64,000 bases of DNA, taken from NCBI GenBank assembly GCA_943913905.1, contig CALTZZ010000001.1, forward strand, positions 24,542 through 88,541, given 5' to 3'. Position numbers and translations under genes: made by a program. Positions 1 to 64,000 of the stretch are shown one piece after another (the stretch's first letter is position 1; each line of letters begins with the position of its first letter). The DNA is from an uncultured Dermabacteraceae bacterium. GTDB lineage: Bacteria; Actinomycetota; Actinomycetes; Actinomycetales; Dermabacteraceae. The notes beneath the pieces were generated by a model. The model did no database searches. It was given only the letters and a program-made list of their open reading frames with translations, and was not told the origin of the DNA.

Positions 1-513
1 GTTCCGGTCTGCCGTCCCCATTTCTTCGTCGAACGTGGCCTCGTGCACCTCAAGTTCGCGCCCCGCGGCACGGTTGAGCGTATCGCTCAGTCGATCCCAC
101 CGTTCCGCAGCGCTCTTGCCGAGCATCGAATGAGTCACGAGGGCGCCCACGTTCACCATCGGGTTCTTTGGGATGCCCAGTTCGCCGTCGATCGAGAGGG
201 CGCTGAAGTCTTCACCGCTCGGCTCTACGTCAACGCTGCGCAGCACGGTGCCGAGCCCGTTGTGGTCGATCGCGGCGCCGTATGCGAACGCCTTCGAAAT
301 GGATTGGACCGTGAAGTGGTGGTCGCTACCGCCCGCTGTCGCATCGCCGTCCACGGTGCAAATGGCGATGCCCACGTGGTCCGGTTCCACGTCGTGCAAA
401 CGTGCGAGCGGCGGGATATCGCCATCAACTTTGGACCCGCGGAGGGTCGTGACTAGGTCGTCGAGGTACTGCTGAAGGGCGGTGTCGTCAGCGTTTCGGG
501 AGGAGCGAGTCAT
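1..513 (-). CDS. glsA: glutaminase, N-terminal ~170 aa; the gene runs off the left edge
   Basis: Minus-strand frame is open from ATG (cat 511-513) to position 1. Hand translation MTRSSRNADDTALQQYLDDLV...DHHFTVQSISKAFAYGAAIDHNGLGTVL carries the glutaminase xxIQSISK signature. Not in the ORF track because there is no stop inside the window. Confidence 0.8.
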   Translation of the reverse strand, partial: MTRSSRNADDTALQQYLDDLVTTLRGSKVDGDIPPLARLHDVEPDHVGIAICTVDGDATAGGSDHHFTVQSISKAFAYGAAIDHNGLGTVLRSVDVEPSGEDFSALSIDGELGIPKNPMVNVGALVTHSMLGKSAAERWDRLSDTLNRAAGRELEVHEATFDEEMGTADRN

Positions 514-1434
514 TCAATTTCTCGATGTCTGTTGGGGTCAGGGTCAGGTCTAAGGCACGGGCGCTGTCGGCAATGGATTCTGGGCGGGACGCGCCGGGAA
601 TCGGCAGGACGTGATCGCCGAGAGCCATCTCCCACGCGAGCGTCACCTGTTGCGGGCTCACGCCGTGGCTCGCGGCCACGTCTGCGATCACGGGGAATCG
701 TTCGCCCACGACTGCCGCGTCGCCTCCGGTGCCACCGAGCGGTGACCACGGCACGAACGTGACGCCGTGTTCCGCGCAGAACCGGAGCTCCTCGTAGCTG
801 GTGTGGTTGAAGCGGGGTGAGAACTCGTTCTGCACGGCGGCGAGGTTCCCCCTCCCCCCAGAACGTCGAGCGCGATCTCAATTTCTTCGATGCTTGCGTT
901 CGAGATACCGATGTTCTCCACGTGCCCCTCGTCTTGGAGCACGGCGAGGGTTTCGATCGCTTCCGCGTATGGGCGCGTGCGGTCCGGGCGGTGCAGGTAG
1001 TAGAGGTCGATCGACTCCACTCCGAGGTTGATTTTCGACTTCACAACTGCCGTACGCAGGTACCCAACGGACGAGTCACGCCCCCACGTTTCGCCATCCC
1101 CACGCGTGATCCCGCCTTTCGTCGCGATCGTGAGGGTGGACGGGTCAAAGCCGGGGCGGTTGGCGGTGTAATGGCCGACGGCGTCTGCGACGGTCCGCTC
1201 GTTGTGCCCCATCGTGTCGAAGCTCGGCGCGTAAATGTCGGCGGTGTCGATCAGCGTGATGCCAGCGTCGAGCGCCGCGGCCACAACGTCGCGTGCCGTA
1301 GCAGTGCTGACGGCGTCGCCGCGACCCATGGAGAGGGGCATCGCCCCGAGTCCCAGAGCACTCACCGTGCGCCGCCCAATCCGTCGGCCGGTCGATTCGG
1401 CAGCTCCTGCGTCTGAAGTCGGCATCGTAGTCAT
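488..1434 (-). pseudogene. aldo/keto reductase interrupted by a -1 frameshift in a G5-A-G5 homopolymer tract (848-859)
   Basis: ORF 688..1434 gives the AKR N-terminus (GLGAMPLSMGRG...IDTADIY...IDLYYLHRPD...IALDVLGGGG). ORF 488..835 gives the AKR C-terminus (VQNEFSPRFNHTSYEELRFCAEHGVTFVPWSPLGGTGG...). The two frames join cleanly if one G is added to the run, giving ...DVLGGGGNLAAVQNEF... Confidence 0.8.
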
Positions 1435-1522
1435 GCGATAACCCTACGCAGGGCCCCTGCATGCACGTATAGCGGTCGCCGTCGGCCCAAAGGCAAATGC
1501 CAAGGGAGGCCAAAACGGCAAA

Positions 1523-2605
1523 CTACCTAACAGTCTGGGGACAAAACGCCTGATAGCGCTCAAACGCCGGATTGTTTGTGCCGCGGGTCGTGGTGCCCTC
1601 GATGAACTCCCACTCGAACACGTGACGTTGATACGGCTCGCTGCTCCCCGCCACAGCGCGATCCACCACGATCTGCGCAATGCGGTCAAAGAGATTTGGG
1701 ACGCCGTAGTGGCTCACGCTGTCGTCCAAGAATTGATCCTGGGGACACGACCCGATCGTGATGATTTCAAGGTCATGCGGGACCGCAACGTTGAGAACCG
1801 TTGCACACCGCACCAGAAGCGTCGCCACTTGCCAATCGAGCGCCACCACCGCTGTGGGGCGGTCCGGGCTGATCAGAAGCTCCCGGCAGTAGCGCATCAT
1901 CTCGTGCGGTTTCGTTCCCGCACTCAAGAACGAACGAGCATCATCGGGCAGATCGCCCTGGGCCAGCATCGCGTCGTAAAACGCGTGAGCGGGCGAAGGG
2001 TAAGACGGCCGCGATGCGAAGCTCGGAACCTTGCGGGCTAGCAGCGCCACACGTTCGTGACGCGAACGCAAGTGAGCGTAGGCGCGTGCCACGGCGGAAC
2101 TGGCGCTCGACGAAATGACGTCGAAGCCGTCGGCCTCCAATTTTTCCGAATACACAACGAGCTGCACACCGGAACGGGCCAGAGCGCTGAGCCGTTCGTG
2201 CGCATCCGGCTCCGAATCCACCCAGTTCACAAATGCAGCATCCGAGGCGTAGCCGCTCAGAAACTCCGACCACGTGTCATCGGCAAGCACCACGGTCGAC
2301 AGCTTCCGGGGGCGCGCTGCGGCACGCACCGCATGTGCCACCTGATGCCCCCACGGGTCAGACACAGTGCCCAGAGCCAGCACGATCGCGTCTGACTTTC
2401 CAGTGCGCATCGCACGCGCATACCGATTCGGCGCGTACCCGAGCTTCTTAGCGGACGCTCGCACCTTTCGCTTCGTTGCCTCCGAACCGGACGAGCCAGC
2501 GCCACCACGCCCGGAAAGGACGAATGAAGCCGTCGCCAGCGACACGCCCGCGTCTCGCGCAACTTCCCTCAGGGTGACGCTCTTTTTCTTGCCAAGCTCA
2601 CTCAC
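1523..2605 (-). CDS. LacI-family transcriptional regulator
   Basis: N-terminal HTH VTLREVARDAGVSLATASFVLSG followed by a periplasmic-binding-protein-like sugar-binding fold of typical length. Confidence 0.85.
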   Translation of the reverse strand: MSELGKKKSVTLREVARDAGVSLATASFVLSGRGGAGSSGSEATKRKVRASAKKLGYAPNRYARAMRTGKSDAIVLALGTVSDPWGHQVAHAVRAAARPRKLSTVVLADDTWSEFLSGYASDAAFVNWVDSEPDAHERLSALARSGVQLVVYSEKLEADGFDVISSSASSAVARAYAHLRSRHERVALLARKVPSFASRPSYPSPAHAFYDAMLAQGDLPDDARSFLSAGTKPHEMMRYCRELLISPDRPTAVVALDWQVATLLVRCATVLNVAVPHDLEIITIGSCPQDQFLDDSVSHYGVPNLFDRIAQIVVDRAVAGSSEPYQRHVFEWEFIEGTTTRGTNNPAFERYQAFCPQTVR

Positions 2606-2800
2606 AGCCCCGTCACCGTCGCCCTCTTCCTGGGTGCTCGAAAGATACGAGATAAATATTTGCCGTTCAAGTTAACATACGAAACAATCGGTCAGGAGAC
2701 ATGGCACACGGTTACGTGCTTTCCTATCCATCCTGTGTCGGACATACCGGATCACACACCTGCACAATAATCCCCGCCCACTCGTGCATACGATGGAGGC

Positions 2801-3838
2801 ATGCAGCCGCTTCCCCTTCTCGCTTTTGTGGTGCCCTGTTACAACTCGGCGGAGTACGTACACCGAGCTTTGGACTCCATTATCAACGGAACTGGCCCTG
2901 AATTCCTTGACCACATTGAAATCATCGTCGTCAACGACGGCTCTACCGACGACACTGCAACAATCGTTCGCGGCTACATCGAACAGCACCCGGAGATCGT
3001 CACCCTGGTCAGCCAAGCAAATGGCGGGCACGGCGCAGCGGTCATGGCTGGAATCCACGCAGCAAGCGCTCTCTACGTCAAAGTTCTTGACTCCGACGAC
3101 CGCTTAGATCCGTCGGCCCTCACCGAATTGCTGCAGTCCATCGAGGCATTCCCGGCGGATGCCCAGCCAGACGTTCTCATCACCGATTACGTGTACGACA
3201 ACGCCAGCTTCACCCGTAACCGCCGCATTCACTACCGTGGTTTCGTTCCCGCCCGCCGCACCTGCACCTGGGAGCAGGTATCCCGACCCCGCACCGGTCG
3301 ATACTTCCTGATGCACGCGCTGACGTACAAACGTGCGGTGCTCATCGAAAGCGGCCTCGAACTGCCACGGCACACGTTTTACGTGGACAACCTCTACGCT
3401 TCTGTCCCTCTGCGCCACACGCGAACCCTGCACTACATCCCGGTGCCGCTGTACATGTACTTCATTGGCCGCGACGATCAATCGGTCAACGAAAAGGTCA
3501 TGATCAAGCGGATCGACCAGCAGCTCCGAGTCAACCGACTCATGATCGATGAACTCGACGTGAGCGACGTGTCGTCCCGCGGCCTCTCGCGCTACCTCCT
3601 GCACTACCTCACGATCATCACGAGCGTTTCTCTCACCTTCTGCTTCCTCGCCAACACCGAGGAAGCCCGGCATAAGGGCCGGGACCTCCTCGCCTACCTC
3701 AAAGACAACAACCCTCGCGGCTACCGGGCCTACCGCCGCTCCCCCATGAACCTTGCACTCAGTGTTCGCGGCCCGGGCAGCCACCGATTCATCCGCACCA
3801 CCTATCGTGTTGTGCGGAAACGGTTCGGTTTCAACTAG
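2801..3838 (+). CDS. family 2 glycosyltransferase
   Basis: Starts FVVPCYNSAEYVHRALDSI...IIVVNDGSTDDT...VLDSDDRLDP, the classic GT-A/GT2 motifs. Confidence 0.85.
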   Translation: MQPLPLLAFVVPCYNSAEYVHRALDSIINGTGPEFLDHIEIIVVNDGSTDDTATIVRGYIEQHPEIVTLVSQANGGHGAAVMAGIHAASALYVKVLDSDDRLDPSALTELLQSIEAFPADAQPDVLITDYVYDNASFTRNRRIHYRGFVPARRTCTWEQVSRPRTGRYFLMHALTYKRAVLIESGLELPRHTFYVDNLYASVPLRHTRTLHYIPVPLYMYFIGRDDQSVNEKVMIKRIDQQLRVNRLMIDELDVSDVSSRGLSRYLLHYLTIITSVSLTFCFLANTEEARHKGRDLLAYLKDNNPRGYRAYRRSPMNLALSVRGPGSHRFIRTTYRVVRKRFGFN

Positions 3839-3965
3839 CCGATACTGCTCACACTTTGCAGATTCGATGCATTACTGTGTTTCTCCAGTAGTGCGCACGG
3901 GAGTACGGTGTAAGGATCTCATCCCCCATTAAGGGCCTGTTCACCTTATTTAGGATCTGTTCACC

Positions 3966-5663
3966 ATGACAACGCTTCGCATCGACGCATCGTGGGTCGA
4001 TTTCGCGCTCGTGGCTTTGTACTTCCTCTTCGTCCTCGGAGTGGGCTGGTACGCCAAGCGCGGTGTTTCCAACTCGATTGAATTCTTCCTCTCGGGCCGT
4101 TCACTCCCCGCGTGGGTTACGGGCCTCGCGTTCATTTCCGCGAACCTAGGCGCCGTCGAAATTATGGGAATGAGCGCCACGGGCGCCCAGTACGGCTTCC
4201 CGACCATGCACTACTTCTGGGTGGGCGCTGTTCCCGCGATGCTGTTCCTTGGCGTCGTGATGATGCCGTTTTACTACGGCTCGAAGGTGCGCAGTGTTCC
4301 GGAGTTCATGCGCATGCGTTTCGGTACTGGCGCTCACTTGGTGAACGCGCTGAGCTTCGCTCTCGCGCAGCTCCTTATTGCTGGCGTGAACCTCTTCCTT
4401 CTGGGCACGATTGTGAACCGTCTTCTGGGCTGGCCCATGTGGGTGGCCCTCATCGTTGCTGCGGCGATCGTTCTGAGCTACATCACGCTCGGTGGTTTGA
4501 GCGCCGCGATCTACAACGAGGTTCTGCAGTTCTTCGTGATCGTGGCGGCGCTGCTGCCGCTCACCCTCATTGGTCTGCACCGTGTTGGCGGGTGGAGCGG
4601 CCTGAAGGAGAAGGTCACGAACGACGGCATGCTGGGTGCCTCGCAGCTTCACACTTGGCCGGGCCAGCAGCTCTCGGGCTTTGAATCGCCCCTGGTTTCT
4701 GCGATCGGCATCGTGTTTGGCCTGGGCTTCGTGCTGAGCTTCGGCTACTGGACCACGAACTTCGTGGAGGTGCAGCGTGCGATGGCGTCGAAGTCGATCA
4801 CGGCAGCGCGTATGACTCCGATCATCGGTGCGTTCCCGAAGATGTTCATCCCGTTCATCGTGATCGTGCCTGGCATGATCGCCGCGGTGCTCGTGGGTGA
4901 CCTCACCGAATACAAGCAGTTGAGCACGGCTGGCAACGCCGAGGCGGCAGGCGCCATGGGCATCACCTACAACGACGCCCTGCTCCTCCTGATGCGCGAT
5001 GTGCTCCCCACGGGCCTGCTCGGCATCGCTATCGCTGGTCTTCTCGCAGCGTTTATGGCCGGCATGGCGGCGAACATTTCCGCCTTCAACACGGTTATTT
5101 CGTACGACATTTGGCAGCAGTACATCGTCAAGGGCAAGGAAGACGGCTACTACCTGAAGGTGGGCCGTGTGGCCACGGTTGCCGCGTCCATCATCGCGAT
5201 CTTCACGGCGCTTATCGCCGGGAACTTCTCGAACCTTATGGACTACCTGCAGACACTGTTCGGGTTCTTCAACGCCCCGCTGTTTGCCACGTTCATCCTC
5301 GGCATGTTCTGGAAGCGGATGACCCCGACCGCAGGCTGGTCTGGCCTCGTGGCAGGCACGCTGGCGGCCGTGACCCTGTGGACGTCGTCGGAGTTCTTCG
5401 CCCTCTTCACTCTACCCGGCCAGGGCCTCGCATTCCTCGCGGCAGCCACCGCGTTCGTGGTGGACATCGTGGTCTCGGTCGTCGTCACCCTCGTGACGAA
5501 GCCGAAGCCGGAGCATGAACTGCGCGGCCTCGTGTATTCGGAAACCCCGAAGACCGAGCTCGTGGACCCCGAAGAGAAGGACATGCCGTTCTGGCGCCGC
5601 CCCGTTCCGATGGCGGCCATCGGCTTGGTTCTCGTGATCGCACTCAACGTGATCTTCGCGTAA
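3966..5663 (+). CDS. sodium:solute symporter (SSS) family transporter
   Basis: 565 aa, multi-TM, with N-terminal SSS signature region (GRSLPAWVTGLAFISANLGAVEIMGMSATGAQYGF). Confidence 0.85.
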   Translation: MTTLRIDASWVDFALVALYFLFVLGVGWYAKRGVSNSIEFFLSGRSLPAWVTGLAFISANLGAVEIMGMSATGAQYGFPTMHYFWVGAVPAMLFLGVVMMPFYYGSKVRSVPEFMRMRFGTGAHLVNALSFALAQLLIAGVNLFLLGTIVNRLLGWPMWVALIVAAAIVLSYITLGGLSAAIYNEVLQFFVIVAALLPLTLIGLHRVGGWSGLKEKVTNDGMLGASQLHTWPGQQLSGFESPLVSAIGIVFGLGFVLSFGYWTTNFVEVQRAMASKSITAARMTPIIGAFPKMFIPFIVIVPGMIAAVLVGDLTEYKQLSTAGNAEAAGAMGITYNDALLLLMRDVLPTGLLGIAIAGLLAAFMAGMAANISAFNTVISYDIWQQYIVKGKEDGYYLKVGRVATVAASIIAIFTALIAGNFSNLMDYLQTLFGFFNAPLFATFILGMFWKRMTPTAGWSGLVAGTLAAVTLWTSSEFFALFTLPGQGLAFLAAATAFVVDIVVSVVVTLVTKPKPEHELRGLVYSETPKTELVDPEEKDMPFWRRPVPMAAIGLVLVIALNVIFA

Positions 5664-5673
5664 GGAGCACACC

Positions 5674-6015
5674 GTGAATAACCCCGTAAATCCCGCAGAT
5701 CAAGACCCGGCGATCCAAGCCACTGGCGTTGACTCCGACGCACACGTGGAAACCGCTGGCGCGTTCGACATCCGCATGTTCATTGGCCTGCTCATCGGCA
5801 TCTACGGTGCCGTCCTGCTCGTCCTCGGCATGTTCTTCTTCGACGCCACGACGGCACAGAAGACCGACGGCATGAACGCAAACCTCTGGTCCGGAATCGC
5901 CATGCTCGCCTTCGCTATCGCTATGGCCATGTGGGCGAAACTTGACCCGATCCGCATGGTTGTTCGTGACAACGAGCCGGGAGCCGAAGAACCGAAAGAC
6001 ATCGCCGCGCTCTAA
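5674..6015 (+). CDS. small 2-TM membrane protein, likely an accessory subunit of the adjacent symporter
   Basis: GTG start 11 nt after the symporter stop, with aaggag RBS. Two hydrophobic helices. Small-subunit partners next to SSS transporters are known (DUF4212-like). Confidence 0.6.
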   Translation: MNNPVNPADQDPAIQATGVDSDAHVETAGAFDIRMFIGLLIGIYGAVLLVLGMFFFDATTAQKTDGMNANLWSGIAMLAFAIAMAMWAKLDPIRMVVRDNEPGAEEPKDIAAL

Positions 6016-6121
6016 CAGCTCGGCACACACGAGCGACGGCCCGGAGGGGTGGCTAAGTGCCGCTCCCCGGGCCGTTTCGTATGTGCCCTGGGCCGAGGAA
6101 TGCCGGGGAGTCCGTCGGTGC

Positions 6122-6547
6122 CTAAGCTCCGGGGAACCCCTGGAACATGTTCATGCTGATGAAGCAGAAGACCCCGATCGCGATGAGCCCGCCGACGCTC
6201 TGGGTGACGGTGCGCATGGTCAACGGCGGTTTCACCATGTGCCCGTTTGCTGGTGCCACGCATGATTCCGGGTTGTTCAAGTCGTAGAACACGGTGACTT
6301 CTGCGCCGGATCGGTCTTCGAGGCCGACGTCTGGGTGTTGAGCAACCGTGCGAATTGCCCCACCGTACTGGGTTGTGAATTCAACGGTTTCTTCGCGCCA
6401 GGAGCGGGAACCTTTGCTGTTCGAACGGGTCACGAGGGGAGAGCTCACTACCCTGCCATGTGCCTCACTGGCACTGCGGATGAAGATGTTGCCGCGTATG
6501 AAGGTCCGGAGTGGGCGTACGAGGGGCCAGAGGAGGCCTGCCGCCAT
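6122..6547 (-). CDS. hypothetical membrane protein, possibly DUF3592-like
   Basis: Segment VEFTTQYGGAIR...GAEVTVFYDLNNPES followed by a C-terminal TM helix resembles DUF3592 architecture. The N-terminus is uncertain. Confidence 0.4.
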   Translation of the reverse strand: MAAGLLWPLVRPLRTFIRGNIFIRSASEAHGRVVSSPLVTRSNSKGSRSWREETVEFTTQYGGAIRTVAQHPDVGLEDRSGAEVTVFYDLNNPESCVAPANGHMVKPPLTMRTVTQSVGGLIAIGVFCFISMNMFQGFPGA

Positions 6548-6762
6548 AAGGCTGGCACGAGGAAGAACATAGGCGACATACTGAAGCTGACGGGGCTAAT
6601 AACCGGGGCGGAGCTCATGGGCACCAACCTAGTCGAACTCACAGCAGGTGTGGGGCTTGAGGGGAATGCAGGACTACCCATTGCGGAGCACCCGAAGCTT
6701 CCAGCACCCGCCGCTTATCGGCGCCAGTGGATTTCGCCTTGCTCCGAGGCCGCTACGAACCG

Positions 6763-6957
6763 CTAGCAGCAGCGCCCTTCGGGGGACGTGTCTTGTTTGC
6801 GGTATTTTTCGCGCCAGAATTCTTTTTCGGTAAGTGGCTCGTGCTGGCAGCCGGTGATGCGATGGTGCGTCAGGTATTTGTCGTACGCGTCTGAACCAAG
6901 AACACCGCGCGCGAAGCGTTGTACTTCGCGCGCGATGTCCACGATGGTGTCTCTCAT
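6763..6957 (-). CDS. ybdD: YbdD/YjiX-family small protein (DUF466), partner of CstA
   Basis: 64 aa ending ...EGRCC immediately downstream of cstA. E. coli YbdD also ends in CC and is co-operonic with the CstA paralogue. Confidence 0.8.
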   Translation of the reverse strand: MRDTIVDIAREVQRFARGVLGSDAYDKYLTHHRITGCQHEPLTEKEFWREKYRKQDTSPEGRCC

Positions 6958-6972
6958 GCGGGAGAACTTACC

Positions 6973-9234
6973 TTAGTGATGGGTTCCCGAGAAGTCTTTC
7001 TCGGGGTGGTGTTTGAGCCACTCGTCCCACTGTGCCTGAAGGTCCTTTTCGGGCTTCGAGGCGAGCATGCCGTCGGGCGCGAAGTACTCGGACTCGATGT
7101 GGGGTTCTTCGGTGTCGATGATGTTTGTGCCTTGCAGCGCCTGGATGGTGCGCCACACGGCCACGAGCATCACGATGATGGCACACACCACGAACAGGAT
7201 CGAGAGCGACCCTTGCACGGCGGTGTTGAACACAACGGCCTTCATGTCTTCGAGCGGCATGCCGCCGATGGATTCACCGGCGTCCACTGCGTTCTTGAAC
7301 TTCATGTGATTTGCCCAGTAGCCGATCTTCGGGTTGCTGGAGAAGATCTTGAGGTACGAACCGTAGATCGTGATGGCTGCCGTGAATACGAGCGGCACCA
7401 CGATGATGAGGAGCGTGCCCCTGCGGCCCTTGCGGGCGAAGATAACGAGGCAGACCGCGAGCGCGACGGCGGCGAGCAGCTGGTTGGCGATGCCGAACAG
7501 CGGGAACAGAGTGTTGATGCCGCCGAGTGGGTCGTTGACACCCATGACGAGGATCGATCCCCAGCCGAGGACCATGACGGCGGTGGTGATCCAGGCACCG
7601 ATCTTCCACGAGGGGTCGCGGAACTTCGAGTACACGCCGCCGAGGGCGTCGGAGAGCATGAAGCGGGCCACGCGGGTGCCGGCGTCTACGGAGGTGAGGA
7701 TGAAGAGCGCTTCGAACATGATCGCGAAGTGGTACCAGAACGCCATCATGCCTTCGCCCGGGATGAGCCCGTGCATGATGTTGGCGAGGCCGACGGCGAG
7801 TGTGGGGGCACCACCGGTGCGGGACACGATCGAGTGTTCGCCCACCTGGCGAGCCGTTTCCGACAGGGTCTCTGGGGTGACGTTGACGCCCGTGAGTCCG
7901 AGGCTGTTGACGAAGGCTGCAGCGCCTTCGACCGTGCCTTGGGTAGCGGTGGATGCGGAGTTCATGGCGAAGTAGATGCCCTGGTCGATCGTGACTGCGG
8001 CAACGAGCGCCATGATCGCCACGAACGATTCCATGAGCATGCCGCCGTAACCGATCATGCGCGTCTGGCCTTCTTTTTCCACGAGCTTCGGCGTGGTACC
8101 GGAGGAAATCATGGCGTGGAAGCCGGAGAGTGCACCACAGGCAATCGTCACGAACAGGAACGGGAAGAGGTGCCCGGAGAATACGGGACCATCGCCGTTG
8201 CTGGCGAAGACGGAGACCGGCGGTGCGGTGACGACGGGCTGCACGATGACGATCGCGATGGCGAGCATCGCGATAACGCCCACCTTCATGAAGGTGGAGA
8301 GGTAGTCGCGGGGTGCGAGGAGTAGCCACACGGGGAGCACTGCGGCGATGAACCCGTAGGCGATAACGAGGATAGCGAGGAGCGGGCGGTCGAGGTGGAA
8401 GATCTGGCCCCAGTCGCTTTCGGCTACCCAACGGCCGGAGATGATGGCGAAGAGCAGGAGTGCCACGCCAATGGCGGATACTTCCATAACCTTGCCGGGA
8501 CGCAGGTAGCGGAGGTAGATGCCCATGAAGATGGCGATCGGGATGGTGAGGCCAACGGAGTAGACGCCCCAGGTGGATTCGCCGAGGGAGTTCACCACGA
8601 CCATGGCGAGGATCGCGACGATGATGAGCATGATGGAGAGGGTCGCGACGAAGGCGGCGATACCGCCCACGACACCGAGTTCGTCGCGTGCGATCTTGCC
8701 GAGGGAGCGGCCGCGGCGGCGCATGGAGACGAAGAGGACCAGGTAGTCCTGGACGGCGCCGGCGAGGATCACGCCAACGATGATCCAGATCGTTCCGGGC
8801 AGGTAGCCCATCTGGGCGGCCAGGATGGGGCCGACGAGCGGGCCAGCGCCAGCGATGGCGGCGAAGTGGTGGCCGTAGAGGATGCGGCGGTCTGTGGGGA
8901 CGAAGTCTTGACCGTCGTAGGAGTATTCGGCGGGGGTGGCCCGGCGGTTATTGGGCTTGACCAGCTTGTCTTCGATGTATTTGGCGTAGAAGCGGTAGCC
9001 GATGAGGTAGCTCGATACGGCGGCGAACACGAACCAGAGGGCGTTGACGTTTTCGCCGCGCATGATGGCGACCATGAACCAGCCGATTCCGCCGAGGAGC
9101 GCGAGGATCACCCATATGCCGATCTTGAGCGGGGTCCACCGTTGGCTTTCTCTTCGGTCCGCTTCGGTGATGTCTACGGGGGGATGCGGGTCATTCTGTG
9201 AGTGTGCCGCGGGAGTCGGGGACACCGAGCTCAT
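6973..9234 (-). CDS. cstA: carbon starvation protein A family transporter (peptide/pyruvate uptake)
   Basis: 753 aa polytopic protein with CstA N-terminal signature (YRFYAKYIEDKLV...ILYGHHFAAIAGAGPLVGPILAAQMGYLPG). Confidence 0.9.
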   Translation of the reverse strand: MSSVSPTPAAHSQNDPHPPVDITEADRRESQRWTPLKIGIWVILALLGGIGWFMVAIMRGENVNALWFVFAAVSSYLIGYRFYAKYIEDKLVKPNNRRATPAEYSYDGQDFVPTDRRILYGHHFAAIAGAGPLVGPILAAQMGYLPGTIWIIVGVILAGAVQDYLVLFVSMRRRGRSLGKIARDELGVVGGIAAFVATLSIMLIIVAILAMVVVNSLGESTWGVYSVGLTIPIAIFMGIYLRYLRPGKVMEVSAIGVALLLFAIISGRWVAESDWGQIFHLDRPLLAILVIAYGFIAAVLPVWLLLAPRDYLSTFMKVGVIAMLAIAIVIVQPVVTAPPVSVFASNGDGPVFSGHLFPFLFVTIACGALSGFHAMISSGTTPKLVEKEGQTRMIGYGGMLMESFVAIMALVAAVTIDQGIYFAMNSASTATQGTVEGAAAFVNSLGLTGVNVTPETLSETARQVGEHSIVSRTGGAPTLAVGLANIMHGLIPGEGMMAFWYHFAIMFEALFILTSVDAGTRVARFMLSDALGGVYSKFRDPSWKIGAWITTAVMVLGWGSILVMGVNDPLGGINTLFPLFGIANQLLAAVALAVCLVIFARKGRRGTLLIIVVPLVFTAAITIYGSYLKIFSSNPKIGYWANHMKFKNAVDAGESIGGMPLEDMKAVVFNTAVQGSLSILFVVCAIIVMLVAVWRTIQALQGTNIIDTEEPHIESEYFAPDGMLASKPEKDLQAQWDEWLKHHPEKDFSGTHH

Positions 9235-9442
9235 ACGAATCTTCTCCTTTGGAATCCAAGGGTCGTAGCGGACGAGTCTGAAAAATCAGTGAACAGACAC
9301 CGCAAGAATAGGCAGAGTGACCTAGATCCTACGGTCACTAAGTCCCGGGACTACTCGCGAGTCAGGGGTATAGAACCAAGTGTTATCTAGATCACCACCG
9401 TTAGGGTGGATTTACGCCTGGCTCCCCGCGTTGACTGGGCGC

Positions 9443-10255
9443 ATGTCTGGCTATTCCGCTCCCCTGGCGACCGCCTCCGTCGGCGGCCCTCCCGCTGTTT
9501 CATTCGCACTTCTCGGGGCCGACGGCACCGTGGATGCAGCCCGCGCCGAACACCGAGCAATGTACGCAGCAAGCACGATCAAGCTGCACGTCATGTGCGC
9601 GGTACTTGAGGGCATCGATTCCGGGGAGTTCGCGAGCGACCAGGTTCTCGCGGCGACCCGCATGTTCACGGGCACCGACGGCGAACCCTTCACGCTCGAG
9701 GGCAATCACCTGGACCACTCGTTTCCCGCCGACGGCACGAGCGTGACCGTTGCTCAGCTCCTTCACGCCATGATCGCGCGTTCGAGCAACGAGGCCACGA
9801 ACATGCTCATGCAGCTCGTGGGTTTTGAGGCCATTGCACGGCAATGCCAACGTCTGGGGCTCGAGGAAACCCGAATTAAGCGCATGATTGGAGATGCGGC
9901 CGCGATTGATCAGGGCCTCACGAATGAGACCAGCGCGCTCGATTTGGCGCGTACGATGCATGCGCTCGTGCGCGGCCACCTGGCATCAGAGGCGTCCACG
10001 TCGCTCGCAGTGCAGGCACTCTCGGCGCAGACCATCCCCGTGATCGCAACTGCGCTTCGTGACACCGTGACGTGGGGGTCGAAGTCGGGCGAGGTTCCGG
10101 GGATTCGGCACGACGTCGCCTTCGTCGGCGCTCCCCACAGCCCGGACGGATTCCGCACTCTCGCCGTCACGACCTCGGGCTTTAATGATGAAGCGGCGGC
10201 GAATGAGGCTATTGCCGCGCTCACCGCCGCTCTACTCCCAGACGTGACTGGCTAA
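9443..10255 (+). CDS. class A beta-lactamase-like serine hydrolase with no signal peptide
   Basis: Motifs STIK (SxxK), SSN (SDN-like) and KSG (KTG-like) in class-A spacing. No Sec/Tat leader. Start chosen at ATG 9443; the track ORF begins at 9380. Confidence 0.7.
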   Translation: MSGYSAPLATASVGGPPAVSFALLGADGTVDAARAEHRAMYAASTIKLHVMCAVLEGIDSGEFASDQVLAATRMFTGTDGEPFTLEGNHLDHSFPADGTSVTVAQLLHAMIARSSNEATNMLMQLVGFEAIARQCQRLGLEETRIKRMIGDAAAIDQGLTNETSALDLARTMHALVRGHLASEASTSLAVQALSAQTIPVIATALRDTVTWGSKSGEVPGIRHDVAFVGAPHSPDGFRTLAVTTSGFNDEAAANEAIAALTAALLPDVTG

Positions 10256-11352
10256 GCGATCACGCGGACGGCGCCCGCATACTCGTCGTTCGGGTCCGCC
10301 GCCTCGAGAGCGATGACCTCGACGCTGCGTGAGGAGTTCGGGGCGTGCATGATCTTCCCATCGCCCACGTACACGCCCACGTGGCGGATCGAGCTTCCAC
10401 CTGGTTCCGTCGCGAAGAACACGAGGTCACCGCGCTTCAAGTCATCTCGTTCCACGAACGGCAAATCAGAGTGGTTGAGCTGATCTCCCGCATCGCGTGC
10501 GATGTGAACGCCGTGGTGGCGGAAGATCGAATAGGTGAAACCGGAGCAGTCGAACCCGTACGCGCTCATTCCCGCCCACAGGTAGCGCAGGCCCAGGAAT
10601 CGTTCGCCCGTCTCAATCACCTGCTCGATGGTCGCGGGTGGCAGCGATTCGCCCTGGTTAAGCACGCGTGCATCTGCGCTCGGCACGAAGCCAACCTCGC
10701 CGGTGGGAAGCGCGACCTTGAGCGCCTTGCCCGTTTCGCCGAGCACGGGCAGTTCCGTGTTGAAAGAAGCGTTGGTGATCGGATGCTTGCCCGACGGCGT
10801 TGTGGCAACCGTGGCTTTGAGTGCCGTGATCGTCGCGATCGGGCTGCTCTCCACGAGTGACGCGAACTCGTCGTTGCGCACCACGTGCCCCGCGGGAACC
10901 CATCCCGGGTAGCCGCGCTTATCGCGCGGGGTGGGTTGCTGCGGTACCACGATCTTTGCCCACCCGTCGCGCACCTCATCCACGATCACGCGCGCGCCCA
11001 GTAGCGACTGCGATTCGAGGTTTCCGATCAGCCAGTCGCGTGACTCCGTGGTCGCCATGTTCGCGTTCCATTGATCGGGGACCGACGGCGTGGCCACGCA
11101 CGGGGCGTCAACCGTGGGCCTGTGGATTTTCGGCTCTACCCACATTGTTGAGGTGATCACGGAGGTGAAGGCCTCGTCGCCGGCCTTCGGTTCTACCGCT
11201 TTCCCGGCACGGTCGGGCCCACCGGCGGTGGGGGCCGCGGTTTTTGCCGCATTGGCGGTTCCTGCCGTCGCGATTCCGGCAATCGCGGTGAGACCGCCTG
11301 CGATTGCTGCTCGGCGGCTGATAGGGCCAGTGACATACGTGTGCTGATCCAT
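10252..11352 (-). CDS. NlpC/P60 (C40) peptidase with Tat signal, a gamma-D-Glu-L-diamino-acid endopeptidase candidate
   Basis: Tat motif SRRAAIAGGL. C-terminal NlpC/P60 catalytic block FDCSGFTYSIF...H. ATG 11352 is preceded by an AAGGAG RBS. Confidence 0.85.
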   Translation of the reverse strand: MDQHTYVTGPISRRAAIAGGLTAIAGIATAGTANAAKTAAPTAGGPDRAGKAVEPKAGDEAFTSVITSTMWVEPKIHRPTVDAPCVATPSVPDQWNANMATTESRDWLIGNLESQSLLGARVIVDEVRDGWAKIVVPQQPTPRDKRGYPGWVPAGHVVRNDEFASLVESSPIATITALKATVATTPSGKHPITNASFNTELPVLGETGKALKVALPTGEVGFVPSADARVLNQGESLPPATIEQVIETGERFLGLRYLWAGMSAYGFDCSGFTYSIFRHHGVHIARDAGDQLNHSDLPFVERDDLKRGDLVFFATEPGGSSIRHVGVYVGDGKIMHAPNSSRSVEVIALEAADPNDEYAGAVRVIA

Positions 11353-11362
11353 GGAGAACTCC

Positions 11363-12490
11363 TTACGGTGTTGGATCCTCGAGATATTCCAGGCCAAGGC
11401 CAGCGCCACCCATAAGAGTCAGGGTTCCGTTGGCCTCGCGATACCCGCCGTTCGGCACGTTGCGTGCGAACCATGCGGGTGAGTCCAGGTCGATCATCGT
11501 GACGGCGGGGTGTGCGAGTGCGAGGTGGGCAGCGGCCGTGATGGAGATTCGTGGCTCCATCATGGCCCCCACCATGCATTCGATCCCTGCGTCGTGGGCG
11601 ATCCTGGCAATGTCGAGGGCCGGTTGTAGCCCTCCCGTTTTCGCGAGCTTGATGTTGAACAGATGTGCGGCCCCTGCATCGATGAGCTGGGCGGCGTCGG
11701 CGGGTGACCACAGCGATTCGTCGGCCATAATCGGAATCGGCGACTCGCGGGTGACGCGAGCGAGACCGTCAATGTCGCCCGCGGGAACGGGTTGTTCCAC
11801 GAGGTCAATCGGTAGACCGTCGGCCGAGAGGCGCGCGATCAGCTCAACAGCCTCACCGGCGCTCCATCCCTGGTTCGCGTCGAGGCGGAGGCGCGCATCG
11901 GGCACGGCCTCCACAACAGCGGCGAGCCTTCGCCGGTCCTGCTCGGGGTCATTGCCAAGCTTGATCTTGAGAATCCGCACTCCCGTGGCGGCAGCATCGC
12001 GCGCACGGTCCGCCATCACTCGTGGGTCATCGAGGCTCACGGTCATGTCATTCGCAATGCCCGCACCCAGGTCCAGAGCTTCCCACGGACCAAACTGGGG
12101 CAATGCCGCAAGCAGCTCCCCCATCGAGACCCCGCGGGACCGCGCGACCGCATCGTGCAATGCAACATCAGCGGCAGCCTTCGCACTCGTAGCCCCCGAA
12201 AGCGCATCCCCGATCGAGGAAGCAAGCGTAGAAAGGTCGCCGTCGGCCCCCTGGAGTGCTTTCGCCAGCGGACCATGCACGGCCTCCACGATGGTGGCAG
12301 CGCTCTCCCCCGTCACCTTGACGGTTTCCGCAGCGGACCCCTGGCCGACGGAAACTTCACCGTCATCGCCACGAAGCTCGAGAGTGACGACCACATACTC
12401 CACATGGTCGGTGCGCCGCGCCGCCGTGATGAACGGCCTGGTCAGAGGCGAAGAATGGACAGTGGCCTTGATCGATTCGACCCGCATCAC
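11363..12490 (-). CDS. enolase-superfamily dipeptide (L-Ala-D/L-Glu) epimerase
   Basis: Muconate-lactonizing-enzyme-like fold with KIKLG...DANQGW...DLVEQP...ADES motifs. Sits next to an NlpC/P60 gene, as in the B. subtilis ykfB/ykfC arrangement. Confidence 0.8.
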   Translation of the reverse strand: MMRVESIKATVHSSPLTRPFITAARRTDHVEYVVVTLELRGDDGEVSVGQGSAAETVKVTGESAATIVEAVHGPLAKALQGADGDLSTLASSIGDALSGATSAKAAADVALHDAVARSRGVSMGELLAALPQFGPWEALDLGAGIANDMTVSLDDPRVMADRARDAAATGVRILKIKLGNDPEQDRRRLAAVVEAVPDARLRLDANQGWSAGEAVELIARLSADGLPIDLVEQPVPAGDIDGLARVTRESPIPIMADESLWSPADAAQLIDAGAAHLFNIKLAKTGGLQPALDIARIAHDAGIECMVGAMMEPRISITAAAHLALAHPAVTMIDLDSPAWFARNVPNGGYREANGTLTLMGGAGLGLEYLEDPTP

Positions 12491-13638
12491 AGCCCCGACA
12501 TCAGTTGCGCGCCGGTGAGGCCCACCCAGGTGCCGAGCACGGCACCGATGAGCCCATACAGGACGCCCACGGGAGCAAGAGTCTTGCTATATGCGGCGGC
12601 CACGACAGGCGCGGATGCCACACCACCGATGTTGGCCGTGGACGCGACCGCGATCGAGAACAGTTCGGTCTTCGTGAGCTTCGCGTACGCGACCATGATG
12701 ACGGCGTGAATCAGGAGCACAATGAGGCCCACGAGGAGGTAGACCGGGGCCTGGGTCAAGGCCGAGAAGTCGGAATCCGCCGCGATCGTGCCGATCACGA
12801 TGAACAGCATGAGGGTCGCAACCTCGTCCGAACTCGCGATCTTGCCCAGCGGGGTCTGCGCCACGATCAGGCCCAGGACCGAAACAATGATGATGGTCCA
12901 GGCGCTCGCGTTCAGCACTTCGCCAACCTCGGGCAGAAGCTCACCGAGCCAGATCGAGAAGCATGCCACGGCGATGGAACCGAATGCCACTGTGGCGAGC
13001 GATTCGAGCGTGATCGGCTTCTTGTCTTCCGCCAGTTCCTCAATGTGGCGAGTGAGGTAGGAATCCTTCGCGCGGGTGAAGCGGTTGAAGCGGTCAGAGA
13101 CGGCAACAGAGGAAAACATCGCCATGAGCCACAGTGAGTACACAATCGTGTCGGTAATGAGGGCGTAGCCGAAGAGAGATTCGGGTCCCTTCACGATCTC
13201 CTGCACGGCGACCATGTTCGCGCTGCCGCCGGTCCACGAACCGAGCAGTGCGCCAAGGGTCTTCCACGAGTCTTCACCAAGCGCCCCTTGGAACGGAATG
13301 TAGACGAGAACCATCGCGGCGAACAGCGACGCGGACGCTACAGCCATCGTGAGGAGCAGCTTGGGCCCCAGTTTGATGATTTGCCGTAAGTCGCAACCGA
13401 ACAGGAACAAAAAGATCATTGCGGGCAGCGCAACGTCTTTGATCGATCCCATAGCCGCCCGGGTTTCGTCTGCTTCGCCGAATACGCCGAGCGAGTTGAG
13501 GGCCGCGCACACGAGGTACATGAGCACCATGCCGGGGACGTACTTGAAGAACTTCGAGCCTGTGGTGCGCTCGAGCACAATGAGGATGGCAGCGAGCCCT
13601 AAGAGGACTCCCACCATCACGAGGCCATCAGTAATCAC
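12487..13638 (-). CDS. DUF819-family polytopic membrane protein (putative transporter)
   Basis: Highly hydrophobic and of DUF819 (YjcL-like) size. Probable GTG start at 13638 after an AAGGAGA RBS. The track ORF extends to 13773. Stop overlaps the epimerase start. Confidence 0.7.
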   Translation of the reverse strand: MITDGLVMVGVLLGLAAILIVLERTTGSKFFKYVPGMVLMYLVCAALNSLGVFGEADETRAAMGSIKDVALPAMIFLFLFGCDLRQIIKLGPKLLLTMAVASASLFAAMVLVYIPFQGALGEDSWKTLGALLGSWTGGSANMVAVQEIVKGPESLFGYALITDTIVYSLWLMAMFSSVAVSDRFNRFTRAKDSYLTRHIEELAEDKKPITLESLATVAFGSIAVACFSIWLGELLPEVGEVLNASAWTIIIVSVLGLIVAQTPLGKIASSDEVATLMLFIVIGTIAADSDFSALTQAPVYLLVGLIVLLIHAVIMVAYAKLTKTELFSIAVASTANIGGVASAPVVAAAYSKTLAPVGVLYGLIGAVLGTWVGLTGAQLMSGL

Positions 13639-13805
13639 GCTTGTCTCCTTTGAAAACAGTGCGGACAGGGGGAAAGGATGCACAAAGCGCAGGCACGTGC
13701 CCGCCCCTTGTATGTGAGGCGGCGCCCGTGTCTGCGCTTTGAATGGGTCCGGTACCGGTGAGGGTCCGGGCATTCGCCGGCGACCGGCGAGTATGACGTT
13801 GTGTG

Positions 13806-14174
13806 TTAGCGCCCCTGCTCGATGGCTCGAATCTCGCGGTACTTGGAGGCGGCATTACGCACGGAGGCGGACAACGCTCGCTGTGAGGAACCGTGGTATC
13901 TCGAATCGATCATGCGGAGCAGGGCGTCGGTGTCCAGAATCGAACGCTCTACGAGGAGGCTGCGCACGAAGTCGCGCGTGAGCGCGAGGGTTGCTGAACA
14001 CTCTGCGTCCTGGATTGTGTGCGTTGCGGGGTCTACAACGAGCCCCACAAAGAACAATCCCCAGGTGTTGGTTATTGGGTTATTGGTGGGGGCTTTGGCT
14101 TCCCCGGTGAGGTAAATTGCCTCGTCGGAGATAGTGACCTCGCGGCCATTGTGACCTAAGTCCCACTGATTCAT
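13806..14174 (-). CDS. hypothetical protein, possibly DUF3870-like, first gene of the epimerase operon
   Basis: ATG 14174 (MNQWDLGHNGREVTISDEAIYLTGEAKAP...). The family assignment is from memory and is weak. Confidence 0.45.
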   Translation of the reverse strand: MNQWDLGHNGREVTISDEAIYLTGEAKAPTNNPITNTWGLFFVGLVVDPATHTIQDAECSATLALTRDFVRSLLVERSILDTDALLRMIDSRYHGSSQRALSASVRNAASKYREIRAIEQGR

Positions 14175-14362
14175 GGGTGTAACTGTATCCCACGGAACGT
14201 GTTTTTTCTGCTCCCGTTCCACGCGCTGAACACCCGTATAACCCCATCGGGGCGAGTGCTATTCGCCACGAAGGGGGCCTACACCCCTTTCTTCGTGGTT
14301 TATTTTTCTACTACTTTGGCAGCTCGTGACCGCACGCATTCACGCTCCACGGAAGGACCCCC

Positions 14363-14863
14363 ATGGCAGTCGCCACCGCATACCGCCACTCGATTCTTCG
14401 CGATCTTGGACTCCTGCTCGCACGCGTAGCCATCGGCGCCATCTTCATCGCACACGGCTCCCAGAAAATCTGGGAGTGGACACTCGGCGGCACTGCCCAG
14501 AGCTTTGCAGACATGGGAGTTCCCTTCTCCTCCATCGCGGGCCCCGCCGTCGCCATCCTCGAATTCGCAGGCGGCATTGTGCTCATCCTGGGCACCTTCA
14601 CCCCCTGGGTAGGAATCGCCCTCGCCATCAACATGGCCGTCGCCGCATTCATCGCGCACGTTCCGAACGGGGTCTTCGCCGATAACGGCGGCTGGGAGCT
14701 CGTCGGAGCACTCGGTGCCGCTGCCCTGGCCCTCGCGGCCGCTGGCGCTGGCCGCATCTCCCTCGACTACCTCGCATGGGGCCGACGCCGCGACAAGCGC
14801 GCCCGTGCCGAAGCGTCCTCGGACGGACGCCGTCGTGCCGAAGACGGCTCAGTCGCCGCCTAA
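14363..14863 (+). CDS. DoxX-family membrane protein
   Basis: DLGLLLARVAIGAIFIAHGSQKI... with four TM helices, typical of DoxX. Confidence 0.8.
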   Translation: MAVATAYRHSILRDLGLLLARVAIGAIFIAHGSQKIWEWTLGGTAQSFADMGVPFSSIAGPAVAILEFAGGIVLILGTFTPWVGIALAINMAVAAFIAHVPNGVFADNGGWELVGALGAAALALAAAGAGRISLDYLAWGRRRDKRARAEASSDGRRRAEDGSVAA

Positions 14864-14888
14864 CCCGACGCTTCATCACCACCAAGAA

Positions 14889-14926
14889 GGGCGGCCCCAC
14901 ACACCATGTGCGGGGCCGCCCTTTTT
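14889..14926 (+). terminator. Rho-independent terminator after the DoxX gene
   Basis: gggcggcccc / ggggccgccc 10-bp stem followed by ttttt. Confidence 0.7.
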
Positions 14927-15191
14927 GCTGCTGCCGGTCGCAATTGCCACCAGCTCCGCTTGGCCGACTTACCCGGCTCCCGGAGGTCGCTCCGACCACT
15001 CCCCTACCCGGCACCTTTATCCGCTGGCCCCGACCAACACCCCGTATCGGGTCACCACCTGCTGACCCCGGCCACCGCTCACCTGCCCCACGCCTCCTCC
15101 CACTTGCCCTCGCTCCCGCAGCCCCGCGACAATGGAGGTAGGAGCTGGGCAATGGATGCGTCGGCTCACACCGACGTGAGGAGCAACAAGA

Positions 15192-15935
15192 GTGACATCG
15201 GCATACCCCGCGCCGCAGCAGCCGGCATCCCATCCAAGCCCCGCGAAACCCGGCCGACCACGGTGGGTCCTCCCCACGATCCTCGGTTGCGGATGCCTCA
15301 CCCTCCTCATCGTCGTCGCGGTCATCGTCGCGCTCGTCATGTGGCTCATGTCCACAGACCAGTTCACGCCCGGCGTTCAAGCGGAAACACAGCGCCTCAC
15401 CTTCACCATCCCGGAGAGATGGGAAGAAGGAGACATCTCCCACGTCACCAGTGTTCGCGGCGACGGCTACACGATCCACGAACAAAAACTATGGGAATGG
15501 AACGAAAACGCCGACGACCCTATGGCCCGCGAGATCGCCAACTATCAGTTCTACGGCCAAGACCCACAACCGCGAACCACGAAAGCCAGCGAATCCGCGA
15601 TTGACCAAGCAATCGACGAGGGCATCAAGAATGTCTCCAACGCTTCGGAGCAGGAACTCCTCTCAACCCTGAGCACACAGGGGCACGGCTGCTTTTCAGA
15701 TGCCCGAATAGTGGGAGACGTGACCCGCATCGACAACGACGACCTGACCGGCCTCATGTTCACGTTCGACTGCGTGGGCTCCCAAACAGGGCAACTCGGA
15801 ATCCGCGGCGTTTACGGGCAGTACCTCGACGAATACGGCGACCGGCACCTCATCACAGTCACCACCGACACCGAGAACTTCAAAAAGAAAGAAGACGAGT
15901 TCCGTGCCGTGGTGAAAGAGATCGAAGTGAAGTAG
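15192..15935 (+). CDS. hypothetical membrane-anchored protein
   Basis: Pro-rich N-terminus, one TM helix (LTLLIVVAVIVALVMWLM), then a soluble domain of unknown function. Confidence 0.5.
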   Translation: MTSAYPAPQQPASHPSPAKPGRPRWVLPTILGCGCLTLLIVVAVIVALVMWLMSTDQFTPGVQAETQRLTFTIPERWEEGDISHVTSVRGDGYTIHEQKLWEWNENADDPMAREIANYQFYGQDPQPRTTKASESAIDQAIDEGIKNVSNASEQELLSTLSTQGHGCFSDARIVGDVTRIDNDDLTGLMFTFDCVGSQTGQLGIRGVYGQYLDEYGDRHLITVTTDTENFKKKEDEFRAVVKEIEVK

Positions 15936-15954
15936 CCGCCATCGACACCAACAC

Positions 15955-15997
15955 AGATGCACCGGCCCCGACCGAGCGAGAAACCGGTGCATCTTTG
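15955..15997. terminator. hairpin between convergent genes, likely a bidirectional terminator
   Basis: agatgcaccgg / ccggtgcatct 11-bp perfect stem followed by tttg. Confidence 0.5.
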
Positions 15998-16059
15998 CGT
16001 GTATTCAGGTGCGGCATTCGGCGCAGAGCGTTCGACGCCCTGAGCCGGCCGCGCGGGGA

Positions 16060-17742
16060 TTACTCCACGCGCAGCGCCTCAGTGCTGAACGCCGTTGTGC
16101 GCCCGTGGAACTGGACGGGGAGGCGCAGGTCATCCTCGTGGCCGTCATAGCGCTTCTTCGTGTCGTATTCGGAGGCCCCGAAGTCATCGAGGTGAGCGGA
16201 ATACGTGTCGATCGCTACCTCGCCCTTGTCCAGGTCAAACTGCAGGAGGCGGAAGAAGCTCGCACCGAAGCGCAGACGCCACTCGGGTGAATACCAGCTG
16301 ATCTCATCCAGGCCGAGCTCTTCGGCACTTACTTTGTAGAACTGGTAGTCGGCAAGCAGCTCCGTCACGTTATTGCCCGGTTCGCCCACGTCCTTGCGCA
16401 CGCCAACACTCACGCCGTGTTCGTGACCGGAGAGGACCAGAGCCACGTTCGGGCTGCGCTCCAGGATGCGGTCGTTGATCATCTGGCCGTCGTGGGAGAA
16501 CTCTCCGCCGCGTCCGTCGGGCTGATCGCTGGGCTTGCGGTGGGCATGAGTAAGAACGATCGCGTTGCGGGTGGAGTACTGGTCGAGCACGCGTGCCGCC
16601 CAGTCCGCCTCTTCCTGCGTGACGTCGTAGGAAAGATTGACCGTGATGGAGTCTTGGCCGCCTGCGGTGAAAAGTGTGTAGCTGTTCTGGTTATCGCCCG
16701 GCTTCCACGCGTGATAATCCGCCCCCGCGGCCTTCCACGAATCGGAATCGTCGAGCTTTTCGTAGCGCTCCGGCCCGAAGGTCTGGTTGTAGAGGCTGTC
16801 CGGGCCCACGTCCCGGCCTGAACGATTGTCGTGATTGCCCGCCACTACCGCGTGCGGAATACCGGTGTCTTCCAGCTTCTTCTGCGCCTGGTCGGCGAAC
16901 GCGAACTCCTTCTCCGCAGTCCGACGAACAACATTAACTTCGTGCCAGTTCTCAATAATGTCGCCGGTGTGCGCCACAAACTGGATGTTCCGCTTGTCCT
17001 TATTTTCGGCAATCCACCGGTACGTGTCGGTGTACGCGTTCGCCCACACCTTCCGTTCGGCGGCATTCGGCTTATGGGTGGCCCCCTCGGTCAAATACTG
17101 GGTGTCCGTGAGGTGCACGAGCGAGAAGTCATATTCCGACGGATCTTCGAAGGAATCCTTCACGGGAGCACGGAGATCATCCGCGAAGGGGTCGGTGCCC
17201 AGCACGATGACCTTGGCCTTCCCGTCCACATTGTTCTGCTCCTTAAGGGCGCCTTCCACGCGAATAGTGCGGTCAGCCTCTCCCCTGCTCGACCCCAGCA
17301 CCTCGTATCGGTCGGTATCGGTGTTGTACGCGAGCAGCTGCACTTCGCGCGACGGATCCACGCGCCCGCTCCACACGGCCTTCTGCCCCGCACCGTCGAA
17401 TCGAAGTTCCGTCGAGAGCGCCGGCATCTGCTCACTTGCGTCGGTGTCGAACATGGCACCATCGCCTGGCTTGAGCGGGTCTTTCACAGGCGCCGCGTCG
17501 CTCACCTGAATGTCTCCGCGCAGGCCGTCCTCGGCCGTAAACTCCTTCGCCGGAATCCAGCCGTGTACCGCACCCGCAGCCTGTGTCTTGGCAGCATTCA
17601 CCGGGGCCGACGGCAGCGGACCGCCCGCCGTTGCCGGAACCAGAGGGCACAGCGATACCCCAATCGCTGCCGCGAGCGACATCGAGAGAGCAGCACGGTT
17701 AAGGAGAGAACGGTGAACGGGCTGATGTGAAGACTGAAGCAC
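16060..17742 (-). CDS. secreted metallophosphoesterase (calcineurin-like)
   Basis: Signal peptide. Motifs LVHLTDTQY...GDIIENW...GNHD of the metallophosphatase fold. Confidence 0.8.
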   Translation of the reverse strand: MLQSSHQPVHRSLLNRAALSMSLAAAIGVSLCPLVPATAGGPLPSAPVNAAKTQAAGAVHGWIPAKEFTAEDGLRGDIQVSDAAPVKDPLKPGDGAMFDTDASEQMPALSTELRFDGAGQKAVWSGRVDPSREVQLLAYNTDTDRYEVLGSSRGEADRTIRVEGALKEQNNVDGKAKVIVLGTDPFADDLRAPVKDSFEDPSEYDFSLVHLTDTQYLTEGATHKPNAAERKVWANAYTDTYRWIAENKDKRNIQFVAHTGDIIENWHEVNVVRRTAEKEFAFADQAQKKLEDTGIPHAVVAGNHDNRSGRDVGPDSLYNQTFGPERYEKLDDSDSWKAAGADYHAWKPGDNQNSYTLFTAGGQDSITVNLSYDVTQEEADWAARVLDQYSTRNAIVLTHAHRKPSDQPDGRGGEFSHDGQMINDRILERSPNVALVLSGHEHGVSVGVRKDVGEPGNNVTELLADYQFYKVSAEELGLDEISWYSPEWRLRFGASFFRLLQFDLDKGEVAIDTYSAHLDDFGASEYDTKKRYDGHEDDLRLPVQFHGRTTAFSTEALRVE

Positions 17743-17936
17743 GGCAACAAACTCCTGTGGTGCGAAGGCGACAACGCCGACGCCACTCCCGCACCCGTGC
17801 GGTCATTCGCCCCGGCGATCCCGCCCAGAACGCGCGGGACTCCACCACCGTGCCAACCACCGTCAAGCACCAGGTTACGAACGGTGAATTTCTGGAGAAC
17901 TATCGAGTTACGAACTGGTAACGCGAAGCCTCATAC

Positions 17937-18269
17937 TCACGCAAAGTTCACGAGCAGCACAAACGCAAGAGTTCCGGCCCCCACGCTCAGCAGCGTCCGT
18001 CGGCCCCCAAGAAGGTGCACCACGACCGTGACCGCGCTCGCGATAAGCGCATGCGGGAGAGCGCCGGGGTACGACGTGACGGCACCACGGAACGTGGAAA
18101 GCGCCAGGATGACGAGGATGCCGGCGGGCATCCACACGGCCATGGCCTGCACCGCAACCGAGCGCCGCAACGGCTCCAAAATGGCAAACGGGACCGCTCG
18201 CAGCGCGAACGTGATCACGCCCGCAACGATAAGGGCCGCGAACATGTAGCCGAGTGATACGTCAGGCAC
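17937..18269 (-). CDS. azlD: AzlD-family branched-chain amino acid exporter subunit
   Basis: 110 aa, 4 TM, overlaps the upstream AzlC gene by 8 nt. Confidence 0.75.
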   Translation of the reverse strand: MPDVSLGYMFAALIVAGVITFALRAVPFAILEPLRRSVAVQAMAVWMPAGILVILALSTFRGAVTSYPGALPHALIASAVTVVVHLLGGRRTLLSVGAGTLAFVLLVNFA

Positions 18270-18987
18270 CGTCGGCCTCCTTGTCTGGCGCTGCCTCGCC
18301 GGGGAGCGGACGCGTGAGGCGGGCCGTCACCCCGTACCGGATGGCGAGGGCAACCATGAAGCCACACATTCCTACGAAGAGCGCCTGGCCCGGCACAACG
18401 TAGAGCGCAATAGCGAAACTCACCACGCCCAGCAGCAGGGATGGCAGTTGTGCCTTCGTGCGGCAGGCATCGAGCGCGAGCGTAATAAACAGTGCACACA
18501 GCGCGAAGTCCAAGCCACGGATCTGACCGGGGATCACGAGCGAAAACGCCACCCCGATCAAGCCGCCGCCCACCCAGTACACCTGGAGCGCCGCCTGCAT
18601 CGCGATGATCCGTCGCGTGTTCCACCCCGACGGATGCGCCGCCGTGACCGCGAAAATCTCGTCGGTCAGCGAATACATCGAATACAGCTTCAGCAGCCGC
18701 CCCTTCACCAGGTGCAGCGGGAACGAAAACGCGTAAAACACGTGACGGAAGTTCACGAGGAGGGTGGTGAGGGCGATGGTGGCGAGCGGCGTTGAAGCGG
18801 TAATCAAACCAATGAGCAGCAGCTCGAGCGATCCCGCATACGCGAACGTGGACAGGGCAGGAGCCATCCACCACGGCAGCCCCGACTGCACCACAAGCAA
18901 ACCGAAAGCGGTCCCCATGGGGACCATGCCGAGGCATGCGGCAAGCGACTGCCGCATCCCAAACGCCACATCATCCCAAAACGTCAC
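18262..18987 (-). CDS. azlC: AzlC-family branched-chain amino acid exporter subunit
   Basis: 241 aa polytopic protein with AzlC-like N-terminal region, paired with azlD. Confidence 0.8.
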   Translation of the reverse strand: MTFWDDVAFGMRQSLAACLGMVPMGTAFGLLVVQSGLPWWMAPALSTFAYAGSLELLLIGLITASTPLATIALTTLLVNFRHVFYAFSFPLHLVKGRLLKLYSMYSLTDEIFAVTAAHPSGWNTRRIIAMQAALQVYWVGGGLIGVAFSLVIPGQIRGLDFALCALFITLALDACRTKAQLPSLLLGVVSFAIALYVVPGQALFVGMCGFMVALAIRYGVTARLTRPLPGEAAPDKEADGA

Positions 18988-19132
18988 GGACCTATTTTTC
19001 CAAAGGCGCCGCGACCAGGCGATTCAGCCTCAGGACTCCTGCCCGAAACTGCGGACCCCGACTGATGGTGCAGGTAGAACCGTGTTTGTGTACCGTAGCG
19101 AAGACCCCGCACTCTCAACCCCCGGGAGAACG

Positions 19133-21250
19133 ATGAGCACGCCTCACGATCCACAAGGTTCGAAGTCAACGGATCCGCCACGCGCCACTACGGGTTCCAT
19201 GCGGAGCATCGCCACGAGCGATGGCCCCGCCATCTACAGCCCGCGCAAGGCTGGCCGCGAACGAGCCAAAGCCTCCCGCACATTCGGCAGCACCTTCCTG
19301 AACGACATCACCGACTACCCGCACGGGATCCACCCGGCCCTCGTTCCAGGTGTCTCCGTGGAAGACCAGAAAATCCGCTACGGGGTAGACAAAGGCATCC
19401 TCGTTATCGTGGGTCTCGCGATCATCGGGTTCGTCACCTGGGGCGTTCTCAACCCCCAACAAACGTTCGAGGTCACCACCGCCGCCCTCGGTTGGATCAC
19501 CACCAACCTTGGGTGGGTGTTCAACCTGGTGGCGATCGGAATGGTTCTGTTCCTGCTCTACCTCGCCTTCTCCAAGTTCGGGCGCATCCCCCTGGGGCTC
19601 GACGGCGAACCAGCCGAATACTCGACGGGCTCCTGGGCCGCGATGCTCTTCGGCGCCGGGATCGGCATCGGGATCATCTTCTGGGGCCCGCTCGAACCTC
19701 TCACCTATTACGTGTCGCCCTTGCCAGGTCTGTACGAGCCAGCGACCGTAGAAGCCGTCAAGGGCGCAATGGCACAAGCCGCACTCCACTGGGGCATCAA
19801 TGCCTGGGCCATCTACGCGGTCGTAGGCCTCGCCGTCTCATACGTCAGCTACCGCCGCGGCCGCGTACCCCTCATGAGCTCAATCCTCACGCCACTGTGG
19901 GGCGGCGACTCCTACTCACCGGGCGCTCGCATCATCGACGGGCTCGCCATCATCGCGACCCTGTTCGGCACCGCTGCCGCGCTCGGCATCGGCGCACTTC
20001 AAATCGGACGCGGTTTCGAACTCGTCACCGGCTGGCCCCCCGAGGCCAACACCATGGCACTCGTCATCATCGTGCTCCTCACGATCGGCACGATCATCTC
20101 CGCCGTCTCCGGCGTGGCCAAGGGCATCCGCATCCTCTCGAACATCAACATGGTGCTCGCGATCGCGCTCGCCCTGTTCTTCTTCATCATCGGCCCCACG
20201 GTGTTCCTCATGAACATCATCCCCGGCGTGATCGTGCAGTACTTCGCGTCTATGCCAGACATGCTGTCGGCCACCACGGCCGACTCCCCTGAAGTCCAAA
20301 AATTCCTCTCAACCTGGACCATCTTCTACTGGGCGTGGTGGGTGAGCTGGGCGCCCTTCGTCGGCGTCTTCACCGCGAAAATCTCCAGGGGCCGCACCGT
20401 ACGCCAATTCATCCTCGGCGTACTGTTCATTCCTAGCTCCATCATCGTGGGAGCATTCACGATCCTGGGCGGCACCAGCATCTGGCTCCAGCGCCAACAC
20501 GGCGAGCTCGTTCCCGGCAACGACCCCAACCAAATCCCCGCTGCGGAAGACGTATTCTTCCTGGTCCTCGACTACCTCCCCGGGCACCAGTTCATTGCGC
20601 CGATCGTGATGGTGATGCTCGCCGTCTTCTTCATCACCACCTCCGACTCCGCCTCGCTCGTGAACTCACAGCTCAGCCAGAAAGGCAACCCAAACCCGAA
20701 CAAGCTGATCACCGCGTTCTGGGCCGTTGCCATGGCCGGGATAGCCGTCGTCATGCTGCTCATGGGCGGCGAGAATGCGCTGCAAGGCCTGCAGAACCTC
20801 ATCACCATCACGGCACTGCCGTTCACGGTGGTCATCATCCTCATGGCCATCGCGCTCATCAAGGAAATGCGGACGGATCCCCTGGTCATCCGCGACACGT
20901 TCGAAAAGAGCGCCGTCTCCAACGCCATCGTGCACGGCATCGAGACCCACGGAGACAACTTCGAGATCGCCGTGAATCCCACAACTCCCGATTCACAACG
21001 TGCAGCCGGAGCCGACTTCGACTCCACCGCCGACAAAGTCACCGAGTGGTACACCCGCACCGACGAAGACGGAAACCCCGTGGACTACGACTACGGTGCC
21101 GGCGAATACGTGGACGCTCCCGACGAGAGAGATGCCACAGACAGCGCTTTGGCCGACGATGCTGAATCCACCACGGCCCGGCCACACTCGCACGAATCGA
21201 CCACCACCGGGCGCCACGCCGCTACAAACGACGAGGCACCGGAGCAGTAG
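19133..21250 (+). CDS. BCCT-family (betaine/carnitine/choline) transporter with a long acidic C-terminal tail
   Basis: ATG 19133 (MSTPHD...). BCCT core from GILVIVGLAIIGFVTWGV...WTIFYWAWWVSWAPFVGVFTA. The track ORF 18764.. is an upstream extension. Confidence 0.85.
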   Translation: MSTPHDPQGSKSTDPPRATTGSMRSIATSDGPAIYSPRKAGRERAKASRTFGSTFLNDITDYPHGIHPALVPGVSVEDQKIRYGVDKGILVIVGLAIIGFVTWGVLNPQQTFEVTTAALGWITTNLGWVFNLVAIGMVLFLLYLAFSKFGRIPLGLDGEPAEYSTGSWAAMLFGAGIGIGIIFWGPLEPLTYYVSPLPGLYEPATVEAVKGAMAQAALHWGINAWAIYAVVGLAVSYVSYRRGRVPLMSSILTPLWGGDSYSPGARIIDGLAIIATLFGTAAALGIGALQIGRGFELVTGWPPEANTMALVIIVLLTIGTIISAVSGVAKGIRILSNINMVLAIALALFFFIIGPTVFLMNIIPGVIVQYFASMPDMLSATTADSPEVQKFLSTWTIFYWAWWVSWAPFVGVFTAKISRGRTVRQFILGVLFIPSSIIVGAFTILGGTSIWLQRQHGELVPGNDPNQIPAAEDVFFLVLDYLPGHQFIAPIVMVMLAVFFITTSDSASLVNSQLSQKGNPNPNKLITAFWAVAMAGIAVVMLLMGGENALQGLQNLITITALPFTVVIILMAIALIKEMRTDPLVIRDTFEKSAVSNAIVHGIETHGDNFEIAVNPTTPDSQRAAGADFDSTADKVTEWYTRTDEDGNPVDYDYGAGEYVDAPDERDATDSALADDAESTTARPHSHESTTTGRHAATNDEAPEQ

Positions 21251-21296
21251 CCGCCGTCACAGCCACGGCCACCGCAGCAGCGGGCTCGATCACAAA

Positions 21297-21350
21297 GGTG
21301 GGGCCGACGGACATTCCCGCATCCGTCGGCCCCACCTCCGTTTGTTTAGC
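21297..21350 (+). terminator. Rho-independent terminator after the BCCT gene
   Basis: 14-bp perfect stem ggtggggccgacgg / ccgtcggccccacc followed by tccgtttgttt. Confidence 0.7.
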
Positions 21351-21390
21351 CATGCCCCCTACGCAGCTGCACTGCTACACGTCTACACAG

Positions 21391-21891
21391 CTACACAGCG
21401 TGACGCACGCTGCCAATTGTGCGCGGGCGAATACTCGGATCCGACTGCAACCATTGCGCAACACCTGGCGGCCGCACGTCATGATTGTGCAGGTCATCCA
21501 TGTGTATCCAACGCACCCCCACCTGGCTCGGGTCGTGCCCCTCCCCCACATGGGGCTCAGCCCCCGGTTCGAGGTCGCACCAAAACACCAGATTTTGCTG
21601 GTGGAACAGGAGCGCCCGGTCGCGGTGCTGCCCAACAGTCGTGCTGAGAAGATCGAACGTGAACGCCAAGTCATACACGCGCGGACGAGCACCAACCTCT
21701 TCCTCACACTCGCGCACAAGGGCGTCCGCCTGACCCTCGCCATGCTCCTGCCCACCCCCGGGCAGCACGAAGACACTGTTGCCCTCAACGTCCAAATTCT
21801 CATTAAACAAGACTTCGGTGCCGCGCACGATCAGCGCCTTCACACCCACACGGACATTCGAATAGCCAGGATCCAGTTCCATGCCCACCAT
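21391..21891 (-). CDS. NUDIX hydrolase
   Basis: Nudix box GGGQEHGEGQADALVRECEEEVG. ATG 21891 (MVGMELDP...). The track ORF extends further upstream. Confidence 0.8.
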   Translation of the reverse strand: MVGMELDPGYSNVRVGVKALIVRGTEVLFNENLDVEGNSVFVLPGGGQEHGEGQADALVRECEEEVGARPRVYDLAFTFDLLSTTVGQHRDRALLFHQQNLVFWCDLEPGAEPHVGEGHDPSQVGVRWIHMDDLHNHDVRPPGVAQWLQSDPSIRPRTIGSVRHAV

Positions 21892-22127
21892 CGTAGCTAC
21901 GGCACATGAGGGCAGGCAGAAGCACCCCACGCACGAAAGAACAGCGAGATACCGCGGAACGACCGTGGGGCCAGTTCGCCCCGCGGGTCGGCCGAGGGAC
22001 CAGCTCATCCCGCGTGGCCAGCTCGCCGCGGGGGCATGTAGCGCTGGCACGCTTGCTGCACCCAAGCCGTTCATCAACATCAGGTCGTGCGCGGATGCGG
22101 GCAACACAGCTCGAAGCGCCGCGCTCG

Positions 22128-22727
22128 TTAGTCCTTCACAAGGTGCGCGGTAAGGCCGTCGGGCGCGAACTCCAGGTGCGAAGTCAGGTCATCGACCGTG
22201 TCCAGCACCGTCAACTTCGAGCGCGCAGCACCAAGCACCTGACGCCACACGAGCTCACCCGGGCTATCCACCTCCGGCTCGAGCGCCAGGATCGCATCGG
22301 TCACGAGGTCCACGTATTCCGCGAACGACGTCGCAAGCAGATGCATATCCAGTTCCTCGTTGATCCACCACACACCACCGGGCACGCCCTCTTCGTTGAT
22401 CGTCAGAATCACGGCGTCTTCGATGGTTTCAAACAGCGGGTAGTAGCTCATGGGATCACCGAGCAGCGTGAATGGGCCCAGATCCGTGCGCTCTTCGGCA
22501 AGAAGGTTCAGTTCGAACTCCTCGCCCACACGGGCGCCCGCCATCTCGTCGGCCAGATCCTTGAGTGCAGGGGGAACGTCGGCGGCAGATTCCTCGGGGT
22601 CAATGGGGGTGGCGACGCCGTCGGACGCCGCCACAGCCGCCGCGAGCCGCTCCAAAGCAGCCCGCGCGCGAGACATATCGATCGTTTCCTTGGGTTCAGG
22701 CCAGTTCAAAGCGAGGGGCTGGTTCAT
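22128..22727 (-). CDS. acidic hypothetical protein, possibly an SMI1/KNR4 (SUKH)-like immunity-type protein
   Basis: 199 aa, very acidic, with conserved W/aromatic spacing that loosely resembles SUKH. Confidence 0.3.
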   Translation of the reverse strand: MNQPLALNWPEPKETIDMSRARAALERLAAAVAASDGVATPIDPEESAADVPPALKDLADEMAGARVGEEFELNLLAEERTDLGPFTLLGDPMSYYPLFETIEDAVILTINEEGVPGGVWWINEELDMHLLATSFAEYVDLVTDAILALEPEVDSPGELVWRQVLGAARSKLTVLDTVDDLTSHLEFAPDGLTAHLVKD

Positions 22728-23093
22728 GGGAAAGTCCTCTCCAAAAGACGGCGATCGCGGTTCACAATCCAGGCCAGTGCAGCGTCACGGTGACCGCCAC
22801 ACCTCCAGTAAAGAACGCGCGTGTGAAAGAGTCGTGAACAACCACGCGGATTTTGATGTGACCCGCGCCTTATTTCTCAGGAAAACCGCGGAGCGAAAGC
22901 GCTCTCGCCTGGGGAAATACGAAACCGTTGTGGACTGTTTGCAGAAATGTACCGCCGCTCCCAGGAAACTAATAGTTCCAGTCCAGCTCCTGGCGAGGAA
23001 GGCACGGTTATATGTAATCACGCGTTAGCGGCGTACCGATCTTTTGAGGAGAGGATCCGTACATTGAGGCCCTAGCGCGGGGGAAAGGGATAA

Positions 23094-23123
23094 GACCCCG
23101 GCTCGTGGGGACGAGCCGGGGTC
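23094..23123 (-). terminator. 12-bp perfect-stem hairpin downstream of the DUF559 gene
   Basis: gaccccggctcg tgggga cgagccggggtc. Confidence 0.4.
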
Positions 23124-23186
23124 CTTTCATGTTCGAGACCATTGATGTTCGGGGCCTTTTCATGTTCGAGGCCATCCATATCCCGG
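23123..23186. repeat. two tandem copies of a ~32-bp unit (CCTTTYCATGTTCGAGRCCAT...)
   Basis: Direct comparison of 23123-23154 with 23155-23186. Confidence 0.8.
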
Positions 23187-23212
23187 GGCTCCCGAGGCTT
23201 CCGGCAGTCCTC

Positions 23213-23277
23213 CGCAACGTTTGTACGGTTTATGGCGCCTGGAGCGTGCCCAAGCGCCATAAAACGTCCACTATTTT
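23213..23277. repeat. ~65-bp palindromic repeat element, copy 1, directly after the DUF559 stop codon
   Basis: acggtttatggcgcc-N14-gcgccataaaacgtccactatttt, about 90% identical to the copy at 24359-24424. Confidence 0.85.
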
Positions 23278-24299
23278 CACGCTCCTCTCGCCCGGAGCAA
23301 CTGGGCAACAAGCTGCACCGCCCGGCTACCCGCCAAACGCTCCATGACCACCGATTCCGAATCTCCACGTCGGGGCGCGGGCAAGTCAGTGGCGTACAGC
23401 CGCACGGTCGAGACTCCATGCGAGCGATAGGCTTCGTCCTTGTCGCGGTCAGCCGTAAAGGTCTTCAGCATCCGATGATGCGAACCGTCGTACTCCGCTG
23501 CAACTTTCAACTGCGGCCACCAAAAATCCGGCGTACTCACGTAACCGACCCCTGGCAGCACCACCGGCAGGTTCAACTCTGGCGCAGGCAAACGCGACGC
23601 AGCGAACGCCGCACGGGCCCTCGTTTCTTGCACAGAATCAGCCCCCATCCGCGCCAACCTCAATGCGCGCCGGGCGATAGCCACGCCCTTAACTCCCTTA
23701 TAACGCTCCAAGAGTTGCCCCAGTTCAGCCGCGGACGAGTAGGGCTCCGTTCGCCCCTTTTCGAACTGCGGCCGAGGAACCCGAATGAGATGCTCAGCGA
23801 TAGCAACGAGAAAATCGAACGGCACAACGGTGGCAAGAGAAAGCCACGTCCGCGGCCGCGTCATGATCACCCTTCCACCTGACGCCACGCCTTGCCGCTT
23901 TTGCGTAGCTGAAGAACGGAAGCGCAGAACATCGCGTACATCAAGCCGATCCCGGATCAGTCTTATAGCCGACGCCGTCGGCCGAGCTCCTGCTTCCACA
24001 ACGGTCATTGTTGTGGGGGCTAGCGGGTCATCATTGGCGAGCCAGGATGGAAGTGGAAACGCAAACACTTGGGCGGCGGATACACCTGAGATTGCGCACG
24101 TCCGCCATTTCCGTGACCGAGCGATGGTAACTGCGGAAGCGGTCAGCTCGAGGCTGGCCGGGGCATCGAGGCCCGGGCCGAGCGGCATAACGTCAGAGCG
24201 CCTGAGACGGTCTACCGAAATGCCGTGCGCAATTGCTTCAGACCGAAGGAAAGGGCGGTCTTGCAACTCGGGCGGAAGTGGTTGAGCGGCTGGCGTCAT
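23277..24299 (-). CDS. AbiEi-like N-terminal domain fused to a C-terminal DUF559 (Vsr-like endonuclease fold) protein
   Basis: ATG 24299 (MTPAAQPLPPELQDRPFLRSEAIAHGISVDRLRR...). C-terminal YVSTPDFWWPQLKVAAEYDGSHH...DRDKD is typical of DUF559. The track ORF extends through the upstream repeat copy. Confidence 0.7.
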   Translation of the reverse strand: MTPAAQPLPPELQDRPFLRSEAIAHGISVDRLRRSDVMPLGPGLDAPASLELTASAVTIARSRKWRTCAISGVSAAQVFAFPLPSWLANDDPLAPTTMTVVEAGARPTASAIRLIRDRLDVRDVLRFRSSATQKRQGVASGGRVIMTRPRTWLSLATVVPFDFLVAIAEHLIRVPRPQFEKGRTEPYSSAAELGQLLERYKGVKGVAIARRALRLARMGADSVQETRARAAFAASRLPAPELNLPVVLPGVGYVSTPDFWWPQLKVAAEYDGSHHRMLKTFTADRDKDEAYRSHGVSTVRLYATDLPAPRRGDSESVVMERLAGSRAVQLVAQLLRARGA

Positions 24300-24358
24300 G
24301 CCTGCATCGTGCCTGCGACTGGGAGCTTCGGCGCGGATCAAGGTCAGGAATGGGGATG

Positions 24359-24424
24359 CGCAAACGTGTGGACGGTTTATGGCGCCTAGATCGGGCCCAG
24401 GCGCCATAAACCGTCCACTATTTT
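24359..24424. repeat. ~65-bp palindromic repeat element, copy 2, 60-75 bp upstream of the DUF559 start
   Basis: acggtttatggcgcc-N14-ggcgccataaaccgtccactatttt with a 15-bp perfect inverted repeat. Confidence 0.85.
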
Positions 24425-24572
24425 GAAGCGAGGCGAATGGAACCGGGTGACGCCGGGCAGGGCGCCGCCTCCCCGGGCATCGCCGCCTAGACCAGGGTGC
24501 CGCATGCCACCTATCCGGGGCATCACCACCCACCCCGGATGCCGCCCAATGGCTAGCCCCACACGTCGCCAG

Positions 24573-25622
24573 CTAGCCCCGAATGTCGATGCCGAACACC
24601 CTTTTGACCTGGGCGGTCACCATTTGGGGGTGCCGACGGTCGCTCGGGGTCGACGCCCACGGGGTGAAGAGTCCGGGAAAGTCCGGGTGTGTGACTTTGC
24701 CGTGGGTGGCGCCCGAGCTCGACACCACGAACCCGTGGTCTTCAAGTCGTTTCTTGAGGGCTCGCACGTCTCCGGGGTGGCGGGTGCCGCGTTTTTTGCG
24801 GTTGCTCTTGCCTGCGAGTTCGGCCGGGTCTACCGGGTCTGCGTCGTCGGGTCGAACGGCGAGGGCGTAGCGGCTGGGGAAAGCTCCGATCACGTGGTTG
24901 CCTGCTCGTCGCACTTGCACGGTCCAGGGGCCGCGGCAGTAGTGGTCGCTTGTGCCGGCGTCGCCGGTCCATACTTCGTCTGGTTCGGCGATTGTGAGGA
25001 CGATGGCATCATGCGTGATGTGTGCCAGGGAGGCGCCCGAGACGGTGCGGACTTCCTCGTCGTTGATGCGGAGCGGACGCGTGTATGGGCGGGGGTCATC
25101 TGGGTTGATGGTGACGACGGCGTCGGCCGGGGCGGGGGTCGGTGGCGGCACGAGTTCGAATCGTTCGGCTGGTTTCTCGGCGGATTTCTTGGCCGACTGG
25201 GGTGCGGGCCGCGGTCCCGGTTTAAGGGGCTGAGGACCTGGTTTCGGAGTCTGGGGATCTGGTTTCGGAGCCTGGGGTCCCGATTTTTCTGCCTGAGCAC
25301 CCGGGTTCGGGGCCGACGGCTGCTGCAGCGCTGAGGGGCGCGGTGAAGGCGTCGCGACCGTGCCGTAGTTTGAGGTGTCGGTTTTTCGGGCCGACGAATT
25401 AGGGGCCGGCGGTTGCGGGTCCGACGAATTAGGGGCCGACGACTGACGGGCTGGCGGTTGCGGAGCCGATGAATCTGCGGCTGACGACTTCGAGGCCGAC
25501 GGGCTCGGCACCGCCGTGTAGTCCACGGGGCGCACGCGCTTCTTGGGGTCGCCAAAGCGCGCGAGCTGTCCCGGTGTGGGGACGGGGTTCTGGGGCTTTG
25601 GGCGTTCGGCCATGTCTGCCAC
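24573..25622 (-). CDS. Pro/Ser-rich low-complexity protein with a C-terminal HicA-like (YcfA) domain
   Basis: C-terminal LKKRLEDHGFVVSSSGATHGKVTHPDFPG...HPQMVTAQVKRVFGI resembles the HicA toxin fold. The N-terminal 150 aa are PQPPA/SSAP repeats encoded by 21- and 30-bp tandem DNA repeats at 25246-25288 and 25390-25470. Confidence 0.45.
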   Translation of the reverse strand: MADMAERPKPQNPVPTPGQLARFGDPKKRVRPVDYTAVPSPSASKSSAADSSAPQPPARQSSAPNSSDPQPPAPNSSARKTDTSNYGTVATPSPRPSALQQPSAPNPGAQAEKSGPQAPKPDPQTPKPGPQPLKPGPRPAPQSAKKSAEKPAERFELVPPPTPAPADAVVTINPDDPRPYTRPLRINDEEVRTVSGASLAHITHDAIVLTIAEPDEVWTGDAGTSDHYCRGPWTVQVRRAGNHVIGAFPSRYALAVRPDDADPVDPAELAGKSNRKKRGTRHPGDVRALKKRLEDHGFVVSSSGATHGKVTHPDFPGLFTPWASTPSDRRHPQMVTAQVKRVFGIDIRG

Positions 25623-25836
25623 GCTACACGTGCGCTAACCTGACGAGCGTGTTCGTTCTTTATTCTGGCCCTCGCTCGGTGCCTGCTGCTGCCTGCCATT
25701 TTGTGGCTCCGGTGGCGCAGCGCATCCGCCGTGGCTTCGTGCTGCGGAACGTTGCCGCGGGGCGTAGCGCGCATGCGCAACGCGGGCTAAAGGCTTTGGG
25801 GGCCGCCCCTTTTTCACCCTTTCGGGGGCGATAGTC

Positions 25837-26994
25837 GTGGCAGGTGCGGACGCGGTGCAGTGTCGATTCTTTGAGGCGGGGCAGTGTGGCTCGTGCACGC
25901 TGATGCCGGTGCCTCATCCACGGCAGGTGGCAGACGCGCAGGCAGCACTCGAGGCGGCGATCAGTGGTGCACCGGCCATCGAGTGGCTTCCGCCGATCGT
26001 GAGCGAACCGTGGGCGTTCCGCACGAAAGCGAAGATGGCCGTGGCGGGGACTGCGGCCGCGCCGGTTCTCACCTTTCCCGGTGGCAATCCAGACGTTGAC
26101 CTGGCGCAATGCCCGCTGTATCCGCGGCTCGTGACCGAGGTGTTGGAGAGCGCGCGCGAGGTGATCCGTCGGGCCCAGGTTCCGCCGTACAGCCGTGAGA
26201 CGCGGCGCGGCGAGGTGAAGTACGTGCTCGTGACGGCGAGCGAGACGGAGGCGTTGGTGCGGTTTGTGCTGCGCTCGGATTCCGCGCTTCCCCGCATCCG
26301 TGAGCACCTGGACAAGCTTGATCCGCGCGCGGTGAGCGTGAGCGCGAATATTCAGCCTGCGCATGCGGCGATTATTGAGGGCGATACGGATATTCAGCTG
26401 GCAGGGGCGGACCGGCTCCGGATGCCGGTGGGGCCGGTGGCGCTCGGTGTGCTTCCACGCTCGTTCACGCAGACGAACACGGCCGTGGCCGCGCAGCTGT
26501 ATGCGCAGGTCGCGGACTGGCTGTTGGACGAGGGAGGCTCGAGAGCGTGGGACATTTTTTGCGGCGTGGGCGGCTTCGGCCTCACGCTCGCGCATGCCGC
26601 CCGCGAGCGCGGTACACCTATCACCGTGCACGGTGTTGAAATCACTGAGGCCGCGATTGAGAGTGCGACGGCGTCGGCCGCGGAGATGGGGGTGGATGCG
26701 CAGTTCACGGCGGGGAATGCGGTGGCCTGGGCGTCGGCCCAACCGAACACCGAGAGACCCGGTGCGGCGATCGTGAATCCGCCCCGGCGCGGGTTGGGAC
26801 CCACGTTCGCGGAGTGGCTCAACACGTCCGCGATTCCCGTGATCGCGTATTCGAGCTGTAATCCCGACACCCTGGCGGCGGACCTCGCGTGGATGCCGAA
26901 CTATCGGGTGGCGAAGGGCCGCCTCGTGGACATGTTTCCGCACACCGCGCATAACGAAGCTGTTGTTCTCCTCGTCCGAAAGGACCGCGCATGA
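25837..26994 (+). CDS. RlmD/RumA-family 23S rRNA (uracil-5-)-methyltransferase, lacking the TRAM domain
   Basis: N-terminal Cys cluster CRFFEAGQCGSC. Class I SAM fold FCGVGGFGL. Catalytic NPPRRG and SSCNP motifs. Confidence 0.8.
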   Translation: MAGADAVQCRFFEAGQCGSCTLMPVPHPRQVADAQAALEAAISGAPAIEWLPPIVSEPWAFRTKAKMAVAGTAAAPVLTFPGGNPDVDLAQCPLYPRLVTEVLESAREVIRRAQVPPYSRETRRGEVKYVLVTASETEALVRFVLRSDSALPRIREHLDKLDPRAVSVSANIQPAHAAIIEGDTDIQLAGADRLRMPVGPVALGVLPRSFTQTNTAVAAQLYAQVADWLLDEGGSRAWDIFCGVGGFGLTLAHAARERGTPITVHGVEITEAAIESATASAAEMGVDAQFTAGNAVAWASAQPNTERPGAAIVNPPRRGLGPTFAEWLNTSAIPVIAYSSCNPDTLAADLAWMPNYRVAKGRLVDMFPHTAHNEAVVLLVRKDRA

Positions 26995-28196
26995 CTACCG
27001 ATCCGTTCCCGAGCGTTCCCGAGTCTGCGGTGGCGGCAGGGGCCAACGCCGCCAGGGTAGCTGTGGGGGCCAGCGTCGCCGGCATGGCGGCGGGGGCCGA
27101 CGGCTCCCCCAGCGGGGCCAGCGCCGAGCACCGCATCGTGATCATTGGCGTGGGTGGCACGATCGCAATGCGGGTTGACGCTGAGGGGTCGAATGCTGCG
27201 CCGGGCGCACAACCCGATGCGTCGATGTTTCCGATCCCGGGCGTCACGCTGGATTTTCGTGAGGTCGCGAATGTGGGGTCGCCGTCGCTGCAGGTGGAGC
27301 ACATTGTGGCGGCGCTTCAGGAAGCAGATGCTGCCGTTGCGGATGGTGCGCGTGGCGTCGTGATCACTCACGGCACCGACACCCTGGAGGAGACCGCTTT
27401 CTTCCTCAACCGGTTCTGGCCGCATGACGCGCCGCTCGTGGTGACGGGTGCGATGCGCCCGGCGAACGCGCCCGGTGCCGACGGCCCCGCGAATCTGCAC
27501 GATTCGATCATCGCTGCGGCCAGCGACAATGCCCGTGGCCTGGGGGTTCTCGCCGTGTTCGATTCGCTTGTGCATTCGGCTGATCGGGCTACGAAGGCCA
27601 GTTCTCGCAGCGTGGATGCGTTCGCGTCGGAACCGTCGGGGCCGCTCGCGATCGTCAATGGTCGTTCGTTGACCCACGTATATGCGCTCCCACCTACTCC
27701 TGCCCGACTGCCGCTCAGCGTGCTGCTTTCCCAGGACTCTTCGGGGCCGACGCCGTCGGCGCTTCCCACCGTGCCCGTCCTTGGGATTGGGCTGTTTGAC
27801 CACGGGGAGGCGCTCGCAGCGCTGCTCGGTGCCGCAGGTGGGGCAGCCGCAGAAGGAGCGGAAGAAACGACAGCGAAAACGGGCAGCGAGCCGCGAATCG
27901 CAGGGCTCGTGATCAACGGTGTGGGTATGGGCCACGTTCCCGAAACGGTGGTGCCGCTCGTGAGGCGCGCCGTGGAGTCCGGCATCACCGTGGTTGTGGC
28001 TACCCGCATTCCCGAGGGCGGCACCTCCACGCATCATTACTCATACCCCGGGTCCGAAGTGGATCTGATCCGAAACGGCGCAATCATGGCCGGGTCGCTC
28101 AGCGCCCACAAAGCGCGGATCCTGCTCCAGGCCCTGCTTGCCGCAGGCAGCACGAAGGAGCAGATCGCGGAGGAGTTCGCGGCGTTCGCGTACTAA
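26991..28196 (+). CDS. ansA: L-asparaginase
   Basis: IVIIGVGGTIAM and VVITHGTDTLEETAFFL signature motifs. Overlaps the rlmD-like stop by 4 nt. Confidence 0.85.
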   Translation: MTTDPFPSVPESAVAAGANAARVAVGASVAGMAAGADGSPSGASAEHRIVIIGVGGTIAMRVDAEGSNAAPGAQPDASMFPIPGVTLDFREVANVGSPSLQVEHIVAALQEADAAVADGARGVVITHGTDTLEETAFFLNRFWPHDAPLVVTGAMRPANAPGADGPANLHDSIIAAASDNARGLGVLAVFDSLVHSADRATKASSRSVDAFASEPSGPLAIVNGRSLTHVYALPPTPARLPLSVLLSQDSSGPTPSALPTVPVLGIGLFDHGEALAALLGAAGGAAAEGAEETTAKTGSEPRIAGLVINGVGMGHVPETVVPLVRRAVESGITVVVATRIPEGGTSTHHYSYPGSEVDLIRNGAIMAGSLSAHKARILLQALLAAGSTKEQIAEEFAAFAY

Positions 28197-28230
28197 CTCG
28201 CGCGACTGCTCCGCTTGCTACTGTGACGGT

Positions 28231-28914
28231 GTGTCAGTAGCGAATCTTTCGGACAGCGTGCAGGACTACCTCAAGGCCGTGTGGGTGCTTGGTGAGTGGT
28301 CTGATGAGCCGGTGACGGCGTCGATGGTGGCGGCGCGCGTGGGTGTGCGGTTGTCGACGGCGTCGGATGCCATGAAGAAGCTGTCGGGCCAGGGGCTCGT
28401 GAAGCATGCCCGCTACGGCACGATTTCGCTGACGTCTGAGGGGCGCGAGCATGCGGTGGCGATGGTGCGCCGGCATCGCCTGATTGAGACATTTTTGGTG
28501 GAGACACTCGGTTATGGCTGGGACGAAGTGCATGATGAGGCGGAGGTCCTTGAGCATGCCGTCTCTGACCTGATGGTTGAGCGGATCGACGCGTTGTTGG
28601 GACATCCGGAGCGTGACCCGCACGGTGATCCGATTCCGGGGGCCGACGGCAGCATGGTGACGCTTGATGCGCGGGCGCTCACGGGCCTCGAGCCGGGTGT
28701 GCGTGCGCGGGTGGAGCGGGTGTCTGATGCTGATCCGGCGTTGTTGCAGTTTTTGGCCGAGAAGGGCGTTCGGTACGCGAGTGTGGTGGTGCCGCATCCG
28801 CCTGCACCGTTTTCTGACACGGTCGAGGTCGAGGTGGAGGGTGTGGACGGCACGACTCCCCTGGGCCGGTCTGCGACCGACGCCGTCTGGGTGACACCGC
28901 TTTCCGCGAGTTAG
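28231..28914 (+). CDS. DtxR/MntR-family metal-dependent transcriptional regulator with a C-terminal FeoA/SH3-like domain
   Basis: GTG 28231 (VSVANLSDSVQDYLKAVWVL...). Metal-binding helix RHRLIETFLVETLGYGWDEVHDEAEVLEH. The track ORF starts upstream at 28138. Confidence 0.8.
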   Translation: MSVANLSDSVQDYLKAVWVLGEWSDEPVTASMVAARVGVRLSTASDAMKKLSGQGLVKHARYGTISLTSEGREHAVAMVRRHRLIETFLVETLGYGWDEVHDEAEVLEHAVSDLMVERIDALLGHPERDPHGDPIPGADGSMVTLDARALTGLEPGVRARVERVSDADPALLQFLAEKGVRYASVVVPHPPAPFSDTVEVEVEGVDGTTPLGRSATDAVWVTPLSAS

Positions 28915-29771
28915 CCCACTGCGCGCCCTATGCGCCGGTTTACCGTTGAGAACCCGAGCGCGAGCAGGAACACTGCACCGTACAGCACTGCCATTCCGGC
29001 GCTCGTCGCTGCCCCGGTCACGTAGGCGATCCAGAATCCGGCGAGGGCACCGAGGGCCGCGATTGTGAGGGTGAGGGCTATGAGTGTGGGTAGGCGTCGG
29101 CTGATGAGTGCGGCTGTGGCTGCGGGCACGACCATGAGGGCGACCACGAGGATTGCGCCCGCCGCGTTGAAGGCTGCGGTGACGGTGAGCGACACCAGGA
29201 ACATGAAGGCCGTGTTGATGGCGCTGGAGCGGATGCCGATGCTGTCTGCGAAGGCGGGGTCGAACGTGGTGACCTTGAGCTGCGGGTAGAAGGCGGCGAT
29301 GAATGCGGCGTTGAGAGCGAGCACGCCGAGCATGATGTACAGGTAGCTGGGTCCCCATTCGTAGCCGCCGAGTTCGAGCTGGTCCCAGGCGGCGAGGTTG
29401 AGGTCTCCCACGAGGACAACGTGTTCGTCGAGGTGCAGGTGTGCGAAGTTGCTGGTCAGGAGGATGACGCCCACGCTGAACAGTGCGGGGAACACGAGGC
29501 CTTGCGGGGCGTCGCCGGTGAGGAGGCCGGTGCGGGCGAGCCATTCGCTTCCGAGCACCACGATGACTCCGGCGAGCGCGGCCCCGATCACGAGCAGCGG
29601 TGATTCGAGTGAGTTCGTGAACAGGTAGCCGACCACGATTCCGGGAAGGACGGCGTGGCTGATGGCGTCCACGAGCATGGAGCTTCGACGCAGCACCACG
29701 AATACGCCGGGCAGGGCGCAGGCGAGGGCCGTGGCGACGGCGAGAAGTGTTGTTCCTAGAAGGAAGCTCAT
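28911..29771 (-). CDS. metal (Mn/Zn/Fe-type) ABC transporter permease
   Basis: 286 aa from ATG 29771 (MSFLLGTTLLAV...), ABC-3 family topology. Overlaps the upstream permease by atga. The track ORF extends to 30917. Confidence 0.8.
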   Translation of the reverse strand: MSFLLGTTLLAVATALACALPGVFVVLRRSSMLVDAISHAVLPGIVVGYLFTNSLESPLLVIGAALAGVIVVLGSEWLARTGLLTGDAPQGLVFPALFSVGVILLTSNFAHLHLDEHVVLVGDLNLAAWDQLELGGYEWGPSYLYIMLGVLALNAAFIAAFYPQLKVTTFDPAFADSIGIRSSAINTAFMFLVSLTVTAAFNAAGAILVVALMVVPAATAALISRRLPTLIALTLTIAALGALAGFWIAYVTGAATSAGMAVLYGAVFLLALGFSTVNRRIGRAVG

Positions 29772-30703
29772 GCGCCCTCCTCCCCCACGACGAGTTCGCG
29801 TTGTAGCGCTCGGCGTGCCCGCGCCCGGTGCAGGGCTTTCGCGGCGATGCTGCGGCCCGGGGCCACGAGCATCGAGATCACGAAGATGGCAAACAGGGTC
29901 AAGACGGTGAGCGGCCCGGTGGGAATTTTCCCGAGCGTGACGGAGAGGTAGGCCCCTACCCCGCTTCCGACGGCCCCGATGAGGGTCGACACGGCGACCA
30001 TGGCTGGCAGGGACCGCACCCATTGGCGGGCGGCGGCGGGCGGCGTGACAACGAACGCGACCATGAGCACAAGGCCGACGGATTTCACGCCGATCACGGT
30101 GGCCACCGCCATGAGCGTAAACATGAGTGCGTCGATCGTTCGCGCCCGGAATCCGAGCGCGGTGCAGAACTCTGGGTCGAAGGTGCGCAGGGCGAACTCT
30201 TTCCACAGCAGGACCATGAGGGCGAGCGCGCCTGCCCCGATTGCGGCGCTCGTGTAAAGGTCCGCGAGGGTAATCACGGACGCGTTGCCAAACAGGTAGG
30301 TCTGGATGCCGCCCTTGCCGGGGAAGCTTCCTTGGGCGATGACTTGCATGAGCAGCATGCCGAGGCCGAAGAACAGGGAGAGCGTCACGGCCATGGCGGT
30401 ATCGATCTTGATGGTGGAGGCGCGCGCGATCGCGTTGGCGAGCAAGACAGCTGCCGTGCCGCTCACCACGGCTCCCGTGATGAGCAGTGGCATGGAGCGT
30501 CCGTCGGCCCCCATCACCACGACGGCGAACAGGAACGCCCCCAGCACGCCGGGGAGCGCGGAATGCGAAATGACGTCGCTCGAAAGTGACTGTTTCCGCA
30601 GGTAGGCGAAGCAGCCGATCGCGCCCGCGACCGCGCCGATCATCATGCTGCCCGCGCAAACGGTGCGGTAGGTGTGGGTGGTCGCGAATTCCACGAGGGT
30701 CAT
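29768..30703 (-). CDS. metal ABC transporter permease (second permease of the pair)
   Basis: 311 aa polytopic ABC-3 family protein, translationally coupled to its neighbours. Confidence 0.8.
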   Translation of the reverse strand: MTLVEFATTHTYRTVCAGSMMIGAVAGAIGCFAYLRKQSLSSDVISHSALPGVLGAFLFAVVVMGADGRSMPLLITGAVVSGTAAVLLANAIARASTIKIDTAMAVTLSLFFGLGMLLMQVIAQGSFPGKGGIQTYLFGNASVITLADLYTSAAIGAGALALMVLLWKEFALRTFDPEFCTALGFRARTIDALMFTLMAVATVIGVKSVGLVLMVAFVVTPPAAARQWVRSLPAMVAVSTLIGAVGSGVGAYLSVTLGKIPTGPLTVLTLFAIFVISMLVAPGRSIAAKALHRARARRALQRELVVGEEGA

Positions 30704-31596
30704 GCGCCACGCTCCCGGGCAGGAAGGTTTGGCGCGGCGGGGTCTGGGCCGGTGAGGTTGGAGGCGGCGCGATCAGACGAGCGAGGATCGGAGGCGCCTG
30801 GACCGCAGGCGGCGAAGCCCGGCGTGCTGATGGCTGCCGCGGCATCGTCCATGTCGCACAGGCCGGGGCCGGCGAGGTCGTAGGTGTCGCGAATGGTGTC
30901 GCGCGTGAAGGCTTCACTCACCGGGCCCGAGGCGAAGATGCGACCGTTGAGGAGGGTCACGTGGTCGCAGTATTCGCTCACAGTTGCGAGGTCGTGGTGC
31001 ACGAGCACGATGGTTTTGCCTCGCTCACGGAGCGTGCGCATGACCGCGAAGATGGCCCGTTGGCTCTTTGCGTCCACGCCCTGGAATGGCTCGTCGAGGA
31101 AAAACAGGTCCGGGTCTTGCACGAGGGCGCGGGCCAGGAACACGCGCTGACGCTGCCCGCCAGAGAGTTCCCCGATCTGGCGGGCAGCAAGTTCAGGTAT
31201 TCCCACGTGCTCCAGGGCCTTCACAGCGCGTCCCCGCTCCTTGCGGCCGGGCCTGCGGAGCCAGCCGAGGCCGCCGTATGTCCCCATGGTCACGGTGTCG
31301 AGCACCGTGGTGGGAAAGTCCCAGTCCACGCTCGTGGATTGGGGCATGTATCCCACGCGTCGCCGAGCCTTCGCGAGCGGGAGGCCAAAAAACTCGGCGC
31401 TCCCGCCCAGCGGAGGAACGAGCCCCAACATTGCTTTGATGAGCGTGGATTTGCCCGCTCCGTTGGGGCCCACGATTCCCATGACCGCCCCCTGCGGCAC
31501 ACGGAAATCGACACAGCGAAGCACGGGGGCCTCCCGGTACGCGACGGACAGGTTGTGGGTGGCGCACGCGGGGGTGCCGACGGCTTCGTTTTCCAT
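30700..31596 (-). CDS. metal ABC transporter ATP-binding protein
   Basis: Walker A GPNGAGKST, signature LSGGQRQR, Walker B LFFLDEP. Confidence 0.85.
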   Translation of the reverse strand: MENEAVGTPACATHNLSVAYREAPVLRCVDFRVPQGAVMGIVGPNGAGKSTLIKAMLGLVPPLGGSAEFFGLPLAKARRRVGYMPQSTSVDWDFPTTVLDTVTMGTYGGLGWLRRPGRKERGRAVKALEHVGIPELAARQIGELSGGQRQRVFLARALVQDPDLFFLDEPFQGVDAKSQRAIFAVMRTLRERGKTIVLVHHDLATVSEYCDHVTLLNGRIFASGPVSEAFTRDTIRDTYDLAGPGLCDMDDAAAAISTPGFAACGPGASDPRSSDRAASNLTGPDPAAPNLPARERGA

Positions 31597-32546
31597 TACT
31601 TTCCGAGTGCCTCCGCAACCGCGTCAACATTGTGGTTGAAGGCGCCCAGGTAGGTGTCGGTGCCTTTTTCTGCGCCAAGAGAGTCGGCGAACAGTTCAGC
31701 ATCAGAAACCTTGACCTCCCACCCCTTCGAGCGCACTGCTTCCTGGAGGCTCGTGATGGCCTGCGGGTTTGCTTGGTTATCGAGGAAGATCACCGGAACC
31801 TTGTGGGTTGCAATCGTGGTGGCGAGCTCGTCGATTTCCTTCGCGGAGCGCTTCGCTTCGGTAGAGACGAAATCGGTGGCGTGCACTTCAAGGTTGAAGC
31901 GCTTGCCGAAGTAGTTGAAGGCGTCGTGCCCGGTCACGAGCATGCGCGGCTTTGGGATGCCCGAGAGTTTCGCATCGGCGTCGTCGGCCGCTTTCGCGAT
32001 CTTTTCCTTGTACGCCTTCGCGTTGGCGCGGTACGTGGCAGCGTTGTCTGGGTCGATTTCAGCGAGCTTGTCTGCCACCGAGTCCACGGCCTTCATCCAC
32101 GCTTCGGGGCTGTTCCAGATGTGCGGGTCGTGCAGCGCATTGCCCTCGTCATCTTTTTCGGGCCACGGCAGCAGGAGGTTTTCGGGGAGCTGGTCGCCGA
32201 CGGCAACCTGACGTTTCCCGAAGCTGCTCAACTGGTCAACCATCTGCGCTTCGAGGTGCAGGCCATTCCACAGCACCACGTCTGCACTGCGCATCTTTTC
32301 GATGTCTTTCGTGGAGGGCTGGTACGTGTGCGGGTCTCCCCCGGGACCCACCATCGTGGTGACGTCAGCATCAGGCGCAATGTTGGCGACGGCATCTGCG
32401 AGGTAGCCGGTCGTGGCGTACACCGTCAGGTGATCGTCCTTCTTCTGGCTTGCGCTTGGCCCGGCGGAGCAGCCGGTGAGCACGAGTGCGGCCGCTGCCA
32501 TCGCGGTCACGCTCGCTTTGATTGTGGATCGCACGTTCATGTGCAA
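31596..32546 (-). CDS. metal ABC transporter substrate-binding lipoprotein (cluster A-I, TroA/MntA/ZnuA-like)
   Basis: Lipobox LTGCSA. His/Asp-rich metal-binding SBP fold. Confidence 0.8.
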   Translation of the reverse strand: MHMNVRSTIKASVTAMAAAALVLTGCSAGPSASQKKDDHLTVYATTGYLADAVANIAPDADVTTMVGPGGDPHTYQPSTKDIEKMRSADVVLWNGLHLEAQMVDQLSSFGKRQVAVGDQLPENLLLPWPEKDDEGNALHDPHIWNSPEAWMKAVDSVADKLAEIDPDNAATYRANAKAYKEKIAKAADDADAKLSGIPKPRMLVTGHDAFNYFGKRFNLEVHATDFVSTEAKRSAKEIDELATTIATHKVPVIFLDNQANPQAITSLQEAVRSKGWEVKVSDAELFADSLGAEKGTDTYLGAFNHNVDAVAEALGK

Positions 32547-32571
32547 GGCCTCTCTAGGTCAATGTCATGGA

Positions 32572-32589
32572 GGTAAGGGTCCCCTAACC
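32572..32589. promoter_or_regulatory. candidate DtxR/MntR-type operator in front of the metal ABC operon
   Basis: Near-perfect palindrome GGTAAGGG-TC-CCCTAACC (7/8 per half) about 25 bp upstream of the SBP start. The half-site GGTTAGG matches the DtxR box core. Confidence 0.4.
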
Positions 32590-32867
32590 CCCATCCCATA
32601 TTCGCAGTGCCATCATGTTCGGTCAAGCGAACATTGACGTTCAGCATACACCCGGACCTAGGACCCGGTAACTCAGCCACTCACAAGGGATCAGCGCCAC
32701 ACAGGGTCGAGCTATTGAAAAATTTAGGTTCAGCACAAAGTTCGGTGCGTCGAACTTTTAAGTTTCTTAATACCTCAAAAGCGTTCGAGTTCCTGATACA
32801 ACAGAACCTCAACGCCGTCGGCCCCGCCCCATCACCACGGGCGCCACTCGAGACATCAAGGAACCCC

Positions 32868-33884
32868 ATGCCCCAACACCCAGACCTCACGCACATCTCC
32901 GTTACCCCACCGAGCTACCGCCACGACCCAGCTGCGCAGCTACGACCGATCAACTGGAACCGCGTGGGCGACCCCAAGGACCTCGAGGTGTGGAACCGCC
33001 TCACCGCAAACTTCTGGCTCCCCGAAAAGGTTCCGCTCTCCAACGATCTTCAAGCGTGGCAGCGCCTTGCGCCGCACGAACAAACACTCACGATGCGCGT
33101 GTTCACCGGTCTCACGATGCTCGACACCGTCCAGGCGACGGTGGGTGAAATCTGCCAGATCCAAGACGCTCGCACCGAGCACGAAGAGGCGGTATACACA
33201 AATATTGCGTTCATGCAGTCGGTCCATGCCCGCTCGTATTCCTCCGTGTTCTCCACCCTCACGAGCACACCCGAGATCGATTCGGCATACCGCTGGGCCG
33301 TGAACAACGACCTACTGCAGGAGCGCGCGAAGGCGGTGCTGCAGCACTATTACGGCGACGATCCGCTCAAGCGGAAAGTGTCGTCCACACTGCTGTCTTC
33401 CCTCCTGCTGTACGCGGGGTTCTACCTCCCGCTGCATTTCTCCGTGCGGGCCACGCTCACGAATACTGCCGACATGATCCGGCTGATCCTGCGAGACAAA
33501 GCCGTGCACGGCTACTACTCCGGCTACAAGTACCAGCGGGGACTCGAGGCGCGCGATGCCGCGACTCGCGACCACATGCACAAGTTCACGTTTGACCTGC
33601 TTGAACGCCTCTATGAGCTGGAGCTCGCATATTCGGGCGAACTCTACGAACCGTTGGGGCTCATGGATGATGTGGCCGCGTTCGTGCGTTACAACGCGAA
33701 CAAGGCCCTCATGAATCTTGGCTACCCGGCACGATTCTCCGCTCGCGACACTGAGGTGCGGCCCGAGATCCTCGCGGCCCTTGCACCTGGGGCGGATGAG
33801 AACCACGACTTCTTCTCCGGTTCCGGTTCGTCTTACACGATTGGGAAGGCGGAGCTGACGGCGGATTCGGATTGGAACTTCTAG
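32868..33884 (+). CDS. nrdF: class Ib ribonucleotide reductase beta subunit
   Basis: ATG 32868 with aaggaac RBS. Di-metal ligand motifs and C-terminal tail typical of NrdF. No nrdE/nrdI/nrdH in the window. Confidence 0.85.
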   Translation: MPQHPDLTHISVTPPSYRHDPAAQLRPINWNRVGDPKDLEVWNRLTANFWLPEKVPLSNDLQAWQRLAPHEQTLTMRVFTGLTMLDTVQATVGEICQIQDARTEHEEAVYTNIAFMQSVHARSYSSVFSTLTSTPEIDSAYRWAVNNDLLQERAKAVLQHYYGDDPLKRKVSSTLLSSLLLYAGFYLPLHFSVRATLTNTADMIRLILRDKAVHGYYSGYKYQRGLEARDAATRDHMHKFTFDLLERLYELELAYSGELYEPLGLMDDVAAFVRYNANKALMNLGYPARFSARDTEVRPEILAALAPGADENHDFFSGSGSSYTIGKAELTADSDWNF

Positions 33885-33921
33885 TCACAGACGCACTCCT
33901 TGTTTCCGTTCAGTAGCGCAT

Positions 33922-35052
33922 ATGCTGCCCGGCATGAAACTCCGCACACCATCGGCCGCACGCGCGTCGGTCACGAAGCTCCGCCCCTCACCGACTGCTC
34001 GCGCCTCACTTGGCGCGAAGGCAGGCGTGGCTGCTGCGGTCCTGCTCCGCACGGTCCCGAACACGCTCCTGCGGGCCGTCTCCCGGCTTCGTAACGCCGA
34101 TGGGCACATGATTGACCCCGACGTGGGCGCTTCGCTCGCTGCACTCACGGTCGCGGCGAAAGACTTCGTAGGCCTGCCGCTCGATGAGGGACGCGCGCTG
34201 ATCGACGACGAAGGCACCTTGGCGGCTGGAGTGCCCGTGCCAGTGGGGAGCGTACGCGAACTCACTCTCTCCACGGGGATGCGTGCGCGGGTTTACCGCC
34301 CTGATCAGGGCGACGGCGTCGGCCGCCTACCGCCGCTTCCCACCCTCGTGTACCTCCACGGCGGCGGATGGGTGCTGGGGTCGTTGGATTCTCACGATGC
34401 GACGGCGCGGTTTTTCGCGAACCGCGGAGGCGTGTGCGTGGTGGCGCTCGACTACCCGCTCGCGCCGGAGAACCCGTTCCCGGCCGGGCTAGATGCGATC
34501 GTGGACGCGTACCGCGCGATCGCGAACGGCGAGATTGAGGGCGTGGACACGACGCGGGTCGCGCTCGGTGGTGATTCCGCGGGTGGCAACCTCACGGTCG
34601 CTACATGCATGACGCTCGCGGAGCTGGGCGAACCGTTGCCGGTGATGCAGGTGCTCCTCGTGCCCGTCACTAACGTGGCGCACAAGAACACGGCGTCGTA
34701 CTCCGAGTTCGCGAGCGGCTTCTTCCTCACGCGTGCCCAAATGGACTGGTATTCGGAGCACTACCTGCAGGGCCACGACCCGGCGGACCCGCTGGTGTCT
34801 CCGCTGCTCGCGTCCGATGATGCGCTCCGCGAGCTACCGCCCACGTGGGTCACGGTCGCCGGGTTCGATCCTCTGCGAGACGAGGGTGAAGCATTTGCCC
34901 GCCGTCTCGATTCTCTCGGGGTTCCCGTGACCCTGCGAAGGGTTCCCGGCATGGCGCACCCCGTGGCTAACAGTGTATACGTGTGGAAGAACGCCGAGCG
35001 GGCGCTCGACGAAATCGCCGGGGCACTGAGGTTCGCGCTGCGGGTGGTGTGA
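33922..35052 (+). CDS. alpha/beta hydrolase fold-3 esterase/lipase
   Basis: HGGGW oxyanion motif, GDSAGG nucleophile elbow, C-terminal His/Asp. Confidence 0.8.
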   Translation: MLPGMKLRTPSAARASVTKLRPSPTARASLGAKAGVAAAVLLRTVPNTLLRAVSRLRNADGHMIDPDVGASLAALTVAAKDFVGLPLDEGRALIDDEGTLAAGVPVPVGSVRELTLSTGMRARVYRPDQGDGVGRLPPLPTLVYLHGGGWVLGSLDSHDATARFFANRGGVCVVALDYPLAPENPFPAGLDAIVDAYRAIANGEIEGVDTTRVALGGDSAGGNLTVATCMTLAELGEPLPVMQVLLVPVTNVAHKNTASYSEFASGFFLTRAQMDWYSEHYLQGHDPADPLVSPLLASDDALRELPPTWVTVAGFDPLRDEGEAFARRLDSLGVPVTLRRVPGMAHPVANSVYVWKNAERALDEIAGALRFALRVV

Positions 35053-35063
35053 AGGCGTCGGTT

Positions 35064-35702
35064 CTACAGGTCCTGCTTGCGGTAGATCCGCAACGTGACC
35101 AGGTAGGAAACGATCCAGAGCAGCAGCACCGCACCAACGAGGAACGCCGACGCCGCCATCGGATGCTGAGCTGCGTCGCTCAGTAGATCCACCAGCATGC
35201 TCTCTTCGTGCGGGATCGCTTTCACCGCAGCCACGCCGACAGCGACCAGACCAAAGCTCACAAAAACCAGCGATTGCTGCCCGAACCTGGTGATCGTGGG
35301 GATGGCGACCGCGGTCACGACGGCGACTGCCGCGGTCGCCGCAACGGCGGTCGACACCGCTCCAACCTGGTCGTCGCCGACCAGCACGGCGAACAAAGCC
35401 GATACGAATGCTGCTCCAACGAAGGCAATCCCGCCAACGAGGTAGTGACACAGGACCACAGTGGTGCGCGTGGTGGGGAGTTGACCATAGAGCCGGTTGA
35501 GACCGTAGGTGCGGTCTGCAACGAACGGGCCCGTGGAGCATAGAAGTCCGATCATCCCCAGGACCGAGACGGCCATGTGCACGCCTTGCTCGTGGCCACC
35601 AATAAAGAGGAACACGACTGCTAACCCGGCAAGGCCGAAAATGATCCTCGGGTTCCACACCTGGGCGGCGTCGAGCCTGAGCTGGGCCTGAAGATTATGC
35701 AT
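35064..35702 (-). CDS. ABC-2 type exporter permease
   Basis: 6-TM hydrophobic protein. ATG 35702 overlaps the ATPase stop. Confidence 0.65.
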   Translation of the reverse strand: MHNLQAQLRLDAAQVWNPRIIFGLAGLAVVFLFIGGHEQGVHMAVSVLGMIGLLCSTGPFVADRTYGLNRLYGQLPTTRTTVVLCHYLVGGIAFVGAAFVSALFAVLVGDDQVGAVSTAVAATAAVAVVTAVAIPTITRFGQQSLVFVSFGLVAVGVAAVKAIPHEESMLVDLLSDAAQHPMAASAFLVGAVLLLWIVSYLVTLRIYRKQDL

Positions 35703-36540
35703 GACGGTTTTCCTTTCCCAGACGCACCACGATGTCATCGAGTGCGGGTACCTCAGTGTGGAGATCGGACGCTAAATCGCTCATGCCGGCCACTGGGACC
35801 AAAGCGTCCCAGCCGGTCCCATGCCTGCGCAGTCCATGCGCGACAGCACGGATATCGACTGTGAGGTCCGACGGTCCCCCGGCCACCATTCGATAGGTGT
35901 CACGGAGGTCGTCGGCGGCATCGGAGGCGATAACGCGACCTCTATCCATAACGGTGATGTAATCGGCCAAGCGCTCAAGGTCGCTGGTGATGTGTGTAGA
36001 GAACAAGATTGTGTGGTCTTCGTCGGTCATGAAGTCGGCGAGGATTTCGAGCATCTCTTCCCTGGAAACGGGGTCAAGGCCGGAGCTGGGTTCATCGAGG
36101 ATCAGCAGTTCAGCCCCATGGCTGAGTGCGGCTGCTAGCTGCAGCTTCATTCCCATGCCCCGGGACAGGTCCTTGACCTTGCGATCGGCTGGCACGCTTC
36201 AACCCTCGGTGAGGGAGCGAAACCTCTCCGCGTCCCATTGCGGGTAGTAGCCGGCAAGCAGCCGTCCGGTCCGGGCCACGGTCCACGTGGGGTTGTATGC
36301 GGAGCTGTCCATGACAACACCCATGCGGCTCTTGTCGATGAGGTGAACGCCGCCGCTGTCAGGACGAACGAGCCCCAACGCGGTCTTGATCGTGGTCGTC
36401 TTCCCCGACCCGTTTGCTCCGACTAGACCCATCACGCATCCGCGTGGAACCTCGAGGGAGACCGACAGAGAAAACCCGGGAAACTGCTTGGTGATGCCTT
36501 CGAGTCGCAGCGGACTTTCTGTGAGCGTGTGTTGGTTCAT
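35695..36540 (-). pseudogene. ABC transporter ATP-binding protein interrupted by an in-frame TGA (36199-36201)
   Basis: ORF 36199..36540 has Walker A GANGSGKTT. ORF 35695..36195 has signature LSRGMGMKL and Walker B LLILDEPSSGLD. Both are in the same frame, separated only by TGA-AGC. Confidence 0.75.
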
Positions 36541-36920
36541 GTTTCCTCCGGAGCATCCAAGATGGTGTCGAGCATGGTGTGGAGTTCAGCGCGTGCCACG
36601 CTCGCGAGTCGTGCCGACGCTGCCGCGCTCTCGAGGTCACCCTCGATCTCGCGCAGTAACTGCTCCCGGACCAGGTCAGAGTCCCGAGGAAGCACGTAGT
36701 AGCCCTTGCCGGGCACGTTAGCGACGAACCCGTCGGTGACGAGTTCTTGGTAGGCACGCTTAGTGGTGATGACACTGACGCGGAGATCCCGGGCAAGCAC
36801 ACGGATCGAAGGCAACGCCTCCCCCGTTACAACCTCACCCGAAAGGATTGCTGTTTTGATCTGCGCAGCAATCTGTTCGTAGATAGGCGCACCGGCGGTG
36901 TTAGAAATGATGACCCGCAC
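36537..36920 (-). CDS. GntR-family (YtrA-like short form) transcriptional regulator
   Basis: wHTH region PIYEQIAAQIKTAILSGEVVTGEALPSIRVLARDLRVSVITTKRAYQEL. GTG 36920 after an AAGGAG RBS. Stop overlaps the ATPase start. Confidence 0.8.
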   Translation of the reverse strand: MRVIISNTAGAPIYEQIAAQIKTAILSGEVVTGEALPSIRVLARDLRVSVITTKRAYQELVTDGFVANVPGKGYYVLPRDSDLVREQLLREIEGDLESAAASARLASVARAELHTMLDTILDAPEET

Positions 36921-37049
36921 CCCCACTCCTTTCTGCCTATACACAGCATATACAGTATGCACAACGGTGCGCAACATTCACAGAGCTATACCCCCACGCC
37001 TCGACGCTCGCGTGGTAGACCACCCAGCACGCGCGGAAACAAGGTTCTG

Positions 37050-37079
37050 GTCGACACTACTGACACACAAGTAGTCGAT
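37050..37079. promoter_or_regulatory. inverted repeat in the GntR/ABC operon promoter, a candidate autoregulatory operator
   Basis: gTCGACacTACT-gacacaca-AGTAGTCGA. Confidence 0.35.
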
Positions 37080-37623
37080 TCGCTAACCTCGCCAGACTGC
37101 CACCCCCTTATCGCTGCCCACTCAAAGCAGAACCTCCATGAAACACGTGCACAAATAGGCTGGAACGAAACCCGTTGAGACAACCGTGGACACACTGGCA
37201 GACATCTCTCAAAAGACGCACCCACAGCGACGGCACACCAGCCCACACCTCCAGTAATCGCCAGATACTGGAGCTAAGCAGGCCTACTCGCAGGCAAAAA
37301 GACACCCCTGCACCATCAAAACTCAAATACGCCAGAAATAAAGAAAGAAGCGCAGCACCGCACAATCATCACAAGCAAGCACTTCATTCACTCACATTCA
37401 ACTACCCACCCGTCTGTTGCAATTTCAATAAACACCTTTGAAAAATAAATTGAAATTACAACTGAACTAAAACCGTTAAACTAAGGCCCAAGGGGAGGCA
37501 TCATTACACGTAGGCAAGGTCGCCCTTTGGCGGAGAGTAGGCGTAAACAATTCTCCACTTAGCAACAGATACGCCCACTTCATTCCAATTAGATAAAGTC
37601 TCTTCTGTAACAAGATTGTTATT

Positions 37624-38343
37624 ATGAACAAGACAAGGCAGACGCGAAAGCTCGCGTTATCCGTACTCTCTTTCATGGCAGCATTGACCATGTGTATCAC
37701 ACCTAGTTTGGCTACAACCCCTTCTAGCAACACTTCTGGTAAAAGTGATGCTGCACTCATCGAGCACATGGATAACAACGGGGTGCTGCCAAAAGACAAG
37801 CAAGCTGGCCTAGTCGCCAAAGTGAAGGCAGGAACCCCCCTCGAGGCCAACACCGCGACGTCGAAACCGATAAAGAAAAACACGTCAATCGAAGATGGGT
37901 TCACAGTGACCCGCGAAGAGTTCTCTGATGGTTCCTTCCTTGAAACAGCTGTCGAATTAGACGAACCCTCGCCTGCTCCCGGCGGTGTGTCTACACGTGC
38001 AATCAAAGGATGCAGTTCTCGAGGCGGCACCGGGTACCGTGCAATGTCCAATTGCCTTGTCTACGCGAACGGCACCACCTATTCCGTGAACTTCCGAGCT
38101 AGCTGGGTATACCAGCAAAACGGCACCGGCCGGATTTCTAAGGTGTGGGACCCAAGCGTCCAGGTCTACCTCGGGACTTTCTCTAACACATCTCTCAAAA
38201 TCACACGTAAGACCTCAACTAGCTCTTCTCCAGCACAAGCTCGCCTCCAGTGGAGGTACACTGCAATGGGCAACGCCGCCCAAGGGGACGCGGCCCTATA
38301 TCTCAATGTAACTGATCGAAAGGCTTCAACTTCAGTGAACTAG
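37624..38343 (+). CDS. secreted hypothetical protein with low-GC codon usage
   Basis: Sec signal peptide (KLALSVLSFMAALTMCITPSLA). Thr/Ser/Asn-rich mature domain with 2 Cys. Preceded by about 480 bp of AT-rich DNA. Confidence 0.6.
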   Translation: MNKTRQTRKLALSVLSFMAALTMCITPSLATTPSSNTSGKSDAALIEHMDNNGVLPKDKQAGLVAKVKAGTPLEANTATSKPIKKNTSIEDGFTVTREEFSDGSFLETAVELDEPSPAPGGVSTRAIKGCSSRGGTGYRAMSNCLVYANGTTYSVNFRASWVYQQNGTGRISKVWDPSVQVYLGTFSNTSLKITRKTSTSSSPAQARLQWRYTAMGNAAQGDAALYLNVTDRKASTSVN

Positions 38344-38389
38344 CTGGACACAGCGAAGTTGATACGAAACAAAAGGAACTAGAACAATC

Positions 38390-38581
38390 ATGAGTGGCGC
38401 TTCCCCGATGGGAATAATCCTTGCCAACATTCTCGTCAATGGCGCAGCAGGAATACTACCAACGATTGCGATCCTCATCGTTGGAGTTCTAATTCTGCGA
38501 CGCCTTCCTAAATCCCCTCGACCGCAAGATAGGGCGAAGGAACCAAGCACCACCCGCACAGAACACAGCGAGGATCGTTAG
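38390..38581 (+). CDS. 63-aa single/dual-TM membrane protein, a putative immunity or accessory protein
   Basis: MGIILANILVNGAAGILPTIAILIVGVLILRRL. Starts 46 nt after the secreted-protein gene. Confidence 0.45.
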   Translation: MSGASPMGIILANILVNGAAGILPTIAILIVGVLILRRLPKSPRPQDRAKEPSTTRTEHSEDR

Positions 38582-38618
38582 AGAGCTACACAGCAAACTA
38601 CTACTCCTCTGCATAAAA

Positions 38619-38661
38619 GATGCACTAGTTCAGAGGGCATTTTCCCTCGAACTAGTGCATC
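38619..38661. terminator. 13-bp perfect-stem hairpin between convergent genes
   Basis: gatgcactagttc-N17-gaactagtgcatc. Confidence 0.45.
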
Positions 38662-38720
38662 GCTCTGCTCAAAACATTTCGCCGCCTAGTAGGACAAGTC
38701 TGACCCCTTATTGCAGGAGG

Positions 38721-39485
38721 TCATAGCGCTCCCAGACGATTCGGGTGCCGTTGCGTTGGGGGCTCTTCCGAGGGTGGCGTGACTTGATAGCCGAGCTCAT
38801 GCAGGCTATCAGCGGCAGCGCCGGGCGCGTCTCGAACTGCGGCTCTAGTCTGAGTTAGCCTCCATTTAATTCGAGCTTCTTTGAGGACTTCAAGGGCATC
38901 ATCTCTGCGGTTGATCCCGAACTCATCGATTAACATTTCTATCAGGTCTTCGAGCGCGGGCCTGAACCTGTGTCCCCCGAGGGGGAAATGCAGGTTTTGA
39001 AGGGTTGGCACCGGACTCTCACTCACACCTATCCGCCCTGGACGCTTCGATGTTCGGCCCGCTCGTACCATTGCATACGTCATTGAGTCACGGTGGGCAT
39101 ACAAATGCATTTGAGCTGCGGGAACGTTCTTAGGCTGGCGTTTGTACTCAACCCTAAAGAGCGGGTTCCGTTGATCTAAGCAACGAACTTCGAAATTCGA
39201 GCCTTCAATGGCGAGAAACTTCGTCTCGAGATCCCAGGTGCACAAGAAATTAGCTTCAAGCCTGAGCAACACTTCGGCGTTACAGGTGAGCGGAACCCCA
39301 CCCTTGTCGCCTTGCCGAACCACCACGCGATCGTTCACGACTTTTGCATTGAAAGGAGCGCACTTAGGCGACACCGGCCGCACAGTAGGTGTTAGGTGCT
39401 CGGCAAATGTTTTCGTCTCGACGCGAAGGGAGGTAAGACTGTCAGTCTCGCCTAAGGAGAAATTCGAGGTCTCGGAGTTCTTCAT
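38721..39485 (-). CDS. hypothetical protein of ~254 aa with no recognisable family, in a low-GC islet
   Basis: ATG 39485 (MKNSETSNFSLGETD...) lies inside the 3' end of the upstream small gene, a 44-nt overlap. The track ORF 38721..39779 has an N-terminal extension in a GC-rich frame that looks spurious. Confidence 0.5.
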   Translation of the reverse strand: MKNSETSNFSLGETDSLTSLRVETKTFAEHLTPTVRPVSPKCAPFNAKVVNDRVVVRQGDKGGVPLTCNAEVLLRLEANFLCTWDLETKFLAIEGSNFEVRCLDQRNPLFRVEYKRQPKNVPAAQMHLYAHRDSMTYAMVRAGRTSKRPGRIGVSESPVPTLQNLHFPLGGHRFRPALEDLIEMLIDEFGINRRDDALEVLKEARIKWRLTQTRAAVRDAPGAAADSLHELGYQVTPPSEEPPTQRHPNRLGAL

Positions 39486-39627
39486 AGCGCACAGCGTCCT
39501 CTCCATCGAGGTCGTAGCGCTCACGCTGAGCCCTAAACCTCTCAAGATCTCCGATCTGGCGTACGAGCCTGTCGTAGCGTTCCTGCGCCTGTTCAGCAGT
39601 GAGGACCTCAACCAAAGTGGTCGCCAT
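39442..39627 (-). CDS. small helical charged protein (61 aa from ATG 39627; 72 aa from GTG 39660), an antitoxin-like partner of the downstream gene
   Basis: MATTLVEVLTAEQAQERYDRLVRQIGDLERFRAQRERYDLDGEDAVRYEELRDLEFLLRRD. RBS agagggggcgcacc precedes ATG 39627. Confidence 0.45.
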   Translation of the reverse strand: MATTLVEVLTAEQAQERYDRLVRQIGDLERFRAQRERYDLDGEDAVRYEELRDLEFLLRRD

Positions 39628-39840
39628 GGTGCGCCCCCTCTCTTTCTCAGTCGTAGACACACCTTAGCTTCGTCGATTGCGAGCACCCCCGCCATATCGA
39701 GGTATGTTCTCGACGGCCACTGGCTCACAAGCCTTCGCACAGGATTAGAACAGTGACCGATTTCTACGACGGTGACCATTAATCACTCACTAGCAGCCAG
39801 GCTTCATGCCCTAGTCTTCGCCCACTACCGCTACTCGGAT

Positions 39841-40059
39841 TCATTCTCCTGGCACCCCGGCTTCCGGTTCACAACACCGGCCAGGATCGGCGTCCCGAGG
39901 AGTGCGAGCACGTACAGGCCCCACCCCGATGACCCCACGCCATTCGAGGTCGGTGAAGTTGAGAATAATGGTCCCCGAGAACATGAGAAGAGCGATCACG
40001 GACGCGATGATCACGGTCAATAGCCGTTGGTGGCGCATCTTTCGATCGTATCGAAGCAC
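39841..40059 (-). CDS. possible small membrane protein (72 aa)
   Basis: Single ORF with one clear TM helix (LLTVIIASVIALLMFSGTIIL). No other support. Confidence 0.25.
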   Translation of the reverse strand: MLRYDRKMRHQRLLTVIIASVIALLMFSGTIILNFTDLEWRGVIGVGPVRARTPRDADPGRCCEPEAGVPGE

Positions 40060-40128
40060 ACAGTCGGGTCCAGGGCCCGTCGGCCCGCTCCGATCATCGG
40101 ACGGGGCGGCCCGTCTCCCCCGGCGAGG

Positions 40129-41433
40129 CTAGGCGGCGCGGAGTTCGCGGCGGCGCAGTGTCACGTGGAATGCCCATGCGAGCCCGCCGAGTGTGGTGAG
40201 GCCGAGTGCGCCGAGGGCGAGGGCGATGAGGGAGTGTGCGAGGAACGGCACGAGGACCCCGGAGATGAGTGCCGCTCCGGCGAGGTTCATGAACGTCATG
40301 ATGCTGGTGGCGGCGCCGCGTTCGCGCGGGAACAGGTCGAGTGCTTCGAGCTGGAGCGGGGCCATCATGAGTGACGATCCGAGGCCCAAGAACAGCGGCC
40401 CAGCCATGATGACGAGGTGCCAGAGGCCGAACTCTTGGCCCAGTTCGGGGACGATCGAGTTGAGGGTCACGGCGATGACGGCGCCCGTGAATGAGGTGGC
40501 GAAGGCGATGGTGATGAGTCGCGTGCGGGTGAGCGCGTATGCGAGGCGGCCCACGAGGTAGGAGCCGGTGATCATTCCCATGATGATGGGGACGAACAGC
40601 ACCCAGTAGTCCTGCTCGCCCAGGTGCATGAGGTTGGGGACGATCACGGGGGCGGCGCTAATGAATACGAAGTGGGCGCTGCCGGAGAGGGCGAGCGGAA
40701 TGCAGATCCGCCACAGGAGGCCCGAGCGCGAGACGCGGCTCAGCGACGCGAAGATGCTGCGGGCGGAGAACGGGAGACGCTTTTCCGGTGGCAGGGTCTC
40801 GGGAATCTTCACGAGCAACACGATGAGGGTCACGAGCGCGTAGACCATCATTGCGCCGAAGATCCAGCGCCACGGTCCCAGGAGCAGCACCCAGCCACCC
40901 ACGATCGGGGCCACGGCGGGGGCCACGGCGAAGATCATCATGACCTGGCTCATGAGCTTCTGCGCGCGTCCACCGCCATACAAGTCACGGATGACAACGC
41001 GGGAAATAATCGTGGCGCCGCCTGCGCTGAGGCCCTGCAGGATGCGGAACAGGATCACGAGGCCCAGGTGCGGCGAGAGCGCAGCACCGAAAGCCGCGAG
41101 CGCGTACACGATGAGAGCTGTGCCCATCACGCGCTTGCGCCCGAGGGCGTCTGACAGCGGGCCGTGGAAGATGCTCATCACGGCGAACGAGAGCAGGTAC
41201 GAGCTGGTGATCTGCTGCATCGCAGCCACATCAGCGTTGAATTCGCGGGCCATTTTCGGGAAGCCCGGGAAAATCATGTCGATCGTGAAGGGTCCGAGCA
41301 TCGACAGCATCGCCACGGAAAAGATGAAGACCGGGCTCACTTTTTCGGTGTGGCCCAGGCTGAGGCGCAGTGCCGCTGTCTCGGTAAGGGGTTCGCTTTC
41401 TGGCTGTTCGGGGGTCACGATCTCGTTCTGCAC
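40129..41433 (-). CDS. MFS transporter (Bcr/CflA-type drug efflux subfamily)
   Basis: 12-TM. MFS motif GPLSDALGRKRV and drug:H+ antiporter-like organisation. Confidence 0.8.
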   Translation of the reverse strand: MQNEIVTPEQPESEPLTETAALRLSLGHTEKVSPVFIFSVAMLSMLGPFTIDMIFPGFPKMAREFNADVAAMQQITSSYLLSFAVMSIFHGPLSDALGRKRVMGTALIVYALAAFGAALSPHLGLVILFRILQGLSAGGATIISRVVIRDLYGGGRAQKLMSQVMMIFAVAPAVAPIVGGWVLLLGPWRWIFGAMMVYALVTLIVLLVKIPETLPPEKRLPFSARSIFASLSRVSRSGLLWRICIPLALSGSAHFVFISAAPVIVPNLMHLGEQDYWVLFVPIIMGMITGSYLVGRLAYALTRTRLITIAFATSFTGAVIAVTLNSIVPELGQEFGLWHLVIMAGPLFLGLGSSLMMAPLQLEALDLFPRERGAATSIMTFMNLAGAALISGVLVPFLAHSLIALALGALGLTTLGGLAWAFHVTLRRRELRAA

Positions 41434-41447
41434 CGAACCATACTAAG

Positions 41448-42896
41448 TTGCATTCAATGCAAAGTCTCGCGAGTGAGACGATTGACCCAGACATGACTCT
41501 CTCGCCTGCCGGATCGCGAATGCCACGCCGCTCAATTCTTCGCTCAGCCGCCACGTTCGCCACGGCGGGAATTGGTGCTGCCGCCACGCTCTCGCTCACG
41601 GCAAGCTCCCGCCGCGACCTCGAATCCCAGCTTCCGCTGTACTCGGAAACGGTCGCATTCGTGGATGCCGGGGTGTTTACCCGCACCTCGAACCCGCTCG
41701 CGCCGGGTGCCATCCGCGGGGTTCGGCGCACTGCGTGGAAGTCGGGTTCCGTTCCTCTCGTGCCGGGCACACGGGTTCAAGAGGACGCCGTCGGCCTGGA
41801 GGCCCTCGTGCACGCCACGGAGGGGTTCATGAATGCCACCCGTCTCGCGGGGTCCCCCGATCCGGACCTGGAGGCATCAGCGCTACTCGACCTGCATTCG
41901 CTCACGTGGGCACTGCCATCACCCATTGCCGGGTGGAGCAACAATTGGCGATACACGTGGCCCCGCGATGCCGCGCATGTGCTGGTGGCCTTGCATGAGC
42001 GCGGGCAGACGGAGTGGGCACTCGACTTGCTCGAGGGGCTTGCACGAATGCAGCGACCCGACGGCAGTTTCCATGCGCGCTACATTCCCGGCACGAACCG
42101 CACGCCGGATGACCGCCCTGCCCAGTTCGACGGCGTGGGGTGGCTAGCGTGGGCAGCGGGCCGCGTGCTCGCTAAGGGCACGGGGCCGACGGCGACCACC
42201 TCCCCCGCTGCGTCCGCGTCACCTCAGCTTGTGCGGGCCCTCAAGCGAGCCGCTGACGCTTTGATGGCAGCGACGGAAACTCGGTCACATTTGCCCGCGG
42301 CGAGCCCCGACTATTGGGAGAAACACGAATGGCAGTTGCCGCTGTCGGTTGCGGCGATGACGCTTGCGGGCCTGCGCGCCTGCACCCGGTTGGCGAATGC
42401 ATCCGTCATTGACTCTGACGGGTCGGCTCTCGCGGCCCGTGCAGACGCCGTCGACGACGCGATCGCTCGCTCCTTCGGGAGGCACGGCTACCAGCGGTAT
42501 CGCCGCGGTGGTGGGGCCGACGCCGGCCTGCTCATGCTGCTGCCGCCGTACGCCACGGCGCCTGCGGCTGGGATCGATACCGAGGACCGGGCGTTCGATT
42601 TGCTGGAGGGTGCGTTCGACGCCATGAGCCGCCCTGCGGGCGGCGTGGCTCCGGCTGCCTCGTGGAAGCGCGACGGGGTCTCGTGGACTCCACAGACCGC
42701 GATGTTCGCCCGCGCATTCGCGGGCATTGGAGCTTTGGATGAGGCGGAGTCGCTGCTGTCGTGGCTCGCCAACCATCGCACGCAGCCGAGGTCGCTGAGT
42801 GAAAAAGTTCTCGCGAACGGCATCCCGGCCACAGTTTCGCCACTCGCCTGGCCCGCGGCCACAACCCTGAGCACTCTCACCGCGCTCAAAAGATGA
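41448..42896 (+). CDS. Tat-secreted glycoside hydrolase family 15 (glucoamylase/trehalase-like)
   Basis: Tat motif RRSILRSAATFATAG. GH15 block YTWPRDAAHV and an (alpha/alpha)6 barrel-like length. Confidence 0.7.
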   Translation: MHSMQSLASETIDPDMTLSPAGSRMPRRSILRSAATFATAGIGAAATLSLTASSRRDLESQLPLYSETVAFVDAGVFTRTSNPLAPGAIRGVRRTAWKSGSVPLVPGTRVQEDAVGLEALVHATEGFMNATRLAGSPDPDLEASALLDLHSLTWALPSPIAGWSNNWRYTWPRDAAHVLVALHERGQTEWALDLLEGLARMQRPDGSFHARYIPGTNRTPDDRPAQFDGVGWLAWAAGRVLAKGTGPTATTSPAASASPQLVRALKRAADALMAATETRSHLPAASPDYWEKHEWQLPLSVAAMTLAGLRACTRLANASVIDSDGSALAARADAVDDAIARSFGRHGYQRYRRGGGADAGLLMLLPPYATAPAAGIDTEDRAFDLLEGAFDAMSRPAGGVAPAASWKRDGVSWTPQTAMFARAFAGIGALDEAESLLSWLANHRTQPRSLSEKVLANGIPATVSPLAWPAATTLSTLTALKR

Positions 42897-42915
42897 ATAA
42901 TCAACCCATGGACAG

Positions 42916-43540
42916 ATGAGCATTCGTCCGCAGTGTCGCAACTGCGGCGGGAGCGAGCGCAACACTGAGTGCGCTCAGTGCCTGCGGATCATCTATAGCT
43001 CCGGAGGCGGCGGTTGCCCCTTCCACAGCTCCACTCGCGAGTCCTGAGATAGGCACAGAATTACGCACTGTCTTCGATTCCCATGGCATCACGGGAGAAA
43101 CCATCCGCGAGGTCATTGACTCTTTCGATGCGCTCCCCCGCCCGCGTCCCCTCGCCATCACAGCATCAGTCTCCCCCATGCTCATCTCCATTACTGACGC
43201 CACATCACACTTCGCGGTATCGCTCACCGATCAACCGTTCTACCTCTCGCTTGCCCCGTACCGCACGTACACCCATCCGTGCCGGGATCATTCGCTGGGG
43301 GGATGCCAAGGGGAGCTCGCGGATACGGATCTGCATGTGTTGATCGAATCGGATTCCGGCGACACCCTGGTGGATGCGAACGCCACTACGTACGAGAACG
43401 GCTTTGCCGGATTCTGGGTTGCCCGAGACCACAAGGGAACCGTGACCGTCACGACCGAAACCGAACGGGCCACCGCCCGATTCGATTCGAGCACGAACGG
43501 TTCCACGTGCCTCACCGACCTGAAGCTCACGGCTGCGTAA
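42916..43540 (+). pseudogene. lipoprotein gene with a +1 frameshift at codon 5
   Basis: ATG 42916 reads MSIR then shifts frame. Frame +1 from 42920 encodes a textbook lipoprotein leader ...SVATAAGASATLSALSACGSS (lipobox LSAC) and continues into track ORF 43178..43540. Deleting one C in cgtccgc gives MSIRRSVATAAG... Confidence 0.6.
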
Positions 43541-43573
43541 ACACCAGGCCTGACGGCGCCCTCACCGGCACCG

Positions 43574-44266
43574 TCACCGCGGGAAAGTAGGGGCCACTGA
43601 ACCAGCGGCTCGCTCAAGCTTGCGCGCGACCACGAGCAGGTCTTGAAGCTCAGCCTGTTCGCCGTCTGGCCCCGTGGCCGCGCGCAGCACCACGTCGGCG
43701 CGATCCACCCGCAGGCTCGGCACGCCAGACAGGATGGCACGCTCCGAGTCCGCGGTGGGCATGGGGGCATGCTGCGCATTTTCCTTCAGACTCGTTGCCC
43801 ACGGCGGCGGGGCAGCGTGTGACAGCAGAACGATGGACCCGTCACTGGCAAGCGAAGCCGCCACACGGCGAATGATCCCCTCGCGGTCGAGCCCGATCTT
43901 CGACTGGAAAAACGAGGCCGTCACCAGGTCGTACGTTTCTTTCGGGCACCACTGCTCCAGGTCCTCTGCCACAAACCGAACTCCGGAAACCCCCTCGGTT
44001 GCCGCTCGCTCGCGTGCACGTTCAATCGCGACAGTGGAGACGTCGACGCCGTCGGCCACCCACCCCCGACCAGCCAGCCACAGCACGTCGCCGCCCTCGC
44101 CGCATCCAAGATCCAGGCTGCGCCCGCCCGCCGCACCGCCACGGTCACGCTCGATCCCTTCCACAGCGGTCGCCAGCGTTGCGTTCACATTCCCCGACCA
44201 CAGCGCCGGGCATTCCCGATAGCGTTCATCCCAATGCTCAGCCGCGTCCACGTCATGTTCATTCAT
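43574..44266 (-). CDS. class I SAM-dependent methyltransferase
   Basis: ATG 44266 (MNEHDVDAAEHWDERY...). Motif I LDLGCGEGGD. Confidence 0.75.
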   Translation of the reverse strand: MNEHDVDAAEHWDERYRECPALWSGNVNATLATAVEGIERDRGGAAGGRSLDLGCGEGGDVLWLAGRGWVADGVDVSTVAIERARERAATEGVSGVRFVAEDLEQWCPKETYDLVTASFFQSKIGLDREGIIRRVAASLASDGSIVLLSHAAPPPWATSLKENAQHAPMPTADSERAILSGVPSLRVDRADVVLRAATGPDGEQAELQDLLVVARKLERAAGSVAPTFPR

Positions 44267-44347
44267 GGTCCTCACGGTACGACTCGGCCGGGGTTTAGGG
44301 TTAATAAGTGGAGTCAACGACGATCCATACCAACGCCAGGAGGAACG

Positions 44348-45034
44348 ATGAACAACCGCCACACGTCAGGCATTGATCTGCGCGGCGAGCGCATCAACTA
44401 CACGCAAGGAAAGCTCAGCGAGAACCGCGCCGGGAACGACCCGCACACACTGTTTGACGAATGGCTGCAGGATGCGATCCTTCGCCGCGACCAGGAAGGT
44501 GACCTCCTGGAACCCAACGCCATGGTGCTTTCGACCATGAACCCCGAAACCGAATGGCCCGATTCGCGCGTGGTGCTCCTCAAAGGGCACGAGGGTGGAA
44601 AGTTCGTGTTCTTCGGCAACTACGAATCCCAAAAGGGCCACGACCTCGACGTTAACCGCAAGGCTGCCCTCAACTTCTCGTGGCTGCCGATCCAGCGCCA
44701 GGTGCGCATCCAGGGCAAGGTGCGCCGCGTGAGCACCGAAGAATCGGACTCCTACTTCAAGGTCCGCCCCCGCGGTTCGCAGATCGGAGCCTGGGCTAGT
44801 TCACAGTCCGACGTCGTCGATTCACCAGACGAGCTCGCCAAGGCGTACGAGCGTGCCGAGCAGCGCTTCGGCACCGGCGACGTACCGCGCCCGAACTACT
44901 GGGGCGGTTGGGCTCTGACCCCGCACCGTTTCGAGTTCTGGCAGGGCGGTTCATCGCGCCTGCACGACCGCATCGTATTCACCCTCGCCGGTGACAGTTC
45001 TGGCCGTTGGGTGGTGTCACGCCTCGCGCCGTGA
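44348..45034 (+). CDS. pdxH: pyridoxamine 5'-phosphate oxidase
   Basis: ATG 44348 with aggaacg RBS. PdxH blocks NAMVLSTMNPETEWPDSRVVLLKG...RIQGKV...YF..RPRGSQIGAWAS.QS...L..HRFEFWQGG.SRLHDR. Confidence 0.9.
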   Translation: MNNRHTSGIDLRGERINYTQGKLSENRAGNDPHTLFDEWLQDAILRRDQEGDLLEPNAMVLSTMNPETEWPDSRVVLLKGHEGGKFVFFGNYESQKGHDLDVNRKAALNFSWLPIQRQVRIQGKVRRVSTEESDSYFKVRPRGSQIGAWASSQSDVVDSPDELAKAYERAEQRFGTGDVPRPNYWGGWALTPHRFEFWQGGSSRLHDRIVFTLAGDSSGRWVVSRLAP

Positions 45035-45193
45035 TTCGGTGCGGTGGATCAAGTCACGGCCACGTAAGAAACGCCTGCCTGTTCTGGTAAAAGTAGTGCG
45101 GTGACCCCACCAGACACCACGCCCACATACCGCGCGGACGGCACGGACAGCACGGACACGCGTCCCATTGATGCCTCCCGCTCGCGCGGCTGG

Positions 45194-45598
45194 ATGTTTC
45201 TCGCGTTCGCGGTGGTCTCGGAAGTGTTGGCCACACTGTGCCTCAGAGGAGCGCTTGACCAACCGCTCCTCTATGCCGTTGTGGTGGCGGGATACGTTGC
45301 GGCCTTCACAGCCCTCTCATTCGCGCTGCGCACCGGGCTGGGTCTCGGCATCGCCTACGGAGTATGGGGCGCGTCTGGCGTGGTGCTCACTGCGATCGCT
45401 TCCATGCTGCTTTTCGGCGAGCCCATGACGCTCACCATGTGGGGCGGCATCGGCCTCGTGGTGGCCGGGGTTTTGTGCGTTGAGCTGGGGTCGCAGCATG
45501 CTCACAGCGCCGATGCCCTCGCCGCCGCTACCCTCGCGACCGGCGAATTCCCCGTTATTGAGGCCGAAGCAGACTACGTGGCGGGTGATGCCCGATGA
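45194..45598 (+). CDS. SMR-family exporter subunit (first of a pair)
   Basis: 4-TM SMR fold with conserved membrane Glu (AVVSEVLATL). Confidence 0.7.
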   Translation: MFLAFAVVSEVLATLCLRGALDQPLLYAVVVAGYVAAFTALSFALRTGLGLGIAYGVWGASGVVLTAIASMLLFGEPMTLTMWGGIGLVVAGVLCVELGSQHAHSADALAAATLATGEFPVIEAEADYVAGDAR

Positions 45599-45915
45599 CG
45601 TGGCTTTTCCTCGCTCTCGCCATCGCCACCGAGGTGTGCTCCACACTGGCCCTTCGTCTTGTGTCCGACGGCAAGAAACTATTCCTCCCCGTGGTCGTGG
45701 GCGGCTACGCGCTCGCGTTCGTCTTTATTACGATCTCGCTGGCCCACGGCATGCCACTAGGCGTGGCATACGGCGTCTGGGTGGCAGCAGGAGTGGCCAT
45801 CACCGCGCTCCTCTCCAAGCTCCTTTTTGGCGAACCGCTCAATTGGCTCATGGGCCTCGGGATCGCGCTCATCGGCGCGGGAGTGCTGCTCATCGAAATG
45901 GGCGGGGCGCACTAG
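45595..45915 (+). CDS. SMR-family exporter subunit (second of a pair)
   Basis: 106 aa. ALAIATEVCSTLALRL with the conserved Glu. Overlaps the first subunit by atga. Confidence 0.8.
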   Translation: MTWLFLALAIATEVCSTLALRLVSDGKKLFLPVVVGGYALAFVFITISLAHGMPLGVAYGVWVAAGVAITALLSKLLFGEPLNWLMGLGIALIGAGVLLIEMGGAH

Positions 45916-46004
45916 CGGGCGCAGGATTCATCCGGGTGGGTCTTGCGTGCAAGGTGCGGGCATAAGCCCGAGCTTCAACAGCGCACAAAGAATCGACGGG
46001 AAGT

Positions 46005-46316
46005 TCATTCGACGCGCAGGTCTGGGAAAGACGCCGCCGCATTGCTCGCGTCTGCCGCGGTAGCGGGCCGGACCTCGACCCGCTTCTTCTGCTCGGTGCG
46101 TTCCGACGGGTTCGACGCATCGAAAGACACGAGCGGATCGTCGTCTGGTTCAACCACAAGGGTCGTCTCGGGCTGAATCGGCGGCCTCGACACGGCTTCA
46201 TCGCGCATACGGTCATTCGCCATCTCGCCGGGTGCGTTCCCTGATGAACTCTGCATGAGGGTTCTAAGAACGTGCCCCAGCCTCGTCTTTAATCCCATTG
46301 GTACTCCGTCGTTCAT
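46005..46316 (-). CDS. small acidic hypothetical protein
   Basis: 103-aa ORF in an otherwise empty 540-bp gap. Normal GC. Confidence 0.25.
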   Translation of the reverse strand: MNDGVPMGLKTRLGHVLRTLMQSSSGNAPGEMANDRMRDEAVSRPPIQPETTLVVEPDDDPLVSFDASNPSERTEQKKRVEVRPATAADASNAAASFPDLRVE

Positions 46317-46454
46317 TGTCGGGTCTGCAGCGTTGCAACGCGCCGCGCAGCCCCCACTGCACGACTCAATCTACTCCGAGAGTCGTACACGCTGACCTCG
46401 AAACAACACCACAGCCGGGTGCTCGACTGTCATTACGCCCGTTAGCCTCGAGGA

Positions 46455-47171
46455 ATGCTTGATTCCCACCCCCTCACTCCCCCGCAGGAACCGAAGCTCA
46501 CGCGCGCTGCCCTTGTGTGCACCGGGATTCTCATCGCGATTGCCGCCGTGCTGTTCGGTGGCGTCCTTGCGGCTGGAAAAATGTATCCGGCCGTTAGGGA
46601 GAACCTTCCCACTGTGCTTGCATGCACGGTGGTGGTGCTGGGGCTCGCGAACCTGGCGGCTGAGCTCCTGATTCTTCGCCGGTTCCAGATCCCGTTGAGC
46701 ACTGTTGGCCTTTCGCGCCCGAGCCTCCGCGTGCTTCACGTGCTATGGCAGATCCCGCTGGCGATCATCGTTCTGCTCATTGTTCAGGGCGCGGTGTTCC
46801 TCCTCTTCGCAGGAAACAACGGCACTGGCGGAGGAAGCTCCTTCTCGGACCTCAACCCCATGGGCGCTGTGCTCGCGTTTGTGGGGCTCGCGATCTTGAC
46901 CCCGCTGTGGGAAGAGATTTATTTCCGCGGCCTCGTGTTTGCCGCGGTGGGTCAGAAACATTCCACGATCCTGGCCATTGTTGTGAGTGCACTGTTGTTT
47001 GGAGCCGCGCACCTAGTGCCGATCCTTTTGCCGTACCTGGTGACGCTCGGCTTTATCCTTGCCTTGCTGCGGGTTTTCCACCGCAACCTTTGGGGCGGTG
47101 TTGCCCTGCACGTCACGGTCAACACGATCGCTTCGGCGTCGATCCTGGCGGTGCTAGTGCTAGCCTCATAG
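46455..47171 (+). CDS. CPBP-family intramembrane metalloprotease (CAAX protease/bacteriocin-processing family)
   Basis: Motifs WEEIYFRG and FGAAH within a multi-TM scaffold. Confidence 0.8.
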   Translation: MLDSHPLTPPQEPKLTRAALVCTGILIAIAAVLFGGVLAAGKMYPAVRENLPTVLACTVVVLGLANLAAELLILRRFQIPLSTVGLSRPSLRVLHVLWQIPLAIIVLLIVQGAVFLLFAGNNGTGGGSSFSDLNPMGAVLAFVGLAILTPLWEEIYFRGLVFAAVGQKHSTILAIVVSALLFGAAHLVPILLPYLVTLGFILALLRVFHRNLWGGVALHVTVNTIASASILAVLVLAS

Positions 47172-47274
47172 AACCGGACTGGCGTGCACAAGGTACATCT
47201 CTCACGCCCTGACCCGCACTACTTTCCCACTCAGGGCACCAGCAGTACACGTTGTGCACGGGGCCGCACCGTGC

Positions 47275-48015
47275 TCACCGCGAACGCTTGCCGAACAGTC
47301 CCGCGAAAAGTCCGGGATGCGCTCGCGAAGTGGCGTCGCGTACTTCGCCGAGCATTGGGAAACGTTCACGCAGCGCGCCTTCGATCCGCAGATGCAGCGT
47401 GACGTCCGAAAGGGGGCAGTGCCCGCACGCCCCGCCGAACGTGACGGTCACGGCGCCGTCGCGCACGTCTCCCACGGTCACTTCGCCACCGTGCGAGGCG
47501 ATATAGGGGGCGAGTTGGCCATGAACAACGTCGAGGGCGATATGGCGAAGCACTTCGTCTTCAGCGGGAACGGCGACCAGGGCGTTACCCGTTGAAGTGG
47601 TCGAAGAATCTGCCGACGCCTCACCACCGTGCGCGCTTTTCATAGCGAGTGAATCGCTCTGCCCGAGGCTCACGATCTTCGCATCGCGCAGCGCCGCGTC
47701 GATCCGCGGTGCCCACTCGCGCCAGTCGTGGTTGGCGTTCAGCCACACCCATACGGCGCGGGGTTCGGTGACCATGCGTGTCACGACGCCGCTCCGCATC
47801 AGCCCGCTCATGGAGTCGAGCTCGTTTCCCGCTTCGGCGCAGCCCGATTCGCGGCGTTCGCCCGATTCGCTCGATTCGCTCGATTCGCTCGATTCAGAAT
47901 CACCAATGGTACCCTGACCCCGGTCGTGGGTCTCCACAACCGACGGTTGCAGGTCGGCAGCATCCTCTGCGAGCAGCCATCGGCGCGCCTGAGGCTCACC
48001 ACCACATTTGGTCAT
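47275..48015 (-). CDS. NifU-like (Nfu C-terminal domain) Fe-S assembly protein with a Ser/Glu repeat linker
   Basis: C-terminal HGGEVTVGDVRDGAVTVTFGGACGHCPLS (CxxC). ATG 48015 (MTKCGGE...). SESSESSES is encoded by a 9-bp microsatellite. Confidence 0.6.
   Translation of the reverse strand: MTKCGGEPQARRWLLAEDAADLQPSVVETHDRGQGTIGDSESSESSESSESGERRESGCAEAGNELDSMSGLMRSGVVTRMVTEPRAVWVWLNANHDWREWAPRIDAALRDAKIVSLGQSDSLAMKSAHGGEASADSSTTSTGNALVAVPAEDEVLRHIALDVVHGQLAPYIASHGGEVTVGDVRDGAVTVTFGGACGHCPLSDVTLHLRIEGALRERFPMLGEVRDATSRAHPGLFAGLFGKRSR
47864..47897. repeat. 9-bp tandem microsatellite (gattcgctc)x3.6 inside the NifU-like coding sequence
   Basis: Direct reading: cgattcgctcgattcgctcgattcgctcgattcag. 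Confidence 0.85.
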
Positions 48016-48050
48016 ATGGCCGAGCGACAGTCCCACGGTGTCGAGCTCGG

Positions 48051-50030
48051 TCACACGAACGCGCCCACGATGAGTCGCGCGGCGAAAGCGCTGATCCAGG
48101 CCACGGCGAAGAAGGTGACGAACGCGAGTGCGGGCCACTTCCACGCGCCGGATTCACGTTTGAGCGCGGCGATGGTGCTGGTGCATTGTAGGGCAAAGGC
48201 GAAGAAGATCATGAGTGCCGCGATGGTGGGTGCGGTGAACAGCGCTTCGCCGTGGTGGGGACCGGGACCCCATTCCATGGTGGCGAGTGCGTCTTGCGGA
48301 TTTTCGGGGTCTTCGGCGCTCGCAATCTGCCCGAGGGTAGAGACGAACACTTCGCGGGCGCCAAGCGAGGCAACAACGCCAACGGTGATGCGCCAGTCGA
48401 ATCCGAGGGGCTCGAAAACGGGCTGGACTGCGCGGCCCACTGAGGCGCCCGCGGAGTGTTCAAGCTGGTAGGTGGCTACTTCTTCCGAATTGGAAACGTC
48501 AACGCCTGCGGCCTGCATGTCTTCATCCGACGCCGCCGGGAGGTTCAGGAAGGCCCACAGCACGATCGTGAGCACCAGAATGATGCCGCCCACTTTCCGC
48601 AGGAATCCCTTCACGGGAATCCACGTATTCGCCACTACTTGGCGGAGCGTGGGGATTTGGTAACTGGGCATTTCCATGCAGAGCGGGAGGGCCGACGCCG
48701 ACCCGCCGAACACTTTGCCGAACGCCCAGGCCCCGGTCATGGCGGCCACGGCGCCGAGCAGGTACATACCGAACATGGCGAGGCCTTGCATGGAAAGAAA
48801 CCCGACTCGCGCGTCGGCCGGGATCATCATCGAGATGAGCATTGTGTAGACGGGCAGGCGCGCGGAGCACGTCATGAGGGGCGCGGCCATCATCGTGGCG
48901 AAGCGGTCTTTGGCTGACGGCAGCGAGCGGGTGGCCATGATTCCGGGAATCGCGCACGCGAGGCTCGACAGCATTGCCACGAATGCGCGCCCTTCGAGGC
49001 CAGCGCGGCTCATCACGCGGTCCATGAGGAATGCTGCGCGCGACATGTATCCGGAGGATTCGAGCAGCGAGATCATGAGGAACAGCAGCGCGATCTGCGG
49101 CACGAACACGAGGACTCCGCCGAGGCCACCGATGAGTCCATCGGCCACGAACCCGGCGACCCAGCCGTCGGGCAAGTGGGTGCGGGCGAGTTCGGCCGCC
49201 CATGCGCAGGCTTCTTCGATCCACTCTTGGAGTGGTGCGGCGAGGGTGAAGATGACCTGGAAGAACGTGAGCATGGTCGCGAAGAATACGAGCGTGCCCC
49301 AGAGCGGGTGCAAGAGGATGGAGTCGATGCGGTGGGTGCGGGCGTCGGCCTGCGGTGCTTTCCATCCGGCGGCGGCGAGGACAGAGGTGGTCCACCTGTA
49401 TGCCTGCATCGGGTCGATTGGGGCAGGGAGTTCGGGTCGCGCCCATGCGTCCGTGTCTGCCATGAGGGTGCGCAGGTGGTCGAGTTGGCGCCTGTCGCCC
49501 GCGGTGGTGAAGACGACGGGGTGGCCGATGGCTTCCGAGAGTGCGGCTGCGTCGATTGCTCCGCCGCGGCGCACGAGTTCGTCGGAATGCGTGAGAGCCA
49601 CGAGAAGTGGCAGGTCAGCGCGTTGCAGGTGGGCGATGAGACCGAGGGAGCGTTGGAGGCTCGTCGCGTCGAGGACCGCGATGAGGGCGTCTGGTCGGGT
49701 GAGGTTACCGGAGTCGGTGGAGTCGGTGAGGGCATCCACGACGATTCGCTCGTCGGGGCTCAACGGGTCCAGCGAGTAGATGCCCGGGAGATCTTCGACC
49801 GTCACTGTCTCGGCATGTGAGCCGTGGTTGGGGCCGACGGTTGCCGGGCCTTCGTAGCGCGCGACCGTGACGCCCGGGTAGTTCGCTACTTTGGCACGCA
49901 GGCCGGTAAGAGCGTTGAAAAGCGTGGATTTTCCGGCGTTCGGGTTGCCGACGAGCGCGAAGCGTTGAGTGTGTTCGAGCGTGGCAACGGAGCCGGACCC
50001 AGGGGTGCCGGCAGTGTCGTGACAGCTCAT
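48051..50030 (-). CDS. feoB: ferrous iron transporter B
   Basis: N-terminal G-domain FALVGNPNAGKSTLFNALTG followed by a large polytopic permease domain. 659 aa. Confidence 0.9.
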   Translation of the reverse strand: MSCHDTAGTPGSGSVATLEHTQRFALVGNPNAGKSTLFNALTGLRAKVANYPGVTVARYEGPATVGPNHGSHAETVTVEDLPGIYSLDPLSPDERIVVDALTDSTDSGNLTRPDALIAVLDATSLQRSLGLIAHLQRADLPLLVALTHSDELVRRGGAIDAAALSEAIGHPVVFTTAGDRRQLDHLRTLMADTDAWARPELPAPIDPMQAYRWTTSVLAAAGWKAPQADARTHRIDSILLHPLWGTLVFFATMLTFFQVIFTLAAPLQEWIEEACAWAAELARTHLPDGWVAGFVADGLIGGLGGVLVFVPQIALLFLMISLLESSGYMSRAAFLMDRVMSRAGLEGRAFVAMLSSLACAIPGIMATRSLPSAKDRFATMMAAPLMTCSARLPVYTMLISMMIPADARVGFLSMQGLAMFGMYLLGAVAAMTGAWAFGKVFGGSASALPLCMEMPSYQIPTLRQVVANTWIPVKGFLRKVGGIILVLTIVLWAFLNLPAASDEDMQAAGVDVSNSEEVATYQLEHSAGASVGRAVQPVFEPLGFDWRITVGVVASLGAREVFVSTLGQIASAEDPENPQDALATMEWGPGPHHGEALFTAPTIAALMIFFAFALQCTSTIAALKRESGAWKWPALAFVTFFAVAWISAFAARLIVGAFV

Positions 50031-50380
50031 GCTGCTGCGGGAGTGTGGTGTTCGCGCACGATGACCCGGGAGGCGTCGGCGCCACGAAGGACCAGCTCAG
50101 CGCCCGCGATCTCCACCACGATCGGGTCACGCATCGGCGCTTTGCGTGCGAGACGCACGGGAACGCCCGGCGCGAAACCAAGGTCGAAGAGACGGCGGCT
50201 CACGGGATGTTCCGGATCTGAAAAACCCGTAATTTCCGCGAGGGTTCCGGCACGCAGGGCGTTGAGGGTGACACAGCCACCTTGCTGTGAATCGGCGTGC
50301 GTGGGCAGGCGCCGTGCCGCCAAGTCCGAGAACGGAGTAACGGTGGGAAGGGCGTCGGCGCCAGGACTCATCTGCAACAT
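50027..50380 (-). CDS. feoA: ferrous iron transport protein A
   Basis: SH3-like FeoA block LRAGTLAEITGF...RLFDLGFAPGVPVRL. Coupled to feoB by atga. Confidence 0.8.
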   Translation of the reverse strand: MLQMSPGADALPTVTPFSDLAARRLPTHADSQQGGCVTLNALRAGTLAEITGFSDPEHPVSRRLFDLGFAPGVPVRLARKAPMRDPIVVEIAGAELVLRGADASRVIVREHHTPAAA

Positions 50381-50390
50381 AAATGCAAGC

Positions 50391-50409
50391 TTAGGTTTGC
50401 CTAATTAGA
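50391..50409. promoter_or_regulatory. candidate DtxR/IdeR-type box just upstream of feoA
   Basis: TTAGGTTTGCCTAATTAGA matches 14/19 positions to the TTAGGTTAGGCTAACCTAA consensus, 11-30 bp from the feoA start. Confidence 0.4.
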
Positions 50410-50543
50410 AGCACAAGGCCAGAAGTCCTGAAAGTATGCGAGTACACCCCTCTGGCCCAACGCCTCGGTGGTGCTTTTGAAGTGAAATGCACGCCCCTTC
50501 GCCTCGTCCAAGGAGGTGCGGGCGATAGTCCCGGCTAAAGATG

Positions 50544-51077
50544 TCAGAGCTGGCGCAGCATGACGCCGTCGCCTTCCCTACCGGGAACGGCAACGAAGCC
50601 TTCGGAAAGGTACAGGTGTCGTGCCACATTGTCGGCTTCGACCGACAAGCTGACCTGCGCAATCCCCCGTTCTCGTGCGCCCGCGATGGCGGCTCGAAGG
50701 AGGGTGCGGCCCAGCCTGGCGCCGCGGACCGACGGATCCACCCACAAGCTCAGCTCCGGAGTCTCCGGATCGATGAATCCATAGCCGGGGTCTGTGACCG
50801 GAAGGAACACTGCCCATGCCACGCCGACGGGCTCACCGTCATGGCAGGCAACAACACCGAAGTCGCCACGCTCGGGCTCCAGCCTCGTGTAGTGCACAAA
50901 TTCGGGCCGGGACCGAACATCGTCAAGCGTGAACCGTTCCCCGCACCAGTTCATGTTTCCCAGCGTGGCCTGCTCGAGGAGCACCGTTTCGTCACGTCGA
51001 AGAGAGCGCAGGTCGCGCATGGGAATACACGTAGTTTCCGGCACCGGATCCGAGGTGAGTCGCCCCTCGTGATTCAC
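50544..51077 (-). CDS. GNAT-family N-acetyltransferase
   Basis: Acetyl-CoA binding motif VDPSVRGARLGRTLLRAAIAGARERG. Confidence 0.75.
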   Translation of the reverse strand: MNHEGRLTSDPVPETTCIPMRDLRSLRRDETVLLEQATLGNMNWCGERFTLDDVRSRPEFVHYTRLEPERGDFGVVACHDGEPVGVAWAVFLPVTDPGYGFIDPETPELSLWVDPSVRGARLGRTLLRAAIAGARERGIAQVSLSVEADNVARHLYLSEGFVAVPGREGDGVMLRQL

Positions 51078-51616
51078 GAATTCTCCGGCACGAGTGAATA
51101 GCCGCTGCCGTCGGCCTCGCGTTCCACGAAACGGAAATCCACAAGGTAGCGGCGCAGCACAGCCACATCGGGGTGGATGTGTTCGAGGCGCTCGTTGAGC
51201 TTGGGTTCGGAGAGTACTTCACCGGGTTTCAACGCGGTGCGGGCGACCCAGGCCAGCACTTCTTCGCGCTCCGTGAGGTTCGCGGGGTACTGGATGATTC
51301 GGCCGCCCTCCAAGAAACGGTCGATCCCCGTCTTTTTCGCGGGCGCGTTCGCGGCCAGCAACTTGCGAAAGATCGCGTCATCACGCGCGCCGCTATCGCG
51401 CACCAGCCCGGCAGCAATGAGCGAGTCTCGCACCTTCGCGCGCTTCGCTTTCGGCACGTTCTCGAGCGCGGCATCGAGTTCCTCGCCCAACATGAGGTGC
51501 GCCGCCACGAACCGTGCCTGCGGGTTCGCGAACACGGCGAGCAGCTGACGAGTGCCAGCCGCAGCATCAGCCGTGGAGCCGTTCGCAGCCTCACCGGGCC
51601 GGGCGTCGGGTGGCAT
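51074..51616 (-). CDS. DUF2087 domain protein
   Basis: C-terminal DRFLEGGRIIQYPANLTEREEVLAWVART...HPDVAVLRRYLVDFRFVERE pattern of DUF2087. Confidence 0.6.
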   Translation of the reverse strand: MPPDARPGEAANGSTADAAAGTRQLLAVFANPQARFVAAHLMLGEELDAALENVPKAKRAKVRDSLIAAGLVRDSGARDDAIFRKLLAANAPAKKTGIDRFLEGGRIIQYPANLTEREEVLAWVARTALKPGEVLSEPKLNERLEHIHPDVAVLRRYLVDFRFVEREADGSGYSLVPENS

Positions 51617-52011
51617 CAGCCTTGCACCGCGTAAATATCCACGGCGTTACCGTCCGGGTCGCGCAGCACGGCATAACGCTGACCCCACGCCGCATCGAAC
51701 GGTTCCACGTGCGCGGTCTCGCCCGCGTCCACGAGCTCCGCGAACAGGGCGTCCACCTCGCCGGGCGAATCGACCTCGAAGGCGAACGCAACCGTGTGCC
51801 CGCCCTGCGGCTTCACGTAGCCCGGGTCGTAGGCACGAACAGTGTCGAGGGTGTCCCACATGAGCCGGATTCCGTCGGGCAACAGCGCCTCAGCATGCGC
51901 CGCACCCGCGGCAGCATCGGGAACGTACACGCCGAGTTTGCCGTAAAACTCGAGCGAGGCCGCGAGGTCTTGGGTCACGATTCCAATGGCGTTCAAGCGT
52001 GGTGTAGACAT
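51616..52011 (-). CDS. VOC-family (glyoxalase/bleomycin-resistance fold) protein
   Basis: 131 aa; the VOC-family call follows established-knowledge domain recognition (N-terminal LNAIGIVTQDLAASLEFY, C-terminal DPDGNAVDIY). Confidence 0.75.
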   Translation of the reverse strand: MSTPRLNAIGIVTQDLAASLEFYGKLGVYVPDAAAGAAHAEALLPDGIRLMWDTLDTVRAYDPGYVKPQGGHTVAFAFEVDSPGEVDALFAELVDAGETAHVEPFDAAWGQRYAVLRDPDGNAVDIYAVQG

Positions 52012-52064
52012 AGAACCACGCTACTGTCCACACCCCGTCTTCGTCTAAAAGTTTTCGATAGCTC

Positions 52065-52961
52065 TTAGAGGCGGGTGCGCAACGCTTCGGCCAGATCGCG
52101 CGGTTCACGGCCCAACACCTCGCGCATGTCCCCACTCACCACATCGAGTTCACCGTTCGCCACAGCCGTGTACGTGGAAATACACGCGTCCACGAGCCAC
52201 TCAGGAGCGCCATATGAGGCCCGCGATTCGAGTGCCTCCTCAAACGTTTCATCCACGTAGCCATACTCGTCGCCGTACACGTCGGTGAGCACAGCCGCCG
52301 CTTCCTCAAACGTGACCGCGGTGGGCCCCGTAAGGTCGAGGGTCCGGTTTTCCCAGGCCGACGGATTCACCATCACCGCAGCGGCCACCTCGGCAACATC
52401 GCGGCGCGCCACATATGCGCAGCGCCCGGTGCCGCCAGGGCCGCGGATCACGCGCTCCTCCCCCGCGAAGTCCGGCAGCACGTCTGCATAGAACGAGTCG
52501 CGCAGGAACGTGAATGGGATACCCGATTCGCGGAGCATCGTCTCGGTCGCATCGTGATCGCGCGCCAGCATGAACGTGGCGAAGGGGTCCGCGCCAAGGA
52601 ACGACGTATACACAATGTGCCCCACGCCCGCGGCCACGGCCGCGTCGATCACGGTGCGGTGTTCACCGCGTCGGTCTTCCGATTCGGCGGCCGACACCAG
52701 CAGAAGCACATCGAGTCCCGCAAATGCGGCCTCGGCAGCTTCACGATCCGAATACACGGCCTCGTGCACGCCCACGTCCACGCCATCCGCGGCATCAATA
52801 TGGGGTGCGCGTTCGGCGCTGCGCACGATGAGGCGCAGTTCGCGGTCCGACGGCGTCGGCCCCTCCTCCCCGATCCGGCCAGCAAGCAGGCGCGCCACTT
52901 CCGCGCCCACCTTGCCGCTCGCACCAGTGACGCCGAAGCGTGTGGGGGTTGAGTCGTTCAT
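52065..52961 (-). CDS. NmrA-like/NAD(P)-binding atypical SDR
   Basis: Rossmann motif GVTGASGKVG. ATG 52961. Confidence 0.7.
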   Translation of the reverse strand: MNDSTPTRFGVTGASGKVGAEVARLLAGRIGEEGPTPSDRELRLIVRSAERAPHIDAADGVDVGVHEAVYSDREAAEAAFAGLDVLLLVSAAESEDRRGEHRTVIDAAVAAGVGHIVYTSFLGADPFATFMLARDHDATETMLRESGIPFTFLRDSFYADVLPDFAGEERVIRGPGGTGRCAYVARRDVAEVAAAVMVNPSAWENRTLDLTGPTAVTFEEAAAVLTDVYGDEYGYVDETFEEALESRASYGAPEWLVDACISTYTAVANGELDVVSGDMREVLGREPRDLAEALRTRL

Positions 52962-52963
52962 CG

Positions 52964-53923
52964 TCACACCAACTTCTGCTTCGCAAGCCATTCTTTGGCA
53001 ATGTCTGCGCTCTTCGTCTGCTCGTTCACGCTCTTCGCATTCAGGTCGATTAGCTCGCTTGTGGTGAGCTTCTCCGTCACCTTCGCGATCGCCTTACGTG
53101 CTGCGTCGTCTACCTTCGCGGTGACGAGCGGCGTCACGTTCTGCGGAAGAATGAGCGCTTCCGGGTCTTCCAAGGCCACAAGGTTGTTCTCTTTGACCGC
53201 CGGGCTCGCCGTGTAAATATTCGCGAGCTGCGCTTTGCCGTCGGTGAGAGCTTTGACAGTGAGCGGACCGCCCGAATCTTCAACTGGAACCACGTTGAGG
53301 CCAACGCCGTACGCCTCCTTCACGCCTTTCGGACCGAACGGGCGAGTTTCAAGTTCGCTGTTACCCGCGACCTTCAGGTCTTCATTCACGTTTTTGAGAT
53401 CGCCAATCGCCTTGAGCGAATTGTCGTCTGCAAACTTCTTCGTGGTGGTGTACGAGTCTTGGTCGGTTGCTTCCGCGAATGGGAGGGCCGTAAGGCCGTC
53501 GGGAAGCACGCCACCGAGCTCATCAAAGATGGCTGCCGGTTCCGCAGTCTCCGCTTTTTCGTCGTAGTACTGCAGCAGGTTGCCCGTGTATTCGGGAAGC
53601 ACATCTACTTTCCCGCTTTCGAGCTCCTTCATGTACACCTCGCGCTGGCCGATCTGGTACTGGCGCTCAACTTTGAGGCCTTCCTTCTCCAGCACCTGCG
53701 CGAAGAGCTCCGCGATGATTTCGTTTGAGTAGTAGGCCTGAGAGCCGACCACGATCGGGCCAGAACCGCCAGACTTGGCGGCGCCTGGTTCACCTGATCC
53801 TTCACCTTTTCCGTCGTTCGCGAGTGGGTCCCCGCTCGAGCACGCAGCCGCGAGGGCGGCGACTCCGCTCGCGCCGAAAAAGCCCAGCGCGTGTCGGCGT
53901 GAAAAGTGGGCTGATGCGTTCAT
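52964..53923 (-). CDS. glycine betaine/choline ABC transporter substrate-binding lipoprotein (OpuAC/OpuCC fold)
   Basis: Lipobox LAAACSS. PF04069-like region. ATG 53923 preceded by a GGAGG RBS. The track ORF extends to 54136. Confidence 0.75.
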   Translation of the reverse strand: MNASAHFSRRHALGFFGASGVAALAAACSSGDPLANDGKGEGSGEPGAAKSGGSGPIVVGSQAYYSNEIIAELFAQVLEKEGLKVERQYQIGQREVYMKELESGKVDVLPEYTGNLLQYYDEKAETAEPAAIFDELGGVLPDGLTALPFAEATDQDSYTTTKKFADDNSLKAIGDLKNVNEDLKVAGNSELETRPFGPKGVKEAYGVGLNVVPVEDSGGPLTVKALTDGKAQLANIYTASPAVKENNLVALEDPEALILPQNVTPLVTAKVDDAARKAIAKVTEKLTTSELIDLNAKSVNEQTKSADIAKEWLAKQKLV

Positions 53924-54050
53924 GGGATCCTCCATCGGGCTGCGGATGCGTTTGCCCAGGCTAGGCGACTGAACTGGACGAAGGTCGGACACAACCTGGA
54001 TGCCACCGCACCGTGTCCACAGCGGCCGCTTCGACCCAGCGCACGGGCCG

Positions 54051-54722
54051 TTAAGCCCGCGCCGCCTCCACACCTTTCGGCGCAAATACCCGCTGCACAG
54101 CCAGGAGCGCGAGGTCCACCACGAGCGCCAACACAATCACCAGGAGGGAGCCTGCGAGCATCTGGCCGTAATCCTGGGTTTTGAGCCCCAGGAAGATGAA
54201 TCGGCCCAGGCCACCGTTGCCCACGTATGCGGCGAGCATTGCCGTAGACAGCACCTGGAGCACCGCCGACCGCAGCCCCGTCATAAGCAGAGGCAACCCC
54301 AGTGGGATTTCCACGCGCGTGAGGATCTGCATTTCGGTCATGCCCTGCGCCCGCGCCGCATCCACCACGTGCGATTCCGTGGACTCCACGGCGCTGTAAG
54401 CACCGGCTAGCAACGACGGGATCGCGAGCACCACGAACGCGAGAGTGGGCGCGGCAAGCCCCACGCCCAACAGCAGTGCGAAGAGGGTCACGAGACCGAG
54501 TGTGGGCAGCGCTCGCGCGGCACCGGTGGCGAACACCGCGAGCCCGCGCGCTTTACCCGTATGCCCGATCCACAGGCCCAGCGGCACGGCGATCACTGCG
54601 GCGATCAGCACACCCAGCACCGTGTACCCCAGGTGCTCGAGGGTGCGGTTCAGGATGCCGCTCGGCCCGCCCCAATTCATGGGGTCCATGAGCCATTCCA
54701 GAGCTTCCATCACGAATGTCAT
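54051..54722 (-). CDS. osmoprotectant ABC transporter permease
   Basis: ABC permease with EAA-like loop region. Confidence 0.8.
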   Translation of the reverse strand: MTFVMEALEWLMDPMNWGGPSGILNRTLEHLGYTVLGVLIAAVIAVPLGLWIGHTGKARGLAVFATGAARALPTLGLVTLFALLLGVGLAAPTLAFVVLAIPSLLAGAYSAVESTESHVVDAARAQGMTEMQILTRVEIPLGLPLLMTGLRSAVLQVLSTAMLAAYVGNGGLGRFIFLGLKTQDYGQMLAGSLLVIVLALVVDLALLAVQRVFAPKGVEAARA

Positions 54723-55483
54723 GCGCGCACCCCCGGTTCTCCGTGGGCCGACGGCTGCTCAGTCTCACTCGTGGCCGCCCCGGCCCTCGTAGAGGCTCCC
54801 TCACGCGGGGAGGCTCCCTCACTCGAGGACGCCTCATCACTCGCGGGTGCCCCCGCACGAGTCCACGGCATGAGCACTTTCCCAATCAGCACAAGCAGCG
54901 CATCGACCGCGAGCGCTAGCACTGTCGTGAGCACGATACCCGCGAGGATTTCTGCCTGGATTCCGCGCTGGAACCCGTCGGTGAAGAGGGAGCCGAGGCT
55001 CGGCACGCCGAGCACGCCACCCACTGTCACCAGGGAAATCGTGCTGACGGACACCACGCGCAGCGTTGCCACGAGTGCGGGGCCCGCGAGTGGAAGTTCC
55101 ACGCGGAAGAACCGCGAATGCGGCGCAAAACCTTGAGCGGTCGCCGACCCAAGCACCATCGGGTCAACGCTGCGGAACGCCGTGATCGCCCCCGGCACCA
55201 TGAGCGCCAGCCCATACAGCGTGAGCGCCACCGCAATGTTGAACGGGCTGCGGAGCCCCGTGCCCAGCAGAATCGGCAACACGATGAAGAGCGGGAGCGA
55301 CGGGATCGCATACAGCAGGCCACTCGCAGCACCCACCGTGGATCGAAGCCAGCCCGCGCGGTCCGCGAGCTTAGCGATCACGATCGCGAGCACGAAACTC
55401 GCCACGATCGCCGGAACCGCCTGCAGCAGGTGCCACCACAATCGGTCACTGATCACCCCGAGGTTCGAGAGGACCCAGCTCAT
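54719..55483 (-). CDS. osmoprotectant ABC transporter permease (second)
   Basis: Polytopic permease, translationally coupled on both sides. Confidence 0.8.
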   Translation of the reverse strand: MSWVLSNLGVISDRLWWHLLQAVPAIVASFVLAIVIAKLADRAGWLRSTVGAASGLLYAIPSLPLFIVLPILLGTGLRSPFNIAVALTLYGLALMVPGAITAFRSVDPMVLGSATAQGFAPHSRFFRVELPLAGPALVATLRVVSVSTISLVTVGGVLGVPSLGSLFTDGFQRGIQAEILAGIVLTTVLALAVDALLVLIGKVLMPWTRAGAPASDEASSSEGASPREGASTRAGAATSETEQPSAHGEPGVRA

Positions 55484-56364
55484 GGCGTGCCCCCCTCCGC
55501 GGCATGGCTTCCAGCACGACGACCTCGGTGGCCACCGTCGGCCCCCGACGACTGCGACCCGAGCACGCCGACCGGTTTACCCTGCGCGTCTACCAAGACG
55601 TCACGGCCGTCCACGCGCCGAACGGTCAGCTCGCGCTGCCCAGAATCGGCACCCACGAACTCCCGCACGAACGAATCGGCCGGGTTCGCGAGGATTTCCG
55701 ACGGCGACCCCACCTGCGCCACCACACCACCGGGCTTCAGGATCGCGACCTGGTCACCCAGCAGGAACGCTTCGTCAATATCGTGCGTCACGAACACGAT
55801 CGTCTTACCCAACTCGCTTTGGATCCGCACCATCTCGCGCTGCAGTTCACCACGAACGATCGGATCAACCGCCCCAAACGGCTCGTCCATCAGCAGAATC
55901 TTCGGATCCGGTGCGAGCGCACGCGCCACCCCCACGCGCTGCTGCTGACCACCAGACAGCTGACTCGGGTAACGATCCGCCACACTGCGATCCAGGCCGA
56001 CGGCATCAAGCATGTCGAGCGCCTGCTCCCGCGCCTTCTTCTTCGGCACCCCGTTCAACATGGGGACCGTGGCCACATTGTCCAGAACCGTGCGGTGCGG
56101 CAGCAGCCCACTCGCCTGCATCACATAGCCAATCCGGCGCCGAAGCTTCACCGGATCAAGATTGGCCACATCATCGTCGTCAATCAACACCCGCCCCGAA
56201 GTCGGGTCAACCATCCGGTTCACCATGCGCATCAGCGTGGTCTTACCCGAACCAGAAGACCCCACAAGCGCCGTACACGTATGGCTCTCAATCGTGAGCG
56301 AAAAATCCTCCACCGCGCGCGTGCCGCCCGGATACACCTTCGACACCGAATCGAACCGAATCAT
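55480..56364 (-). CDS. osmoprotectant ABC transporter ATP-binding protein
   Basis: Walker A GSSGSGKTT, signature LSGGQQQRVGVARAL, Walker B LLMDEPFGAVD. Confidence 0.85.
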   Translation of the reverse strand: MIRFDSVSKVYPGGTRAVEDFSLTIESHTCTALVGSSGSGKTTLMRMVNRMVDPTSGRVLIDDDDVANLDPVKLRRRIGYVMQASGLLPHRTVLDNVATVPMLNGVPKKKAREQALDMLDAVGLDRSVADRYPSQLSGGQQQRVGVARALAPDPKILLMDEPFGAVDPIVRGELQREMVRIQSELGKTIVFVTHDIDEAFLLGDQVAILKPGGVVAQVGSPSEILANPADSFVREFVGADSGQRELTVRRVDGRDVLVDAQGKPVGVLGSQSSGADGGHRGRRAGSHAAEGGTP

Positions 56365-56460
56365 TCCAGGACCCTCCGCAACCGCACTCGCGGCACTGAT
56401 CTGGGGAAATACGAACCCGGCCAGGCTAGGGGTCGGGACTGGGAACAGGTCGGGTTCGTT

Positions 56461-57519
56461 CTACCCGCTAGCTTTCGGCCCGCTAACGGCGCCTTCTTCT
56501 TCGGAGTGTGACTCCGGTAGCAGGCTCCGGAGTAGGTCACTCACGGTGATGATTCCGGCAAAACGTCCATTACGAGTAACGGCGACAACCTGTTCCCCGG
56601 CACCGCGAAGTGTTCCGAGCGCTTCGTGGAGCGGAGTACTGGCATCAAGTTCAAGAATCGGCCGTGAAAGAGGGCCCACTGGTTCATCACCGCGGAGCGT
56701 GAGCGTGTCGCGTACATGCACGAAACGCGGAGTAGCGCCGGGGTCACTCGAGAAATCCACAAGAATACGAAGATGTCCCGTTTCAACAGCTGCCTCGTGC
56801 ACTTCTGCAACAGTGCCGGTGCGAGCCACGATTGTCAGTTGCTGATCGGGATCCAAGAGGTCGGCCACAGTCGTGGACTCGAGGTCAAGGGCCCCGGAAA
56901 GCTGCCCGTGCGATCTAGTATCGAGCGTTCCCGATGAGGCGGAATGGTCAACGAGCTGGCGAATCGCCTCCGCGTCGTATCCGCCGACACCGGCGCTATC
57001 CACGGGAGTAACGCCACTCGCGGACACGAGACGGTTAGCGGCCGCGTTAGCGAAGAGCAGCACCGGGCGTACAGACCACACAAAAGCTCGTGCCGGCAAA
57101 GCGGTGGCTTTCGCTGATGCTTCCGGATGAGCAATCGCCCATGACTTCGGCGCCATTTCTCCCACCACGAGGTGGAGAAAAGTGACGAACAGTAGAGAAA
57201 ACACGAAAACCGAAGTATCGGCGACAGCAGCCGGTGCTCCGAGCCCAGTAAGGAGAGGTCCGAGCCACGCATCGACCGCCGGTTTCGTCACGGCGCCAAG
57301 GGCGAACGTGCAGATCGTGATACCGAGCTGAGCCCCAGCCAGCATCACGGCGAGCTCATCAAGCCCGCGAATAGCTGCACGAGCAGACCTGTGAGTGGAA
57401 GCTTCCGCTTCAAGACGATGCCGCTTCGCTGCCAACAGCGAAAACTCAATGATCACGAAGAAGGCGCTGCACACGATCAGCGCGACGGTCGCTGGGATAA
57501 CAATGAGCGGGTCTTTCAC
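56461..57519 (-). CDS. HlyC/CorC-family transporter (CNNM/DUF21 + CBS pair + CorC_HlyC)
   Basis: N-terminal DUF21 membrane domain (EFSLLAAKRHRLE), CBS pair, and C-terminal transporter-associated domain. Confidence 0.8.
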   Translation of the reverse strand: MKDPLIVIPATVALIVCSAFFVIIEFSLLAAKRHRLEAEASTHRSARAAIRGLDELAVMLAGAQLGITICTFALGAVTKPAVDAWLGPLLTGLGAPAAVADTSVFVFSLLFVTFLHLVVGEMAPKSWAIAHPEASAKATALPARAFVWSVRPVLLFANAAANRLVSASGVTPVDSAGVGGYDAEAIRQLVDHSASSGTLDTRSHGQLSGALDLESTTVADLLDPDQQLTIVARTGTVAEVHEAAVETGHLRILVDFSSDPGATPRFVHVRDTLTLRGDEPVGPLSRPILELDASTPLHEALGTLRGAGEQVVAVTRNGRFAGIITVSDLLRSLLPESHSEEEGAVSGPKASG

Positions 57520-58913
57520 TGGTCCTCGCCTCCCGTCTCATCATCGTCCGCGGCGTCTTCCGGCTCCATGCTGTGAAGCTCAATGGCGAGCTGGTCGGGA
57601 ACGTTTCGCTCCACGCTCTCCACATCCACGAGAAGGTACCGACCAGGGGCGTCATCTCCGGCTACTTCACGAGGATCGGCCGGAAGCTCCACACGAACCT
57701 GTTCGTGAGGCTCGGGTAGCCGCTCGATCGTCGCGATCACCAGGCCGGCGACGGTTTCGGCATCAACGTCCGGTAGGGGAACCCCAATGGTGCGTTCCAG
57801 TTCGTCCAAAGCTATGTCGCCGGACGCCAGCCACCGTCCTTCACCTGTGGAATCGATCGCAGGAGCTGGTGCATCGTCGTGTTCGTCGGTCAAGTCACCA
57901 ACGAGTTCTTCCGCAAGGTCTTCGAGTGTGACAACGCCGGCAAAGCCGCCGTACTCATCAATAACGCACGCCAGTTCGTCGTTGGCTTCCGTGAGGGCGT
58001 CGAGAGCATCGGGCAAAGGCATGAGGGTTGGGACAAGCACTGCGGGGCGCATCAACTCTGTTACCGGGGTCTCCGGTGCAAGCCCAGGGTGAGCGAGCAC
58101 GTCCACGAGGTGCACTACCCCCACAGGTGCGTGCTCGTGTGAGATCACCGGGTAGCGCGTGTGCCCTCCGGCCATGATCGTGCGTATCGTGCCCACCGTA
58201 GTTTCAGGCGCCACCGTATCCACTTGCGACCGAGGCATCATGGCATGCTCTGCATCCCGGTCAGGAAATTCGATCACACGGTCGATCAACAAAGACAGTT
58301 CTCTCGGTAACGAGCCACTGTCTGCGGAATCGAGCACTATTCGATCAAGATCTTCCGCCGTGGCAGTGGAGTCAACGTCATGAACCGGTTCAATGCGTAA
58401 CAATCGCAGTAGACCTTCGGCCGCCTTATCGAAGATCCAGATGAGCCACCCGAACGCAAGCAGGTAGAAGCGCGTTGGCAAAGCGAGTGTCTTCACCAGG
58501 GGCATGGGATTGGCGATTGCCAGGTTCTTGGGGTAGAGCTCACCGATGATCATTTGAACCACAGTGGCCAGGGCTAGCACGCCAAAGGTCGAGGCACCGA
58601 CCACCACAGCAGGCGGGAGCGCCGTCCCGCCCAAAAGGTCACTCAGTGCCGCTCCCACCATGGGCTCGGCCACGTACCCTACGAGCAGACCGGTGACTGT
58701 AATCCCTAGCTGTGCACCGGAGAGCATGAACGATGTTCGTCGGGTAATGGCGAGTGCGTTTTTCGCCCCCTGATCGCCGGATTCGGCAGCTGCACGGAGC
58801 CGATGACGGTCCACAGACATGAACGCGAATTCTTGCGCCACGAAAAAGCCGTTCGCCGCGATGATGGCTACGATCACGAGGCACCCGAGTATGAGGAGAA
58901 CGACGGAGTTCAT
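57516..58913 (-). CDS. HlyC/CorC-family transporter (second paralogue)
   Basis: Same architecture (QEFAFMSVDRHRLR...). Overlaps its partner by 4 nt. Confidence 0.8.
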   Translation of the reverse strand: MNSVVLLILGCLVIVAIIAANGFFVAQEFAFMSVDRHRLRAAAESGDQGAKNALAITRRTSFMLSGAQLGITVTGLLVGYVAEPMVGAALSDLLGGTALPPAVVVGASTFGVLALATVVQMIIGELYPKNLAIANPMPLVKTLALPTRFYLLAFGWLIWIFDKAAEGLLRLLRIEPVHDVDSTATAEDLDRIVLDSADSGSLPRELSLLIDRVIEFPDRDAEHAMMPRSQVDTVAPETTVGTIRTIMAGGHTRYPVISHEHAPVGVVHLVDVLAHPGLAPETPVTELMRPAVLVPTLMPLPDALDALTEANDELACVIDEYGGFAGVVTLEDLAEELVGDLTDEHDDAPAPAIDSTGEGRWLASGDIALDELERTIGVPLPDVDAETVAGLVIATIERLPEPHEQVRVELPADPREVAGDDAPGRYLLVDVESVERNVPDQLAIELHSMEPEDAADDDETGGEDQ

Positions 58914-59187
58914 GAGCCGCCCCTCCCTCTCGCGTTACTAACGCTCCGGCTTAGAAAACTGGCCAGGGCAGGATCGTGTGACAAGGGCGATGCGGGTGAG
59001 AGTCGGCTCATGGAAAGTCGGCACTCCAGGTCATTGGTTCGAAGTCCCACCGGGGCGGTGAGTGGAGAGTCGAGCCTACACACTCTTTTCGAGTATTCGC
59101 TCCGCTTTTCAACCACTTACGCACTGGCACTGCCTCGAGAGACTCGCCGTGCCACCATTGTTTTGCCACTGTGATAGGACGGTGGGC

Positions 59188-60147
59188 ATGGACTCTCGCA
59201 ATCGTCGTTCCGTGATCATTTTCGTGGCCCTCGCCTTCGGCCTTTCATGGGCGATTGCTTTGCCCCTGTGGTTCGGCGGTGGGCTCGGGAGTCCGCTGTT
59301 TTCGTTGATTTCGGTCTTGGTCATGTTTACGCCAGCGGTGGCAGCTGGTGCCGTGCTCCTGTCGGTTGAGCGCCCGGAGCGCCCCATGCGCGCGCTCGGT
59401 ATATGGCCGTTGAAACCGTGGGGTCGGTTCTTCCTCTATGTGGCCCTCGCAATCATCGTTCCGATCGTGCTTGCGTTCATCGCGCTTCCCGTGGGTGCCC
59501 TCCTCGGCGTGTACCCCGCCGATTTCACGAATTTCTCCGGGTTCAAAGAAGCACTCGCGGCTCAATCGTCTGCGGCCGGTGTTCCACAGCCGCCGGTTGA
59601 CGCAGAGACGCTGGTGCTCCTTCAGCTGGTCAGCATTCCGGTCGCGGCGTTCATCAACCTTCTGCCCGCGCTGGGTGAAGAGATCGGGTGGCGCGGGTGG
59701 CTGCTGCCGAAACTCATGCCGCTCGGCGTAGTGCCGGCACTGCTGATCTCCGGCGTGATCTGGGGTCTTTGGCACGCCCCACTGGTCCTCCTGGGCTACA
59801 ACTACCCCTCAGTCCCGGGATGGCTCGGAGTCATCCTCATGGTCGGCATGTGCATCCCGATCGGTGCAGTCTTTTCCTGGCTCCGCATACGGTCCGAAAC
59901 GATCTGGCCGCCAGCACTCGCGCACGGCGCGTTCAACGCGTCCGCTGGCGCCTACCTGCTGTTTTCCCGAGCGGGCGAGCCCATCAACACTGCCCATGCC
60001 ACGGTCCTCGGCTGGAGCGGCTGGATTGTTCCATTGATCTTCGTGGCCATCCTCCTGGTCACACATCAGTTCCGCCCGGCACGGCCGAAGGCGGAAACAA
60101 CTGAAACAACGGAACCAGGGGCCGCAACCACTCCGCAACAACGCTAG
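59188..60147 (+). CDS. CPBP-family intramembrane metalloprotease
   Basis: ATG 59188 (MDSRNRRS...). Motifs EEIGWRGW, WGLWH, HGAFN. Confidence 0.75.
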   Translation: MDSRNRRSVIIFVALAFGLSWAIALPLWFGGGLGSPLFSLISVLVMFTPAVAAGAVLLSVERPERPMRALGIWPLKPWGRFFLYVALAIIVPIVLAFIALPVGALLGVYPADFTNFSGFKEALAAQSSAAGVPQPPVDAETLVLLQLVSIPVAAFINLLPALGEEIGWRGWLLPKLMPLGVVPALLISGVIWGLWHAPLVLLGYNYPSVPGWLGVILMVGMCIPIGAVFSWLRIRSETIWPPALAHGAFNASAGAYLLFSRAGEPINTAHATVLGWSGWIVPLIFVAILLVTHQFRPARPKAETTETTEPGAATTPQQR

Positions 60148-60197
60148 GCACCAGGGACACAACCGGCGAGCTAACTGCCAGAGGGGCCGCACCGAGC

Positions 60198-60515
60198 CTA
60201 GACCGCTCCCTCGTTCTCCAGCCCCTCTTCCACGACCACTTCCTGCACCGGCTCCACGTCTTTCACGATGTGCGCAATGTGGCTGATGCTGGCAATCAGT
60301 GACCCGTAGACGGGCCAATGGGAGCTGGACTCGCCGTCGGCAAAGGTCGGGACCCGGGCACTCAACGTGTTCAGCTCGGTGCGGATCGCATCAATGCTCA
60401 CGTTGGGGTCAGCGAGCGACACGCCAACGTAATGCACCAGGTCAGACCTGCGTTCGCGGAACTCCTCGTCCCAGTCCTCCCGATGGAGGCTGGCTTCGCG
60501 GAGACTGCGAGTCAT
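60198..60515 (-). CDS. hypothetical protein
   Basis: 105-aa ORF overlapping the upstream membrane-protein stop by 4 nt. Confidence 0.35.
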   Translation of the reverse strand: MTRSLREASLHREDWDEEFRERRSDLVHYVGVSLADPNVSIDAIRTELNTLSARVPTFADGESSSHWPVYGSLIASISHIAHIVKDVEPVQEVVVEEGLENEGAV

Positions 60516-61345
60516 GTGGCCTCATCAGTGCGGTAGAGAGCCCCTGCATAGTCGAGGCTGTCGAGCTCCATCGTGTGCGTGGAGCGTCGGTCAGGGCTGA
60601 GTCGCGGAATGCGGGTACGGAGGTTCACCTTGCGGCCCTGTTGCGCCCATTCGACCTGAGTGGTGGCTGCCGATAGGTCCGAGCTGAGCGCGTCGATTTG
60701 GTCCAGCCACTGGTTCGCCGCCGCTTCATCCCAACGGTCCTTGAACTTCTCGGAGAGGGCCACGAGGAGAGTGCCGATGCGGGCGTTGAGGTCCATTACG
60801 TCGCGGGCCGCTTCGCGGTCGTATTTCGGCGGCATCACCACCATGTTCACAACAATGCCGACGACCGCGCCAATAGCCACCTCAATACTGCGGCTATCAA
60901 GCAGCGGCGCTTGCTCCGCATAGCCCGCGCCGAGCACGAAGATCACCGTGGTTGCAGCATTGAATCCCTCCGTGCGCAGCCCCGGCACCTTCGTGATGAG
61001 CATGCCCAAAAACAGGGCGAGCGCCAGCGACCACAGCGACACCCCAATAAGGGAGCCGATCAGATACGAGAGGCCGACGCCAATCCACGACGCAATCGTG
61101 GCCTGAATCCCGTGTTTCAGTGATTTCATGACCGTTGGCATCATGATCATGAGCGCGATCCACGGTGCCAAGAACGGGATCTGCGAGTCGAGAATCGACA
61201 CCGCCAGCCACCAGGCCAGCGTTGCCGCAATCACCGTTTTCACGATGTGAAGAGTGCTCCCCGTGAACTCCGGGGTTCGAGTCGTATCGCGCAAACCGGT
61301 GAGGGTGCGCGATGCTGCACGACGAATATCGGCAGTAGAAAACAT
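60512..61345 (-). CDS. FUSC-like/aromatic acid exporter family membrane protein
   Basis: N-terminal multi-TM region plus a C-terminal charged helical domain typical of the FUSC/ArAE families. Confidence 0.5.
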   Translation of the reverse strand: MFSTADIRRAASRTLTGLRDTTRTPEFTGSTLHIVKTVIAATLAWWLAVSILDSQIPFLAPWIALMIMMPTVMKSLKHGIQATIASWIGVGLSYLIGSLIGVSLWSLALALFLGMLITKVPGLRTEGFNAATTVIFVLGAGYAEQAPLLDSRSIEVAIGAVVGIVVNMVVMPPKYDREAARDVMDLNARIGTLLVALSEKFKDRWDEAAANQWLDQIDALSSDLSAATTQVEWAQQGRKVNLRTRIPRLSPDRRSTHTMELDSLDYAGALYRTDEAT

Positions 61346-61936
61346 GGCGCCCTCCCTGGTGTTCCCGCTGGTAGTTCCGCTTTTCCGGCGAACATAGGGA
61401 CGGTTCCTGGGAATTCAACGATTCGGGCCCTTCCTTTTGCGAGGGTTTTGCTTCCCGGGGGCCGACGGTTGCTGGCAGCGCACCGTGTCGCGTAACTTCG
61501 ATTACAACTCAGGTTTCAGGTAACTGTTGGCGCCATGCACGCGATCATGGGCGCATGAACTCCCCTGCTTCAGCGCTGAGAGTCCTGGCACACCCTCACG
61601 GCCGTATGACACGACGGGAAGAGGCGCTTCTTCCGTGAATGCCCCTGCATGAGTGTCAACGTAGAGGGTGTCATCCTGCACTTCTCCACCGGAAAAGTAG
61701 TGGAAACTCTATCGACGAACGAAACCGAGGCAGAGCCCGGTCCCTATGACGAGCTCACCCAGTTCATCAACGTCAAGATTCTCGGGGCAAGATAGCCCGA
61801 CCCGGACGCATTAGTGACCGCGTTCCACGATGGCGCCCTCATCGCCGAATTGCGAGCGTTCGACACGGCAGACTAACCACACCGGCGGCATTGGCTCACG
61901 CCAAAGGACGACACCGCCCCTTGCCCCTACCTTGCG

Positions 61937-63550
61937 CTACTCCGCCTTACGATACGCACGACTCCGGCTGCTCGGAGGCGCAGTGGCCACCACGACACCA
62001 TCAGTCACCAACCCACGCAAGAGCCCCCGCAACGCCGGCAGGCTTTTACCCGTAAGATCAGCAAGTTCTCGAATAGTGCGTTCTTTCCGCACACTCAAAG
62101 CAGCCAAGACAGCTTTTTCGCTCGGTGTGAGGTCGCGTACGCGCTCGCTCTCACCATTGCGAGAGCCCTGCACCCGAGTGGCACCCCCAGGCACACCTAA
62201 GGCGGGCGTAGTCTCCGGCGCTTCGAGTTGTTCCTCTCGCGAGCGGTAGATCTTCACGACAGCCTGCGTCAACGTCGATGCACTGAAATCAGGCTCGCGC
62301 AGGCCGCGCTCACGCATCGCCGCGAGCATGCGGGGGATACCCGACCCCTGATTTTCCGAGACAGTTCCCGAATCAGTGATGCGGGGTGTTGCAAGAAGCA
62401 GTTTCGCAAGCAGAGGATTCCGTGCGTCCGACACCCCACTTGCCGCTTCCTCGAGTGTCACAGTGCCAGTGAAGCCGCCCGGGTTCGTAACCTCAACGCG
62501 GTCAGGAAACACATCCACTTGGACCTGCTGCCCGCGCGAGCGAACACTGTAATCCCGGTGTGTCACAGCATTAGTGATCGCTTCCCTCAACACATCCTCA
62601 GGGATTTCCAACACATCGATCCCCGCAGTCCCCCGCACCTCGCGGGCGCGCCTGAGGTTCTTCGCCACTGCCTCTACCGCGTCACTCACCATGAGTGGAA
62701 TCGGCCCCTCACACATCACTCGATCCACAAAACGCACCGTCGGATCCGAAGACTTCTCAACCGTGGGGTGGACCGCAACATCCACGTACAACTGCGGAAA
62801 CTCTTGCTGAGGGTATGCCCCCACCACAAGATAACCAGCGAAAGTCACCTGACCCTGCCGGTCCATGATGCTGAGTCGCGTTAATTGCCCGGCAACATCA
62901 TCCCGTTCGAGCCCCTCGAATGCACGTGACCCCTGCGCACGCTTGAGCTTGAGAACCCCGGCAACGAGCGCTTCCGACAAATCTTCCACGGCAACCCCGG
63001 GGACGGCGGTGTCATCTACCGTCTCGGCAATTGACTGCGCATGCATCAGGTACACGGCGTAGTCACTCATGCGCTGGTCATGGTCATCTACTCTGATAAA
63101 GCTGCCGTTTTGCCTCCCCTTGCTCGTGACATAGCACGGGAGCACCAGCCCTTTCGCTTGGCGGATCGAGTCAATTTCAATCCCCACAATCGAAGCCCCG
63201 TCGATGATTGTGCGCACGATGCGGTAGTTCGGGACTGGATCAACTTTGGGATCATTGCTCATCCCAGACACGAATGCATCGATGATCCGCCCCGAATCAA
63301 ACCCATCCGCCGGAGCAAACCCGGACTTTTCGTCCAACCCCAACACGATGACGCCGCCGTCAGTGTTCGCGAATGCCGACACTGAGTCCCATAGCGATTT
63401 CGGCAGTGCATGGCCTGCGGCTTTTACTTCCACGCGAGCGTCGTCACTGCCTTGGGCACGTGCGCGATAGACGTGGTCCCTCACATCATCCTCAGTCACG
63501 GCCTCAGTGTAGAACACTGAGCTCCTCAGTGTATAGAGTGAGGGCCGCAC
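61937..63550 (-). CDS. AlbA_2 (Schlafen-like) N-terminal domain fused to an HATPase_c-like ATP-binding domain and a C-terminal wHTH
   Basis: ARVEVKAAGHALPKSLWDSVSAFANTDGGVIVLGLDE matches the AlbA_2/divergent AAA signature. The C-terminus has an HTH. GTG 63550 is uncertain because the 5' end lies in a heptamer-repeat cluster. Confidence 0.65.
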   Translation of the reverse strand: MRPSLYTLRSSVFYTEAVTEDDVRDHVYRARAQGSDDARVEVKAAGHALPKSLWDSVSAFANTDGGVIVLGLDEKSGFAPADGFDSGRIIDAFVSGMSNDPKVDPVPNYRIVRTIIDGASIVGIEIDSIRQAKGLVLPCYVTSKGRQNGSFIRVDDHDQRMSDYAVYLMHAQSIAETVDDTAVPGVAVEDLSEALVAGVLKLKRAQGSRAFEGLERDDVAGQLTRLSIMDRQGQVTFAGYLVVGAYPQQEFPQLYVDVAVHPTVEKSSDPTVRFVDRVMCEGPIPLMVSDAVEAVAKNLRRAREVRGTAGIDVLEIPEDVLREAITNAVTHRDYSVRSRGQQVQVDVFPDRVEVTNPGGFTGTVTLEEAASGVSDARNPLLAKLLLATPRITDSGTVSENQGSGIPRMLAAMRERGLREPDFSASTLTQAVVKIYRSREEQLEAPETTPALGVPGGATRVQGSRNGESERVRDLTPSEKAVLAALSVRKERTIRELADLTGKSLPALRGLLRGLVTDGVVVATAPPSSRSRAYRKAE

Positions 63551-63635
63551 TGAGGCCTCACTGACTACTCACACATACCTCCTTGCCTGCGCTAATACTT
63601 CAGTTTTGTCACTGACCCTCAGTGACGAATGTGAA
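63480..63635. repeat. cluster of 8-9 CTCAGTG/CACTGAG heptamers in direct and inverted orientation
   Basis: cctcagtcac, cctcagtgt, acactgag, cctcagtgt, gagtgagg, cactgagg, cctcactga, tcactgacc, ctcagtgac within about 150 bp. Confidence 0.8.
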
Positions 63636-63855
63636 GGCTTCACATCGAGCAAAGAGGCAACGATCACCCACTCGACGCTAAAGCGACACACACGACCAGC
63701 TTTCGCTTCCATGCCGCTTCACTCGCCAAAGACCTCACGGTACTACCCCTAATTCAATGTGAACGCACCAAGCCCTTTTCCCGGTACAATGCGCACAGTG
63801 GGAAATTGAACTCTTTCAATTCTGCCCCTCACCCTTCTCGCAGATAGTTCCTCAC

Positions 63856-64000
63856 ATGGCTCACTCCCACGAATCTCGTTCGCAATCTCGAAATACTGCT
63901 GCCTCGACGTCCGCAGGTCGCGCTGAAGAATCCACAGCGAAAAACAATCTTAAGGCCTGCTCAGCACTGCTGATTCTTGGGTGGATTGCCTGCATTTTTT
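63856..64000 (+). CDS. partial ORF (first 48 codons) of a possible membrane protein running off the right edge
   Basis: ATG 63856 (MAHSHESRSQSRNTAASTSAGRAEESTAKNNLKACSALLILGWIACIF). The flank is AT-richer. Confidence 0.25.
   Translation, partial: MAHSHESRSQSRNTAASTSAGRAEESTAKNNLKACSALLILGWIACIF

What the first reader, a model, noticed from the sequence alone, without database searches (positions are those of the whole stretch)
63480..63635. Dense array of CTCAGTG/CACTGAG heptamers over the 5' end of the AlbA_2/ATPase gene
Eight or nine copies of the same heptamer in both orientations lie within ~150 bp. Two form perfect palindromes: ctcagtgtagaacactgag and gtcactgaccctcagtgac. This density is far above chance. 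Such iteron-like arrays are typical of replication-initiator or partition binding sites, or of multi-site operators. The array overlaps the annotated start of a Schlafen-like DNA-binding ATPase, so the true start may lie downstream and the array may be its regulatory region.
Basis: seen in the sequence. Interest (0 to 1): 0.55.

Follow-up and report, generated by a model that had tools for sequence, protein, structure and literature searches.

The report
Phased operator array at Schlafen-ATPase gene
The heptamer cluster is real: it is a row of palindromic protein-binding sites spaced every 21 bases over the promoter and true start of a Schlafen-ATPase-winged-helix gene, and the same arrangement recurs in front of related genes in many bacteria, which gives a first experimental handle on a very large protein family of unknown function.

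Summary
There are 5 exact and 4 one-mismatch CTCAGTG/CACTGAG copies in 63491-63624, and both palindromes are perfect. Elsewhere in the window the heptamer is at chance frequency.

The functional unit is not the heptamer. It is an 18-20 bp palindrome, TCAsT-N6/7-AsTGA (consensus CCTCACTGTATACAGTGAGG), repeated every 21 bp. In 64 kb this unit occurs only here.

Eight homologous loci from Actinomycetaceae, Brevibacterium and Corynebacterium carry 2-6 strict units. Six of them, and the window, have the first unit at -21 from the start codon. That unit supplies a TACACT -10 box 6 nt before the start, so the mRNA is probably leaderless.

The true start is therefore most likely GTG 63499 (520 aa), not the annotated 63517 or the ORF start 63550.

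More distant homologs carry equally dense upstream arrays of other motifs. These include Coriobacteriia, a Lactobacillus iners plasmid and 18 of 47 prophage-like contigs. The array motif tracks the recognition helix of the protein's C-terminal winged helix.

Best explanation (confidence 0.6): a cooperative multi-site operator through which the gene's own product represses its promoter. Binding has not been shown. I found no description of these arrays in the literature or in Rfam.

The parts
63502..63522 (-). Unit 1 of the array (positions -23 to -3 from the start codon): GCTCAGTGTTCTACACTGAGG. Intact palindrome TCAGT-N7-ACTGA. It overlaps the -10 box.
   Evidence: The same unit starts at exactly -21 in L005, L085, L086, L087 and L091.
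63506..63511 (-). Putative -10 hexamer TACACT (TANNNT), 6 nt upstream of the start codon. This implies a leaderless mRNA.
   Evidence: A TANNNT hexamer lies at -12 to -7 in 8 of 9 Actinomycetales loci, and it is TACACT in the window and 5 others. The -10 motif and the frequency of leaderless mRNAs in Actinobacteria are taken from PMC3890552 and PMC6448022. No transcription start site has been mapped.
63497..63499 (-). Most likely true start codon GTG (V-TEDDV...). It gives a 520-aa product.
   Evidence: N-terminal alignment of 41 homologs. Collinsella homologs align from residue 18 of the 537-aa ORF.
63523..63543 (-). Unit 2 (-44 to -24): CCTCACTCTATACACTGAGGA. Intact and close to the family consensus.
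   Evidence: It scores 29.9 bits with a matrix built only from other loci, against a maximum of 16.6 in 30 simulated windows.
63544..63564 (-). Unit 3 (-65 to -45): TCAGTGAGGCCTCAGTGCGGC. Irregular: two half-sites in a shifted arrangement.
   Evidence: (I23).
63565..63606 (-). Register positions 4 and 5 (-107 to -66). The units here have decayed. The stretch contains AAGGAGG followed by a 4-codon mini-ORF (GTG AGT AGT CAG TGA).
   Evidence: This stretch is not conserved in other loci.
63607..63627 (-). Unit 6 (-128 to -108): CGTCACTGAGGGTCAGTGACA. Intact distal palindrome, exactly in the 21-bp register (6 x 21).
   Evidence: (I2).
61937..63499 (-). Gene for a 520-aa protein with three parts: a Schlafen/AlbA_2 domain, a GHKL-type ATPase (HATPase_c_4), and a winged helix-turn-helix. 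The first two together are the 'Schlatpase' supradomain.
   Evidence: Pfam hits. AlphaFold2 model with mean pLDDT 85.7. Foldseek matches to 3LMM over the full length, to PDK GHKL domains and to SLFN11/13/5/14 N-domains. The supradomain name comes from bioRxiv 10.64898/2026.05.29.728809.
61946..62125 (-). C-terminal winged helix (aa 459-518). The recognition helix LPALRGLLRGLVT is encoded at 62003-62041. This is the proposed reader of the array.
   Evidence: Secondary structure of the AlphaFold2 model, with pLDDT above 90. MarR_2 hit with E 3.9e-5, below the Pfam cut-off. The helix motif LR[PGA]xLR co-occurs with the array type.

Best explanation
The array is a multi-site operator laid over the promoter of the Schlafen-ATPase-winged-helix gene.

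Each unit is an 18-20 bp palindrome, TCAsT-N6/7-AsTGA. Its two half-sites are about 11 bp apart centre to centre, which suits a dimer of winged helices. Units repeat every 21 bp, two helical turns, so every bound dimer faces the same side of the DNA and neighbours can touch.

The promoter-proximal unit contains the -10 box TACACT, and its 21-nt register block ends 2 nt before the start codon GTG 63499. Transcription would therefore start at the start codon itself (a leaderless mRNA).

I propose that the gene's own product binds these units cooperatively through its C-terminal winged helix, occludes RNA polymerase and keeps its own synthesis low. Oligomerisation through the GHKL/Schlafen body probably helps, and ATP may modulate it.

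Shown here: the array, its register, its conservation, its exclusive association with this gene family, and the shift of motif together with the recognition helix.

Inferred: that the product is the binder, that the effect is repression, and that the mRNA is leaderless.
For: 1. The unit occurs only here in 64 kb: 4 hits against 0.18 expected. Unit 2 has the top score with a matrix built from other loci, 29.9 bits against a null maximum of 16.6.

2. The same units, 2-6 strict units per locus at 21/22-bp spacing, lie directly upstream of homologs that are only 41-50% identical. These are in Actinomyces, Buchananella, Actinobaculum, Arcanobacterium, Brevibacterium and Corynebacterium. A Brachybacterium locus carries a related CTCACTCTA/TAGAGTGAG form. 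Units start at -21, -42, -63, -84 and -105 from the start codon.

3. A TANNNT hexamer lies at -12 to -7 in 8 of 9 loci. The upstream units mostly have AAGT or TAGT at the equivalent position, so unit 1 is under an extra constraint. This geometry fits actinobacterial leaderless promoters (PMC3890552, PMC6448022).

4. No neighbouring gene is conserved across the loci: Vsr, trxB, urocanase, mnh and hrpA appear next to it in different genomes. The only protein that always travels with the array is the gene's own product.

5. The motif covaries with the protein. All 21 loci with at least 2 strict units have LR[PGA]xLR in the last winged helix. The 81 loci with other helices lack these units; this set comprises Collinsella, Eggerthella, Adlercreutzia and plasmid loci. 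Locus L136 is closest overall to a Collinsella-type protein, yet it has both the Actinomycetales-type helix and that array type.

6. More distant homologs carry their own dense upstream arrays. Collinsella has 5-8 exact 7-mers where the background maximum is mostly 3-5. A Lactobacillus iners plasmid has 11 copies of an 11-bp repeat. In 18 of 47 prophage-like contigs the upstream stretch holds the highest 7-mer count of the locus.

7. The AlphaFold2 model shows a canonical, confidently predicted winged helix on a flexible linker.
Against: No binding or expression data exist for any member of this subfamily, so the link to the product is by association.

The helix-motif covariation follows phylogeny (Actinomycetales against Coriobacteriia), so it is weak as independent evidence.

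The window's own array is partly decayed: 3 intact units, 1 irregular and 2 lost. It may therefore work less cooperatively than those of its relatives.

The winged-helix Pfam hit is below the curated cut-off (24.2 against 27 bits).

In metagenomes, some arrays of this type lie next to unrelated genes, including an NT5C nucleotidase, an AbrB-like membrane protein and a PHO4 transporter. The sites are therefore not strictly confined to autoregulation, or they outlive loss of the gene.

In L006 and L136 the gene has a leader with a Shine-Dalgarno sequence, so the leaderless arrangement is not universal.

No -35 element is recognisable, and the sigma-70 consensus scan found nothing.
Confidence: 0.6

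Rival explanations
1. The array is an operator, but for a different, unlinked regulator. The Schlafen-ATPase gene would then be one member of that regulator's regulon.
For: Binding by the gene's own product is not shown. Arrays of the same type occur next to unrelated genes in a few metagenomic contigs (L123/L200 NT5C, L208, L182).
Against: In about 140 kb of genomic loci the unit is found only at this gene family. The motif changes between lineages while its position in front of this gene stays fixed. No neighbouring gene is conserved. The recognition helix of the product changes with the motif.
Confidence: 0.14
2. The array is a loading or storage platform rather than a simple operator. The Schlafen-GHKL protein would assemble as a filament on its own upstream array and be released or activated from there, for example during phage attack. 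Transcriptional control would be secondary.
For: There are five to six same-face sites per array. A related Schlafen-GHKL module fused to Argonaute works by tetramer and filament assembly (bioRxiv 10.64898/2026.05.29.728809). Homologs sit in prophage-like contigs and next to restriction or Vsr genes. PADLOC gives weak hits to Argonaute-associated proteins.
Against: The fixed overlap with the -10 box and start codon is what a repressor site needs, and a storage site does not need it. There is no evidence that this subfamily forms filaments or defends against phage.
Confidence: 0.1
3. The palindromes act as RNA hairpins in a 5' leader, as an attenuator, thermosensor or stability element.
For: The minus-strand RNA of 63640-63480 folds at -66.4 kcal/mol with z = -4.2 against shuffles.
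Against: The conserved TANNNT 6 nt before the start codon places the array upstream of the likely transcription start. The variable centre positions of the two half-sites are non-complementary in 14 of 42 units, so pairing is not maintained. Rfam gives no hit in the window or in 7 homologous loci. A strict 21-bp phasing relative to the start codon is a property of DNA geometry.
Confidence: 0.05
4. The array consists of iterons or a recombination site of a mobile or replicating element: a replication origin, a partition site, or the ends of a gene cassette.
For: The array is iteron-like in appearance. In L087 the spacer, array and gene are bracketed by a 279-bp, 99.6% identical duplication of the trxB 3' end. 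In L091 a partial second array follows the stop codon.
Against: There is no rep, par or integrase gene and no AT-rich unwinding region near the window array. No flanking repeats surround the window gene. The array keeps a fixed register to the start codon in chromosomal loci of many genera.
Confidence: 0.06
5. The proximal repeats are coding sequence: a real N-terminal extension of the protein, as in the annotated 526-aa product or the 537-aa ORF.
For: The frame is open from GTG 63550. Several database homologs are annotated with similar-looking extensions, such as SLYxxxSSxxYTExV.
Against: Most homologs start at MT(D/E)EEL. In L006 the same 'peptide' is separated from the real N-terminus by about 100 nt of unrelated sequence and a Shine-Dalgarno sequence. 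In L091 an in-frame TAG interrupts it. The heptamer falls in different codon phases. The 21-nt DNA register continues far upstream into regions that cannot be coding.
Confidence: 0.03

Closest known systems
ArgR / ARG boxes (arginine repressor operators)
   Same: 18-bp imperfect palindromes are set in tandem with about 3 bp between them, giving a 21-bp period. An oligomeric repressor binds them cooperatively on one face of the DNA, and they overlap the promoter. (From my own knowledge of the system.)
   Different: ArgR operators usually have two boxes, not five or six. The protein is unrelated (a hexameric ArgR, not a Schlafen-GHKL-winged-helix protein). The half-site sequence differs. ArgR regulates a metabolic regulon rather than only its own gene.
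Omega repressor heptad arrays of pSM19035; also Fur and MetJ box arrays
   Same: These are dense arrays of 6-8 bp motifs in direct and inverted orientation upstream of promoters, read cooperatively by many copies of one small DNA-binding protein. (From my own knowledge.)
   Different: Omega heptads are contiguous with a 7-bp period and are read by ribbon-helix-helix dimers. Here the heptamers are paired into palindromes on a 21-bp period. Distant relatives of this gene do have 11-bp tandem arrays (L094, L235, L224, L263).
MarR-type autoregulators
   Same: A winged helix-turn-helix dimer binds a palindrome that overlaps the -10 box of its own promoter, producing negative autoregulation.
   Different: The MarR_2 hit is below the Pfam cut-off. 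Here the winged helix is a small appendage on a 450-aa Schlafen-ATPase body. MarR operators have one or two sites, not a phased row.
'Schlatpase' proteins: SLFN-pAgo (RzAgo), TrlG of Photorhabdus, and DIP2311 (PDB 3LMM)
   Same: They share the Schlafen/AlbA_2 plus GHKL ATPase supradomain. The preprint 10.64898/2026.05.29.728809 states that most of about 60,000 such proteins are small and end in an HTH.
   Different: RzAgo uses an Argonaute core and guide RNA as its sensor. TrlG has no HTH and works with TrlF. The function of 3LMM is unknown. In what I read of these two preprints, none is reported to have a cognate upstream DNA array.
Plasmid iterons (RepA, pi or TrfA type)
   Same: Repeats of about 20 bp phased with the DNA helix lie next to the gene of the protein presumed to bind them, and the arrangement can also autoregulate that gene.
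   Different: Iterons are direct repeats at a replication origin, with DnaA boxes and an AT-rich region. Here the units are palindromes, the context is chromosomal, and no replication gene is present.

Membership tests
Schlatpase-HTH proteins (SLFN_AlbA_2 + GHKL ATPase PF13749 + C-terminal HTH) | N-terminal SLFN_AlbA_2 domain (PF04326) | tested here: met
   Pfam E 5e-10, 40.4 bits against a cut-off of 25.3. Foldseek matches SLFN11/13/5/14 N-domains and 2KYY. The D-D-x3-E-x-K motif is nearly invariant in the alignment.
Schlatpase-HTH proteins (SLFN_AlbA_2 + GHKL ATPase PF13749 + C-terminal HTH) | GHKL-type ATPase domain HATPase_c_4 (PF13749) | tested here: met
   Pfam E 2.9e-22, 78.9 bits against a cut-off of 26. 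Foldseek matches pyruvate dehydrogenase kinase GHKL domains.
Schlatpase-HTH proteins (SLFN_AlbA_2 + GHKL ATPase PF13749 + C-terminal HTH) | C-terminal helix-turn-helix | tested here: met
   The AlphaFold2 model has H-H-H plus a beta wing at aa 459-518 with pLDDT above 90. The MarR_2 hit has E 3.9e-5.
MarR family transcriptional regulators | Pfam MarR/MarR_2 match above the gathering score, with the dimeric all-helical MarR fold | tested here: not met
   24.2 bits against a cut-off of 27. The domain is a 60-aa winged helix on a linker and lacks the MarR dimerisation helices.
Autoregulatory operator | Sites overlap the core promoter or start of the regulator's own gene | tested here: met
   Unit 1 spans -23 to -3 and contains TACACT at -12 to -7. 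The promoter itself is inferred and not mapped.
Autoregulatory operator | The gene product binds the sites and changes transcription | not testable with these tools
   Only indirect evidence is available: exclusive association, no conserved neighbour, and helix-motif covariation.
Replication-origin iterons or partition (parS-like) sites | Adjacent rep or par gene, AT-rich unwinding element, plasmid or phage replicon context | tested here: not met
   The neighbours are a CAAX protease, an ArAE/FUSC exporter and the Schlafen-ATPase gene. GC content is 0.52-0.57 across the region. The same array lies at chromosomal loci in many genera.
Dispersed REP/MITE-type repeat | The motif is similarly frequent throughout the genome | tested here: not met
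   10 exact heptamers lie outside 63380-63624 against about 8 expected for the whole window. The composite unit is absent elsewhere.
Known structured RNA (Rfam) | Covariance-model match | tested here: not met
   There is no match at E <= 1 in 62500-64000 or at the arrays of 7 homologous loci.
Leaderless actinobacterial promoter | TANNNT -10 box about 6-7 nt upstream of a transcription start that coincides with AUG/GUG, with no Shine-Dalgarno sequence | tested here: inconclusive
   The sequence geometry is met in the window and in 7 further loci, 8 of the 9 examined, and it agrees with PMC3890552 and PMC6448022. No 5'-end data are available.

The most novel reading that the evidence does not exclude
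Cognate, helix-phased repeat arrays are a family-wide hallmark of the roughly 60,000 Schlafen-GHKL-HTH ('Schlatpase-HTH') proteins. Each protein would carry its own private DNA address immediately upstream of its gene. The array would be more than an operator: it would be the assembly site on which the protein polymerises into a poised nuclease/ATPase complex. The compact array-plus-gene module would move and turn over as a unit. Observations pointing that way are fresh flanking duplications, orphan arrays, and deletion derivatives that keep the array and the HTH.
Probability: 0.15. Interest if true: 0.85.

Novelty: new variant of a known kind. Interest (0 to 1): 0.64.

Why it matters
Proteins that combine a Schlafen domain, a GHKL ATPase and a C-terminal HTH number in the tens of thousands, according to bioRxiv 10.64898/2026.05.29.728809. 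I found no experimentally defined function or DNA target for them.

This analysis supplies a precise candidate DNA target, consensus CCTCACTGTATACAGTGAGG on a 21-bp register. It also supplies a candidate reading head, the C-terminal winged helix with recognition helix xLR(P/G)xLRxL, and a corrected gene start. Binding, autoregulation and ATP dependence therefore become directly testable with a gel shift and a reporter.

The analysis also shows that gene callers in many genomes have run the N-terminus of these genes into the array, because the array happens to stay in frame.

If the pattern of lineage-specific arrays holds across the family, it offers a natural set of matched protein-DNA pairs for working out the recognition code.

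Tried and rejected
- **Rfam.** The region and 7 homologous loci gave no hit at the arrays. The only real hit, Actinomyces-1 RNA in L086, lies elsewhere.
- **Promoter and terminator scan.** The sigma-70 and terminator consensus scan found nothing, which says little for actinobacterial promoters.
- **NCBIfam.** No family matched. PADLOC gave only weak partial hits to Argonaute-associated proteins, so I did not file the gene as a defence system.
- **Other sites in the window.** The heptamer pair at 42963-42980 has the opposite arrangement and was not examined further. The matrix hit at 13038 scores 15.4 bits, within the null range, and lies inside a 428-aa ORF. I rejected both as additional sites.
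- **Source contig beyond 64000.** Look-ups returned only short contigs, so the divergent neighbour could not be completed. The source organism was not identified.
- **Metagenome scan with a two-unit pattern.** Of 120 stretches, 23 lie next to a family member, plus one remnant. The rest are a mix of coding heptad repeats, AT-rich 21-bp tandem repeats and a few orphan arrays. The short pattern alone is therefore not specific at the scale of that database.
- **Deletion derivatives as natural experiments.** L125 and L159 keep the array and the HTH, but they look like decaying genes, so they are not conclusive.
- **Flanking repeats.** None surround the window gene.
- **Literature.** Searches with AlbA_2, HATPase_c_4, COG2865, Schlafen-like, Schlatpase and the Pfam accessions found no description of the arrays.
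Full report
**1. The observation**

The gene is on the minus strand. In plus-strand coordinates, exact CTCAGTG/CACTGAG copies lie at 63503, 63515, 63525, 63548 and 63618. One-mismatch copies lie at 63491, 63557/63559 and 63610.

The window holds 16 exact copies against 8.2 +/- 2.9 expected. The excess is the array itself, and the 10 copies elsewhere are background.

No other 260-nt stretch of the window holds 5 copies of any 7-mer.

**2. The gene and its start**

ORF 61937-63550 (537 aa from GTG 63550) has three Pfam matches: SLFN_AlbA_2, HATPase_c_4, and a sub-threshold MarR_2-like match at the C-terminus. The database version (P0001, 526 aa) starts at GTG 63517.

The nearest relatives are only about 49% identical and come from Actinomyces and its allies. 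In an alignment of 41 family members, most begin M/V-T-(D/E)-E-E-L, which corresponds to GTG 63499. Those called longer show an odd, repetitive 'SLYxxxSSxxY(T/S)(E/D)xV' extension.

That extension is the DNA array read in frame, for three reasons:
- In Buchananella (L006) the same 'peptide' is separated from the real N-terminus by about 100 nt and a GGAAGGAG ribosome-binding site.
- In Arcanobacterium (L091) a TAG lies four codons before the ATG.
- Collinsella homologs align only from residue 18.

The true start is therefore most likely GTG 63499, giving 520 aa.

**3. The real repeat unit**

Comparing loci shows that the unit is a palindrome, TCAsT-N6/7-AsTGA, within a 21-bp block. A matrix from 43 units of other loci gives the consensus CCTCACTGTATACAGTGAGG. 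In the 64-kb window the pattern hits only 63504, 63526, 63600 and 63609, against 0.18 expected.

Written in 21-nt rows counted back from the start codon, the window reads as follows:

| Position | Sequence | State |
|---|---|---|
| -23 | GCTCAGTGTTCTACACTGAGG | intact |
| -44 | CCTCACTCTATACACTGAGGA | intact |
| -65 | TCAGTGAGGCCTCAGTGCGGC | irregular |
| -86 and -107 | (two blocks) | decayed |
| -128 | CGTCACTGAGGGTCAGTGACA | intact |

The distal palindrome is exactly six periods from the proximal one.

**4. Conservation**

The same units stand directly upstream of homologs in eight loci, at 21- or 22-bp start-to-start spacing:
- L005, an Actinomyces metagenome-assembled genome
- L006, Buchananella hordeovulneris
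- L085, A. slackii
- L086, A. ruminicola
- L087, Actinobaculum sp. 313
- L088, Brevibacterium luteolum
- L089, Corynebacterium oculi
- L091, Arcanobacterium wilhelmae

L007 (Brachybacterium) has a related CTCACTCTA/TAGAGTGAG form.

These loci carry 2-6 strict units each. In six of the eight, and in the window, the first unit starts at exactly -21 from the start codon. Within these loci the pattern occurs nowhere else, apart from a partial second array just after the stop codon in L091.

The neighbouring genes differ from locus to locus. The array and the gene are therefore the only constant pair.

**5. The promoter**

The right half of unit 1 is almost always TACACT followed by 6 nt and then ATG or GTG. 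The window has TACACT-GAGGCC-GTG. L005 has TAAAGT and L007 has TAGAGT, and the spacer is 8 nt in L089.

TANNNT is the actinobacterial sigma-A -10 motif. A third of Corynebacterium glutamicum mRNAs are leaderless, and 21% of those start with GUG (PMC3890552; PMC6448022). I therefore infer a leaderless transcript that begins at 63499.

On that reading the array lies upstream of the transcript, and unit 1 covers the -10 box and the start. This is inference; no 5'-end data were available.

**6. DNA site or RNA hairpin**

The region would fold well as RNA (-66.4 kcal/mol, z = -4.2), as any set of palindromes must. Three observations argue against an RNA role:
- The two variable centre positions of a unit are non-complementary in 14 of 42 units.
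- Rfam has no match.
- A fixed 21-bp phase is a feature of DNA geometry.

Half-site centres are about 11 bp apart and units are 21 bp apart. This is one and two helical turns, the geometry expected for dimers bound on one face.

**7. Who binds**

The AlphaFold2 model has a mean pLDDT of 85.7. It shows a Schlafen-like N-domain, a GHKL ATPase and, after a disordered linker (aa 424-454), a confident winged helix at aa 459-518. Its recognition helix is LPALRGLLRGLVT.

Foldseek finds 3LMM over the full length (DIP2311 of C. diphtheriae, function unknown). It also finds PDK GHKL domains and the N-domains of SLFN11, 13, 5 and 14.

Across 103 loci the association is complete:
- All 21 loci with at least 2 strict units have LR[PGA]xLR in that helix.
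- The 81 loci with other helices lack the units.
- One locus (L007) has the helix and only one strict unit.

L136 is closest overall to a Collinsella-type protein, yet it has both the Actinomycetales-type helix and that array type. This fits recognition by the product's own winged helix. The signal largely follows phylogeny, however, and it is not proof.

**8. Generality**

Relatives in Coriobacteriia have arrays too, but with different motifs:
- Collinsella has (A/G)GAGA(T/G)A and its complement, with 5-8 exact 7-mer copies where the background maximum is mostly 3-5, at conserved positions.
- A second Collinsella type has TCTCTCTAA.
- Adlercreutzia has TCACTCAA/TTGAGTGA.
- Eggerthella has TCACTTA.

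A Lactobacillus iners plasmid homolog has 11 copies of TAATCGTGAGT.

Among 47 testable distant homologs (22-43% identical) on prophage-like contigs, 18 have the highest 7-mer count of the locus in the 260 nt upstream of the gene. These are often 11-bp tandem repeats in two or three clusters (L235, L224, L263, L232). A Legionella plasmid homolog that follows parB in an operon has none.

Upstream arrays are therefore common in the family, but they are not universal.

**9. Specificity at database scale**

A two-unit pattern was searched in metagenomes and returned 120 stretches. Of these, 23 adjoin a family member, plus one remnant (L186). The rest are coding heptad repeats, AT-rich 21-bp tandem repeats, or a few high-GC arrays next to unrelated genes such as NT5C, an AbrB-like protein and PHO4.

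Such orphan arrays could be targets regulated in trans, or leftovers after loss of the gene. L091, L125, L159 and L186 show decay and rearrangement of this kind.

**10. Comparison with what is known**

The protein belongs to the recently named 'Schlatpase' supradomain class. It has 60,692 members, most of them small and ending in an HTH (bioRxiv 10.64898/2026.05.29.728809). The characterised relatives are SLFN-pAgo, an antiphage protein that assembles into filaments, and TrlG of Photorhabdus, which has no HTH. Neither preprint, in the passages I searched and read, mentions upstream arrays, and five literature searches found none.

Mechanistically, the closest analogues are tandem ARG boxes (18-bp palindromes on a 21-bp period), the omega, Fur and MetJ arrays, and MarR-type autorepression. 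The array is not a replication or partition site.

**11. Verdict**

Best explanation: a cooperative, helix-phased operator array that overlaps a leaderless promoter and is read by the gene's own winged helix, producing negative autoregulation (confidence about 0.6). That the array is a protein-binding regulatory element of some kind is more secure, at about 0.85.

It is a new variant of a known kind of element. Its main value is that it makes a very large uncharacterised protein family experimentally approachable.

Noticed in passing
L087 2508-2785 and 4761-5039 (Actinobaculum sp. 313, CP029033.1): The last 279 bp of a thioredoxin-reductase-like gene are duplicated at 99.6% identity on either side of the segment holding the spacer, array and Schlafen-ATPase gene. 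The roughly 2-kb module therefore looks recently inserted or duplicated as a unit, with no integrase inside it.
   Followed up: partly
L091 4735-4826 (Arcanobacterium wilhelmae): A second, partial copy of the array begins right after the gene's stop codon. It is 88% identical over 70 bp to the start of the upstream array, and no gene follows it. It may be a remnant of a lost tandem paralog or of a recombination event.
   Followed up: partly
L125 150-760(-), L159 4700-5500(-), L186 4990-5150: These metagenomic loci hold deletion derivatives. The array and the first few codons are joined to the C-terminal winged-helix region in L125 and L159. In L186 they are joined to a truncated stub. The Schlafen and ATPase domains are missing, so the family turns over quickly.
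   Followed up: partly
L123 9705-9765 (same sequence reversed in L200), L208 8945-9020, L182 11220-11340: Arrays of the same unit type lie upstream of unrelated genes: an NT5C deoxyribonucleotidase, an AbrB-like membrane protein and a PHO4 phosphate transporter. No Schlafen-ATPase gene is adjacent. They could be regulon members or orphaned arrays.
   Followed up: partly
L086 4866-4977 (-): An Actinomyces-1 RNA (Rfam RF02928, 82.5 bits, E 1.8e-12) lies about 110 nt downstream of the Schlafen-ATPase gene of A. ruminicola. It is unrelated to the array.
   Followed up: no
window 63560-63584 (-): A strong Shine-Dalgarno-like AAGGAGG is followed after 5 nt by a four-codon ORF (GTG AGT AGT CAG TGA). 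It sits inside the decayed part of the array and is not conserved in other loci, so it is probably fortuitous.
   Followed up: partly
window 63856-64000 (+): An ORF starting at ATG 63856 runs off the end of the window (MAHSHESRSQSRNTAASTSAGRAEESTAKNNLKACSALLILGWIACIF...). It has a hydrophobic stretch like a signal or membrane anchor. It is probably a divergently transcribed neighbour about 230 bp beyond the distal unit.
   Followed up: no
window 42963-42980: A CACTGAG-tgcg-CTCAGTG pair has the opposite arrangement to the array units. I judged it to be chance.
   Followed up: partly
L094 400-660; L235, L224, L263, L232, L260 (the 270 nt upstream of each gene): Distant homologs on a Lactobacillus iners plasmid and on prophage-like contigs carry 10-11-bp tandem direct repeats in two or three clusters upstream of the gene. 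Examples are TAATCGTGAGT x11, TTTTCGCACGA x7, GAGATTATCTT x9 and TTTTTCGTTCC x7. The principle matches the window array but the architecture differs. L263 sits next to a tRNA gene.
   Followed up: partly
P0010, P0012, P0014, P0015, P0018, P0021, P0022, P0025, P0031, P0050 (database proteins); window 63500-63550: Many database entries for this family have N-termini extended through the upstream array, because the array often stays in frame. The annotated start of the window gene (63517) is probably one of these errors.
   Followed up: yes
L095 (Yersinia ruckeri plasmid) and bioRxiv 10.1101/2020.06.02.129163: TrlG of the Photorhabdus temperature-restriction locus has the same Schlafen plus GHKL ATPase architecture without an HTH, and it is encoded after TrlF. 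A trlF-trlG-like pair sits on a Yersinia plasmid.
   Followed up: no
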